Of a stretch of 64,000 bases of DNA, positions 1 through 64,000 are shown piece after piece. The notes below the pieces were generated by a model, which saw only the letters and a list, made by a program, of their open reading frames with translations, had not been told where the DNA came from and did no database searches. This DNA comes from Trichosphaerium sp. ATCC 40318 (taxonomy: Eukaryota > Protista > Tubulinea): positions 248,001 to 312,000 of the forward strand of contig JALMLS010000353.1 in NCBI GenBank assembly GCA_038496445.1, in the 5' to 3' direction. A program made the translations under genes and the position numbers. Each line of letters starts with the position of its first letter. The stretch's first letter is position 1.

Positions 1-1097
1 ACGCACGCTCTTGAAGGTAGAAACGGTGCTGTACAAAAGCCTCATGGTAAGTGCCATATTTGCAAGTACAGAGGATGTGATAAAGCGGTTTATTTCGAAA
101 GAGGTACAAAATAGCAGTAAAATACCCCATCACGCACGTATTAACATCGTAGGTCGTGTACACGACTTTTGCAGCAGGCGCCACGCAGAAATGGCTATGC
201 AGAATAACGAATGGCCTCCGCCTTCCTGTATGGACTACACTAAAATGTGCGCACTTCCCGGGTGCAAAAAGGCAGTATTCTTCGATGAGGCACGCCAAAT
301 ATCTTACGACTATTGTGGACGCACCCACTCCATGAGAGCCAACGAAAGAGGCTTGTTGCCATCGAGACAAGGCTATGAGCGGTGTTTCAAAGGTACACCT
401 CTCAGAGAGCGTCAAATGGGCCTAAACCTCATCCAAATAATGTCACTTAATACTCTATTGGCTAGGTGACAACTACACGCTATCAGTTATGACGAATAGA
501 CATCCTAAATACGAAAACATCAAATATCAGTTTATCTCCAAGTGGAAAAAGAGAGAAACCAACCCTTATGGTACTGTTAGAGTCCAGCGCATACTACAGA
601 TAGACCCAAGCCCTGAACGTATTGAAGTATTCAAGAAAATGACCAAAATGTTGGGAGGAGAAGATACCGTCGAAAGAAGGTTCCATGGCACTTCTAGCTT
701 ATGTGATATTGGTATCAGACTCAATGCGAAGCCTTGTAATAGCCAAGACTGCTGTATCTGCAATATTTGTAGAATAGGCTTTAAACTAACGCAAGGAAAG
801 CCGTTTCAGCGTTATGGATCTGCCTTGTACTTTTCTTCTGTTTCTGGAAAGTCTAATGATTATGCTAATAAATCAGAGAGGATAATAGGAGGAAAGAGGT
901 GGAGGTGTATGTTCCTTTGTAAGGTTATAACAGGGAGAGTATTTAAAACAAAGGATAATGGTGAACACTTTACTGGACCTCCTAAAGGCTTTAATTCTGT
1001 TCTTGGAGAAGTTGGTCATGTGCTTAACTATGACGAACTAGTTGTTTATGATCCTAAGCAAGTTTTACCTTCTTATTTGATTGTATACACAATGTAG
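1..1097 (+). CDS. PARP-type ADP-ribosyltransferase with N-terminal repeated Cys3His zinc-finger-like motifs (5' end outside window; introns ~104-151 and ~393-465)
   Basis: Spliced product has repeats CKYRGCDKAVYF..HDFCSRRH and CALPGCKKAVFF..YDYCGRTH, then RRFHGT ... RYGSALYFSSVSGKSNDY ... MFLCKVITG ... LNYDELVVYDPKQVLPSYLIVY, i.e. the H-Y-E signature of PARP catalytic domains. Confidence 0.85.
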
Positions 1098-1839
1098 TAC
1101 CTCATATTGGGTATTGTAATTAAGCAATAAAAACTAGTTTATATCACTGACGTGAGTAGAGTAAATTTAAATACTCTCGAGGTCGCACTTCCCGCTGTAA
1201 ATGTGGTATTTTATACTTTACGATGTCTGTCCGAGCCACCAAATGCAAGTGTTAAACCATTCATTAAGGTATGTAGCACGTGATACTCGTTGCTCACAGT
1301 AGCTATCTGGATTACCAGATTTGCCATCTTTGGTAATATTACGTTACTCAAGAGGTTGTTTGACATGTTATTAAATAAATACTTCACTGTCGGCATTCAT
1401 TTTTAGTTCACTGAGTTCAAATACAGAATTGTTTCTTTAAAAGATCAGAATTTCAGCAGAACAGCTGTAGACGCTACCAGTTTTAACCCGAACCCAGAAT
1501 CGACGCAAGGAAATGCGTATAAGTACAAACATTTTAATCGGTGGTTTTTTATTCGCTGAGTAAGTAAAGTCAAGAATGCGCTACACAATACGTGGCTGAC
1601 ACCAGGTATCGTAAAAACTATCGTTTCAAAAAGTATGAAAGTCTCCAATAGTGCTAAAGTAGTAAATAGAGATTTATGAATCTAAAGTACTACGAGGTAG
1701 CATCAAAGAGGTACAAATCAAGTACAGAAAAAAAGAGCAGATATTCTGTACTTGCAATTGAAATCTCGCAGTTTTCACCAGTTTCTGAAGCTTTTAAGAA
1801 CACTGCATTGTGAGCACCTCATCATTCGATATAACAGTC

Positions 1840-2420
1840 ATGAATACAGCATCTCCTATATCAAGTTCATACGATCAACAGGGAGTATACATCTCAAAGT
1901 CTCATTTGCAAAAGAAATTGAATAAAAGCAAGCGTACGCCATTTCTACGCTACAACTAAATTTCCTCTACCTAATATCCGTCGATTTAACCATCGCGTGA
2001 ATATTTTATTGACATTTTTTATTTAAGGCTATGTTGGTATCGATGGACGGTGTTGGTTGGAGCTAAAACGAATACAAAATAATCCTGCAAATGTACAAAC
2101 AAAACGGAGAAAAAGACTTCCGACCCGAGGTCCTCTTCCTCCAGGTTCGTTCATTTTCCTCATTGCAAATCTAGAGGCTAACAGCTTGTGATTTGAACTA
2201 ACTTCAGTACTACAGAAGTTGAAGAATACCGTAAAATCGTTGCTGCTTGTGGGTTTCTTGGCAAACCCTCAATTTAAAACAACCACTTTTTAAAGACTAA
2301 ACAATTGCGCTATTTAGGCTACGGCCAATTTTTATTACAAGACAACATGTAAAGAACCTCAAACTCCTACCGTAAAGCTGTCTTAAACCTTGTCAAAGTC
2401 GCAACATATTTGTAAATAAT
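1840..2420 (+). CDS. possible small multi-exon hypothetical gene
   Basis: ATG at 1840 (MNTASPISSSYDQQG...), GTACG donor, open exon-like frame YVGIDGRCWLELKRIQNNPANVQTKRRKRLPTRGPLPP at ~2030-2144; no recognisable motif, phases not fully resolved. Confidence 0.25.
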
Positions 2421-3494
2421 ACTTGTACAAACCACAAAATAAAATTAAAGTATTCTTGTGATCCTAGCGTTCTCAAGAAGTTATCAAGAAAAATACTATA
2501 AGATACAAAAAGGCTTCGTTTCTAGTATGGGCAAACGGTCTTTAAAATGCATTCTATTGTACATACAAAAGCTAGTATTAGGGCTTGTAAAATAGCAGAA
2601 AAACATGTAACAACAAGTCATCGATGCTCAGCAAACATTGTACTGCCTGGTGGTTTAGGTGAGCGCTCGTCTGTCGAAGTTGACGGAAGGCTATAGCGTT
2701 CCCCGTTGGTGCGATTGTACTTAGCGCAAATATAGGGAGCATTTAATGGCTTAAAGGTTTTGTAGTCGACTACGAAAACAGCAAAGAAATACGTACTTGT
2801 AAGGCCTTGAATAATGTTGGTTAGATCACAAATTCCAACGTACCATCTAGCCAGGCTAATTGGAAAGTTGTTTTTTAAGCCAAGCCCAGAACTATAAGCC
2901 ACATCTAAATCGAATATCACGTGCTTTCAAAACGAACAAATTGTCTTTTTGTTTAGAAGAATACATTTAACGTGGATCGTTACTCATACACCACTAGTCG
3001 TTGTTACAAGGATACTTCTCTATATAACATTGATATTTCATTGTTTTGGACCCACAAGTGTATTTAGGATATGAGGTAAACTATAACATGATAACGCTCC
3101 CAAGAGTAGAATAGAAAGAGTGAAGAGGAGAAGTATTGTTGAGGTGCGTATCTGTCAGTTTTTCTAAACTTTGGAGCTTTTTTAATAAATCACATTGTCA
3201 AGAAAGCAGTCCCTCGCTAAATCCATGTTTGGTTGTAAGGTAATTTTAGTGTTTGTGGAAATAATCATAGCCGCAGATTATGGTCTCACAAAAGAGACTG
3301 AAATTGTCCTGTTTTGGTTGAGCAAACAGGAGTTTCTCCTCTCGGAATATCCTTTGTTTACCAATACCACCTATAGACAACAATTAATAACATAGGTTAC
3401 TCTGCTTCAATTATTAACCGTATATAAATAGTTTGTTGTGAGTACAATTTATATTATTTACAAGTTGAGAATAGTAGAAGTGCTAGCACTGTTA

Positions 3495-4869
3495 CTATGT
3501 TGTGAGCATGTGATTATCGATAAAGTATTGCTCCAAACCCTTTAATAAAAGTAAACGAGTAAATAGCATTAGACTTATGCTCGAAACGTCACAGTGGTCA
3601 TAAATTTGAGATAAATATAATTGTAATATATTACGCACCTTCCATACTATGGTGAACATAATAGACTGTAAGCAGTTACCAACTATCCTTGTTCTTAGAC
3701 CACGTTGCCATAATCCAAGAACTCCCTCTTTTTGTACAATCATTTTTATTACTTTTGTATAACCTACAAAAACCCATTTAGCACGTGTTACCTAACGGTA
3801 TTTTTTTCCAAGGTATGTTAGTTTTCGTTACTTACTTATTGGTTCGCGGTATGTCTGTTTTGTTGTTTTGACAACCCTTATACCATTAGAAATCGTATCA
3901 GATACAATAGCTGAACAGAAACCCATCAAAGCATTGCGACATAGATTACTTCCAAAACTGGAAGCTTCAGGTAATGTTTGATTTAGAACGTTATGTACAA
4001 AGAACCAAGGATAGTGACCGATGAACGATGCTAAGCATAGCATTAAACGATATGAGCCTTATGCAGCAAATCCTAGGGTGTGGAGTACGTACTAGTAAAA
4101 GTGCCAAGACTTCCATGGTACAAAACAGGTACACCACCAATTCTTATCTTATTTCTTAGTACTTTTATTCCTGCTTTTCCTTCAACTTGAAGAATAGTCT
4201 TGAAGGTATCCAAAGGCATTAAATTAACTCTCCATAAAGCAGCACAACCTACAGTTACTATGAACAAACGAGAGGAACTGATGGTTACGGAATATAGAAA
4301 GGTACCTGATGCAGCAAGTGTTTGTATAGCTGCTGGCAGATCTCTAGTCTGTGGATAGTGCTTAAGAAGCTCTAGCATACCAGCATTAGCGGCTGTATCC
4401 CCAAATCTACTTAAAGGCCCTTGAAATAGTGCAGGAAGTAATCCACGATAAAACCTTCAAAACAAATTAGTTTGACATAATCACGTGTTGAAGGTTTTAA
4501 ATTTTTTTACCTTCGTACACCTCCTTGACTGTATATAATTTTAATGGCCGTAAACATCGACTTTGTGCCATGACGATATTGGTAGTTCATGGTTGTATGA
4601 AGCCACATGAGAGAAAAAACCTACGATAAACTGTTTGCCCTTTTTTTCTATCTTCAGAAAAACCAAGCTGTTTAACGGAAAATTATAAAAATACGCCTGT
4701 AGCGGACCTGCGTGAACATTGCAGCTGCTCCAGGTACTCCACCATTTATTGCACGTATTCTGGCTTGCTTCAGGATATCGGCAGTTGTCTCATAAGTGTC
4801 TTCAGGGATATTGTCGCTGCTTCGTATTTAAATAGTGAACCCACTACGCTCTACGCACGGAAGACTCAT
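3495..4869 (-). CDS. mitochondrial carrier (SLC25 family) protein, multi-exon
   Basis: Spliced: ...[30 protein letters not shown]...[25 protein letters not shown]...[15 protein letters not shown]...LYHGSLG...IGHYPWFF...[17 protein letters not shown]...[15 protein letters not shown]; three carrier repeats with a PxDxxK motif. Confidence 0.9.
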
Positions 4870-5255
4870 TCTAGTGCGTAACTCACGTATTCGTATTAAA
4901 TGTTGGATAAAGCGTTGTGTTAGTGCCGTTCAGTGACACCAATGTTGTGTTTAGTGAACTCAAAGCACTTCTAAAGTTGAAAAAGCAAGTTTAACAACAA
5001 ATTGATCAATCCTCAGAATGACACTCCAATACTATCCTATTTAATTAATCAACAGACTATTCAGGTCTTCTTAGCCCTCTAAAAATGATTTGACGCCTTC
5101 AATAGCAACATACCTTTCAACTACACCTCGCGACTCTGTTTCATCACGAGGGTAATATATTAGATTAATAGTGGCTTGGCACGGGGTTCAAACGCAATCT
5201 GTCTTAAACGATTCTTCCGCTATTTTAAGCGAGCTCAACAACACAAGCAGCTACG

Positions 5256-7552
5256 ATGTCAAATACTCAAGCAGATCCATTTGATCCTCTATTACAAGCG
5301 TTTTTAAGCAAAACAGCAGCTGAAATCGCTTCACAGGACACTTCCACTATTTTAGATAAATTTACACAGATGCCAGATTTACAGCTACGTAATAAGGTTA
5401 GAGAGTTGGTGACAGGAGAACTCGTCAAAAAAGGGCACAAGTATGTAACTTACGCCGTTTTTGCGTACTAAAACGGCTGTTAAGCTTAGCTGAGCTACAA
5501 AGCAAGCGTACAAAAGCCGTATACGACCTTTGGACTGCAGATCAAAACCTCCGCCCTAAAACAAAAGAAATGGCGTTATGCGCTCTATCAGCGCTAGCGC
5601 CAATGTGGACAGCAAATCAATTATTTTCTATACTACAAGTACGTAAATTCACAATCTATTGTACCAATCAACACTACGCATATGCTTGATTACGCATAAA
5701 GCAAAACCAAATCAATTTATTGAATCAAAGAAAAAAAACAGCATCTAAATCGCTCTTTACAAAAAATGTACTAAAATACGTTATTAGCATGGTGGTAACC
5801 TTGATACAATATTGCCAGTATTATTATCGCGTAAGAACGAGTTGACGTTAACTCAGTTATTCTTATTGCTTGAAAACGCTTTCGTTGATTGTCCTCAAAG
5901 TGAGTCTAAGAAGGAAATCATAAATATTCTGGGCGCCAGGTACGATTTTTTGATAAAAGGATATGATTGTCGTTTGGAATTTTAAACAACTTTTCTGGAA
6001 AATACCTGAATTTTCGTTTCCAAAATGACTCAGTGATTTTGGCTTGTATTTTTGACTAGGGATGTCAATGTTGTTTACTTGGATATAGGCACCCTGAATT
6101 AAGTGCAGATCAATTGCTTACGCTTATACCTTATGTTAATGAGCCTTCACAAGAGGAGTTTTTGACTATTCTTAACCAACACAGACAAAAATTAACTCCA
6201 GTTCAATTGCTCAAATTACTTGCTTTCAGCTCAAGAAATGCACCTCCGGCATTTAGAGAAACACTTGGAATCGCAGAACAAAAGCTTGTATGCACACTAT
6301 TTTATTTCAAACAAATTTTACAAAAAATCGGTTTTGGAATTGTTGCTCACTGACCTGATGTCACTTCCCTTAACTTTATTGATAAAAAGGTTGCTGAAAT
6401 AGAAACCAAAGAACCTAAAACTGACACCAGCTTTGGATTTGTCATACCTGCTGATAGTGGTACGTCAAGTGAATAGCTCAAAAGTTTCTTTTAGATATTA
6501 TAATTGTTCCACTACTTACAAGCCACCTTAGGTGTAACATGCACAAAATCTACTCCAGGAGCGCTACAACAATTTAAGTATCCTTTTTTATTATTTTTTA
6601 AATGTCAATCTATCACGTGCCACAAAATGGAACATTTTAATTTAGCCTTAACATAAATATACTCGCAGAAAAAGACAAGTATTTTACTGAAGTTTCATTG
6701 GTTAATATGACAGAAGTTAAGATTACTATTGTATTGACAGGGACCCTTCCTCCGAACAAGGTCTGTTAGAATACCACCTACATGTGCCTTTGAACTAACA
6801 AACCTATTAAGGGAGCTTCTGTTTATTTCGTCACACCTGCTCCCGAGTATTCACAGTCAGAACTTCAAGCGTATATAACACCTGCAAAACCTTCATGCAC
6901 AGTTATTATATCAACAATAAATACTACTGGTATACCTCGAAATATGGGCATAGGTAAACAAAAAAACGCGCATGACAGTGACACTTGCGTTTCAATGTAA
7001 AGTTCTCCTTGACTTTTTTTGGAAACGAAACAAAGTTGGTGTTCTGGTTCTAATCAGTTTATTAGGCATTGTAGTAAAACCACTTAATCAAGTCAACCAA
7101 GATATTAATACTCTTGTGAATAGTCTTAAAATAGGTGGGACAAGATCTCCTTTGAAGAAGGAAAGAAAGCCTGGAGATTTTTCTGTCAAGATTACAACTG
7201 GAGACTTACATTCTTTCATGTTACGAGAAACGGATGACATTAACACATTATTACGAATGGCTGCAAACCGATGGAATGTACCATCTCGTTTATATGGTAT
7301 GATAGCTATAGTTTAGGTAGTATAGTCTATGTTGTAAACTTACTTGTTGTAGAGCTACAAGACGAGAATTTTAGGACGTTTAATCCTGATGATAAATGTA
7401 GTAGTTGTATTCAAGAAAACGATGTTTTAAGATTACAGAGACATAATGACTTACGTGATATGGCAAACCAACCTTCCACATCTTTCAGTAATATATCTAT
7501 ACCAGCGCCAAGTGTTCAAGGACAGTTTCCTGCTCCACGTACGTCTAATTGA
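5256..7552 (+). CDS. hypothetical multi-exon protein; helical N-terminal repeats and a ubiquitin-like/PB1-like C-terminal segment
   Basis: Chain of open exons with GT/AG boundaries from ATG 5256; recurring (L/W)(T/S)xxQL(F/L) helices; C-terminal FSVKITTGDLHSFMLRETDDINTLLRMAANRWNVPSRLYELQDENFRTFNPDDKCSSCIQENDVLRLQRH has a beta-grasp-like pattern. Internal splicing at 6578-6815 ambiguous. Confidence 0.6.
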
Positions 7553-8185
7553 AAGAAGTCTTTATATTCCGGAAAAAAAATTTGTTTTACTTGTACTACC
7601 ACGTGTTATCACTTTCATGAGATCTTTGTTATTATTGCTCATCAAGTAATACTGTTAGGTTTTCTATGAGTTATTATAGCGGAGTTATTTGATTTTTCAA
7701 TGTTGTTTCAGTGACCTCTAACTTCTTTGTTTATAGCAAGTAATAAATGGCGAGCAGAAAATACAGACTTACCTTTATACTCTCCTGCTAAACCTGAGAG
7801 AAATACAGATTCTTTTAAGTTTACTACAAGTGTTGATAGATCTAATGGCGGAATATTCAAATTACCAGGAAACGGAACTAACTTTAAATTCAACTGGTAA
7901 AATAAAAGCAAATAAAAATAGTAATAAACTTGTAAAACCAAATTGTGCTCTTATTTTGATCCCTGCACATATAGGCCATACATGCTAGAACATGTTGTAT
8001 TGGTGTCTCAAATGAGATCAAGGATGTCTGTGTGACTGCTGACTTAATTAAAAATCGGTTTAAGTTGTTTTAACAATTTTTGTTTGTTACTTAGAACGCA
8101 CTTGGCGGGATTGATGATTGTGCGTTTATAGGTTCTTTGGATCAAGTAATAAGCTTTGGCGCTATTTTCACCATTACCTTTAACC

Positions 8186-8788
8186 ATGGCCTCACTTACT
8201 AAGAAACGAGCAGTTGAACGTATGTACTTTATTCTATATTTTCCTTTGCTAACTCTAATGTGTTAAGAATGCTCTTCGGTTTCATTTCATACTCTGCCTT
8301 CAGATATTCTTGTAGAAATAGCTACATATGACAGCCATGCATTCAGTACTTGTCATAAGCTATCAAAGCGGATAGCAATACGAACACATTACACTCCACA
8401 ACTTAAAAGAAAAGGCATGTGGTACACATGGCATAAAAATGGTACAATCAAGTCAAAGGTCTATTACGTTCATGGTGTAAGACAAGGTGAAGCATTGACA
8501 TTTCATTCCAATGGTGTAAAAGAATCAGAGTGTATTTTAAAAGATGGTGAAGAAGAAGGAGAGATACGAAAGTGGTATGTTAACGGGAAAATAAGACAAC
8601 ATTATCTAGCGTCAAATGGTATAAAGAGTGGGTTTTATACAGAATGGCACATCACTGGTAACAAGTACATTACATGTAATTATAAAGACGGGCTTAAATG
8701 TGGAGAATACAAACAGTGGTCAAAAAAAGGAGCATTTCTATTTGCACTGCAGTATGCAGAGGGTGGTGGACTTGTTTGTACAAAATAA
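8186..8788 (+). CDS. F-box-like motif plus MORN-variant (YwqK-like) repeat protein, one intron (~8220-8267)
   Basis: MASLTKKRAVEQCSSVSFHTLPSDILVEIATYDSHAFSTCHKLSK (LPxDILxxI F-box-like) followed by ~24-aa repeats WHKNGTIKSKVYYVHGVRQG / FHSNGVKESECILKDGEEEG / WYVNGKIRQHYLASNGIKSG / WHITGNKYITCNYKDGLKCG. Confidence 0.75.
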
Positions 8789-8992
8789 AATCAAAACATA
8801 AAACTAATAAAAACGTACATTCTGTGTATTCGAAACACGTGTTGAGTTCAATGTATGTCTTTGAGCAATGAACAAAAAGCTAAGAGTGCCTTCCAGGAGT
8901 TCGTGCTACCTGCCCGAAGTTCCCTATCTACGTAGAAGACAAGCTTTATTGCCTACATCGCATGTAGGACTTTCTTTGCCCATACTAGGACT

Positions 8993-9139
8993 GCCGCCTA
9001 CAACGCTTGCAGGACTTTTGCCTACAACGCTTGCAGGACTTTTGCCTACAACGCTTGCAGGTCTTTCGCCTACAACGCTTGCAGGTCTTTCGCCTACAAC
9101 GCTTGCAGGACTTTTGCCTGCAACGCTTGCAGGACTTGC
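8993..9139. repeat. 24-bp tandem repeat (minisatellite), ~6 units, consensus GCCTACAACGCTTGCAGGACTTTT
   Basis: Directly visible; units differ at only 1-2 positions (GGACTTTTG vs GGTCTTTCG; CCTACA vs CCTGCA). Confidence 0.95.
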
Positions 9140-9773
9140 TAATTGGTTCACGTTAAAGGACTTATAAACAGTTTACTCGCTGGAATAAAATTATTGTGGT
9201 TTCTCGACAATGAATACTAGACGTATTACCAGCTCAGTAAATCGTGATTTTTGAGTTTTTTGTGCATGTTTCAAAAAACTTTGAACTGGTTATACACGTG
9301 AGAGTGTAATAATCGTGTAAGCGTGCGCGCAGAAAAGCCACTTTGTGCAATATATGAGTAGAAAAGAAATAGCACAGTGAACTCTTTTGTAGCGTACTAA
9401 AAAGAGGTCCTACGGTTAATACCTACGAAATAAACACTCCAATGTGCTCGTAGCACCGTATTATTGAGTTCTACTTTGCTTCGCTACTTGTTGTTTGAAT
9501 TTTCCTATTTTCAGTGTTGGATCGTTAATTGTTGTTGGTGGGTAGCTTTTGGCTTGAATGTAGAAAGGGTTAAACGGTGGGTACAGGAAAACTAATTTAG
9601 ACGAGTTGGTACAACTTTAGGCAAACGCGATAAAGCAAGCGTACAACGTGTATGCTCATGTTTTATCTTCGCTTGCCAAAATAGTATTGAACAGTCTTAA
9701 ACAAGAGTCAAAAAGAGTAATTACAGTATTATTCGTATGGCAGAGCGTGTGTGGATGTAAACAATACATTACT

Positions 9774-12700
9774 ATGTCGCTTAGCTCAACATACCATCCA
9801 CCGTCAAAAAGTAAACGGGAAAAGAAGTCATCTAAGACGCCGAAGAGCCCTAGGAGATCAAAACGCGACAAAAAATCGAAACAGAATTTGAAGCGACCCG
9901 AACATCCTCCACCAGCACCAAGTACTAATGGTGAAACCAACCAACGCAGCCTGGCGGCCTCAAGCGCTACTACACGCTCTCGGAGTACTGCTGTACAACA
10001 GAAATCAAAACGGCCTGAAAAGCCGGCTCCAACAATGCCAAAGCGGCCAGCAAATCGAGGAAAGCTAACGCAAAGTTATTCACCACAAACAATTACCTTC
10101 GGTGCAAATCAACCGCGTGGAGCCACAGGAGGTATTTCTAATAGGATAAAGCTATTCGAGAGCGTTAGCCAACGAAGTAATGGAGCTACAGTGTCACAAA
10201 ATCATTTACCAAGCCTCTCTCTATCGCAGGGTAGTGATGCTCCCCCTTTGCCAAAACGAGTACAAAAACCGACAATTACAACAACGCCCAATTCTCTACT
10301 GTACGCCAGTCAACCACTAGTACAATTATTGTTAATAACTTACAACTACACAGACCGCCACCAGACGAAGACCCACCTCAATTAAAGCAACCATCTCCCA
10401 GAACAGATAAATCGCGTAATAGAGGTACAGACGCTGATATTTAACCAATACAACCATGAAGCAAACTTGCTAAAACTAAACAAGGTTTCACTATAAAAGA
10501 AGTAATAGACACCGAGAAACAGTTTCTCGAAGATTGCAACATTATACTATCCGTACGTTGCGTTGTTTTCACCCCTCAACCGCTAAAAATCGTTAAATGG
10601 AAATAATTCTTACAAATGCTTTTTTAGAAGTACTATGTGCCTCTATTGGCTAGTGCGCCTAGTGTCCTTTCAGAGGAAGAGGTTGAGCGCGTATTCGGTA
10701 ACATTGAAGAAATTGTAAATGTTAGCACAGATGTACGCTTTAGATAGCTTCAGGACCTTATTTATTCGCTGTGACCATGCTCTAATGTTTCTTTATAGTT
10801 CTACATTGATCTCTTGACTGCTACAGCTGACAACGACGAACTTGGTCAATTGTTTCAAAATAAGGTAAAAAATTAACCCACTGCCTTTACCCAGCGTAAT
10901 ATTCTTCGTTCTTAACTGGTTTCAGGTGAAAGCTTTGTCTAGTGCATATACACGTTACAACGCACGACATGGCGCTGCATTGAGTCTATATGAGTCATTG
11001 AAGCGTAAAAACAAACCATTTCAGTCATTCTATAACGTACAATACAATCATTGTTTTTTTTTTGTTTTTAACGTTTTTTCTGTAGTCTGCTTTCAAGGAT
11101 CCTGATTGCAAGGGTCTTGATATGTTATCGTATATTATTAAACCAGTACAACGCGTATGTAAATACCCTCTATTCATAAAGGTAAGGAAGCGAAACAATA
11201 ACCTTGATGATTGTTTATACAATTATTATCTGTTCTGATTTTTTTGTTTTTCAATAGACGCTACTCCAGTACACACCAAATTATCATAATGACTTTGAAC
11301 CTTTGACAAAAGCTCTGGAGATGTACAACGAACTATTAAGTACTACAAATGCAACAGCAAAGGAGGTACGAATTAAATTATTCGTATATTTTTGTGCTCA
11401 ATGTTGGTGTTAGGTGGAAAGTCTTCATAATATTTTACGTGTGGAGACAGCTTTGTCTGGTCTTCCTGAGGTAACAATATATTATTATTATTTAGTTAAT
11501 TGTGACTTACTAAATACTAGAATTTGCGGTTATTAGTGCCAGGGCGTCATTATATACAAGAAGCAGATTTTAGGAAAGTTACAAAACGGACAGGTAATTT
11601 TTTTTGTTAGACTTTATTGTTTTTCTTGGTCTCCAGATCATTGGTAGAGATAATTCGAATGTATGCTGATGTAACAATATAGGTCATGACCAAGGCCGTC
11701 ATTTATTTATGTTTACAGATATGATACTGTACGCTAAGGTACATCAAAGCTCACTACTACTATTTACTACTATTGCTTTTTTTTGCAGTTTTATATACGC
11801 TTAAAAGCTTCTCTGACGCGATTAGGATATTGGTAAAGGGAAATACGAGTACAAGGGTATATTACCATTCATTCTATGCAAGTTCGACGATTTATCAAAT
11901 CCAGGTTCGTATTATAATCTCAAAGTCGTGATAATCGCGTGACAATAATCTCTTTGCGCTTTACATTCTTATTGTTGTTTAATTTTACACTTGGAGCTTT
12001 TTTGGTTAAAACATGTTTTTTAGAACAAGAGCGTTATCAGATTGGTATTATGCGCTTGGATAGCTCTCAGAAGCAATATGTCATAAAGACAAAGGATAAA
12101 CGTATTAAAGATAACTGGTTAAGAGTTATACTAGAGCAGAAAAAGATTGTTACTGAAAAGGAAGAAGCAGGGATTTATCCAAATGTCAGTAAAGGTAAAT
12201 GTTTTTTTGTTTGTTTTTTCGTCTGTTATGATGCTGATTGTCTTTCTTTTAGTTTTTGCTAAGCTCGTACAAGAAGAGAACATAAATGTTCATGTAAACT
12301 ATGAATTAGATACACTTCAAATGGAGAATAAGATCGCTGGTTGGAAGGTAACCATTTCCACAATTTTTAAAGTTTGGGAAGAAATTGACATCCTGAGTTT
12401 TCTTGAGCTTTTCTTGAGTTGCCTTTTATTTCATTTTATAAATTGTTACTTATGCTTCTTTCTAGAACAATAAAGCTTCTCGTAGATTCCTTAAGGATGG
12501 TGAATTAAGGGTTTATAAAGACGCAAAATCAGAGCCAGAAAGGCGTCATATATTCTTATTTGATGACATTTGTCTCATATGTATTAAGCGTGCTATGAAG
12601 AGTGCAAAGTCTAAAAAGCCTTTTGTATATAAGGCAACTATTAACTTATCTGCTACACTTGTAGAAGACTTGTTTGACTCTCAAGGTAAGAAGAAAAAAA

Positions 12701-13889
12701 TTCAACAGTTGGAAAACAAAACAACTTTTTTTTGCATTTTAAAAACACGACATCACGGCGTTCTTTGGTTTTTATGACTTTTTGTTATCTATCAACTCAA
12801 ACATCAATAATTGATTGTCATATTTAGGGATTAAAAATTCCTGGTCAGTTGTTGCTATGGATAGCAGAAAGAAATATATCTTTGCTGCTGAAAAAAGTGA
12901 AGAAAAAACTATTTGGTTCGGTTTATTCTCAGGAAAGGTCGATGAATTTCTGGGTACTAGTGTACCTAGCCTGAACTTTTCTTCTGGTGCTATAAGAACA
13001 GCTCCAGGACCAGTAACAGTTCCAAGGGTACGCACTCAACGTTACCGGATTGTTCTGCTTCAGTCGAATTAAAATTCAAACTTTGCTAATGTACCTTCCT
13101 AGACAATGACTATAGCTCATGCGTCACCATCTCCACCACTTACTCATAGTCATTCAGCACGGAGAATGTCTTCTGCTGGAGTTCAAAGTTCAGGTAGAGT
13201 AGTATCACCAAGAACAACTCAAATGACTAGAAAAATGAAGAAAAAATTTAAAGGAGATGTACGTTTTTCTCAACTTGTAGAGAGCCATTTTCCTTTGAGT
13301 ACCCATACGTTTATCTTTATATCCTAATGTCACGTGATATTATTGTGTTAACATTTTATCATAGAAACCAGATTCGCAGGTTGACGTTTTTGTTTCAATG
13401 AAAGGGTTTGAAATGCCTCCTTGGGATTTGAGCACACCACCTGATTGTAAAGCGTACGTTGTTGTTTGTGTTTTTGTTTGGTAAATGATTTTTGTATTTG
13501 ACTCTTTGTATAGATGTAGAAAGGACTTTACGCAACAAATAATACGCCAACATTGTCGTAAATGTGGTCAAGTACGTACTCTTAAAGTTGTTGATGCTTC
13601 ACAACACGAATTCGTTTTATCACGTTTTTATCACGTTTTACGTGATATAACGAACTATTTCTTATGAATGCATTGCGTTGTATGCGTCGCTCATCACTCG
13701 ATTTTTTTTCACTTTAGGATCAATGAAAAAAATTCAACAAAGAATTTTTTGCCTTCGTGATTACGCGTAACTTATTATTTTTTCTCGTAGATTTTTTGCG
13801 TCGATTGCAGTAGCAAGCGCGCCCTTGTTCCACAATACGGATTCTCAAAGAATAAAGTGAGAGTTTGTAATACTTGCTTCTTTTCGTAG
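9774..13889 (+). CDS. RhoGEF: low-complexity Pro/Ser/Lys N-terminus, DH, two PH domains, C-terminal FYVE-type zinc finger (FGD/frabin-like)
   Basis: IKEVIDTEKQFLEDC, RVFGNIEEIV, LSYIIKPVQRVCKYPLFIKTLLQYTP (DH); RHYIQEADF..RHLFMFTDMILYAK and RRFLKDGEL..RRHIFLFDDICLIC (two PH); CKACRKDF..RQHCRKCGQIFCVDCSSKR..VRVCNTCF (FYVE). Confidence 0.9.
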
Positions 13890-14285
13890 CTAGCAATGAT
13901 TCCAAAAAACACAAAATGTGGTTGTTCTCTATCTCTTAGAACACCCTTTAAATAGGGATTGCTAATGTGTGGACACGTGACCATGAAAAAATCCAGCAAG
14001 TATGTAAAATAGATTAAAAACGGAAATAAAAAAAATATGAAATAACGTTTCTGGGGTTTTTTGATTCTGTGACGTCATGAGATGTTCCCTAGCGTGACTC
14101 AAAAATCACGCTCACGAACGTGACCTATTAGCGTGAAAAATTGTGGGTGCGTGTTTTTCTGCTCGCGCACGTGTTATCTCTACGAACCAATTATTATTGC
14201 GTGGCGTAGTGCACAAACAATTGGGATTTCACCCAAAAAAACGATCTTTGTATACAATCACATTAATCTCATTTAATATCTTAGT

Positions 14286-16029
14286 ATGCAGCTTGTCCTA
14301 CTATTACTATTGTGCCTTGTATGCGGTTGCTATTGTGGTGGCTACCGACCATATGCTACGCGTATTCGTTGCGAGAGAAACCCAAGTCTGTTACAGAGAT
14401 ATTTGGAAAGATGGCAACACGATGATAGCATATTCTTGGTCTCTGGTACCTGCATAATAACAGACTCGTTAACTATTAAACATAACAATGTCAATATAAC
14501 CGATTACAATAACGACGGGTTTATAGTGAGACCCTTGTTTCCAGGTACCTCCAACACAAACCTCTGCGCTACTAGCGGTGAACAGGATGTCAACCGTTTA
14601 TTTTTAGGCTTTGACGTATTTAACGTCCTGGCCGCCAAGCGATTCTCATTAACTGGTGCTTATATTGATGGCAATCTTGGGTTGACCGGGATAAGGGTTA
14701 CACAAAATGGAGATGCCAAGATTTACAATACAGATGTTGTAAACACAACTTTTGGAATATTCGTTGGCGGTTCAAGTAATCTAGCGCTTCACGACGTTAA
14801 TATCACGAGTGCTGGGGTTTTTGGGTTTAATATGGAAGGTTCTTCTTCTGCAGAGGTAACAGGTAAGAAATCACGTGATTACACGAGGTCTCGGGTTTTT
14901 TTGGGATTATCTCGTAAAAACGAAAAAACTTTGTTTGGTTTTTTTGGTAACGTGCTTAGGTTTACTTAGTGTCACTGGAACTCGAGTTTTCGCTGTGAAT
15001 GTAGCAGGGAGTTCTTCATTTACTTTAAGAGAAAGTACGTCGAGAACATTAAGAGGACAATCGTTTTTGCGGTTGTTACATATTTTCTTGCCTTGGAAAT
15101 TGATGGACTTTTTTAGATGCGAGGGCACACCTAAGAAATAATAACTTTGGCTTACAAGTGAGTTCCAGTTCTACTATGCAATTAGAGAACGAAGCTTTAT
15201 TGGATACAAGTAATAACGCTCAACTTGGATTTTCAATAAATACTGGAGCAAGTCTAATCGTCTTTCAATCGACTATAATCAGCAGTGGGTAAGTTTTCAG
15301 TATTAATATTAGTGTTGCTTCTACAAAGGTGCTAGTACTAAAAGAGCAGCGGCGTGGCGTTATAACACAATCGCATTTTTTGTCTAAGTCATTTCAACCT
15401 TCTTTTGTTACAAACAAGTTTGTAATCTATGTACTTTAGGAATGGTCTTGATGGTGCTTCTGTTAGTCTTGGCGGTACAGCATTTGTAGACAATAACGCA
15501 CAGATATTTTTTAATAACAATAACAGAACTGGCTTAAGAATTGAGGTGAGTCTAGTGTTTGTAGTTATTACTTAACATCATTGTTCTTACATTCTTTGTA
15601 GCAAGGTATTGTCCGTGCAAACAACGCTTTCTTCCCAGTAGGACCTCTATTAGAAGCCAAGAATAACTCGAGATTCGGTGTAGAAGTATCCAGACGCAGC
15701 TACCTTGGTACGAATAGAACAGAACAATAAACTCTCTGACTGCTTGATGTTAAAGATTGGGTAACCATAGCATCTAACAGAGGTGTTAATGCTGCGGATA
15801 ACGATGAAGGTAATGTGGTGCTAGATTTATCTTCAATTGGAACATTTGAAAGCTCTTCACTCGATGATATAACGATCGGTTTTATGTCTTTTGCTGAATT
15901 TGAGCAAGACAACAATGGTAAGTTGAATTTTTACTTTTTTCCAAGTTATCCATTGTCTAACATTACTAAGTTGTTGAAATTACTTGTAATGAAGGAGGTG
16001 TAGCTCGTGGAGAATTAGATTGTCCTTAA
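14286..16029 (+). CDS. secreted protein with right-handed beta-helix (pectin-lyase-like) repeats, multi-exon
   Basis: Signal peptide MQLVLLLLLCLVCGCYC; repeated GIRVTQNGDA / GIFVGGSSNL / GFNMEGSSSA / GLQVSSSST / NNAQLGFSINTGAS / NNNNRTGLRIE / NNSRFGVEV motifs typical of beta-helix rungs. Confidence 0.65.
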
Positions 16030-16483
16030 ATAAGCTTACGTTTCCGTCGCATTAGTAACATACAACGCAAGTAATAAACAGCCCAAACACTTTATCACGT
16101 GACACGCATAATTTATTGTTCAACCATTCTCTGAACGCCTTCTTGAGTAAAAACGGAAAAAAAAGCAATTAAATAGTCTTTGAGGTATCATAGCTCCTCA
16201 AGTTTGTTACACGTGCGTTTTGATGCGCCAAAAGGTTTTTGCATCTCTCGTGTTGCTTCTGAAATGCTTATTAACCAAAACAAGTTATACTACGAATAGA
16301 GAATGTTACGAAGAATACACGGCTGTTCATGTTTGTTAACACGCCAATTGATGGACCAAGCATGGCACATTGCAACACAAAGAGCCTGGACTCAAGAATA
16401 CTACTAGTTAACTCTGTTGTAGTTGCATAAGTTGACTTAAGCATCCGGCAAATTTAAAAGCCCATTTTAACTTTCCCTTTTGA

Positions 16484-18455
16484 ATGCGTAAAGCATCTTG
16501 TCTGGTTTGCCGTAAACGGCATGTAAAATGCAACAGTGAAAGCCCTTGTGGTATTGTAGACGCTTGTTAGCTTTGTAGACTAACTCTACTAGCCAGGTGT
16601 GTCAAATTAAATATTACATGCGTATACGCCGAGCCACAACGTAGAGGAAGGCGTAAGGGTAAGAATTTTAATAAAACATAAAACCAGCGGAGTTTTACTA
16701 AATCAAGTTGAAACGTTACTATTACGTGAAAACACGTTTTCGCCATGGCGTAGCAACGGTATTTCGCAGAAATCATGAGTTTACCGCCCTTTTACACTAC
16801 ATTCTTTCAGAAAACAGCTCACTTTATAGTCAAACGTGGCTCTAATCAATTTATCGATAACCCTGTGAAAACCGAATAATTTTTGTTTTTCTAGGTTCAA
16901 CACTGTCAGTTCTAGAGAAGAAGATTGGTTTCTTGGAGCAATGTATCAAAGATGAAAAACGTCGACAGAGTAACTACAAGACACAGTTAGATCAATACAA
17001 ATCATCTTCATCGAGGCCTAAACGAAGAGCAGATTGTCTAGAGAGTAACGCACGTGTTCATATTTCTTTTAGTTTCACAAAAGCAAAAAAAGTAACTTTG
17101 AGTTTAGTCCGTTTTAGCGACAGCTGACGCGTATCTGGGACGTGCTTGTGAAGTTATTACAAGTATAAATAGTTTTAAAAGCTTCATTGGAGCTGAGCTA
17201 CCTTTATTACATCTACCTATTAAGCTTGAAGAGTTCCACAAGAACGAGAGTGAGTACTTGTTTTTTTGCTTTTTTTTTCGATGTGTTTTTTCTCATTTTT
17301 GTAAGGTACGCCATCTACTTTTCTTGTTTATACAATGCTTGCTTTGCAACAACAGTATTTTGGCAATATAGAAAGAGCAAAAGATCTTGCAAATCATGCT
17401 CAGTTAATGCAGAAAGCAATAAACAAACCATCGTTAATGACAGCAGGTAAAACATTTTATTCCGAAATGTCTATTCGTCTCACGCCTTTACGTAGCTGGT
17501 CTTATTATTCTAGCAGCTTATTTAATTGGCGGATGTGAATCTCTGCATAGTTTGGAGTTAGTAGAATTGGCTGATGACATGTTAAAGCTTAAGAGCGCAG
17601 CGGATAAATGTAAATATGGTACAACCAAAATATTTGTATGTGTACCTTAATTTCTCACTTTGTTGTCTTGTTAGGTCATACGCGCACAGGTGCTTTGTCA
17701 GACGGTATAAATATTCTACGACTACGCCTTGTTTTACATAAAGATGCAACACCCGAACAGTTTATTTTAAACCGTCTTTGGGCCAGGCAACAGCTTCTTT
17801 CTCGCTTAGCTGGTTTGCAAAGAGATATTGATTTTGGTGTTAATTTAGTTGTACTTAAAAAGGTTTATGAGGCTTTACTGGATATAGAAGTACGTAGTTC
17901 AGTGTTTCAAGCTGGTTTCTTAGATTTAAGTAGAGTTCAATGTGGTTACAAACAAAAGATGAATCTCATCGGAATAAATGTTTGGAGTATATTAAAGAGC
18001 TTGAATGTCTTGCAGATGGCATGCCAGAATCACCTGTTTCTCAGTTCACAGCTTATTCGATATGTGCACGTGTATTGGGACAGATGAACTTCAGGGGAGA
18101 GGCGATTAACGTGGCTGAAAAGGGAAAGAATATTACTCCTTTTTTGTTAAATGCCAAAGGAGTCTTTCCTTTTATTGGATTTTGTGCTACTGATACATGG
18201 TCTATATTATATCATAGTGGACGAAAGCATAGTGCTAAAGTATTATCATCTTTTATAGAACCTTTATTTGTTCCTTACCCTTTTGTTGCTCGAGTGTTTC
18301 TTGTGCGTTATTGTTTTCTTAATTTTTTTGGTCTCTTACTTTTTCTTTAGCTTGCTAAGAAGCATGGAGGCACACAATCTATTAATTTTGAAGCGGATCT
18401 TCTTTCTTCTATGACTCCTTTATTGGAGTGTCCTGGCGAAGTTGCAAAGGGTTAA
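16484..18455 (+). CDS. Zn(II)2Cys6 (GAL4-type) binuclear-cluster transcription factor
   Basis: Splicing intron ~16550-16592 gives MRKASCLVCRKRHVKCNSESPCARCVKLNITCVYAEPQRRGRRK = C-x2-C-x6-C-x5-C-x2-C-x6-C, followed by a coiled-coil exon (LEKKIGFLEQCIKDEKRRQSNYKTQLDQYK) and helical exons to TAA at 18453-18455. The cluster is missed by the ORF track. Confidence 0.85.
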
Positions 18456-18703
18456 AGCTGAATGTAACAACGGTATTTATATATTCTGTTAAAATGTAAA
18501 ACTGTAAAAACCTTTCTTTTATTTTCCAAGTGTTCTTGTATTAATATAACAAATGCTTGGCGCTAGAGCCACAAGCCATTTTTTCTTCCTCCCAACAACT
18601 TAGTTTTCCTTCGTTAGTTGATAGAACTAAGAGTGAAAGAACTCTAACTGTAAAATACTTTATTTTTATCCTTTACAGTAGTTGCTTGTTATTTTTTTAT
18701 TGG

Positions 18704-21332
18704 TCACAACAAGCCAAGAAGTGATACAAAACAAAGTAGAGTAAAAACCAAAGTAGGCCACATTGCAGATGCTGAAGAACCAGGAGCAGGTGTCTATTGA
18801 AACCAATAAGAAAAATAAAAGAAACAAAAGGGTAAAAATGAAAGAAGATTGTGTCAAACGTACTACAAAGTCATTACATTTTGCGGCAGTCTGCAATTGT
18901 GCAATAGTAGAAGACCATATCTACAACAAAAATTAGACTTTAAAGAGATACTTGTCTTGCATTGTAATAACTCACGTTTTTTTGTCCTGGTACTGAAGCT
19001 GTAGGACATATTTCAGGAAATGTTATTCCTCCTTTACCACCATTAAGACTACAATCTAATGACATCTAGATACAAACCAGACGTAAGAATGTTACAACTT
19101 AGAAAAAACAAATAAAAAGGTACATACGTCTGGTCTTCCTCCTGGTAATCCAGCAATTGCCAATGGGACAGACAATTTTGATAAATTTGATTCATCCAGT
19201 CCGGCCAGAGTTCCACCAGAAACGATATTTATGTTAAGATCACCATCGTAAGTGCATATTACACAACAAGACATCTCTGCAAGTGCATTTCGGCATTCTT
19301 CAGGGAAAGTATTACCGAGAAGCAGTGGGTCGCTAAAAATAGAACCAACTAGTACATTGTTTACATGTGTAGCACAGTTGGTCTTTGAGTACTACATAGG
19401 GAAAGTCAGCGAGATTTGATTGTGTGTAGTTTATGTAAAATTTTCATTGAAACGTACAGCATCGAAAATACTATAACACTTAGCGCCTACTATTGAAGAA
19501 AGAAGACTATTACTCGAAGAAGCTTCGGCTACGTTTGATCCTGTCTCAAAGGTTTCTGATTGACATGTTCCAGACCCTTGAGTAAAATATCAATATAGTC
19601 TTTGATCTGACTTGTCGTACCACTGCTACCATCACAAAAGCATTCAAAACCAAACCCACAAGTGTCCTCAGAATTATCTAGTATGTATGTTGCATTACAG
19701 GGGTCTCCCTAAGAAAGCTTAACAAGATAGCAAAGAATTCAAACGACTTCGTCAATAATGATGACATACGTATCCGAATTGTTGTACACAAATTCTAGCT
19801 TCACACTCAGCACCATTGCCACAATCAGAATCTCGAAAACAAGTGTCATTCTATTAATAAATATTAGAAAAAGCAAAAAGCAGTCTGTGGTTGGTAAAAC
19901 ATACTACAGATAATGGAGTTTGACATGTTCCAATAGAGCCTGCGGTGGCATTGTTACTGATACATCTCAATTCTTTTTGACAATTACTGTTGTATGCTTG
20001 ATCTGTAATACAAGCCTCACCCTTTATGAAACAATGTCAGACAACTTAGTAATGAGAGAATTTAAATACCAAGTCGGATAGAGTTTTGGATAAACAGACT
20101 GAACTACCACGAATTTGGTAAGGACAATTATCTGATTGACAATCCTCATCACCTTCACATTCGTGTAACTAAACATGCTTTTGTTAGGAGAATGTACACC
20201 TGAGGAAAAGTGCGTACATTTGCCCTCTTGGTTTCGCATTTAAACGTTTTATCATTCCAAAATTCTGTGTTGAAATCACACGATAGCTCAGGATCACCAC
20301 AAACAAACTTCGGTACAGTGTCAGTAACGAAACATTCTTGTGTTCCACAAGATAATTGAGAGCAATCCTACGGGCGATATAAGTATTGTACGAAAAGAGG
20401 TAGTTATGTGGTACCATGCCAGCACATTGGGAAGCAGTACAATTGTTTGATTGACACTCTTCGTTATCAGTACAGTCTTCTCCAATTTGTAAGTTAAAAC
20501 GAGCGCATTTCCCTCCAATACAGTTTCCATTAAAACACTCAATGTCACTGGTGCATGTGTCACCAATACACACTTTCTTGTACTCGCATTTAAGAGTATT
20601 TTGGTTACAGAAAAGAGCAACAGGATTACAATTACGAACTGTCTGTACGAAAAATGTTGGTATTAGCCTGTGACGGATATAGATGTATTTTACGTACTTC
20701 AACTGTATCTTCCATGGCTTCAGATGTACACTCATCTCCTACATTCGCTTGAAAAACAGTTTCTGCGCATATATCTGCTTGATTACAATCAAGGCCAAGC
20801 GCACAATTCTCAACTCTGTATGAAAAGCTAGCATTAACACCAAATGTGTGTTTTATTATGACGTACTCTGCGCATGATTGTCCAACAAGTATTGGTCCAA
20901 CACAAGAGCAGTCACTTGATCCTTGTGTTACACAATGACACTTGTCCTTTGAATCACAAACGTGACTAGAAGTGTGTTAGACGTACAGAAAGCGGGTATA
21001 AGGTGTTTGTTTTAGACGTACGTTTCATTACACTGAGCGCCAGTTGACACTGTAATTTTATCAATACAGCTCCCTTGAATACAAACTTGTGTCTCTACGC
21101 AGCTATCGCATTCTGGAGGTATGCATTTGCCATTGACGCATCTGTACCTCTCATTGGCACTCTTGAAAAAAGTTAGACTACTTTATTGTATCGTTCTTTG
21201 TAGCGTCACCTGTGTTTTGCAGTCGTCGTAGGATGAACACGAGAACGAAGGGTCACAAACATTTGCCAATGAGGTGTAACATAAACAAGTAATGATAACC
21301 AGATAGATGACTGATGGAGTTGTTGTACGCAT
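18704..21332 (-). CDS. Cys-rich secreted, probably GPI-anchored surface protein, array copy 1
   Basis: Signal peptide MRTTTPSVIYLVIITCLCYTSLA; many GxxCxxDxECxxxxCxxxxC modules; C-terminal domain ...EECRNALAEMSCCVICTY...GLPGGRPD; ends TPAPGSSASAMWPTLVFTLLCFVSLLGLL* (small residues then hydrophobic tail, no cytosolic tail). Confidence 0.85.
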
Positions 21333-21768
21333 TGGGTTGTTGTGTTCGTTTTGATTGGAAAAATCACGTGATCGTGTGACCCGGAAAATACCCAAAACAA
21401 AAGATCTTTTTAGGGTAATCGCCCAAAGTAGCTTTTTTTTGCTACAGCGACTGCTATGAGGTCAAACAAGTATGATGATAGAGTCTCTTATTACAGATTA
21501 ATTCATTGTTGTGACTCCGTGTACAGCATTACTGGTACGTATATGATCTAATAACATCCACCGATTATCACTTTTGGGCTTGGGTAGGTTTCGGAAAAAT
21601 AATATCCACGAATACAATGTCCACGGAAAACTTTCCAGAAACCTTGCAAAGCCTTATTGAGATTGATGTTTAACCAAGTATGCAAAGAGATAGCGAGATA
21701 AGTCAATAGGGCGAAGGTTAAAGCCATAAAATACTCCACTACAACTTTATTACAAGACAACTAGCGTC

Positions 21769-24538
21769 TTACATGCAAATTAGTGATACCAAACAAAGTA
21801 GAGTAAAAACAAAAGACATTGAAGATGCTGAAGAACTGGGCGAGCCAGAAATAGGTTCTACAGGTTGATTGGATACAGGTGTAGGTGAGGCAACTGGAGC
21901 AGGTGTCTATTAAAACCAATCAGAAAAAACCCAGAAAAGGGTGAAAAAATGAAAGAAGGTTGTGTTAAACGTACTACAAAGTCATTACATTTTGCGATAG
22001 TACGCACTTGCGCAATATTAGAAGACCATATCTACAACAAAAATTAGACTTTAAAGATACTTGTCTTACATTGTAATAACTCAAAGAGATACTTGGCTTG
22101 CATTGCAAATAACTCACGTTTTTTTGTCCTGGTACTGAAGCTGTAGGACATATTTCAGGAAATATTATTCCTCCTTTACCACCATTAAGACTACAATCTA
22201 ATGACATCTAGATACAAACCAGACGTAAGAACGTTACAACAGTGTTTAGAAAAAACAAAATAAATGGTATGTAGAAAAGCATCAAGCTTGGTACATACGT
22301 CTGGTCTTCCTCCTGGTAATCCAGCAATTGCCAATACAGCGTATAATTTTGATATATCTGATACATCCTGTCCGGCCAGAGTTCCACCGGAAACAATATT
22401 TATGTTAAGAGGACCATCGTAAGTGCATATTACACAACAAGACATCTCTGCAAGTGCATTTCGGCATTCTTCAGGGAAAGTATTACCGAGAAGCATTGGG
22501 TTGGCCAAAAAAGAACCAAAAAGCGCATTGTTTATGAGTGTAGCGCAGTTGGTCTTTGAGTACTACATAGGGAAAGTCAGCGATATTTGATTGCTTAGTT
22601 TATTTTCAGTGAAACGTACAGCATCGAAAATACTATAACACTTAACACCTACTATTGTAGAAAGGAGACCAATACTCGATGAAGCTTCGGCTACATTTGA
22701 TCCTGTCTCAAAGGTTTCTGATTGACATGTTCCAGACCCTTGAGTAAAATATCAATATAGTCTTTGATCTGACTTGTCGTACCACTGCTACCATCACAAA
22801 AGCATTCAAAACCAAACCCACAAGTGTCCTCAGAATTATCTAGTATGTATGTTGCATTACAGGGGTCTCCCTAAGAAATTTTAACAAGATAGCAAAGAAT
22901 TCAAGGAATTAATGATGGCAACAAAGAAAAATTGAACTTCGTCAAACATGATGACATACGTATCCAAATTGTTGTACACAAATTCTAGCTTCACACTCAG
23001 CACCATTGCCACAATCAGAATCTCGAAAACAAGTGTCATTCTATTAATAAATATTAGAAAAAGCAGTCTGTGGTTGGTAAAACATACTACAGATAATGGA
23101 GTTTGACACGTTCCAATAGAGCCTTCTGTGGCATTGTTGCTGATACATCTCAATTCTTTTTGACAATTACTGTTGTATGCTTGATCTGTAATACAAGCCT
23201 CACCCTTTATGAAACAATGTCAGACAACTTAGTAATGAAGTAATTATACGCACCAAGGAGGATGGAGTTTTGGATAAACAAACTGACCCACGAAATTGAA
23301 AAGGACAATTATCTGATTGACAATCCTCATCACCTTCACATTCGTGTAACTAAACATGATTTTGTTAGGAGAATGTACACATGAGGAATGTGCATACATT
23401 TGCCCTCTTGGTTTCGCATTTAAACGTTTTATCATTCCAAAATTCTGTGTTGAAATCACACGATAGCTCAGGATCACCACAAACAAACTTTGGTACAGTG
23501 TCAGTAACGAAACATTCTTGTGTTCCACAAGATAATTGAGAGCAATCCTACACGTGATACATAAGTATTATAGCAGAGGTATGTTATTGGTACCATGCCA
23601 GCACATTGGGAAGCGGTACAATTGTTTGATTGACACTCTTCGTTATCAGTACAGTCTTCTCCAATTTGTAAGTTAAAACGAGCACATTTTCCTCCAATAC
23701 AGTTTCCATTAAAACACTCAATGTCACTGGTACACGTATCACCGATACACACTTTCTTGTACTCGCATTTAAGAGTATTTTGGTTACAGAAAAGAGCAAC
23801 AGGATTACAATTACGAACTGTCTGTACGAAAAATGTTGGTATTAGCCTGTGACGGATATAGATGTATTTTACGTACTTCAACTGTATCTTCCATGGCTTC
23901 AGATGTACACTCATCTCCTACATTCGCTTGAATAACAGTTTCTGAACATATATCTGCTTGATTACAATCAAGGCCAAACGCACAATTATCAACTCTAAAG
24001 GAAAAGCTAGCATTAACAAATGTATGTTTCATTTTTATGTTCCATCAACGAAAAGCGACGTGGCGTACTCTGCGCATGATTGTCCAACAAGTATTGGTCC
24101 AACACAAGAGCAGTCACTTGATCCTTGTGTTACACAATGACACTTGTCCTTTGAATCACAAATATGACTAAAATGTGTTAGACGAGCCGGCGAAACGTTG
24201 ACAGAAAACACGTGTAAAGGCGTACGTTTCATTACACTGAGTGCCAGTTGCCACTGTAATTTTATCAACACAGCTCCCTTGAAAACAAATTTGTGTCTCT
24301 GCGCAGCTATCGCATTCTGGGGGTACGCATTTGTCATTGACACATCTGTACCTCTCATTGGCATTCTTAAAAGAAAGTTAGACTTTATTTCCCTATTTTA
24401 TCTTTGTAACGCCACCTGTGTCTTGCAGTCGTCATAAGATGAGCACGAGAACGAAGGGTCACAAATATTTGCCAATGAGGTGTAACATAAACAAGCAATG
24501 ATAGCCAGATAGACGACTGATGGAGTTGTTGTACGCAT
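21769..24538 (-). CDS. Cys-rich secreted, probably GPI-anchored surface protein, array copy 2
   Basis: Near-identical exon/intron structure to copy 1; ends TPAPVASPTPVSNQPVEPISGSPSSSASSMSFVFTLLCLVSLICM*. Confidence 0.85.
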
Positions 24539-25056
24539 TGAGTGGTTGTATTCGTTTCGGTTGTGGAGATAAATCACGTGACCCGGAAACTACCCAAAAA
24601 AAAAAACTTTTTTAAGGTACTTACCCGAAAGGCTTTCTTTGCTACAGTCGACTGCGAGAATCAAGTACAATAGAATCTCAATTACACGTCACTGTCATTT
24701 AATTAAGTCACTGTTGTGACACCTTTCAGTTTACAACAAGAACGGAAATGATCTAACAGCCACAGACAATCGAATATCAATTTTGGGCTTGAATAGGCTT
24801 ACGGAAATACAATATCCACGGGAAAACTTCCAGAAACCTTCGCAAAGCATTACTGAGATTATCTAACCATACATGCAAAGAGATAGCGAGATAAGGGTCA
24901 AAGGGTGCAGCAAGTATTAAAATATTAGGTATGATTCTTTGGAAAGCAACGATTGTCATGTTTGGTAAAAAACTAGGGAAGTACACGTGGCTATGAGAAG
25001 GTTAAATACATAGAATACTCCACTACAACTTTATTTATTACAAGACAACTAGCATC

Positions 25057-27798
25057 TTACATGCAAATTAGTGATACCAAACAAAGTAAACTAAAAACTA
25101 AAGGCATTGAAGACGCTGAAGAACTGGGTGGGATCAAGTCAGCAATTGGTTCTACAGGTTGATCCGATACAGGCGCAGGTGAGGCAACAGGAGCAGGTGT
25201 CTATTAAAACCAATCAGAAAAAACCAGGAAAGGATGAAAAAATGAAAGAAGATTGTCAAACGTACTACAAAGTCATTACATTTTGAGGCAGTCTGCAATT
25301 GTGCAATAGTAGAAGACCATATCTACAACAAAAATTAGACTTTAAAGAGATACTTGCCTTGCATTGTAATAACTCACGTTTTTTTGTCCTGGTACTGAAG
25401 CTGTAGGACATATTTCAGGAAATGTTATTCCTCCTTTACCACCATTAAGACTACAATCTAATGACATCTAGATACAAACCAGACGTAAGAATGTTACAAC
25501 TTAGAAAAAAACAAATAAAAAGGTACATACGTCTGGTCTTCCTCCTGGTAATCCAGCAATTGCCAATACAGTGTACGTTTCCGTTCCAGATATATCTTGT
25601 CCTATAGTACCACCAGCAACGACATTTGTGTTAATATCACCATCATAAGTGCATATTAAACAGCAAGATATCTCTGCAAGTGCATTTCGGCATTCTTCAG
25701 GGAAAGTTGCTCCGAGAAGCAGTGGTTTGGCAAAAAAAATGCCAAAGAGTGCATCGTTTATGAGTGTAGCACAGTTGGTCTTTGAGTACTACATAAAAAG
25801 ATTAACATTCAGGTTACGATGTCAGCATACCTCTTCGAAATTGCTGAAACACTTGTTGCGTGCGATCTCAATAAGTATAGGGCTGGAAAAGTTTACTTTA
25901 AAGTTTGAACGGGTAGAATCAAAGGATTCTGATTGACAGGTTCCAGACTCTTGAGTGTCTCATTAGTATATAAACAGTTTGTTCTGACTTGTTGTACCAC
26001 TGCTACCATCACAAAAACATGAAAAACCAAATAAACATGGATCTTCAGAGCTACTTAGTACATAGGATGCATTACAAGAATCTCCCTAATAAATCTAATC
26101 AACAAGCCAAAATTTTAAGTTACACATAAAATTAATAAACGCTAAGCTTAACGTACGTATCCAGCCTGTAATTCACAAGATCCAGAAACACAAGTAGCAC
26201 CATCAACACATTCGGAATCTCGAAAGCACTTGTCATTCTATTAAATATTAGAAGTATTCTATTAAGTACATTAACCATTAGAAAAAGCAAAAAGCAGTCT
26301 GTGGTTGGTAAAACATACTACAGATAATGGAGTTTGACACGTTCCAATAGAGCCTGCGGTGGCATTGTTGCTGATGCATCTCAATTCTTTTTGACAATTA
26401 CTGTTGTATGCTTGATCTGGAATACAAGCCTCACCCTTTATGAAACAATGTCAGATAACTTAGTAACGAGTTAATTGACCTCACCAAGGGAGATGGAGTT
26501 TGGGATAAACAGACTACACTGAGAGATTGAATCCTACAATTATTTGATCCGCACTGCTTATCGCTGATACAGTCTTCAAGCTATGTGGTATTTGTTAAAC
26601 AACATAACAATACCTGAGGAAAAGTGCGTACATTTGCCCTCTTGGTTTCGCATCTAAACGTTTTATCATTCCAAAATTCTGCGCCATCAATGCACGATAG
26701 CTCAGGATCACCACAAACAAACTTCGGTACAGTGTCAGTAACGAAACATTCTTGTGTTCCACAAGATAATTGAGAGCAATCCTACGGGCGATATATAAGT
26801 ATTGTACGAAAAGAGGTAGGTTATGTGGTACCATGCCAGCACATTGGGAAGCAGTACAATTGTTTGATTGACACTCTTCGTTATCAGTACAGTCTTCTCC
26901 AATTTGTAAGTTAAAACGAGCACATTTACCTCCAATACAGTTTCCATTAAAACACTCAATGTCACTGGTGCATGTGTCACCAATACATACTTTCTTGTAC
27001 TCGCATTTAAGAGTATTTTGGTTACAGAAAAGAGCAACAGGATTACATTCAAGAACTTTCTGCACGAAAATAGTAATTAGCCTGTGACGGATATAGATGT
27101 ATTTTACGTACTTCAACTGTATCTTCCATGGCTTCAGATGTACACTCATCTCCTACATTCGCTTGAAAAACAGTTTCTGCGCATATATCTGCTTTATTAC
27201 ACATAAGACTACTTGCACAATTCTTAACTCTGGGAAAAGAGTTAATTACACTATAAAAAGTTCCATTAACGAAAAGTGACGTACTCTTTACATGATTCTC
27301 CAAGCAGTATTGGTCCAACACAAGAGCAATTACGTATTACTTGTGGCTCACAGTGGCATCTGTCATTTAAAGCACAAACGTGACTAGTTGTAAGGATAAA
27401 TATACACGAAAGGTTGACTTTTTTTTGCAAAAAATCCACGTGCGTGATAAGAGTTCTCTCACGTAGATATGTTTTAGGCGTACGTTTCATTACACTGAGC
27501 GCCAGTTGACACTGTAATTTTATCAATACAGCTCCCTTGAATACAATTTTGTGTCTCTACGCAGCTATCGCATTCTGGAGGTATGCATTTGCCATTGACA
27601 CATCTGTACCTCTCATAGGCACTCTTGAAAAAAGTTAGACCTTTACTTTGTTGTATCGTTCTTTATAGCCGTCACCTGTGTTTTGCAGTCGTCGTAGGAT
27701 GAACACGAGAACGAAGGGTCACAAACATTTGCCAATGAGGTGTAACATAAACAAGCAATGATAACCAGATAGATGACTGATGGAGTTGTTGTACGCAT
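25057..27798 (-). CDS. Cys-rich secreted, probably GPI-anchored surface protein, array copy 3
   Basis: Same architecture and long identical stretches with copies 1 and 2; several exons more divergent (~25560-26240, 26460-26620, 27180-27390). Confidence 0.85.
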
Positions 27799-28419
27799 TG
27801 AGTGGTTGTATTCGTTTTGGTTGTTTCATCTTCACACGGCTAGTTGCGGAACAGGGTAAATCACATCCGTGTGCGGCAACGCGAAAAAGGTATAGTATTG
27901 TACTGTTTGTGTATAGTAGTTAATACAACCAATGAGTAACAATAAAGTCCGTTTTTCCTTTATTTACTGTTCATCCACGTGATATTCTTCATATGAGCGC
28001 TTACCTGATTTTTTTTAGGGAAGGCAGCGCTAGTACTAATTAAATCGTGCGCTACTTGGTGTTTTGGGTAACTATCCTACTGTAACACCTTGTGTTGTAT
28101 ACTAACTACTAGCACTGGGTGGTAAGGCGTCCTGGAGTACCCATACAACGTGCGCATATATTGTCGAGTTTTGTTGTTTTTTTTGTACAGAACGTTGTTT
28201 TTTGGTTTATGAGGTCTGACTGTTCTTACAAAAAAAATAGAATTGCGAATGAATACTGTTTTTTCTGCAAATACGACTTTTAGTTTTATTCGTTTAGAAG
28301 AACATACGTATGACCACGAGAAAGCGAAAATATCAACAAAAATATGGCATAAATCCTCTTTTATTCTAATAGTACGAAAGAGTAAATTAAAATAGGTTTT
28401 TTTGTTTGCTGTGAGAAAC

Positions 28420-31400
28420 TTAGACGAAAGAAAACCCAGTAATGCAATAAACAAGCGTTGCAACTAACGATAAGCACGTCTTGAGAGCAATACTACTAGA
28501 ATCTACAGGAGCAGTCGGTTCAGTTGGAGCTGCGGTGGTAGGTGCTACTGTAGCTACTGGTGGTAAAGGTGGAACAGGAAGATCAGCTGGCTAATAACAG
28601 GTGAGCAATAGCAACTGATCCAAAAAAAAAAGTTCGTACAGAATACGCTGAACATTTAATGGTATCTTGAACTTGTTGTATTGTTTTTTCCCAAACCTTC
28701 GCACCCAGTTAGAAATATCATTGAACATGGTGTTGTCTTACACTAGTGCTTCCACCAGGGCAAACGTTAGGTATAATCAAGCCACCTCTTCCACTGTTAA
28801 GACTACAATCCAAAGAAGCCTACAGTATTGTTTAGTATGTCAGCTGATGTACTGGTAGTTTGAAGTACATCAGGGCGTGCTCCTGGTATTCCTGAAGCAG
28901 TTATCTTTCTATAAATTGTAGGAAGAGTAGCTATGGTTTGGTTGTTTAGAGAACCACCGGCTACAACGCTTGTCGAAAGAGCACCAGGGTAGGTACACAA
29001 TAGACAACAAGATAAATCAGCAACAGGGTTTTTACAATCTTCAGAGATTCTATCAATAGTACGTAAACTGCCTTGTACCAAAGCGCCGAATAGAACTTGA
29101 GAAATTTCATCAACACACTTTGTGATAGCATACTAAAATACAGCTAAGAAAAGCAAAACCAATAGACACAACACTATTTTCAAGAGCAATCTTGTTTCGT
29201 ACTTGTGCGTAGGTAGGGAAGCAATCATTTCCCAGAACTTGAAACAAAACACCAACAGCTAAGCTTGCATCACTTGTTGTTGATGAAGGCATAATTTCTG
29301 GTTGACAACTCGCAGTAGCTAATAATAACGTTAGAAGAAAAACTAGTATAACAGATGTTACCATTTGTATTATCTCCAGCCTCACAAAAGCATCTATTAG
29401 AACCAGTAAGATCACAAAAGTCTCTAGAATCTTCCAACACATATGAAGCATTACAGGGAGCTCCCTATTCACAGATGTACTAGTTACTACAAGTTCAAAC
29501 TGTTTAAATAACGATACCATTACGCAAACATCAGTGCCATTACAGACAAGACCTAACTCGCAGTCGCTTAATCTGAAGCAAGACATATTCTGTTGTAGTT
29601 ATTATTAGCACTAACGTCTTAAAGCGAAGAGCTATACGTACCGCTGAGCGTGGTATTTGGCAAGTTCCACGTGTTATTGTTCTGTTTTCGCTTATACACG
29701 TGAGACCTTTTTGTTACAGAACGACTTAGAGTGGTTGAGGTCAGTAAATAGCAGTACCTTGAGCGCAGCTTGACGAAGCATCTGTTTGAGAACATGGTTC
29801 TCCCTGCAATGTACTTTAACCGTAATGAAAAAAAAAAAACAGTTAAGGACACGTACCGATGCACCTGGTGTCGTTGATAGACAAATGCTTCCTGAATTGT
29901 CAAAATCAACGCAGATGTCTGAAAGGCACTCATCATCAGAATCACATTCTTGCTTCTAAAACAAAAAAAACAGTCTTAGTATGCATAAAGAAAAAAAAAG
30001 GTATTTTATGAGTCTTTATAGTCAAAGAAGTTTGAAGTAGGCGGGTACTGTTCTGGGGGAGAGTACAAAATTTACGAAACATAAGATCTTACTTAAGTAT
30101 GATAGCTGCTTAAAGAAAAAGCCAAAAGGGGAACAAAAATTCTTTTACAAATCTGTCACGTACGTCAGCTCTCTTGGCTTCGCATCTCTTAGAGCTATTG
30201 TGAAACTCTTCACTCTGTTTACAAGAACCTTCTGGATCACCACAAACAAATGTTGGGTCATTTCCTGACGAAGCAAAGCATTGTTCGTCTGCTGCACAAG
30301 CTAGTTGACTACAGTCCTAAGCGATTTTAGTAACTGCTTGCAAGTTCTGTGCTGTAACAGAATAACATGATATCATACCAATCCAATGCAAGTGTTAGTG
30401 GTGCTAGAGCAGTTCTCTGAGTTACATTGTGAAGACTCTACACAAGCTTCACCAAAGTTTAAGGAAACAGCTGCACATTCTCCTTGAATACATTTTGATG
30501 TTAAGCAATCGCTGTCTTTTTCACAAAAATCACCGAGGCATACTTTTTTGAACTGACATTTCTCAGTAGTTTCGTTACAAGAAAGCGCAATTCTATTGCA
30601 ATCGAAGACTTCCTAAAATTTAATGAATTGGAATTCGAAAAGAAAAAATTCAGAAAGCCGTACAGCGATTGTTTGTGTTTGATTCTCTGGAGTACATTTA
30701 TCTCCAACATTACCTTGAAGTATTGTTCTTGAACATATATCAGCTTCATTACAATCCAAACCAAATTCGCAGTTGTCAATCCTAGAAAATGTTAAGACTC
30801 TCCTTGCCTAACAAAAAAACAACTTAGTTGCTATTCATACTCTTCACAAGATTCTCCAAGTCCGATTGGGCCAACACAAGTACAGTTTACCTTGCTGTTA
30901 TCAGGGCAGTAACAATCATCTTCCTCTTTGCAAACATGCCTACACAAGTCATTAAAAACTAGCGAACCAAAAGACATTTCTAGGTTGCGTACGTAGTGTT
31001 GCATGCAGCGCTTGTTTCCACAGTTACCGTATCAACACAAGTGCCTTCTACGCAAACTTGTGATGTTGCGTTGCACGTATCGCATTCTGGAGGTACACAT
31101 TTACCTGCGACGCAACGATATACTGCTGCATTACTCTAAAACTTTCGTTATTGACGCTGAATGCGAATTTGACCAAAAGCCGTTGTAAAACAATAAATAA
31201 CGCTCAAAATACGCTTTGCTTACGCGTAGAATACAAGTTGTACACAATTAATTCGCTAGCGGTTGTTTTTAATCAAAACTACTGTATTTGGCTATACTAG
31301 CGCGTTTACGTACCTGTGAGAGGCAGTCTGATTGCTTAGAGCATTCAAAGGATGGGTCGCAAACGTTGATTGCATTACAGCGTAGCAAGCATACTGCGAC

Positions 31401-31433
31401 AGCAAATAACAAAACCAAGGTGTTTTGGTACAT
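28420..31433 (-). CDS. Cys-rich secreted, probably GPI-anchored surface protein, array copy 4 (old, divergent paralogue)
   Basis: MYQNTLVLLFAVAVCLLRCNAINVCDPSFECSKQSDCLSQ matches NVCDPSFSCSSYDDCKTQ of copies 1-3; CIPPECD, CVGPIGLGESCEE, FVCGDPE, DCKNPVADLSCCLLCTYPG and GIPGARPD conserved; Pro/Thr stalk and hydrophobic C-terminus. Confidence 0.8.
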
Positions 31434-31582
31434 TTTGTGTTATTGTAGAAAGTGACGTCAACGCGGAAATTTAAGGTTTTTTTAATAAATTGTTTTCCAC
31501 CTTTGGACTAGTTAATGTTTAGCGAGTTTTTTTATTTGCTTAGTAGCATCATATAGACGCTTTCTTGTTTTTTTCTTGTGTA

Positions 31583-33718
31583 TCACTGATGAGGTTTTCT
31601 TGTGAAAGGACATTTTGTGCCTGTAGAGTAGACTATCAGCTAAAAAAAAAACACTGAAGTTTGGTTTTTTGGTACCATTTTCATTGAGACGTGTTGGGAT
31701 GTATCGTGTTGAAGGGCACTGAATTTCATTCTCCAAATCTGTTGGTTTATCTACTCTCATCATACTATTCCATAAAGTAGTAGCAAGAGAAGCATGTGTA
31801 GAGTGACTGAAATGAAAACTAAACGGACCTATTAGCACAAAACAGGAAACACAAATTTAATGAAGTAGCTTCAGGTAATTTCACACGTGGTTCATTAGTA
31901 AATAAAAAGGGTCTTGTTACAGGAAATACGAAGTTTGAATGAAAAAATCACGTGCGCTGAAGCAAAAAACAGAAAAAAAAGATGCATAAAGAGCATGACA
32001 TTACCAATCAATTGATAGAGAATTTCTATTAAAAGTGCCGTCAGGGTTTTTAGGGATAGTAAAATCTCTTCCTAAAGGATGATATATGACTTCGAACATA
32101 GGTCCACTCAGTTCATCAGCTATACTCTGAGATTCTTGGTTGTATGCGTCAATAAGAGGCACTACCAACTACCAAATAAAGAGTGTAAGTCAACGTCTTT
32201 TAGAGCTTTTCAAAATAAACGTTGTCAATTTGAATTTTGATCTCTTGAAGTCCTTTCTTAACCTAAACATTACGTACATTTGTATTGATAAATTCTCGTG
32301 TTATTCCAGGTGGAAGCGGTACACCAAATGCTTGGCTGATTTCTGGAAGGAATGCACATGGACAGAAGAAAGGTAATGTTTGATTACAAAAGAAACCTGA
32401 CACTTCTTGAAATCCTGTAACATCAAACATACCAATAAGGTTTACTATTGTATTCTCTAAGTTATCTTTCAATATTTGAAGTGTTTCCTACACATATAAT
32501 AAACATTGAAGAACGCTACTTACAAAGCAAAAAAAAGGAAGTCAAATCTTTGGTTTTTTTTTCATCGTACTCGCATAGATACTGCCCATGATTGAGCTGT
32601 TGCTCCTTCTCTTGAACATAAATTATTACCTACTACATCGATTATAGCGCTACATTGACAGCAAACGTCATTCCCGCCTTTAACAAATTAGTACTTCGTG
32701 AGTAAAAACCCTCCAACTTACCCATAAATATTGTGATAACCTTAGGCACACGTGCAGTTCGTAAGTCACCCAACCCTGCAACCAATCTTCTAGCATGCTC
32801 AGGTACTTCAGACATAATAGCACCAGATACTAATAAAACCTTAATCACAAAGAAAGAAAACTCAAACGGAAACAAAAAAATTACCTGCATAGTTGAATCC
32901 CTTATTACAAACCGTTGGATCAAACTCACACTCACGTAATCCGTTTACTCCTCTGCCACCACCTAGAATATAACTGTCTTTAGTACTAATATAAAGGTTA
33001 TAACTACAAACCCAGTACAAATCCAGAGAATTGTCTGAATAAATTTGGAAGTGTCAGCGTTCTTTCTCTGTAGCCATTAGTGCTATCAACAACACCAGAA
33101 GAAAAAGCAGGTCCTCTCTATAAACAAAAAAGCTAAGTCAGCTTCACAAACCAAGTTGAATTAAATAATCGTGTGCTTTGACGCTTCGACTATTAGAAAA
33201 AATTAATCACGTGCAAACTCGTCTAAAACACAATCAATAGTCTCTGAATCGCAACCAGCTCCAGTTCCAGTGGAAATTGAGTCACCCAGAGTAGCGAAAA
33301 CACGCAAATCTTGTAACCAGGATTAGATATTTCAATCACGTGGTTTAAATTGTGCGCCAAGCGACACTTGTCAAGATTGTATTAATTTAACTTACCGGAG
33401 GGTTGTGCGCAATGTACACTAACGAATGCTTTACTGCGGAGGCTTCTTGGGAATAAAGGACATGTAGCTCGATTGAGATCTCCCGCTACATCAGCTAGAA
33501 GTGGTCCAGTTGGATCATAAGCTTCGCTTTATGGAGGTTTTAATATTATAATTTTATTATTGGCGAATATCGCGTTTGTTAGGTACGTACAGGTCCGCCG
33601 CAGCATCTATTATATCTTGATCTTGAAGAATTGGACATAAGCGGTTAGAGCAATCTTGAGCGACTGATACACTCAAGTAGCCTATTAATAATATAACTAT
33701 GAACCCTAATACTTTCAT
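31583..33718 (-). CDS. secreted GDSL/SGNH lipase, phospholipase B1-like
   Basis: Signal peptide MKVLGFIVILLIGYLSVSVA; VFATLGDSISTG (block I), FNYAVSGA (block II), ITIFMGGNNLC (block III), SIDCFHFSHSTHASLATTLWNSM (DxxH block V). Confidence 0.85.
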
Positions 33719-34157
33719 TCAAGGCAAAAAGTGAATCTACAAGAGGAGATAGTGATTAATAGTCAATGCGAATCTTGCTTTAGCTATTCCTTAAGTTTTT
33801 GTTTAATGACGCAGGCAAGCAAATAACCGCAGGTTTGGCGCCCTCTTACATTTTGACGTGTTGTTCACGTGTTTCTTGAAGTACAGTGTACATCTATACA
33901 CATTCGCTGTTGTGCCTGATCTGCAATCCCGAAAATTGCTTAGAAATAGAAATTATTTCGAAAAAGACTTAGTACTTTACGTAAAGCGTTGTGAGGACGC
34001 AGCTTCGAATTAAGTAGATTTATGCAGCTACCACTTTGTTTTCAACCAAGTGAAAGTTACCTCTAACGCACGTTTCGGTTTTTTGGCAAGAAAAAGCCAT
34101 TTAGTTTGTGTACTGTACCGGAAAAAGCACTTTATCAATTACTGATACAGACGCACT

Positions 34158-36454
34158 ATGAAGGGTCAATCTACTATTACAATCATTTCTATGCTATGTT
34201 TGGTTTATTCCGCAATAGGAGCGCCTGTACAAACAATACTGACGCTCTGAGTACTCACAATGTAAAGGAAGGGCTTGGTAGTGAATTTTACATCACTTAC
34301 GAATCATTTGAAGGCACCAAGGGCGAAGACACTCATATATTAGACTACGCATTGTTTGGCACCACGAAGCAAGTTTTTTTAGCCAAAAGAAAACACCTAA
34401 GTCGTTATTTAGCGTTAAAGTTGGTCTGTATCTATCCTCAGACATCACACGTGTTATTTATACGATAAACGATACTGGAGTAACTATAGAAAGTCCCCCG
34501 TTTGAATATCTTTTGCCAGGCAACACGCGTGAGGAGTTGGGAAATGGTGAGAGCCAGTTTTTTAAGGCTAAAACCATATTAGATCTAATTTCTGGATTAG
34601 GAAAGGAACGACATTTTAACGTTTTGGCAACAACCTGCGATAGTACAAATGAAAAAAATTCAATTTCAATTAACTTTATAATACCTGCGTGTCCTTCAGG
34701 TACCCACATGATTCGTGTTTGCGTACGACTAACACTGTAAGATCACTACCTTGAAGTTTTTTTGGACGATTCACTTCAAGTATGGCAATCACGTGTTTGT
34801 CTCTGTAACATTACATAGGGGATCTCAAAGAATGCTTTCACGTTTACCCCTCAAGGAGATGTTGTTACTGACGCTCAAGATGAAGCTCTACGGTTTAGTG
34901 TACGTACACTTTAATTAATATAACCATCAGCTGATCGGTGGGCTTTGTTTAAGGGCGGCAACGTGTATCTGACCAGCTCTCAGTATACGCTAGAACCTTT
35001 TGCAATTACATTATCTATTTGGGTAAACCCAAGTGCGTGCTAGAGTACACCTAACGTGTTTGTTTTAACATATACTCCAGCAACTATTTCGGGATCTTCA
35101 ACCTTGGTTTTATTGGAAGGAAAACACGAATTTAGGCTGTTAGAACTAAAAATAGGTTCCACAAATATTTGTGTTTTAAGTTATTGACTCTTCTAAACCA
35201 GACAACGGAATACCTTTGTTCAGTACCAAATTAAAATCTGTTCGAATATTCTACAATGTAAAAGGATCTAGTCCTATACAGCCTAACAAGTGGACTCATA
35301 TAGCTGTTGTTGCTGATAACATTTTAAATGAAGACTCAGATACAAGTATAAAGCTTTACGTTGATGGCGAGCTGGTGAACAAAACTGGACCTTTCTTGGA
35401 TAGAACACGTATATCAAAAGGAACTGAAGCTAATTTCACAGTCGGTTCTGATACATATTTTGGTACCTGTAATACAATATTGCTCTACTAATAGTACTTA
35501 ACAGGTATGATATCAGACCTCAAGGTTTACTCCTGTGCGTTCTCTAGCAGTCAAGTGACAAGGTTGTTTTTACAAAACAGAAATGATACTCAAGTTTTGG
35601 AACCTGTTGTCCCAGTTTCGACTGTTACTCCATCTCAAAGCCCAACTCAGAGAGCTTGTAATTACGATAGTTGTACTGATGGCGACGTAAACGTGATTAA
35701 TGAGACTAAAACATTTACTGGTCGCGTACTCATTAATGGTAAATGTTATAGTTCATAGTGGTAACAATGTACTTAATGTTTTGGTTCTAGGTGACTTAAT
35801 CGTAGTTGGAAAGAATAGTACACTTATATTCAACAGTGCAGTTATAAATATAACGGGTTGCATTGAATTTTCAGATCCAAACGTTCAAATTCGTGGCATT
35901 AATAGAACAACAACTCTTCTCATGTGGCAAGGTACATTACCAAATACTTTTTTTTTCTTCAAACCATATTGTCAAAACACGTGTCTGAACAACACGTGGT
36001 ACTCTATTATCGCGATAAATATTTGGTGTTATCAATTAAAGATCCACATTATAGGCAATAAATGTACGTTTTCCACAGCCAAAGCAACCGTTTCATCAGA
36101 CAATAAATGTCATGATGCTACACATAAAACAACAGGTCCACCATCATCAAAAGACTATGATGTTTACTAATGTTGCTTATAGAAAACAGTTTCATCGTTG
36201 TTATTAGGCCGTCAGACACATGCAAGTCAGATACGAATAAACTCGGAATTGTACGATTTTTTGTGTTGACAAGTGCTTTTTCTAACTGTGGGTCTTAGAT
36301 TGTTGGTATTTGCGCTGGTATTATACTCTTAGCTTTACTTGTTTTTATAATTGCGTTCTTTTCATCAAGAAAATTGAGGGAAAAGTTGTTACCACACCAA
36401 ATAAGCTGGAAAAAGCAAGTGCAAAAGGCAAAGAAAGTTAAAAATAATAAATAA
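34158..36454 (+). CDS. type I membrane protein with LamG/pentraxin-like (ConA jelly-roll) domain
   Basis: Signal peptide MKGQSTITIISMLCLVYSAIG; ITLSIWVNP ... NKWTHIAVV ... IKLYVDGELV ... FTVGSD..FGMISDLKVYSCAFSSSQV (LamG-like); Pro/Ser/Thr linker; TM IVGICAGIILLALLVFIIAFF followed by a basic tail. Confidence 0.8.
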
Positions 36455-36694
36455 AATGTTAAATATTCTGTAAACTAGAAAAGTTACAATAAATACTGTT
36501 TGTTTTCCTTTCTGATAGTATTCGGTTTGATGTTATTCTACAACAAACTAATACCTCCACAAAACCTTCAACAAAACTACACATATTGCCATTTAACGAT
36601 GGATGCAAGTCGGACAATATGAGATGAAGTTTTAGCCTTCAATAAAAAACCAGACTTTTACCACCAAATTCTTTACACTATTCAAACACCGTTG

Positions 36695-38885
36695 ATGGCC
36701 AGGGTTCTTTTAAGTATTCTGCTACTCGCAGTTACTTTAGTAGCTAGCGAAAAGCTTGTTGTCCATTTAAAAGACTACAAAGACGCTCCAAAACTCAAAA
36801 CATACTTGGAACAACATAAAGACGCCAGTTTTGAATGTATTCTGAGCGATGAAAGCCGTCACGAACAAAATCCGATTCTAGCTTCTATTTATCATGTCCA
36901 CGCATCATCAGAAACACAAAGGTATCGTTTTATGTACCTAATTGAAAAGTCTTTCGAAAATAACGGAAAAAACCTCGCTCAACTTTTTTTGTTGTTTTTT
37001 TTGGGAACACAGGTTTGTCATGACTAAAACTCAATCTATTTTAGGTCTGAGATGCAAAGGGCACTACTGAATCTTGACTTTATTGATGCAGCGTATACCA
37101 AAACGGTATGATTTAGGTAAACTTATTTTTTAGTAACTTATTTACAAAGGAACCTGAACTTGCCGTGATGAATGATGAAGAAGTTGTTGGTAAGCGTTTT
37201 TTTTTTTACCACGTTTTTGTCACGTGATAGCTTTTTTTTTCTTCCCTCCTTACATGGATAGTTAATCACACTGTATCTGAATTAATAAACACGCCATTGT
37301 ATGAAAATATGCAAGGATACCTCGACGAGCCACCTTTTGGCGTTGGCGCTAAATACGTATGTTTATTTGTTTATTTCGCTTATATTAACACTGTTTAAGA
37401 TGTGGTCTATCCCTGGCGGTATGGGCGATGATGTAACCATAGTAGATGTTGAAGGAGGTTGGACTTTAGGTGCGTATTGTTAGAAGATACAGTGAAAAAC
37501 TTGCCAGTCGCTGATTGTTGAGTTAATAGATCATGAAGATTTGCATCAACATGGTGGAAAGGTGCTACCAACGTCTATTCCTTATTAGTATAGTAACAAA
37601 AATAGCTCGTTTCAGGTGTTAACAGAGATGATACAACATGGCTTCCACATGGAACCGCAGTGTTTGGCGAATATGGCGGTTGGATGAACGACTTTGGAGT
37701 AACTGGAATTGGTACGCTCTATTTTTATAACGTAATAACTGACTTCATTAGCTTCACGTGCCCGAACTGATGCATCTTCCATTTTTCAACCAAGTGGGTC
37801 AGCCAATACACCAAAGGCAATAATAGACGCTGCTGATTATTTGAGGTAAGTAAAGAACAATAAAAGTACCAAAAATTAATACGTTTTTCAAATAAAGGCC
37901 AGGTGACATTATGCTCATTGAACTGCATCAAATCGGTCCTAATAACAACTATATTGCTGTTGAATGGTGGCCTGATAACTACGCTGCACTTAAATATGCA
38001 ACGGATAAAGGTACGTTGACTTAAAATAAAAAAAATTACCCAACCTTAAAACCGTTTCAAAGGTGTCATTGTCATCGCCGCAGCTGGTAATGGAAACCAG
38101 GATCTGGATAATCCTGTATATGATAGACCACAACCAGGTTTTCCATCATCATGGAATAACCCATTCAGAAGAAACGTACGTTACATGGAAGGATTTTTGA
38201 GGAAGAAAGCAGTCTATTTTTAGAATCTAATGTAACTTTAGCCTGATGATTCTGGTTGTGTCCTAGCTGGAGCTGGCGCTCCTAAGAGTGGAAACTATGG
38301 ACCACCAAGATCCCGACTAGACTTTTCAAACTACGGATCTGCAGTAGACGCACAGGTAGATGGTTTTGTTTCATTATTCTTCTTGTTTTTTCTTATCATT
38401 GTAGGGATGGGGAAGAGAAGTTACAACCTGTGGATATGGTGATTTACAAGGAGGAAATGCAAAGGTACGTACAAAACAATACAAAAGCAAAAAAAGAAGC
38501 AAGCCCGCTTGTGTTTTAATTGAAACTTTTTTTTAAAATCTTCTTTTTTAGATTCGTTATACCAAGCAATTCTCTGGAACTTCAAGCGCTTCACCTATTG
38601 TAGTAGGTTCTATTGCTAGTATACAGGTATAACCTATGTCTTGTTGTCAGTTTTAATTCAAAGATAGGGTGCCTTGAAAGCTAACAATCTTCAAACTTTG
38701 ACACCAAGTACTGCAAGAGAAGCACTTAGAAATACTGGCTCAGAGCAGCAACCGTATGTAGTCACATTACCAAAAACTACTGCTTTGATTTTAATGACTT
38801 ATTGTATAGTGTATCTGGTCGTCCAACTTCCCAAAGAATTGGTAATTTACCAGACCTCGAAGAGTTATGGAATTACGTTAGATAA
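36695..38885 (+). CDS. secreted subtilisin-like serine protease (family S8)
   Basis: Signal peptide MARVLLSILLLAVTLVAS; catalytic D (VTIVDVEGGW..HEDL), H (HGTAVFG), oxyanion N (VIAAAGNG), FSNYGS and S (FSGTSSASPIV). Confidence 0.92.
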
Positions 38886-39067
38886 ATGGCTTGAATTAGT
38901 TAATAAACAACAATCAAGCAAGTTTGCTTGATTTTACCTTCATACTCAAGTACTGTGCGTTTTTTAGACATGTTATTGTATTTTAGAAGGGTTTTTGAAT
39001 GTTATTCTCTCAACTAGTGTTTCACTAGCAGTTTTAGAGATGCTTGTTAGACATGCTAAAAATGTTT

Positions 39068-40890
39068 TTATTCCGAAGTTTTTTCTGATTTTTTTCCGTT
39101 TTCTTCTTCTTCCTCTGTATCCTCATCTTTAGTTGTTTCAACGTTATTGTCATCTTCTTTTCCTCCTTTATCATCGTTTTCTTCTTCTTCCTGTGATTTT
39201 TCTTCTTTCTCTTTAGCCTCATCGTTCTTTGGTTTTTCGGAAGTATCTTTATTTTTTTTATTTCCTTTTTTTTGTTTCTTGCTTTTTTTCGATGGTGTAA
39301 CATTGACTTCCTAGTAAAGATGTTATACAACGTTGCAAATGCGTACTTTACCTTTCCAGATACTTTAGCATCAATATAATCCCACACTGAATCAATAGAA
39401 GCTGCAGAAGTCCACTAATTGTATGAGGTTTACATCTTGTTTTTAAACTAACAGCATCGTACCTCATGCTCTGTATGTCCTGCAGACACAGTTGGGCATC
39501 CTCCTTCTTTCTTTCTTGGTGTACCAACAGGTCTAGTAGATCGCACTAATACGTTTTAGGTTACAATGAAACATTAGAAACATACCCCAATTACAAACAT
39601 TTTTATCGTAATAATCAAGCAACTCTTCATCAAAACGCTGCTTGTTTCTGGACCTAAACAGATCATGAGAAGCCATAAAAACGCATAAAATATAATGGTA
39701 TACCATAATCTTGGATGAACTGAATCTGTAAGTGCCACACATCGTAACCGAGACAAAAGTTCATCCTCTTTGAAAAAAGTAAGAAAAAAAAAAAGGTGGT
39801 CACGTGATCTGCCATGCAGATCTTAAAAGTTAATGAATATCCTTACTTTGATATAGTAAATTAAGTGTAGCGATACCACCATAACTATGTGCTATGATAA
39901 CAACATCTTTTGCTTTAGACGAAGCAACAAACTTATCATATACATAACAAGCATGATTTTCAGGTGACTTATTATGACGTATTTGAACCATTCTATTTTT
40001 AACTCTTCCTTCATTTTTGTTCGGGTTAAACACCTACAAATGCAATAATAAGCAGGAGAAAACAGCAAGCTGTTATTGTTGACAACAGAAATTAAAACAA
40101 ATATCAAGTAAGAAAAAAACGAGAAACTTACAATGATAGCATAACCCCTACTCCTAGCTTCGACCAGATAAGGTAAAATTGATCCTTTTGATAGATCTTC
40201 ATTAATACATAGAGACCGCGCCCATTGACCTGCTCTTAGAGGGACAATGTGTCAAAACAAAAATAGAACAACAAAAAATGAAAGACTAAAAGAGAAACTC
40301 ACCTGACTTGTCCAAGTCCTTGTATCAGAAGTAATAGCTTATCAGCAGTATCATAATTTTTCGAAACAAATATAGGAACCTTAGGGTACCCTTCTGGATA
40401 GTCTTCTTCAAGTGGAAGGTTATGAACTTGAAGATCGAAATCTACAAAAAAAACCGTTAAAATTACGATTACACGAAAGAAAAAAACCGTTAGGACTGAA
40501 AAGACGTGTTACTGTACAGTAAGTTTCCGCGAAGAGAATAAGTGTTATCGGCTTTTATGGTGTTTTTGACCCAAAACCAAGTTTTTTTTGTGTTTTGTTG
40601 TACCCTTCGCCATTACTTCTTGTATGTAATTCTTTACCATCTCCGAAATGGCCTCGTAGTGTTCTTGGTCTATAAACTTAAATTTGCCATCTTGATAAAC
40701 ATAAGTAAGTTGTAAATAGCTGATAACGCGTACTAGACTTCATATCTACTAGTTTGTAGTCGTATTTCTCGTGTTCGCTATCAGCATCTAGTTTTAGCCA
40801 TTTATAACCGTAATCTTCTACGCTCGTAGGGTTTTCAGGCAATACAACGCCTTTTGGCTTTTTTTTCTTTTTAAATCGTTTAAACGCCAT
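39068..40890 (-). CDS. FAM172A: FAM172A/ARB2-family alpha/beta-hydrolase-like protein with a Lys/Glu-rich tail
   Basis: [94 protein letters not shown] are hallmark FAM172/Arb2 motifs. Confidence 0.88.
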
Positions 40891-41160
40891 TTGAGGAATG
40901 TAGTATTGTTAAAGCTGAGCTGCTTATCCTTAATAAATCAGTTCAAACTGATTTTAGGCCTAAAAATAAGCGTTTAATGAATCCCAACAAGAAGAAAATG
41001 TCAAGACTAAAATAGGTTTCGAAATATCTTGTCTTACAAATTCTCTCACGGATAGATACAGGTTGACAAGAACTGCAACACTAATACAGCGTCCACAACA
41101 TGCTAAATCAGCTAGACTTAACAAGTACAAAAGATTAAAGTCAAGACGTGTCGAGGCTAT

Positions 41161-42558
41161 TTATTCGAGTCTTAATGTTTGCATACAGGCATAGCAATTA
41201 CTTCTTGCAAATACATCAGCAGCTGCCAATACGCCAACATACTTGTCCTTCAGAAGAGCTAACAAGTTAAGTCAGATATCGTCACATAAAAATAGTCACG
41301 TACGTTCACAGACATCAAGTACTGATTCGAAGGCAGCATGAAATAGTAAGTATGAGTTACCAAAGTTAGTAGCAGATGGATCACCTACACCAGAAGCTTG
41401 TGCTAGACCACCAAACACAGTACCTCCATTTTCTTGAAATACGGAGAATAAACCTTGTCCTGCAAAAGCAAGGCAATCTGATAAGTATGCATCTGCTTGA
41501 ACAACATCATCACGTGTTCCTACAATAATCTTAATTGAGGAAAACACTGTTTCAAGCTTACCAATGCCAAAATGGCCACCAAGAAAAGTGTCGTATTTGA
41601 AGGTGTTTCCAAGCAAGAACTTAAAATCTCTTTGTAGTCCTGGAACAAAGTTTCCAATACCTATACTCATTAATAAAGCGAAACAATGAACAACAAATAA
41701 AAATGAAGCTTTGAGTACCGTAGAAATCAAAAGGGACCCAGCTAGGCCAGACTGTGTCAACATAGAAAACAAGCTTTGCTTTAGGATAATAGAAAACAAT
41801 GTTTCCCGGCATGTGCCCATTTCCATTGTATTTCAGAACAAACTTAGGTCCGCTAAACCCAATGGAACTGTAGTAAACTACATTGAATTAAACACAACAG
41901 TGCTACCAAGTTAGGCGTACCACTATCGAAAGTGCGTGTTGGTACAGGCCGGCGATTATCACTCTTGTCAACTCTGTCAGCGATGTGACGAGCAGTCTCC
42001 TTATGTCCGATAAACCTAGCATAAGGCCACTCCGCCTAGGTAAGCATGTTAGTTTCCAACAAAACAAAGTTAACCTCAACAACTTTCAGTACCTTTATTC
42101 TAAACGCATTTCCTACATGATCAAGGTGGGCGTGAGAATAAATAAACAGGCATACTTTGTGATCGGTCACAGTCTTAATAGCTTCAACAAGATCATTACC
42201 ATTCCAAGTCTATTTAGTGTTAATGATATAAACTCTTCTCTGCTAGTTACCTCTGGCGCATCTACAACAAGTGCACATTTCCTCCCCAAAAAATTATTAC
42301 CTTCGATGACGAGTGCTTGGTAAACACCTAAGAACTACCTGAGATTTTTCTGGCTGCACTGAAAACCATACCTTCGCGAAGAACAAAAACTCCTGGTGAT
42401 ATTTCATCGCTTCTCCAAGCTGTACCACCTGGAAGCGCTGGCCCGTCGAGAGGATCTCCTCTTGCAGATTCGGGTAGTGGCGCAAACCCAGAGAAGTCAA
42501 AGGCTGCGCAAGTAGCGGCAATAAGCAGAACAATCAAAATATAGGAGAGGCTGTTCAT
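41161..42558 (-). CDS. secreted metallo-beta-lactamase-fold protein
   Basis: Signal peptide MNSLSYILIVLLIAATCA; EISPGVFVLREG, LVVDAP, LFIYSHAHLDHVG (HxHxDH), GHMPGN, LVFYVDTVWP, FLGGHFG. Confidence 0.85.
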
Positions 42559-43464
42559 TAGGCAATGAATTTCTGTATTGATCGTTTCATGTATCACAAC
42601 AAAATTGAACGTGATGATGCGTATGTTTGAATCATGTGATTTTTTTTTTAGGCTCACCAGAGGGAGAAATATATAACCGACCCTAGAAATAATACAAACG
42701 CAGTTCTGAAAACAAGTAGTTATTAAACGTGACTAATTACCTTTAGTAACTGCCGACTGACTCACAAGACAATGATCAAAACTGCACATAGTTACAATAA
42801 GCAAACCCCCATTGAAACCTTGCTAACTGAGTGGCAGACGCCAAGGCATAACGTGCTCGGTCTATTTATGCGGCAACTGCAAACAATCTTTCAACAAATT
42901 TATATTTAAATTTGTTGCTTAAATACTACCAAATGAAAAAACCGTTTGACTGTACTAAATACATTAATGCACGCTATATTTCTAACTTTCTTGCGGTTCG
43001 GGTAAATTTTCTAGTCATGTGATTTTCGCTCTAAATCAAACATGCTGTGCTCAACTTATCAGCTCAACACTCTCCACTAAATGGTATGACAACAAATAGA
43101 ACAAACTTTGCTCTCTTTTGCGAGTACTACTGTCGGGTAAAATGCTATGGTATTGCCTGTAACGTACCAGTTTTACTTCCGGCTGCGTTGAGAAACTATT
43201 TGATAGTTAAGAATTGTTGTTTCTTTATCTTTCTCATCTCTATCTCAGCCTTGCGGTTGTAAAAGCTTTTGTAAACGGTTGCCCTTGCGTTGCTTACAAA
43301 AAATTTGACAGTGTAATCATTCCATAGACACTGATAAAGGGAAGCTTTTTAGCACAGTAGGTACAGCGATTTGTGTTTGGTATTAGTTTGATCCTCCTAT
43401 GAAGAAATTACAACTTTAATTGCAATAGCAATTATTATTTATTTGGCTTTTACGATACAAACTT

Positions 43465-43809
43465 TTAGAATTCTTTTAGCCTTCTTTCGCCATATTCACG
43501 CAAGTTACGCGCATCTCGCAATACTTGACGCAGTGTTTCCATTTTAGCCGTGAAGTCAGCTATACAGTCGTCAGTGCAAATATCGCCTTCTCTTCCACAG
43601 CTGCTTATGATGCGGTTTTGATAGCGCTCCTCGAAGCCAAAAAATTTAGCCCAACGCGGGATATCGTTAGCGTCTTCAATGCATTCGTTTTCTTCTTGTG
43701 TGCAATCTCTAATGCAAGAATCTAGGTTTGTTCTGTATGTTTTGAGTGCAATCACTTGACTGAGGCAGCAACAAGCAATAAGAAGTAGTGCGATTGTAAA
43801 TGAGCGCAT
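43465..43809 (-). CDS. small secreted Cys-containing helical protein (114 aa, intronless)
   Basis: Signal peptide MRSFTIALLLIACCCLSQVIA; CIRDCTQEENEC and CGREGDICTDDC patterns; good ATG context (ACAAAATG). Confidence 0.7.
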   Translation of the reverse strand: MRSFTIALLLIACCCLSQVIALKTYRTNLDSCIRDCTQEENECIEDANDIPRWAKFFGFEERYQNRIISSCGREGDICTDDCIADFTAKMETLRQVLRDARNLREYGERRLKEF

Positions 43810-44626
43810 TTTGTTGTTTATCGTGTACGAGAAACTTTTTAATGGTCTTAACTTCTACTTTTAAGGATACTTTCCTTATTTAGAAGGTAAATTACTTAAA
43901 AACTGATATCAGAACTACGATAATCGTTCTACTGTAGCACATGCTCCAAAACGCTAAAAATCTCCTCTACAACAGTCCTGGAGGATTGAATTCTACTGGA
44001 TCTTTGCAGCGACAGGAATTGCAAAGCCCAAAGCCGATAGAAAACTCTGTATGTCGTTATACGAAGAGTAGTATTACCTTTGGGGCAGTGGAATTGATCC
44101 AATGAATCTATGGAGATTCAAAGTAGTTTGTGTAAATGTAATAAGCGTAGCATCTCTAAAATGTTAGAAAACAAAAAAAGTGCTTTAAGTATCCAAAAGG
44201 GCTTTTTGCCGGTAACAAATATGTAGAACTTTGTCAAAAAAAAGTCAAAAATTCGGCACACTAATTATCCTATATTATGTCATAGGAACTATTTAGAAAG
44301 TTTCATCCTAAAAGTTGTCTCCCTTTGTGGCGAACAGTTCAATATCACTTCGACATTTGTTTGACTTTTTTTTCGACATTTTAGTATAAGCCCTTTTTGC
44401 ATACCAGGTAAGATTCGTCAATAGCAACAAACTTTGGCTATACTAAGTATGTGATTCACAGGTTTGCTTAAGCAAAGCATACAGTGCTTCACTGTGAGGT
44501 TTCTTGACAGGCTCAAGCGATAAGTGAAATATCGCACTTCCATCAGTATGATAGGAAAATAATAAGTGATGAATTCGTGGACTCAGTATGAGGTATTCAA
44601 TTACATGAACAGAATATTACACTCAT

Positions 44627-46585
44627 ATGGACACGCAAGACGAAGCTCCTCTCCTTTCTACAGCGAATGCTATAACAGAAAGAAAGGTACTGTTTACTAT
44701 TGGGTGGTTTTTTACAGTGCATAGTTTGTAAGAAGGTTGTATTACAATGTGTTTCATGCCGCTATACTTTGTGTACTTACAACAGGCACGCGCCCGTGAT
44801 GAAATGACAAAATAGCTAAGCGTACAAAAAAGGACCAATCACAAACTATGCAGCTCTTAAACCTGCATTGCTTGAGTCTAGAGTTTACGCTAACATTTGT
44901 GGTGATAACTGGAAAGTTAAGTGCGCAAATACATCTAGGATAGAAGCTTGTTGTCCGGTACAATCTATACAGATACAACATACTAACCTCGAAACACAGG
45001 AGCAAAATTTAGCTTTGAATAGAGTTCCCCAATTTGCTTTCGGTGGAGTGTTGGTGCTTTCTTATTTAAGTGGTGAGATTGCTGTGCGCTTAGGTAATGT
45101 AAGAAAGAATATGATACTTGGAGCATGTGGCATAAGTGTTTGTTGGGTTGTAGCCGCATTTGTCCATGAACCAGAAGTACCATACTGGGTAAAAGTGGTG
45201 CTTGTATTTCTGATCTACAAGCTTAAGATTGGTTCAGCTTTCAAAGCTTATAGTTTATGTAGATAACTTCATGGCTACTACCAGGATGTCTATTATTGAC
45301 TATGTTTCTGGGCGGTATTATTTACGTAGCTTGTCTGACATACTACTTGGCTGCTACTTCGAAAGGTATGCAAGTAACAATTTATCTAAAAGCTTACTGT
45401 TTAGTGCAACCGAACGCTATTGGACTATTCAATGGGTGTCTCACTGGTGCGTGGGATCTCAGTGGTATTGTTTTTTGGTTATTTCTTGTTGTATATGACT
45501 GGGGAGTCTCGTTGAGGTAGCTGTTATCTGTTTTTCGCTTTTTTCTGATATTCTACACAAGGTGGGTGTTTTTAGGATATGCTGTTATTGTATTTGTGAC
45601 TACGCTCCCTTCTGCTTACTTTCTAGAACCTAACTACTCATTACTGCGAGAAGAAAATAAACCAAAGTCAAAAGAAACGCTTCCTTCACTTTATGAAACA
45701 TTTACTGTTGATGCGCTTAAACCGGTTGTAATTCTCTCATGGCTCGTGCAAAGTCTTTTTGCGTCACTTGTACTAATAAACTTGCTCTGTAGGTTGTTCA
45801 CATTTGTGTCGTCTCCTTTGGGCTACTTCTATATCAGCACTGTTCCTGATCAGATAAATTGGGCAACGCACGTTGGAACTATAGATGCCGATATGGAAAC
45901 AGCTGAAGATTTAACCCTTGGTTGGTCGATACTACTACCAGCTATGGCTTTATTGGCACCAGTGTTGGGTTTGGTTTACCAAACAAGAGATAAAGGTACC
46001 TGTAATTGAGTTCACTGCTCACCTAAAACTTACTAAAGGCTAATTGTTGTTGTAGATCTTAGAACAGCTTGGAGAGGAGCTTTGTTAGTACAAGTACTTG
46101 GCATTGTATGGGTTGGATGTTCAATGTTCAGGGTAACTGGGTTGGTTTTAAAGCAAGTATCTAATTGGTTTATTGTAAAGATAGCTAATCTACAGTACAT
46201 GACGTTCGTCATTATGGTGGTTTGGAGAATGGCTGGAATAATCTTCACGAATCAGCTTATCCAACAATTCGTTCCAAACAACTTATCAAGGCTTGCAGCT
46301 ATGTAAATACGCTTTCTTACTTTTTTCTTGTTGCATTACATTCTTTGGTTTAACTAGTTCTAATATAGGGGATATACTCTTGGTGGGATTGGTACTTTTC
46401 TTACACCAGTCATTGATTCTGCTGTTTCATCAAAGCAGCGTTATTCCTGGGTAAATTGTATTTGGTTTGCCATCTCAACAATAACAACATGTACTCTTCT
46501 CAGTTATGCTGCAGTACATGCTAGAGACTGGAAAAGAAAAGAATACTTGAATACAGAAGAATACGACGAACTATCAAATGTATGA
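44627..46585 (+). CDS. MFS transporter, SLC43/LAT3/FMP42-like
   Basis: NYAALKPALLESRVYANIC after the first TM, Cys loop, multiple hydrophobic segments, GLFNGCLTGAWDLSGIVF, GYFYISTVPDQI; N-terminal EAPLL dileucine-type sorting signal. Confidence 0.8.
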
Positions 46586-46939
46586 TTTTAGTACCACGTG
46601 TTTTAATACAAGAAAAAACATCAATTGAGTCTTATTACAACTTGTTTAGGCTGACCGCACAGAGATTAATCCATAGAACAGTGTATCATACATAAACAGA
46701 ACATATACTCTATTTAATTTATACTTTATCTGACACCTAGAAACTATTATGTTTAATGCTGTGAAGTTTGAGATAGCGAACGCCTTGCAAATACTAACAA
46801 TGCTGGTTTTTTCTTGAGAGGGAAGGCAATGTAGATGTTGTTTGTCTTCATGAGGTGTGTCAATTTCTTGCAAAGTTGTTTCCATTGTAATTTGCATTGA
46901 TTGTGGTTCCCCTAATTCGCATCTAGAATACATTTTGAA

Positions 46940-47030
46940 ATAGCTTGTGTGTACCAATGAACGCGCAGATATATCATAAATGAATGTAGCACGTGACCAT
47001 AACTTCAACAGGAATCTCACTGTTATTCCA
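46940..47030 (-). pseudogene. possible decayed F-box relic
   Basis: Across a frameshift reads EIPVEVMV/ATFIYDISARSLVHTSYF, alignable with EVPVEILVIILQYLTVVDIESIAHTSKY of the F-box at 48287. Confidence 0.3.
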
Positions 47031-47145
47031 TTTTTGCATTTGTGAACCTTGCAGCGATATAAGCTAGACCCATAGTGAAGAGCTAGACAAGAAGCCACAT
47101 ACATTACATAACTTTTTATGTGATTTGAGTTGACTTCAGCTAATA

Positions 47146-47800
47146 ATGCTTGATTCTTCGCTCACACAGTACGAGCGATCTCAAGATAAAGGATCAGTAC
47201 CTAAAGTAGATCTTAAAGAGCAAATACTGATTATTGGAGAAAACGGATCAGGGAAAACAAGTTTGGCGTTAAAATTTTGTCAGGATACTTTTGACGCGAG
47301 TTGTAACCCAACCGTAGAGAATGAGCAGGCTTTTAGAAAAAACATTTACATAGACGAAGAAGAGAAAAGCGTTGAGTTTCTCATTATTAATGCTACTGGA
47401 GCGCGTACTATCGCAGTCAATGATCTATACATGAAACTATGCAAAGCAGTATTAGTAGTTTACAATATAGCTGACAAGGCGTCTCTGGAGCGCATTATAC
47501 GTGTTTTGGACTTTATACTACTGTACGTTTAGATAACGACAAATTCCACTATACTAAGTGTAAAACAGCATTAAGCATGATAAGAAGTTTCCCGTAGTTA
47601 TTGTAGGCAATAAATCAGACCTTGAGAGCAATAGACAAGTCACAAAGGAAGAAGCAATGGCAGTGGCAGACCATTACGGTTTTCCTTTATTCGAAACATC
47701 AGCAAAGAGTGGTGAAAACGTACATGATGCTTTCTACAAGCTTGTTCAGATAGCTGAATCAAAAACAAGTAAGAAATCAAGTACTTGCAATATCGTTTAG
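47146..47800 (+). CDS. divergent Ras-family small GTPase with CaaX box (intron ~47523-47569)
   Basis: G1 GENGSGKTS, effector CNPTVEN, G3 degenerate (INATGA), G4 VGNKSDL, G5 FETSAK, ends KKSSTCNIV*. Confidence 0.88.
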
Positions 47801-48286
47801 ATACCATAGAAGCGGTTAAATACATTGTACAATAGTCAATAAATTCACGTCACGTGATCTTTTTTTTTGTGCAAGGACATTGCTGTTTCCAATTGAGTAA
47901 CAACACCTCTGGCTATGAGACTGATGAAAGAAAGCCGAAATTGGTATGTTCTCCTCCATATTTGTGGAACTTACTGGACAGAAGCATCTACAAAACCTGA
48001 CTTTAAACAATTTCTGCTTGAACAAAAGAGGGCTAGCTCAGTTGGTTGATAGGACTGGAACACCGCGGTAGATAGGGCAATATGTACTACACCTATAACG
48101 CCAGTGGTTTGACGCTATTATAGACAGTATATTCCAGCTACATCCAGTATAAACGTCACATCTTAAAGGGTTGTAAATGCTTACGATTTCTGGTGTATAG
48201 TCAATAAAAGTCAGTTACGACTTTACACAAAAGCTATTTTTAATCGAAAGCACGCTTCCTGCTTTTTGTAAAATACAGCGGAAACA

Positions 48287-49877
48287 ATGAACCAAGACAC
48301 AGCATTCTTCGACGAAGTTCCAGTTGAAATACTGGTTATCATACTCCAATACCTTACTGTAGTGGATATAGAGTCAATAGCGCATACATCCAAATATCTA
48401 GACCGTATAGCGATAAACTTTGGATACTTTCACGCCAAAACAAGAAAAGTGCTAATAGATTCCAAAAAAAAACTTCGAAGACTTTTCAAGACTGCACCAC
48501 AACTTATACGAAAACATGAGATTGTAATAACATACCATAACTTTAGACAAAAAGATATGATTCGATATCTCCAGAATGTATACTTTCTTAATCTTTCAAG
48601 AATAACTGACTTAACTAAATTTGATTTTTCCAAACTTAACATCATACATGGTATTGCCTTAAACAATATTATTGTTCATGAAAAACACCTTAAACATCTA
48701 TCTGGTTTACATACAATCACGCTAAAAGAATGCTGTTTATCAACAAAGGGCATGAAATGGCTATCAACCTCTCATACTGTAAACCTTCCAAAAGCTGGGA
48801 TTATTTCAGATTTTGATATGTCGGGGTTGGGTCTACCTGTACACAAGGTAGCAAATCAAGCTATATCAGCACTAGCTGGCGTACACACAATTGATATATC
48901 AAAGACTAAAGTATCTGATGAGGGTGTAAAGGTGTTGGCAGGTGTACATACAATTGATCTTTCAGGCACTAATGTAGGCGATAAAGGTGTTAAAGCTTTA
49001 GCTGGAGTTCATAAGATTGAGCTTGCGGATTGTCCTGAAATAACAGATGAAGCTATCAAAGCACTATCTGGTGTCCATACAATTAACCTATTTGGTACCT
49101 ATATAACAGATGAAGGCGTTAAAGAATTAGCTGGAGTACATACAATTAATCTATCAAATCCAAGAGTATCTGATAAAGGTGTAAAGGCTTTAGCAGGAGT
49201 TCACACAATCAATCTCTCAAACTCTTGCGTAGGAGATAAAGGCGTCAAGGCATTAGCAGGAGTTCATACAATTGACCTTAGGAGATGAAGGGATAAAAGC
49301 ATTAAGAGGTGTTCATATAATAAATCTTGAAAGGACCATGGTAGGAAATCAAGGTGTTAAGGCTTTAGCAGGTGTTCATACAATCAATCTCTCAAACACT
49401 AAAGTAGGAGATAAAGGCGTCAAGGCATTAGCAGGAGTTCATCGGATCAATCTCAGCTTTTGCTATTTAGTGACAGACAAAGGTATAAAAGCATTACGAG
49501 GTGTTCATACAATAGTGCTTGAAGGGCTTAAGGTCACTGACCAAGGCGTTAAGGCATTAGCAGGTGTTCATACAATTGATCTCGAGGGTACTAGTGTTAC
49601 AGATGAGGGCGTTAAAACCTTAGCAGGTGTACACAAGATTCGTCTTAGCAGTGCTATTACTGACAAAGGCGTCAAACCATTGGTTGGTGTTCATACCATT
49701 GATCTGTCAAACACTAACGTTACAGATAAAGGAATTAAGGCATTGGTTGGTGTTCATTGGATAAAGGTATTAGGCTGTTCTTTCATCACTGACAAATGCA
49801 AAAAAGCAATGTCCCATGCAATAGACTGGAGAAGTATTAGTTTTGATTATTTTAATGACACAACATACAATGCATGA
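48287..49877 (+). pseudogene. intronless F-box + leucine-rich-repeat gene split by a frameshift at ~49279 (pseudogene, truncated allele or assembly error)
   Basis: F-box FDEVPVEILVIILQYL; ~21-22-aa repeats LAGVHTIDLSGTNVGDKGVKA continue across ORFs 48287-49288 and 49272-49877; the junction GACCTT|AGGAGATGAAGGG lacks ~14 nt relative to neighbouring units. Confidence 0.8.
48860..49800 (+). repeat. coding tandem repeat, ~63-66 bp unit, ~15 units (LRR)
   Basis: Recurrent GCATTAGCAGG(A/T)GTTCATACAAT motif at ~63-bp spacing. Confidence 0.9.
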
Positions 49878-49998
49878 AAGTAAGCATAATGCTAGCTGTT
49901 GTAATAAATAAAACACAAGATACAGTGAAGAGTCTTGTTTTGAGTTTTTAAAGCTTTGTTTGTCTCTTGAGTTCAATAACACAATGTTTCGATTTTAT

Positions 49999-52900
49999 TT
50001 AGTTTCCAGGGTACATTGACATAAACGACTTTTTAGTCGCTTTTTCAACAAGAGCTACAAAATCACGTGTTGGTTCAATAAATCCTCTTTCAATCTTTGT
50101 AACTTGATCTTGATCAATACCTAAATAGTCCCAATAAATATAAGAAACATTGATGTTGCAAGAATAAACCAAAAAAAAAAACACATAAAGTATTAAGGCT
50201 CTTTCTTAAACACTTATGCAAAAAACAGAAAAAACCAAGGTATTTTATAATGTGTAGGAGGTGGTAAATAAGGGTAAAGAGTATAAAGATAAAGAGTATG
50301 AGCACAGCTTCAAAAAAAATCAAGAACGTAAATTTCACAAAAACCAATTCGGTTCAATCGTACCAACAAGAGCTGAGAATTGACCTAGGTTTATACCCAT
50401 ATCCATACGTGCTTTAGCCAATGCTAGCCTTAATTTTCTAAATTGCTCTTTACGTTCTTGTTTTGCAAAGTAATCATTTGCGTCAACACGAATATCATCA
50501 GTCGAACTCTTAAGATCATGAACCTGAGCAGAAAAAAAGTCAACAACATTGTTCAAAAAATAGTCAATAGCTTTTGCAATGATGCAAACAAAAACACTTT
50601 TCTAGGATGACAGTAGTTTAAATTTAATAATCACAGTGTTAATAAAAAATATGGCAGAATTTCAAGCGATAATTTATGGGAAAAGTAAAAGCAGATAAAA
50701 AAAAATTAGTATAAGAAACACAGTCTTTAACAGTTACGTACGGAAACTGGGCCATAACCAAATTCATCATCAACTTTGTAATCATTATATTCACCTTCCC
50801 AGTCTTCTTCCAAATCGCGTGAAGAAAATAGAATATCACGATAAGCGACTTTGTTGCTTCCTAGTTTTAAGCAGTCAGTTTAATATAATTTTAATGTTTT
50901 TAGATTTCATTGATACTTACGGAATTTTAAGGAATCATTCTTCTTGCATACATCTTCTATAACCTTACGTAACTCTTCAGACACATCTTCCCAATACTCC
51001 AATTTGGTGACATCTTCCAAAAACTAACAAAAACGTAAATACTTTACTCCAATTTTTACAAAAACCTTCTGGTTTGTTGTTCAACCAAAAGGCGGTTTCT
51101 TGAAATTTAGATAATTGCTTTAAGCTTGAAGTATATTATATACATACTAAGGATGCTCAAAATTAATTTTTGGCTACAACCAATACAACCAAACGTCACA
51201 ATAAAGTTACAACAAACCAAAATAAAAAAAAATCTCGCATTCTTGATGGAAATAGAACTAACCTTGGTACTCAAAAAATCCTTGCAAGCAGTATTTAGAA
51301 CCTATTTTAAATTGTTAAATATGTAATAAGAAGTGTATTTTTGAACAAACAATGAGAGCCTCGTACCGATGACTTGTAAAAGGTGGCAACATCCAAGATT
51401 GGAAGAACAGATTCCAATTCAATATTCTCGGCAATAAACGACTCACACATTTGTTTAAGTCCAGTCATACGCCATACATTAGCAGTAATAAACATCTCAA
51501 TAATATAATCGGCAGATAGATGTGTACTATTAGTGTAAAAGTACTCTTTAACAGCTTCAAAAACCTAAATCAAAAAAAGTCAGAATACACCAAATAACTC
51601 CTAGCAAAATCACGCTTTTATCAAAACAAAGCGAAATAAATTATACTAAAACTATAGAAATGCACAGAAAAAATATTCAAGTAAATCAAGACAAACGCAA
51701 AAGAAAAACGTGAAAAAAAAAGTAAAGAAAAGTCAAAGTGCTTTTTTTCAAGCAGTGCGTACAATTGGGTGAACATCTTCTACAAAGATGGTACCATCAC
51801 GTTCACTCTCACTCATCTTAGAATCCATCATTGTTCTAAAGTAAGCACTTCTTGCATAGAGCATAGCTCTATGAGAAGGACGTTTAATGCCGTCCAACAT
51901 AAAGCTGGTATCTGTAAAAAAGTTGTCTTCTTTGTAAGCCATTTCCAAGTCCTTTGCTAGACTTGGAAGACGCACAAATAGAGTGTCACGAGAGAATTTT
52001 ATGTGTTTTTGCTAAATAAAGTATGTTAGGATCTACAGTGTACGAACATTGCAAACATTCGAATAGTACTGGGCTTGCTCAAAAAAAAAAGTCACGTGCC
52101 TTTATAGCGTTGGCGATATCTTGCAAGCGACCCAATTCATATTCCTTGGCAATTAATTCTAGTTCAGGAGAAATTCGAGGAGGAATCTAAAAAGAGTTTC
52201 AGGATCAAAGTAACTATTAAACGAACAAAATAAAGAGAACCACATTAAAAAAGATTTGGAAGAAACATGTTTTCAAAAAGTATAAAGTCTTACATCTCCG
52301 GGATGATCAGTGTAGATGTAACGCATCATGGCAGAATACCCCTCGTATGATCCTTTAGTTTCAGGTATAACAATTTCAGTTAAATCTAAAACTCATTAGC
52401 TTTGTTAAACGTCAAGCAATGTACAACATAATTACTAGTAATGAAAACAAAACCACATACCTCTATCATCCATAAGCTGCTTACGGAAAACTGGAGATCT
52501 TGCAGCCAATATGAACTTATGTGCTCTGATTTCCTCGCCTGTAGATATGACTGTAAGTACTTTAAATACGCATTTCTTCCCTTGACAAGAGAAGAAAAGA
52601 AATAAAAAGATAGACAAAAATGGAGTATCTAGTGTACCTTCTACTACAAGAGTAATATCATAGAACTCATTATCATTAAGAAGTATTTTCAAATCACGAC
52701 TCAAAGGAGATTGAGAACCTAAAAAGCACGTGCGTGGTTAGTTGAGAGTTCTAGAAAAAGATATAAAACTGCGTACTGATAATAGCTGCAGAATGAGCAT
52801 GGCCAACGTCAACAGAGATTACCATGAACTTATTCAAGTTTGTTACCAATCGAGGTACCAACTAAACATCACGTTTCAGCAATCAATTATTTAATATCGT

Positions 52901-55463
52901 AAAGAGAAGCCTAATAACTAAAAGAGACCAAGTTCAAGTCTCAGGGTACTAACAAGAAAAGAAAGAGAAAACAAAACTGAAAGACAATTACCTCGTTTGA
53001 TATCGTGTTGTTATGTCCAAGCTTAATACCTTGTTCACCCCATGTATATACTTCACCACTATCTGAATAAAGCAATAAGCAATCATAAAAGTAAAATGAT
53101 AGGTTTACCAGTGGTTGCTGCTGAGAAGTTGTTACCAGCAGCTACTTTCACGAAGTTTTTATCAACACTGATAGGTTTAGGTGTATTGCAACGTTGGGCA
53201 CGGGTATCACCATGACCAAGCTGAGCGAATCTATTAGATCCCCAACTCCAAGCAGTTCCATCAGCTAGAAGACAAAACTTGTCAGGAAAGTAACAACGTA
53301 AAACAAAACAAAAAACAAGAAAAAAACAAGAATAAACAAACAATCGTTTTGCTGCTTTTCCATTTCTTTGAAGAGGTTTGTTTGGTTTTAGCGTAAAAAC
53401 TATTTCGTACACATTAATGCAACAGTATGATTATGTCCACTTTCAATAGTAGTCACTTTACGATGATCAGCTGTATGTGACAGCCGTTTAACAAGTTGTG
53501 GTGATCTAGCATTATTGTAATGACCAATACCAAGTTGACCGTCACTATTACCACCCCAAGTATACAAGCCATTCTCTATAAAAAAAATATCAGTCAAACC
53601 ATCAAAAACAAGCAAACAAAGAACGAAGAAATAACTTTTGTATTCTTGTCGGTTTGATTTCTTTTATGGATATTACCTGCAATGACACCAGAATGCAATC
53701 CTCCCGCGGATACATGACTGATACCCTTAGCGTGAAGTTTTCTAACAAGCTTAGGAAGCCATTGTGGAGTTGATGTTCCAAGACCCAGTTGACCTTGTTC
53801 ATTATCACCCCAAGTATAAGCATTTCCAGTATCAGTAACGCTAACAACATGACGTGCACCACATGCAATCATAGTAATAGAAGCAGGTTTTAAGGCCATA
53901 AGAGCCTCAACTGGTGTTGGTGCAGTGTAACACAGTAGATTACCATGTCCAAGCTGACCTACGCGTTCTTTTTTAGCATTTGTTTCAACAAACACAAAAA
54001 GTTTCTCTAACATACCACTTTGTCCTTGTCCCCAAGACCATACTTGTCCAGCATCTAGAATAATATATCAGATACACGTCATTAAACATCTTTTTTGATT
54101 AGAAATACGCATCGGGATTTTTTTCACCGCTTGAAAACGCTTACCTGTTAGTGCAACTGTAAACGCATCACCACAGCTGATAGATCTTACATTTACACCT
54201 TTAATAGATTGTACAATACTTGGCCTTGGTACAGTCGCCCAATTTCTATGTCCTAGCTGACCCCTAGCACCGTATCCAAAAGTATAAACATCGCCGTTTT
54301 CTTTAAGAAAATGGTCAACAAGAAACAAAAAGCCGTTTTTAAATTGGTTACCTGCAAGAACTGCTGTGTGTGCTTTACCACAACGGACCATAACCATACC
54401 AGCATGCTCTAAGCCCTTTTTACAAATTAATACTACACTGAAGACAAGACAGACTCGTTTTAATAAACGCACTTGAATCCTAACTGGCTCCGGACTATCG
54501 TCTTGTTTACCGTTACCCAATTGTCCATCAAGACCTTTTCCCCAAGTAACAAGTCCACCAGCACGTTCTCCAACATACGTAGTATATCCTCAATAATAAT
54601 ATAAGAGTGGTAGAAAGCGAGACAAAAGTTTGTACCAGATGGAACTTTAAGTGAAGGTTGCTTAGAAGTTTGGTTTTGTTTCTGTCTTGGTTTTTTCTCC
54701 ATCTGAAGAAAACCCACATTAATATTATGCCTTCTTACAAACAACAAAGATCGCTTAAGATAAAGCCGACCCAAAACAGTATGATCCTCTGAAGGATCGA
54801 AAAAAACAAAAGCAAACACAAAAAAAACGCACGTTTGTCTCGGAAAGTACGAGCTCTTTCACGTGATCCTTAAAGAAATTTTTCCATGTTTTCCTTCTAA
54901 ATTTCGTCCTTGGCACAATTGGCTTTTGAGCATAAGGACCTCTTATGTCTAAATATCACCATAAACGTCAGAAAGAAGAAGAAATGCCAAAACAAGTTTT
55001 TTGTGTTTTTAGTGAAATTGTGTTTGCAAAGAAGGCTAACTTACTTCTTCTTCTATAATATCCACCACGAGGTGGGTTTCGACGTTCTAAGACGGTTTTT
55101 AGCAAGGTTAATTAAATCGAGGTGGAAACGTTTACGCATTTGAAGTTGTCGTTGCGCTAGCAGTAATTCGTCATTGGCAACAAGCTTTTTGCCTTTTTCT
55201 AAGCCCATTTGCTCGAATGAAGGCGTTTTAAGCTCTAAAGGTGGTACAATGATACCAACATCGTTTATTTCCTGTGCAGCGTATAAATAACGCTGTTTGG
55301 ACAAAAACAAACTCCTAAAACATGTACCTCAATTAATTCAGGGTTCAAGTGCGTCTGAAAAGCATTGAGCGCTAGCCATTCATACGATATTGGTTCTTTA
55401 TCCTATATTTAAAATAAACGCTTAAACTCTATCAAAACCGTTTCATACGCTATCTTTTTCCAT
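49999..55463 (-). CDS. RCC1 beta-propeller + two BTB/POZ domains + C-terminal XRE/MBF1-like helix-turn-helix (5' end uncertain)
   Basis: RCC1 repeats (VYTFGYGARGQLG, AYTWGDNEQGQLG, LYTWGGNSDGQLG, AWSWGSNRFAQLG); BTB1 FYDITLVVEGEEIRAHKFILAARSPVFR; BTB2 FTDTSFMLDGIKRPSHRAMLYARSAYFR; in-phase splicing continues to KLRLALAKARMDMGINLGQFSALVGIDQDQVTKIERGFIEPTRDFVALVEKA...GN*. Confidence 0.85.
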
Positions 55464-56015
55464 GTGGGGAACGGAAAAAGGTGTTTTGGAAGATTAAATC
55501 GAATAAAATACAAGCCAAGAAATTGGTTGTAGAGTTACGTGAAAAATCGACTTGTTTTCGAAAAAACGTTAAGTTTTCTGAAAAGCGTTTTTCAATCACT
55601 AAAACACGTCATTGGGTCATAAGTGTAACGCTCCAGATGTAATTACTCGATATATCACGTGACTTAAACGTTGCCGTTCCTCCAAAGAACCTTACAATAA
55701 GGGCAACTTTGAGCGGAACACCTAAACGCTATGGTGTTAATTCACGTCATTAGATACCACGCTATCACTATTAGAACGTCTACTCAAGCAAATTCAGCTG
55801 CAAAAAAATGTCATGTAATTTATTTCTAGCTAGAAACAAACGGCTGTCAGTTGTGAACCAAAAACGATTTTTGAAAAGTGTTGTAGAGTTTGCATAATGT
55901 ATTTGAAACATTCTCCCAAAATATAGTAGCGTAGCAAGGCTAATTTTAGCTTTCGTATTCAATACCATCCAAATGTACTTGCACACGTGATTTTTTTTGC
56001 TTTATAGAATTATCA

Positions 56016-59000
56016 CTATTTATTATCCTTGTACTGTCCTCTTTTTTTCAACTTCATCATCTTCAATGTCTTATTCTTTACAGTTTGTTCTGCTCTTTCA
56101 ATTGATTTCGAATATCTAGACTCAACAGTATTTCTCAAACCAGACAACAGAACTTGTTGTTTATAGGTTAACTCATCCTCCCTACAAAGCATAATTGTAA
56201 GTACATTGCTCTTACAAGTACAAATAAGACAAATTCTGAAAGATTAAAGCGAGTTCAACTCTTCTGTAAGTAGTATTTATAGAACTCACAGCTACAGAGA
56301 ACTCGATTTGGTACTATTGTGTTTTCAGAAAAATGGCTGTAGTCAGCTCTGACAGTTTTTTTTTGGTCATTTCATGAAAAAGAAAGTTCAACTGTTTGCA
56401 TTGTGCCTTATAGGCTTTCTTTCAAAAAACACACAAGTTTGAACTACAAGAAAAGTATTTGCGTTTTTTGTGATTTTTTAAGGTACCTAAATGCTCTTCT
56501 TCCTTTTGGTCTTCGTTTGTTAACTGAAGTAATACTTTTCGCATCTTGTCTGATGTTGAATCTTTGAAACAAGTTATAAAGAGTATCCTCTTGTATATCA
56601 TCAACTAATTCTTCATTTTCTTGTGCTTCTAATATTAGAGTAAGTGGTACAATATTGGCAGTTGGTTGTTTGAAAAAAAACCAGAAGGAAGACAAAAAAA
56701 TACCTTCATCTTCAACTGCTGTAACGATATCTTTCAATTGTTGTTTTTTAGATGGTTGTCCATCCTTTCTCATAGATTGACCAAAATTAACGAGATTGAA
56801 ACGAATAGGTGGTAAGTGGGATCTTGAATCAGCCACAACAATATTTACAGTCACGTGATCGAATAAATTCACCTACAGATTAAAAGAAAAATATGAGAAT
56901 CTCAACTAATAAAAGAAACATTGTTATACCTTTACTTCTCCTTTAGTTGTTTGAAGCAACATCTCATTTTTATCCTTGTCCATCTTAAACCCTGTCACCG
57001 TATACTCCGATTTATATAATTCTGGATCAAGTGATAAAGCGTCATCTGGTATACACAGTTTATCGTTCTTATCACGGAGGTATAAAGGAGCTTTTAAACC
57101 GAACCTTGAATTAAAGAAAAAAAAGTTAATAGTTCGTTTTCTTTGATTGTACTTTACGTGAAGCTTACCTTGGTACATACACCATGAATCCATTCTGTTT
57201 GACACCTATAATGACTGCATCTGTTTTAATATTTCTGTCCTTAAAATATAACGCTTGAAATAGCTCAGCAGAGTCTCTGGAGGCCTAAGCGTATTGTCAT
57301 GTAACTAGCGCTACCACGTTTGTTGAAAAAAAAAACGTACAAACTTTGCAGCACGATGCTGAAGGTTTATATGCTGAGCAAGCTCTTGAAGTTGTCCATT
57401 ACTCATTATTTCTGTTTTTTTACCACCAGAAAGAGCTCTTAGTAGTGTTCTATGTACAATAACATCTAAGACAGACTCTCAGAGAAATAATCCAAAAAAT
57501 AGAAAAAAAGGATCTAAAAGTAGCGGAGAAGTTTCGGTAACTGTTGTTTGTTGCGTACCTGCATAACGACGGATTGGTGATGTGAAATGTGTATAATGAT
57601 CAGCTGCTAAACCATAATGGTAAAACTCTGAAACATCGTATGACCCAGTAGAGAAATATCTTCAAAAAAGTTACACAAAAAAATAATAATCTATGTAAAA
57701 CCGTACTGTGCTTCTTGCATCGCATATGTTGCGAGCTGCTTCAAGAAACGACCTACAATAGGATCTTTTGTTTTACTAGCACGTGCTAAAGATCTTGCAA
57801 GAACTTTATTCGAAGAAACAGAAATATTCAATCCTTGACTCTCAGCACAACTCTTAAGGTCTGCAAATGCGTCCTCACTTATGAAACAAAAAAGTTAAAA
57901 AAAGTTAGGCCTGTGTTTTAAACTTTACCTTGGTGTAGGGTGTCTTCTCAATAGTGAAGCATTAGGGAAATTTGAGTGTATGTACCCTAAGCAAATATTG
58001 AATAAAGTATGTCACAAAGCAAGAGCTTCAAATGTTGAAAAATTCAAGCAGCATTTTGGAAAGAGTGCGTGAAAGATGCATTAAAAAATTGGGTTTTTCG
58101 GTTTTGTGATAGCTTAAAAAGGACACAAGATACTGTTATTTTCAGACTTTCGTACTTGCAACACAAACATTCGCGAAAATCATGTATTCAGCAACCATCT
58201 TCATCACATCAAGTTCGTCCTTTGTACTAAAGAAAACGGAGGTGAGACTTTAAATGCTACAAACCACAAAATGTACTTTATCTTTGTAGGGTTTTTGCTG
58301 TCATCCAAGGTGAATCTTACTTCATCACTTGCAAGTTCAAGTGCACCCCTATCCATACGACGTTTACGAAGTTGTCGATAAACACCTAAAACAACAATAA
58401 GTAAGGTCCACACCAAACATAACATAGCATACCTCTAAGATGTGACAACGATGTGTATACTGTAGCATACTGATCACCAAACGTCTTTTTAGCTTCAGCA
58501 GTACCATCCAAAATACCTTATGACACTATTAGCCAGGTGGTAGGCTAACCACAAAATAAAAGACTATCAAACTGTACAATACCTTGAGCCTGTTGATACG
58601 TCATTTCGTACTTGCTAGTTTCCAGTTAGTACAAAAAATAATACTTACAAGGAAGCAATTACCTGTGTATTATAGTACGGCCATACCACGTATTTACAAC
58701 ATTGCCTCTGCTGTCAAAATCCCAGAGTACACTTACCTACACAAAGAATAAAAAAGTCAACACTATTTACCTAAAAAAACAAACATACAGCATATCTATC
58801 AACACCTGCACGAAGAGAGCAAAGGTATGCTGATAAAATCAATGGAAGCATATCAATCCTTCTATCAGCTAAATAAACCGATGTAGAACGAGCTAGCACG
58901 TTAATTAGTAACGTAATCAGCGGAACAAGAAGAGAATGGCGAGGCCTTAAGTCATACCTTTGGCTTCTAGATCCAATAATGTTCCTTCTTTTACAAAGTA

Positions 59001-61012
59001 TGTTACATCAGCAATATGAACGCCTATCTCTGTGATACCACCTTTCTTTTTTCTAAAAGATAAGACATCATCTATATCCTCACTTCCCTTCGGATCAATA
59101 GAAAACAACATCAAGTTACGCAAATCACGCCTTGTTTTAATCTCTTTTGGTTCAGGTTTCCAATCATCCGCACTTTTAGGAAGTCCAGCAAGCATAGCTT
59201 CAGTAAAAGACGATAAACCAAGGCCACGCTCAACCTACAAACAACGTGTGATGAATAACAACGCCGAAAAAATAGAAAAAAGCAAGCTTACCAAAATAGC
59301 CTGCATCTCCGTTTCTTTGTCTCCAATTGGCCCAAGCGCTCTAACAAAATGCGCCTTGATAAAGGGTTAGAAATATGTCTTTACCTGATAAAGTACCTGA
59401 GGATAGTTCGATGTTACATCCCATTTATCAAATCGTACAACAAGTCGGTTATCTTTTAACTTATTGTATTGTTGTAACTTGATCCGAAACCTTGGGAATT
59501 TAACATCCCAAGGTGTACAAATACACCATACACCTTTCTGAATACCTTCACGAAGAGTAGCGACATAGTCTCTCCAATCCCTCTCCATAACACCTACAAC
59601 ACGACCACAAGGTCGTGTACCTCTCTTCCATTCAGTTGACTCTTCTTTACCAGCAGCAAGTCTTCGAAGCATGGAAGAAGGTGCTCTAAAATGGGTGAGC
59701 TCATTTTTACCAATGCTTCAATGACGAACCTCCAATACTTCTCTTCCAAAAGTTCTACTGCCACTATATCACCATGCATAGCACGATTCCTTGGTACCAT
59801 CCCAGGGATAAATATATCATGTTTCAATCCGAATTTCTCGTCAATTCTTACAAAAGCTTCATCAGGATTTGATTCTCGAACTTGCAGCTTTCCTTTGTAT
59901 AGCTTACCCAACTTGATCTACACCACATAAGAATACATTTGTACCTATTCAATGCGTACTTTCTCATCAAGTACAGCTTCTAATAAATACTCTTCATAAG
60001 CCGTAGGCATTGAGGAAGACTGAGCTTCTCCAGAAGTCTCTTGGTTCTCTTTTTTAGAATCCTCATAAAGTTCACTAGTACAACACTTACAAACGTTACA
60101 GCACCATTTACCATACCTCAATGATTCATACAAGGCGTGCATATGTTCTTTGTCTGAAAAGTGAGTGTTGAGGTATTCCAGTGGCGTCATTGCAGCAACT
60201 CCTTGAGCGGTAGCATCGCTTATTAATTGATCGTCAAGAGATATTATAATTGGTTTCTTCGGTGCAAGAGATCCACCCAACCTACCGTGTGAGTCACATG
60301 ACAATGTCTAAAAGTCACGTGATGATCCTTAACGAACCAGGAGGCAGCTTTTAGAACAGCACGTTTATGTCTATCTTGTAGTGTTTCGCCTTTTAACCTT
60401 TCTGCGAAAGTAGCTACAACGTGTCAGGTAGCACTAAGAATAATGCCAACAGCGGACTGCCACTAACCTTTACAATTCTCGTTTGAAAAAACGAACACGT
60501 GACGGCGTCCATCGCGCGTTAAGCGTCTAAATCAGATGTGAGCGTAAGGTGTCGCTTTATAAACAAGAGGGCAAAGAAACACGTTTTCTTTCGTATCCAA
60601 TAGTATTTGCATTTCCAAACGCTGTTTTAAGCGTTTTAGCTAAGAATTTGCGTACCGTAGCCTGGAATACGTGGAACGATGCTTTTGTTGTAACTGTAAC
60701 GCTATTAGAATGGATACAGCCTCATGAGTACAAAAAAAAAGTCAATCTTGCCTGTTGAGAGGCTGTCTGCGTAAAAATGATGTTGTCAAACTCTGTGAGT
60801 TCTAATAGCTCCAAAAAATGAGTTGTTATATCGATGTCTGGAACCAAGTAATGATTCTTCTCGCCAAGGTCTGGAAGCGCGATGTCATCACGTAAGTAAT
60901 GCTCTCGAACAACCCGCACAATTCTACCTGTTGATATGCGTTAACAACGTAAACATCGCGTATTTATACCTCTTTTCGAACGAATTGCGAGTATTTTATC
61001 TCTTACATCCAT
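56016..61012 (-). CDS. DIS3L: DIS3-like exoribonuclease (RNase II/RNB family, PIN-CSD-RNB-S1), DIS3L-type
   Basis: N-terminus [48 protein letters not shown]; [14 protein letters not shown]; [25 protein letters not shown] (catalytic Asp cluster), [28 protein letters not shown]. Confidence 0.9.
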
Positions 61013-61104
61013 CCTGAATACCTGGCGTTTAAACTGGTATTGAGGTCAATTATCTTCTACCTCACGAGTACCGAAAACAAACTAATACTGATCTAATCGC
61101 AAAC
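61013..61104. promoter_or_regulatory. putative bidirectional promoter between DIS3L and the TPR gene
   Basis: Start codons of two divergently oriented genes are only ~92 bp apart. Confidence 0.55.
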
Positions 61105-61989
61105 ATGAGCGCAGGAGACGAGCTACGAAGACAAGGTTGACTGTCTAGTAAAAATGGAGTACCAACCCTAACGTTCATTGTAGGTATAAACCACGCCACC
61201 AATGGTAACTACAACGAAGCAGTTCAATGTTTTGATGCAGCATTACAAAGAGCTGGTAATGACATATTAACGCTATGTCATAAAGGCAACGTTTTATATG
61301 AGCAAGGTACGCGTTTTTGTGTCAAAAATACAATATTACGTTAAAAGAGGTACCAAAATCAGTGTATTGTACTCCAAGTGCTTACTCTACCTCTGAATTG
61401 TGTAGTTAATAATTGTAGGAAACTACCCTGCTGCCATGCAATGCTACGACATGGTACTACGTATAGACGCAACAGACGCGTGGGCTCTTAATGGTAGAGG
61501 AATCGCGCTTGCTAAACAAGGTCAACACGACGAAGCAATCAAATACTATGACAGAGCTCTTAGATGCAGGTTTCCAGGTACTCTAAACCTACCAGAGAAA
61601 CAAACTATTGACGTTTGGAATAGAGGTTGCATTAAACAACAAAGGATATTCGTACTTACAACAAGGGCGAGTTGATGAGGCTCTAGACGTATTTACGCAA
61701 GCTCTTCAACAAAATCCTAATTACGCACAAGCTGCCAAAAATAAGGCTGAAGCACTACGTCAGAAATGCTCTGCGCGTACGTTGCGTATAGAATTGTTTT
61801 TAAGTGTAACTGTTAACCGTAAATTTAGAGTTAGAGAATGACCCAAGAATGAAGCTTCTCATGACGTACATGGAAGCAAGTGTACAATGGCAAGTGACAT
61901 CATTGAGACATGACCTAGAGGCTCTTTCTTTACGTGTTAAACGTATGGTAAAGAACAATAAGAAAGCACTAAAACTATCCAAAAAGTAA
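61105..61989 (+). CDS. small TPR-repeat protein with C-terminal coiled coil
   Basis: GNYNEAVQCFDAAL, LCHKGNVLYEQGNYPAAMQCYDMVL, ALNGRGIALAKQGQHDEAIKYYDRAL, ALNNKGYSYLQQGRVDEALDVFTQALQQNP. Confidence 0.85.
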
Positions 61990-62228
61990 GGGCACTATAG
62001 TGCCTTGTCCGGTTATAGGACGTTGTATCATGGATGTGCTTAGCAAATAATAGTAATAAACCGTTAAATAGTTAAGCGCAAAGAGTACCAAATTGGATAG
62101 CCCTTGTAGATCCCTATGATCTCCCGGCTTGACATCGAGAGTCATTGCTGAGCGTCAGCCGAGTAAAGGTCAACATAATTTCAAATAATACTGAGTGCCA
62201 AAAAGTAAAAACAGTACATCACATAAAA

Positions 62229-63308
62229 ATGGCATCAGGTGGAGGGATCAGAGGCTTGTTTAAATCTATTGCTGACTGGTTTCGTTCTTTGTTTTGGAAG
62301 CAGGAGATGGAATTGACGCTTGTCGGGCTACAAAACTCGGGTAAAACAACACTAGTTAATGTCATCGCCGTACGTGCTTTTTACAACTTTATTTACGCGA
62401 TCGCGTTCTAAACAAGTTAAATTAACTACAAACGCTGTAAAAAATCAATTGATGAAGGGCACATTAATTTACGACCACTTTTAGTCCGGCCAGTTTAATG
62501 AGGACATGATCCCTACAGTTGGCTTTAATATGAAGAAAATAACAAAAGGAAGCGTGACCATCAAGCTATGGGACATCGGTGGCCAACCACGCTTCAGAAG
62601 TATGTGGGAGCGTTACTGTCGCGGTGTAAATGCAATAGTGTGCGTGTCGCTGTTTTGGCACTGTGTATTAGTATTCTTTTTAAGAAAGTTAATTTTAAAC
62701 ACTATCCTACGCTACAACCATACTCTACAACCTAATGGAGAAATTTCTGACCACTTTTGCAAATGTATTCTCAAAAATCACGAAACGAACCAAAAAAAAC
62801 TTTTGTCGGATTTTTGATTTCATTTTCTTTTTGGATGATTTTTTGACTAAATGACTTACTTTTATTTTTTTTTTAGATTCGTTGTTGATGCAGCAGATCA
62901 CGAGAAATTTGATCAAGCAAAGAAAGAACTATCAGAGCTACTTACAAAGCAACCTTTAGCTGGTATTCCTCTACTTGTTTTGGGTAACAAGAACGACCTC
63001 CCAGAATCTGTTGGTGCAAAAGAATTAATTGACAAATTGTACGTTGTTCCTACTACTGTAGTATGAAAGCATGGCTTTTAATCCTTTTTTAATTTTTAAA
63101 TCAGCGCGTAGTGTCACTCTACAAAAAACCCAAAACACGCTTTACATGCGCCCTGTACTAGGTTTGATGCTTATACGATTTTTTTAGAGCATTAGAATCA
63201 ATTGATGACGGTCGTGAAGTCTGCTGTTACTCAATTTCGGCCAAAAATAACGTTAACATTGACATTACGTTGGATTGGCTCATTAAGCATGCCAACCAGA
63301 CTAATTAA
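62229..63308 (+). CDS. ARL8: ARF-like small GTPase ARL8
   Basis: [122 protein letters not shown]. Confidence 0.97.
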
Positions 63309-63477
63309 TCAAGTTTTTACTTGATTGCAACTTGTTGGTGTAAAAACCTTGTAAAGAAACGTGCTCGAGAGAGTTTTTCCCATTTCTGGGCGTCATTTTG
63401 GTCAATCAATGTCTGACCAGACCCATTTTCGTAAAATTTTTAGTAAACAGGAGGTTATCCTTGATGTTGTTTATAGT

Positions 63478-64000
63478 ATGAATACATTTATGCTCGCTTT
63501 AACGTTTTTGGTCGCTTTTGTATGGATTGGGAGCTGTTGCGCTTATGATCCTTCAATTCAACCCCAATGGAAAATATATGGCCAAGGCATGTACTGCGTG
63601 CGTCGGGTTTTACTTACACATGTTTTTAGGGCCTATTCTGGAACTTGTTAACAAATTCCGCTTATTTAACGTACTTTAACCTAAAAATGATAATTTAGCT
63701 AAATTTAACCTCGTACGCAGGATTCGAAGACATTTGTAGATTTACCCATGACAGGTACATGAGATGGAGCATACTTTCTTTCTTACAAAGAACAAGCGCC
63801 TCCTGCAACTATATTGGAGGCTTTTGAAGCCCTTGGTCCTAATATAACCAAGGTATTAAGCAGAATTGTACCATGAAATGTTAACGAACTTTTTACTAGC
63901 CTCATCTTGAAGCTTTCATAGCTCAATACTTTGGCAATGCTGGATCGGATCTTGTTCCTTGGACACCATCTGATTGGATACAAAATCCCGAATTCCTTGA
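63478..64000 (+). CDS. secreted trehalase (GH37), N-terminal part; continues beyond window
   Basis: Signal peptide MNTFMLALTFLVAFVWIGSCCA; spliced IYGQGPILELVNKFRLFNDSKTFVDLPM...LEAFIAQYFGNAGSDLVPWTPSDWIQNPEFL matches the GH37 N-terminal DSKTFVD and PxDWxxxPxFL motifs. Confidence 0.85.

Follow-up and report, generated by a model that had tools for sequence, protein, structure and literature searches.

The window analysed here, a 64,000-nucleotide stretch of the genome of Trichosphaerium sp. ATCC 40318, carries at positions 18704-31433 a tandem array of four intact genes, all on the minus strand, which encode Cys-rich proteins of 619-645 aa from 15-16 exons each. We consider it fairly probable that they belong to a lineage-specific family of surface-coat, test-attachment or adhesion proteins, probably GPI-anchored, and that the exchange seen between copies is a by-product of the tandem layout rather than programmed variation. 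The four genes are as follows:

18704..21332, minus strand: c1, 15 exons, 619 aa, intact, with the stalk down to about 10 residues (coordinate-based model)
21769..24538, minus strand: c2, 15 exons, 634 aa, intact; the reference model
25057..27798, minus strand: c3, 15 exons, 634 aa, intact; a mosaic carrying old diverged cassettes
28420..31433, minus strand: c4, 16 exons, 645 aa, intact; it diverges most from the others and has exon 8 cut by an extra intron

In these models, which were built from coordinates, all four reading frames are open and 100% of the introns (42-208 nt) are GT-AG, and the tandem unit measures 3.1-3.3 kb; the donor of c2 exon 11 was set by comparison with c3 and c4 and with the transcript peptide P0001. 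The original prediction of four same-strand paralogues is thus borne out. It had also described three near-identical copies and one divergent copy, of which the divergent c4 stands (about 45% aa identity to c1-c3), whereas only c1 and c2 are close to each other (90.7%), c3 being 78-79% identical to either. P0001, a peptide of the MMETSP0405 set from Trichosphaerium sp. ATCC 40318, matches the paralogue K2 (C36:~183k) at 100%, exon by exon, and lacks introns at positions homologous to those of the gene models; this match ties the genome to that organism, confirms the splice pattern and shows that K2 is expressed. The ORFs flanking the array, which hold one PARP domain and one weak NosD-like match, gave no functional link to it.

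Two short contigs of the assembly, C340 and C542, are near-identical to parts of the array region or its relatives, diverging by 1-3% only, and one of them repeats a stretch of the window:

17974..22269, no strand assigned: the c2 3' end, the spacer, c1 and a 730-bp flank, present in a second copy on C542 at 97% identity

Such uncollapsed near-duplicates, together with the collapse step for heterozygous regions in the genome paper (PMC10521059), would fit an assembly artefact in which haplotypes of one gene were laid out wrongly in tandem. However, the copies in the array differ by 9-55% in protein sequence, against the 1-3% of the near-duplicate contigs, and have different intron lengths and intergenic spacers, while C542 carries, independently, the same passage from the 3' end of c2 into c1. 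Haplotype mis-assembly is therefore extremely improbable, and it was rejected because the divergence between copies far exceeds that of the near-duplicate contigs.

All four proteins share one layout, with a predicted signal peptide, about ten small four-Cys modules, a predicted helical Cys-rich domain of about 150 aa, a Pro/Ser/Thr stalk and a terminal hydrophobic tail. The corresponding parts of c2 are given here:

24416..24538, minus strand: exon 1, with the start codon, predicted signal peptide and first Cys pair (hydropathy and sequence reading)
22783..24365, minus strand: exons 2-10, a string of small four-Cys modules, exons 5-9 being phase 0-0 (sub-threshold EB, DUF7107 and Dickkopf matches)
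23594..23821, minus strand: exon 5, 76 aa with 12 Cys and both strict G..C..D..C....C modules; the exon used for folding
21975..22738, minus strand: exons 11-14, a Cys-poor linker at the start of exon 11, then the predicted helical domain, close to the membrane and with 9-10 Cys (alignment)
22299-22562, minus strand: exon 12, the conserved core of the predicted helical domain
21769..21906, minus strand: exon 15, the Pro/Ser/Thr stalk, a small-residue run as candidate omega site, and 16 hydrophobic residues that close the protein without a cytoplasmic tail

Each protein has only two hydrophobic segments, at the extreme N and C termini. At the N terminus, hydropathy and sequence reading agree with the signal peptide expected on each copy: in c1-c4 a charged N-region leads into a hydrophobic core of 15 residues, and small residues lie ahead of the first Cys module. 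At the C terminus, the last 16-19 residues are hydrophobic up to the stop codon, with a Ser/Ala/Gly/Asp run just upstream (in c1-c4 and P0001), and the predicted tail without a cytoplasmic part is confirmed in that zero residues follow it. The stalk, which was predicted for each copy, is found in c2-c4 and is almost deleted in c1. The genome encodes the GPI transamidase subunits Gpi16 (PF04113) and Gaa1 (PF04114), both above Pfam cut-offs. From these features, the proteins are most likely GPI-anchored on the outer face of the plasma membrane.

Cys residues number 67-68 per protein and make up about 10.8% of the mature chain; their spacing is kept even in c4, the positions being invariant among members just 45% identical. 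The majority of modules occupy their own exon in phase 0-0. A string of GxxCxxDxxCxxxxC modules had been proposed; many small Cys modules are indeed present, mostly on separate exons, but each protein shows the strict motif at only two places, both within exon 5, and the remaining modules follow a looser four-Cys pattern. The larger Cys-rich domain proposed beside them corresponds to the predicted helical domain of exons 11-14.

As to the identity of the small modules, no family reached its cut-off when single exons, P0001 and 66 exon pieces were scanned against Pfam, and the only matches were sub-threshold ones to Cys modules. EB (PF01683) scored 17.3 bits on P0001 against a cut-off of 24.3, with E <= 0.1 in 9 of the 66 pieces (best 0.00046), and for DUF7107 (PF23416) one exon piece scored 18 bits where 24.6 are required, with E <= 0.1 in 5 pieces (best 0.0021). 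Dickkopf_N (best E 0.002), DIKK C-subdomain 1 (0.027) and colipase (0.055), found in 1-3 exon pieces each, likewise missed their curated cut-offs. An AF2 model of c2 exon 5 (mean pLDDT 73.6) matched the Dkk1 CRD2 best (Z 4.0), followed by knottin-like peptides and colipase, all weakly, and reached Z >= 2 for only 6 of 48,161 chains, every one Dickkopf/colipase-type or knottin-like. The structural neighbours of two independent models were the Dkk4 N-terminal region (Z 5.7), colipase (4.4), Dkk1 CRD2 (4.0-4.2) and draxin, again weak and over 52-58 residues, and in Foldseek searches with the models every E-value exceeded 0.1. The language-model hints and the sub-threshold Pfam hints agree on the same EB/DUF7107/Dickkopf/colipase set. 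The small modules may thus bear a weak, below-threshold resemblance to these families, the likeness lying in small disulfide-held modules with a G-x-x-C-x-x-D-x-x-C-like start. However, the Dickkopf/colipase proteins are short secreted signalling proteins or cofactors, whereas the Trichosphaerium proteins carry a long module string on a GPI-type amoeba protein.

The helical domain gave fewer leads. Helices are predicted in the paralogue P0001 by a model that is confident for part of the domain length only and poor overall (mean pLDDT 47.9); its alignment input was restricted to exon-12 rows, since MAFFT misplaced rows in mixed exon-fragment alignments. A structure search with this model returned only generic helical matches for the C-terminal domain, and the ESM Atlas gave nothing usable for it and lead-level matches only for the modules. 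Database searches and folding used exon pieces and P0001, and the joined spliced proteins served only local descriptive scripts. Word searches with exon 12, P0001 and the exon-5 ORF as queries had P0001 itself as their sole match, PDB sequence searches gave nothing or chance matches at E > 0.1, and a profile search of 1.84 billion representative proteins found no relative outside this genome. Profile scans of viral and metagenome contigs likewise found no relatives of the family, and a giant-virus origin is thus without support. By these searches, the predicted helical domain is an orphan with no relative outside this genome, and the four genes belong to a small lineage-specific family seen in Trichosphaerium only. 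The proposal of a secreted, GPI-type, modular Cys-rich surface family outside any named family is supported by the terminal segments and by the Pfam, word and protein searches.

The same structural features bear on a second reading, in which the proteins are building blocks of an extracellular test or matrix that receive a GPI signal and later become part of the fibrous cover by release or cross-linking, like fungal GPI wall proteins, with a structural role and no receptor function. Trichosphaerium bears a fibrous test (PMC10521059), and the modular Cys-rich layout, the probably glycosylated stalk, the N-glycosylation sequons conserved in the family proteins and the rigid Cys scaffold under purifying selection would all suit such a role. 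However, the Pfam scans matched no known matrix or wall-protein family and detected no carbohydrate-binding domain, and we regard this reading as conceivable but doubtful.

Within c1-c3, the closest partner changes along the gene, and this mosaic is significant, with 119 runs observed against 245 +/- 8.6 expected, a value reached in 0 of 10,000 permutations. The mosaic indicates gene conversion, and the run test thereby bears out the segment exchange among copies. The C542 copy of c1 carries a c2-like exon 7/intron 7 tract, and the gene number differs between contigs, with two on C28 against one on the short contig C340. Variation gathers in exons 3, 7 and 9-11, whereas exons 5, 6 and 8 are kept alike, and c3 holds an old diverged cassette:

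25831..26237, minus strand: exons 9-11 of c3, introns included, with 64-77% nt identity to c1 and c2 in exons and introns alike

The array had been read as a diversifying recognition or variant-antigen system. In such a system the copies would be alternative surface identities (self/non-self, mating or prey), with gene conversion shuffling cassettes and perhaps one copy expressed at a time. The partner switching, the exchanged tract on C542, the difference in copy number and the gathering of variation in certain exons all favour it, and so does the presence of one paralogue (K2) of about ten in the public transcriptome-derived protein set, which is a hint and would also fit selective expression. 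However, pairwise dN/dS stays at 0.16-0.70 throughout, with 0.44-0.47 for the diverged cassettes and 0.16-0.26 for the near-identical extra contigs, which themselves differ little. The family is under purifying selection, and the diversifying selection that the original prediction implied finds no support in any pair, the diverged cassettes included. The introns of the c3 cassette have diverged to the same degree as the exons, so that its distance from c1 and c2 is a sign of age, not of selection. Local diversifying selection is possible in a few short exons, where dN/dS lies near, at or above 1 on very few changes; site-level selection tests have low power with so few sequences.

Family size also bears on this reading. 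A whole-genome profile census found 12 places (11 strong and one divergent), two of them near-duplicates, which leaves about ten distinct loci rather than the large variant repertoire expected of an antigen system. In addition, Trichosphaerium is a free-living amoeba, hence no host immune system would drive antigenic variation. The recognition or antigen reading is thus weakly supported, and we consider it unlikely. As for the broader proposal of a polymorphic surface family, a GPI-type modular surface family with segment exchange is upheld, while the small number of loci, the dN/dS values below 1 and the missing hallmarks of VSP and Tgr proteins lend no support to the diversifying part. A more elaborate version is a compact surface-identity system of about ten GPI proteins with a fixed disulfide scaffold, in which cassettes (exons 3, 7, 9-11 and part of 12) would be swapped by gene conversion and usually one protein expressed for mate, kin or prey recognition, the orphan helical domain being a new fold; this we judge quite improbable.

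Four known systems offer comparisons. First, the immobilisation antigens of the ciliates Paramecium and Tetrahymena are GPI-anchored proteins of free-living protists with about 10% periodic Cys, encoded by a multigene family whose hallmark is mutually exclusive expression. The Trichosphaerium family resembles them in its free-living protist host, GPI-type anchor, periodic Cys content of about 10% and multigene nature, but no search found sequence similarity, and the antigens have no counterpart of the C-terminal helical domain. Second, the Giardia VSPs are also Cys-rich protist surface protein families, but they contain numerous CXXC motifs, are anchored by a transmembrane helix that ends in a short conserved cytoplasmic tail, and are encoded by hundreds of genes; each protein of the Trichosphaerium family, with its roughly ten genes, shows two-residue Cys spacing at only two places and ends with the hydrophobic stretch, so that the layout does not support the suggested VSP analogy. 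Third, Dictyostelium TgrB1/TgrC1 are likewise amoebozoan surface glycoproteins from adjacent genes. However, Tgr proteins are IPT/TIG-repeat, transmembrane and highly polymorphic, whereas the near-identical Trichosphaerium contigs diverge little and IPT/TIG is not among the Pfam matches listed for the exon pieces or P0001, so this analogy is not supported either. Fourth, Entamoeba lectin gene families are reported to undergo gene conversion among paralogues (PMC3125142), and the Gal/GalNAc lectin intermediate subunit Igl shares with the present family its amoebozoan origin and Cys-rich GPI-type surface proteins; Igl is, however, a CXXC-rich subunit of a parasite's lectin complex, whereas two-residue Cys spacing is rare in the Trichosphaerium family and no homology was detected.

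Returning to the surface-coat, test-attachment or adhesion family that we favour, the proteins would be secreted, heavily disulfide-bonded glycoproteins held by a GPI anchor on the outer face of the plasma membrane. Their modules would form a stiff rod of Dickkopf/colipase-type build projecting from the membrane, and the layout suggests that the proteins may serve as components of the surface coat, of test attachment or of adhesion. Gene conversion and unequal crossing-over would be side effects of the tandem layout, with no programmed variation.

Protists commonly have lineage-specific surface families of Cys-rich, GPI-type proteins, and the kind of family described here is familiar; it is set apart by having no detectable relative in very large protein, viral and metagenome collections and by its orphan helical domain. 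It opens no long-standing question at present. The array does provide a clean small case of tandem-array evolution by gene conversion, unequal crossing-over and a possible ectopic copy. In Trichosphaerium, an amoeba that is little known, has a puzzling life cycle and bears an organic test, the family supplies defined candidates for proteins of the cell surface or of the test.

The window is AT-rich (G+C about 37%) with abundant introns, and it derives (C28:248001-312000) from the eukaryotic assembly G000, the size of which, 70.3 Mb, agrees with the roughly 70.87 Mb of the published Trichosphaerium draft genome (PMC10521059). A unit of 3.1-3.3 kb is present three times at 18.7-27.8 kb of the window, and tblastx revealed a fourth, diverged unit adjoining these repeats. 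A 15-exon model of c2 was obtained by base-by-base reading, and the models of all four paralogues, c1-c4, were then set from coordinates alone:

21332..18704, minus strand: c1, 15 exons, 619 aa
24538..21769, minus strand: c2, 15 exons, 634 aa
27798..25057, minus strand: c3, 15 exons, 634 aa
31433..28420, minus strand: c4, 16 exons, 645 aa

All frames are open and all introns, 42-208 nt in length, are GT-AG. The original prediction had placed the array at 18704-31433, which are exactly the limits of these models.

Hydropathy analysis of c1-c4 showed only two hydrophobic segments per protein, i.e., an N-terminal signal peptide and the last 16-19 residues, the latter ending each chain with no residue beyond. 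Between these two ends, exons 1-10 encode about ten small four-cysteine modules (exons 5-9 being phase 0-0), exon 11 starts with a Cys-poor linker, and a larger domain with 9-10 cysteines occupies the last part of exon 11 together with exons 12-14. Ahead of the hydrophobic C-terminal end lie a Pro/Ser/Thr stalk, shortened to about ten residues in c1, and then a run of small residues. The strict motif GxxCxxDxxCxxxxC, originally described as recurring along the chain, occurs twice per protein, in exon 5, while the other modules fit a looser pattern. Cysteines account for about 10.8% of the residues in the mature chain, and their spacing is unchanged in c4 despite only 45% identity to c1-c3. Genes for Gpi16 and Gaa1, subunits of the GPI transamidase, are present in the genome, which makes a GPI anchor feasible.

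Whole-genome searches with single exons and with profiles located the family in 12 places, as follows:

The window, minus strand: four places, c1-c4
C28:232-238k, plus strand: two places, U1 and U2, 10-16 kb upstream of the window
C36: three places
C36:182622-184462, minus strand: K2, one of the three on C36 and the locus of the public transcriptome peptide P0001
C340 and C542, short contigs: one place each
C9:~144000-146800 (144-147k), plus strand: a divergent member, read directly

The C340 and C542 genes are near-duplicates of U1 and c1, respectively (98-99% protein identity), so that the number of distinct loci is about ten rather than 12. In the C9 member, equivalents of exons 2-13 are recognisable and the core motif of exon 12 is kept, with exon 12 apparently split. 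In the family tree c4 is the longest branch, though it lies physically beside c1-c3. Word searches with exon 12, P0001 and the exon-5 ORF found no relative outside this genome, and no family relative was found among PDB sequences, viral contigs or JGI metagenome contigs. Two further ORFs lie on the plus strand of the window: one at 489-1097 matches a PARP catalytic domain (E 5.5e-11) and has no relation to the array, and one at 14286-14969, with a weak NosD/beta-helix-type match under the cut-off (E 9e-4), may represent a further gene for a secreted protein, lying between the family's two clusters on C28.

Database and fold queries were made with single exons or P0001, the joined spliced c1-c4 proteins serving for local translation, identity and dN/dS. 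An exon-12 profile built from ten paralogues (alignment A1) and scored against 1.84 billion representative proteins gave a single match (E 9e-30), P0001, which is peptide CAMPEP_0168513800 of MMETSP0405 from Trichosphaerium sp. ATCC 40318. P0001 lacks the 5′ part of K2 and is otherwise 100% identical to it in every exon, with introns spliced out at positions homologous to those of the c1-c4 models, the longer form of exon 11 included. This exon-by-exon match identifies the genome as that of Trichosphaerium sp., confirms the splice pattern for one family member and, as P0001 is a transcriptome peptide, demonstrates expression of at least one of the genes. Neither the 1.84 billion representative proteins nor word searches with P0001 and the exon-5 ORF yielded a transcript-derived protein of c1-c4. 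K2 alone among the roughly ten paralogues has a counterpart in the public collection of transcriptome-derived proteins, owing either to selective expression or to shallow sampling.

Identities computed segment by segment show that the nearest partner among c1-c3 changes along the gene: c1 is closest to c3 in exons 1-2 and again from intron 12 through exon 14, and closest to c2 in exons 3, 7 and 9-11, while exons 5, 6 and 8 are similar across all three. In a runs test, 454 informative sites fell into 119 runs vs. 245 ± 8.6 expected, and none of 10,000 permutations attained the observed number. In the diverged parts of c3 the introns are as divergent as the exons (64-77% identity), indicating that these cassettes are old and that the similar parts are conversion tracts.

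Two near-duplicate contigs bear on the array and its upstream relatives. C542 carries a 4.3-kb copy (97% identity to the window) that runs from the 3′ end of c2 through the spacer and c1 into 730 bp of flank, and in which c1 has exon 7 and intron 7 of c2 type. Outside this copy, C542:1-16090 is collinear with C191:66001-76000 at 96-98% identity, and the window-derived 4.3 kb stands in place of 1.45 kb of C191. C542 would be accounted for either by a recent ectopic duplication carried by a single haplotype or by chimeric joining of the contig, and under either origin it independently shows the c2-c1 junction. C340, compared over 17001-27000 with C28:229001-248000, is collinear with C28:229-242k at 96-98% identity and holds one family gene vs. 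two (U1, U2) in C28, a difference that fits unequal crossing-over or allelic copy-number difference. That c1-c4 are themselves haplotypes mis-assembled in tandem is very unlikely, because their proteins differ by 9-55%, compared with 1-3% for the near-duplicate contigs.

Across the whole CDS, dN/dS is 0.42-0.59 among c1-c3 and 0.28 for c2 vs. c4; it is 0.44-0.47 in the diverged cassettes of c3, 0.16-0.70 for eleven pairs over four well-aligned exons, and 0.16-0.26 for the near-identical contig pairs. Values of at least 1 are limited to short exons with very few changes. These ratios point to purifying selection that is moderately relaxed and acts on a fixed disulfide scaffold, and not to gene-wide diversifying selection. 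The array had been proposed to be a diversifying recognition or antigen system; with only about ten distinct loci instead of a large repertoire, no gene-wide dN/dS above 1 and no high polymorphism to support it, we consider this improbable.

The small modules gave only sub-threshold Pfam matches with single exons, P0001 and exon pieces (among 66 pieces: EB 9, DUF7107 5, Dkk C-subdomain 1 3, Dickkopf_N 1, colipase 1). The c2 exon 5 model (family alignment A5; mean pLDDT 73.6) matched only 6 of 48,161 chains at Z ≥ 2 in an all-against-chain structure comparison, led by Dkk1 CRD2 (Z 4.0 over 52 residues) and followed by the Dkk4 N-terminal region, draxin, a conotoxin, LEAP-2 and a spider toxin. 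The Foldseek matches were knottin-like toxins, colipase and Dkk1, all with E above 0.001. Residues 109-176 of the P0001 model resembled Dkk4 N (Z 5.7), colipase (4.4), Dkk1 (4.2) and draxin (3.8), and a language-model search reached Dickkopf_N/EB/DUF7107 clusters at 0.84-0.86, i.e., at lead level only. Because these separate weak signals agree, the modules may be described as Dickkopf/colipase/EB-like, without assignment to any of these families. The C-terminal domain, modelled with adequate confidence only at P0001 residues 228-283, is predicted to consist largely of helices plus a single hairpin; structure comparison gave it only generic neighbours (Z ≤ 4.2), and it remains an orphan.

The evidence best supports a family specific to this lineage, whose secreted, rod-like, Cys-rich glycoproteins lie on the amoeba surface and are probably held there by a GPI anchor. 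Such a family would have grown by tandem expansion, with gene conversion homogenising or shuffling the copies, and its layout suggests that the proteins may serve in the coat, in test attachment or in adhesion.
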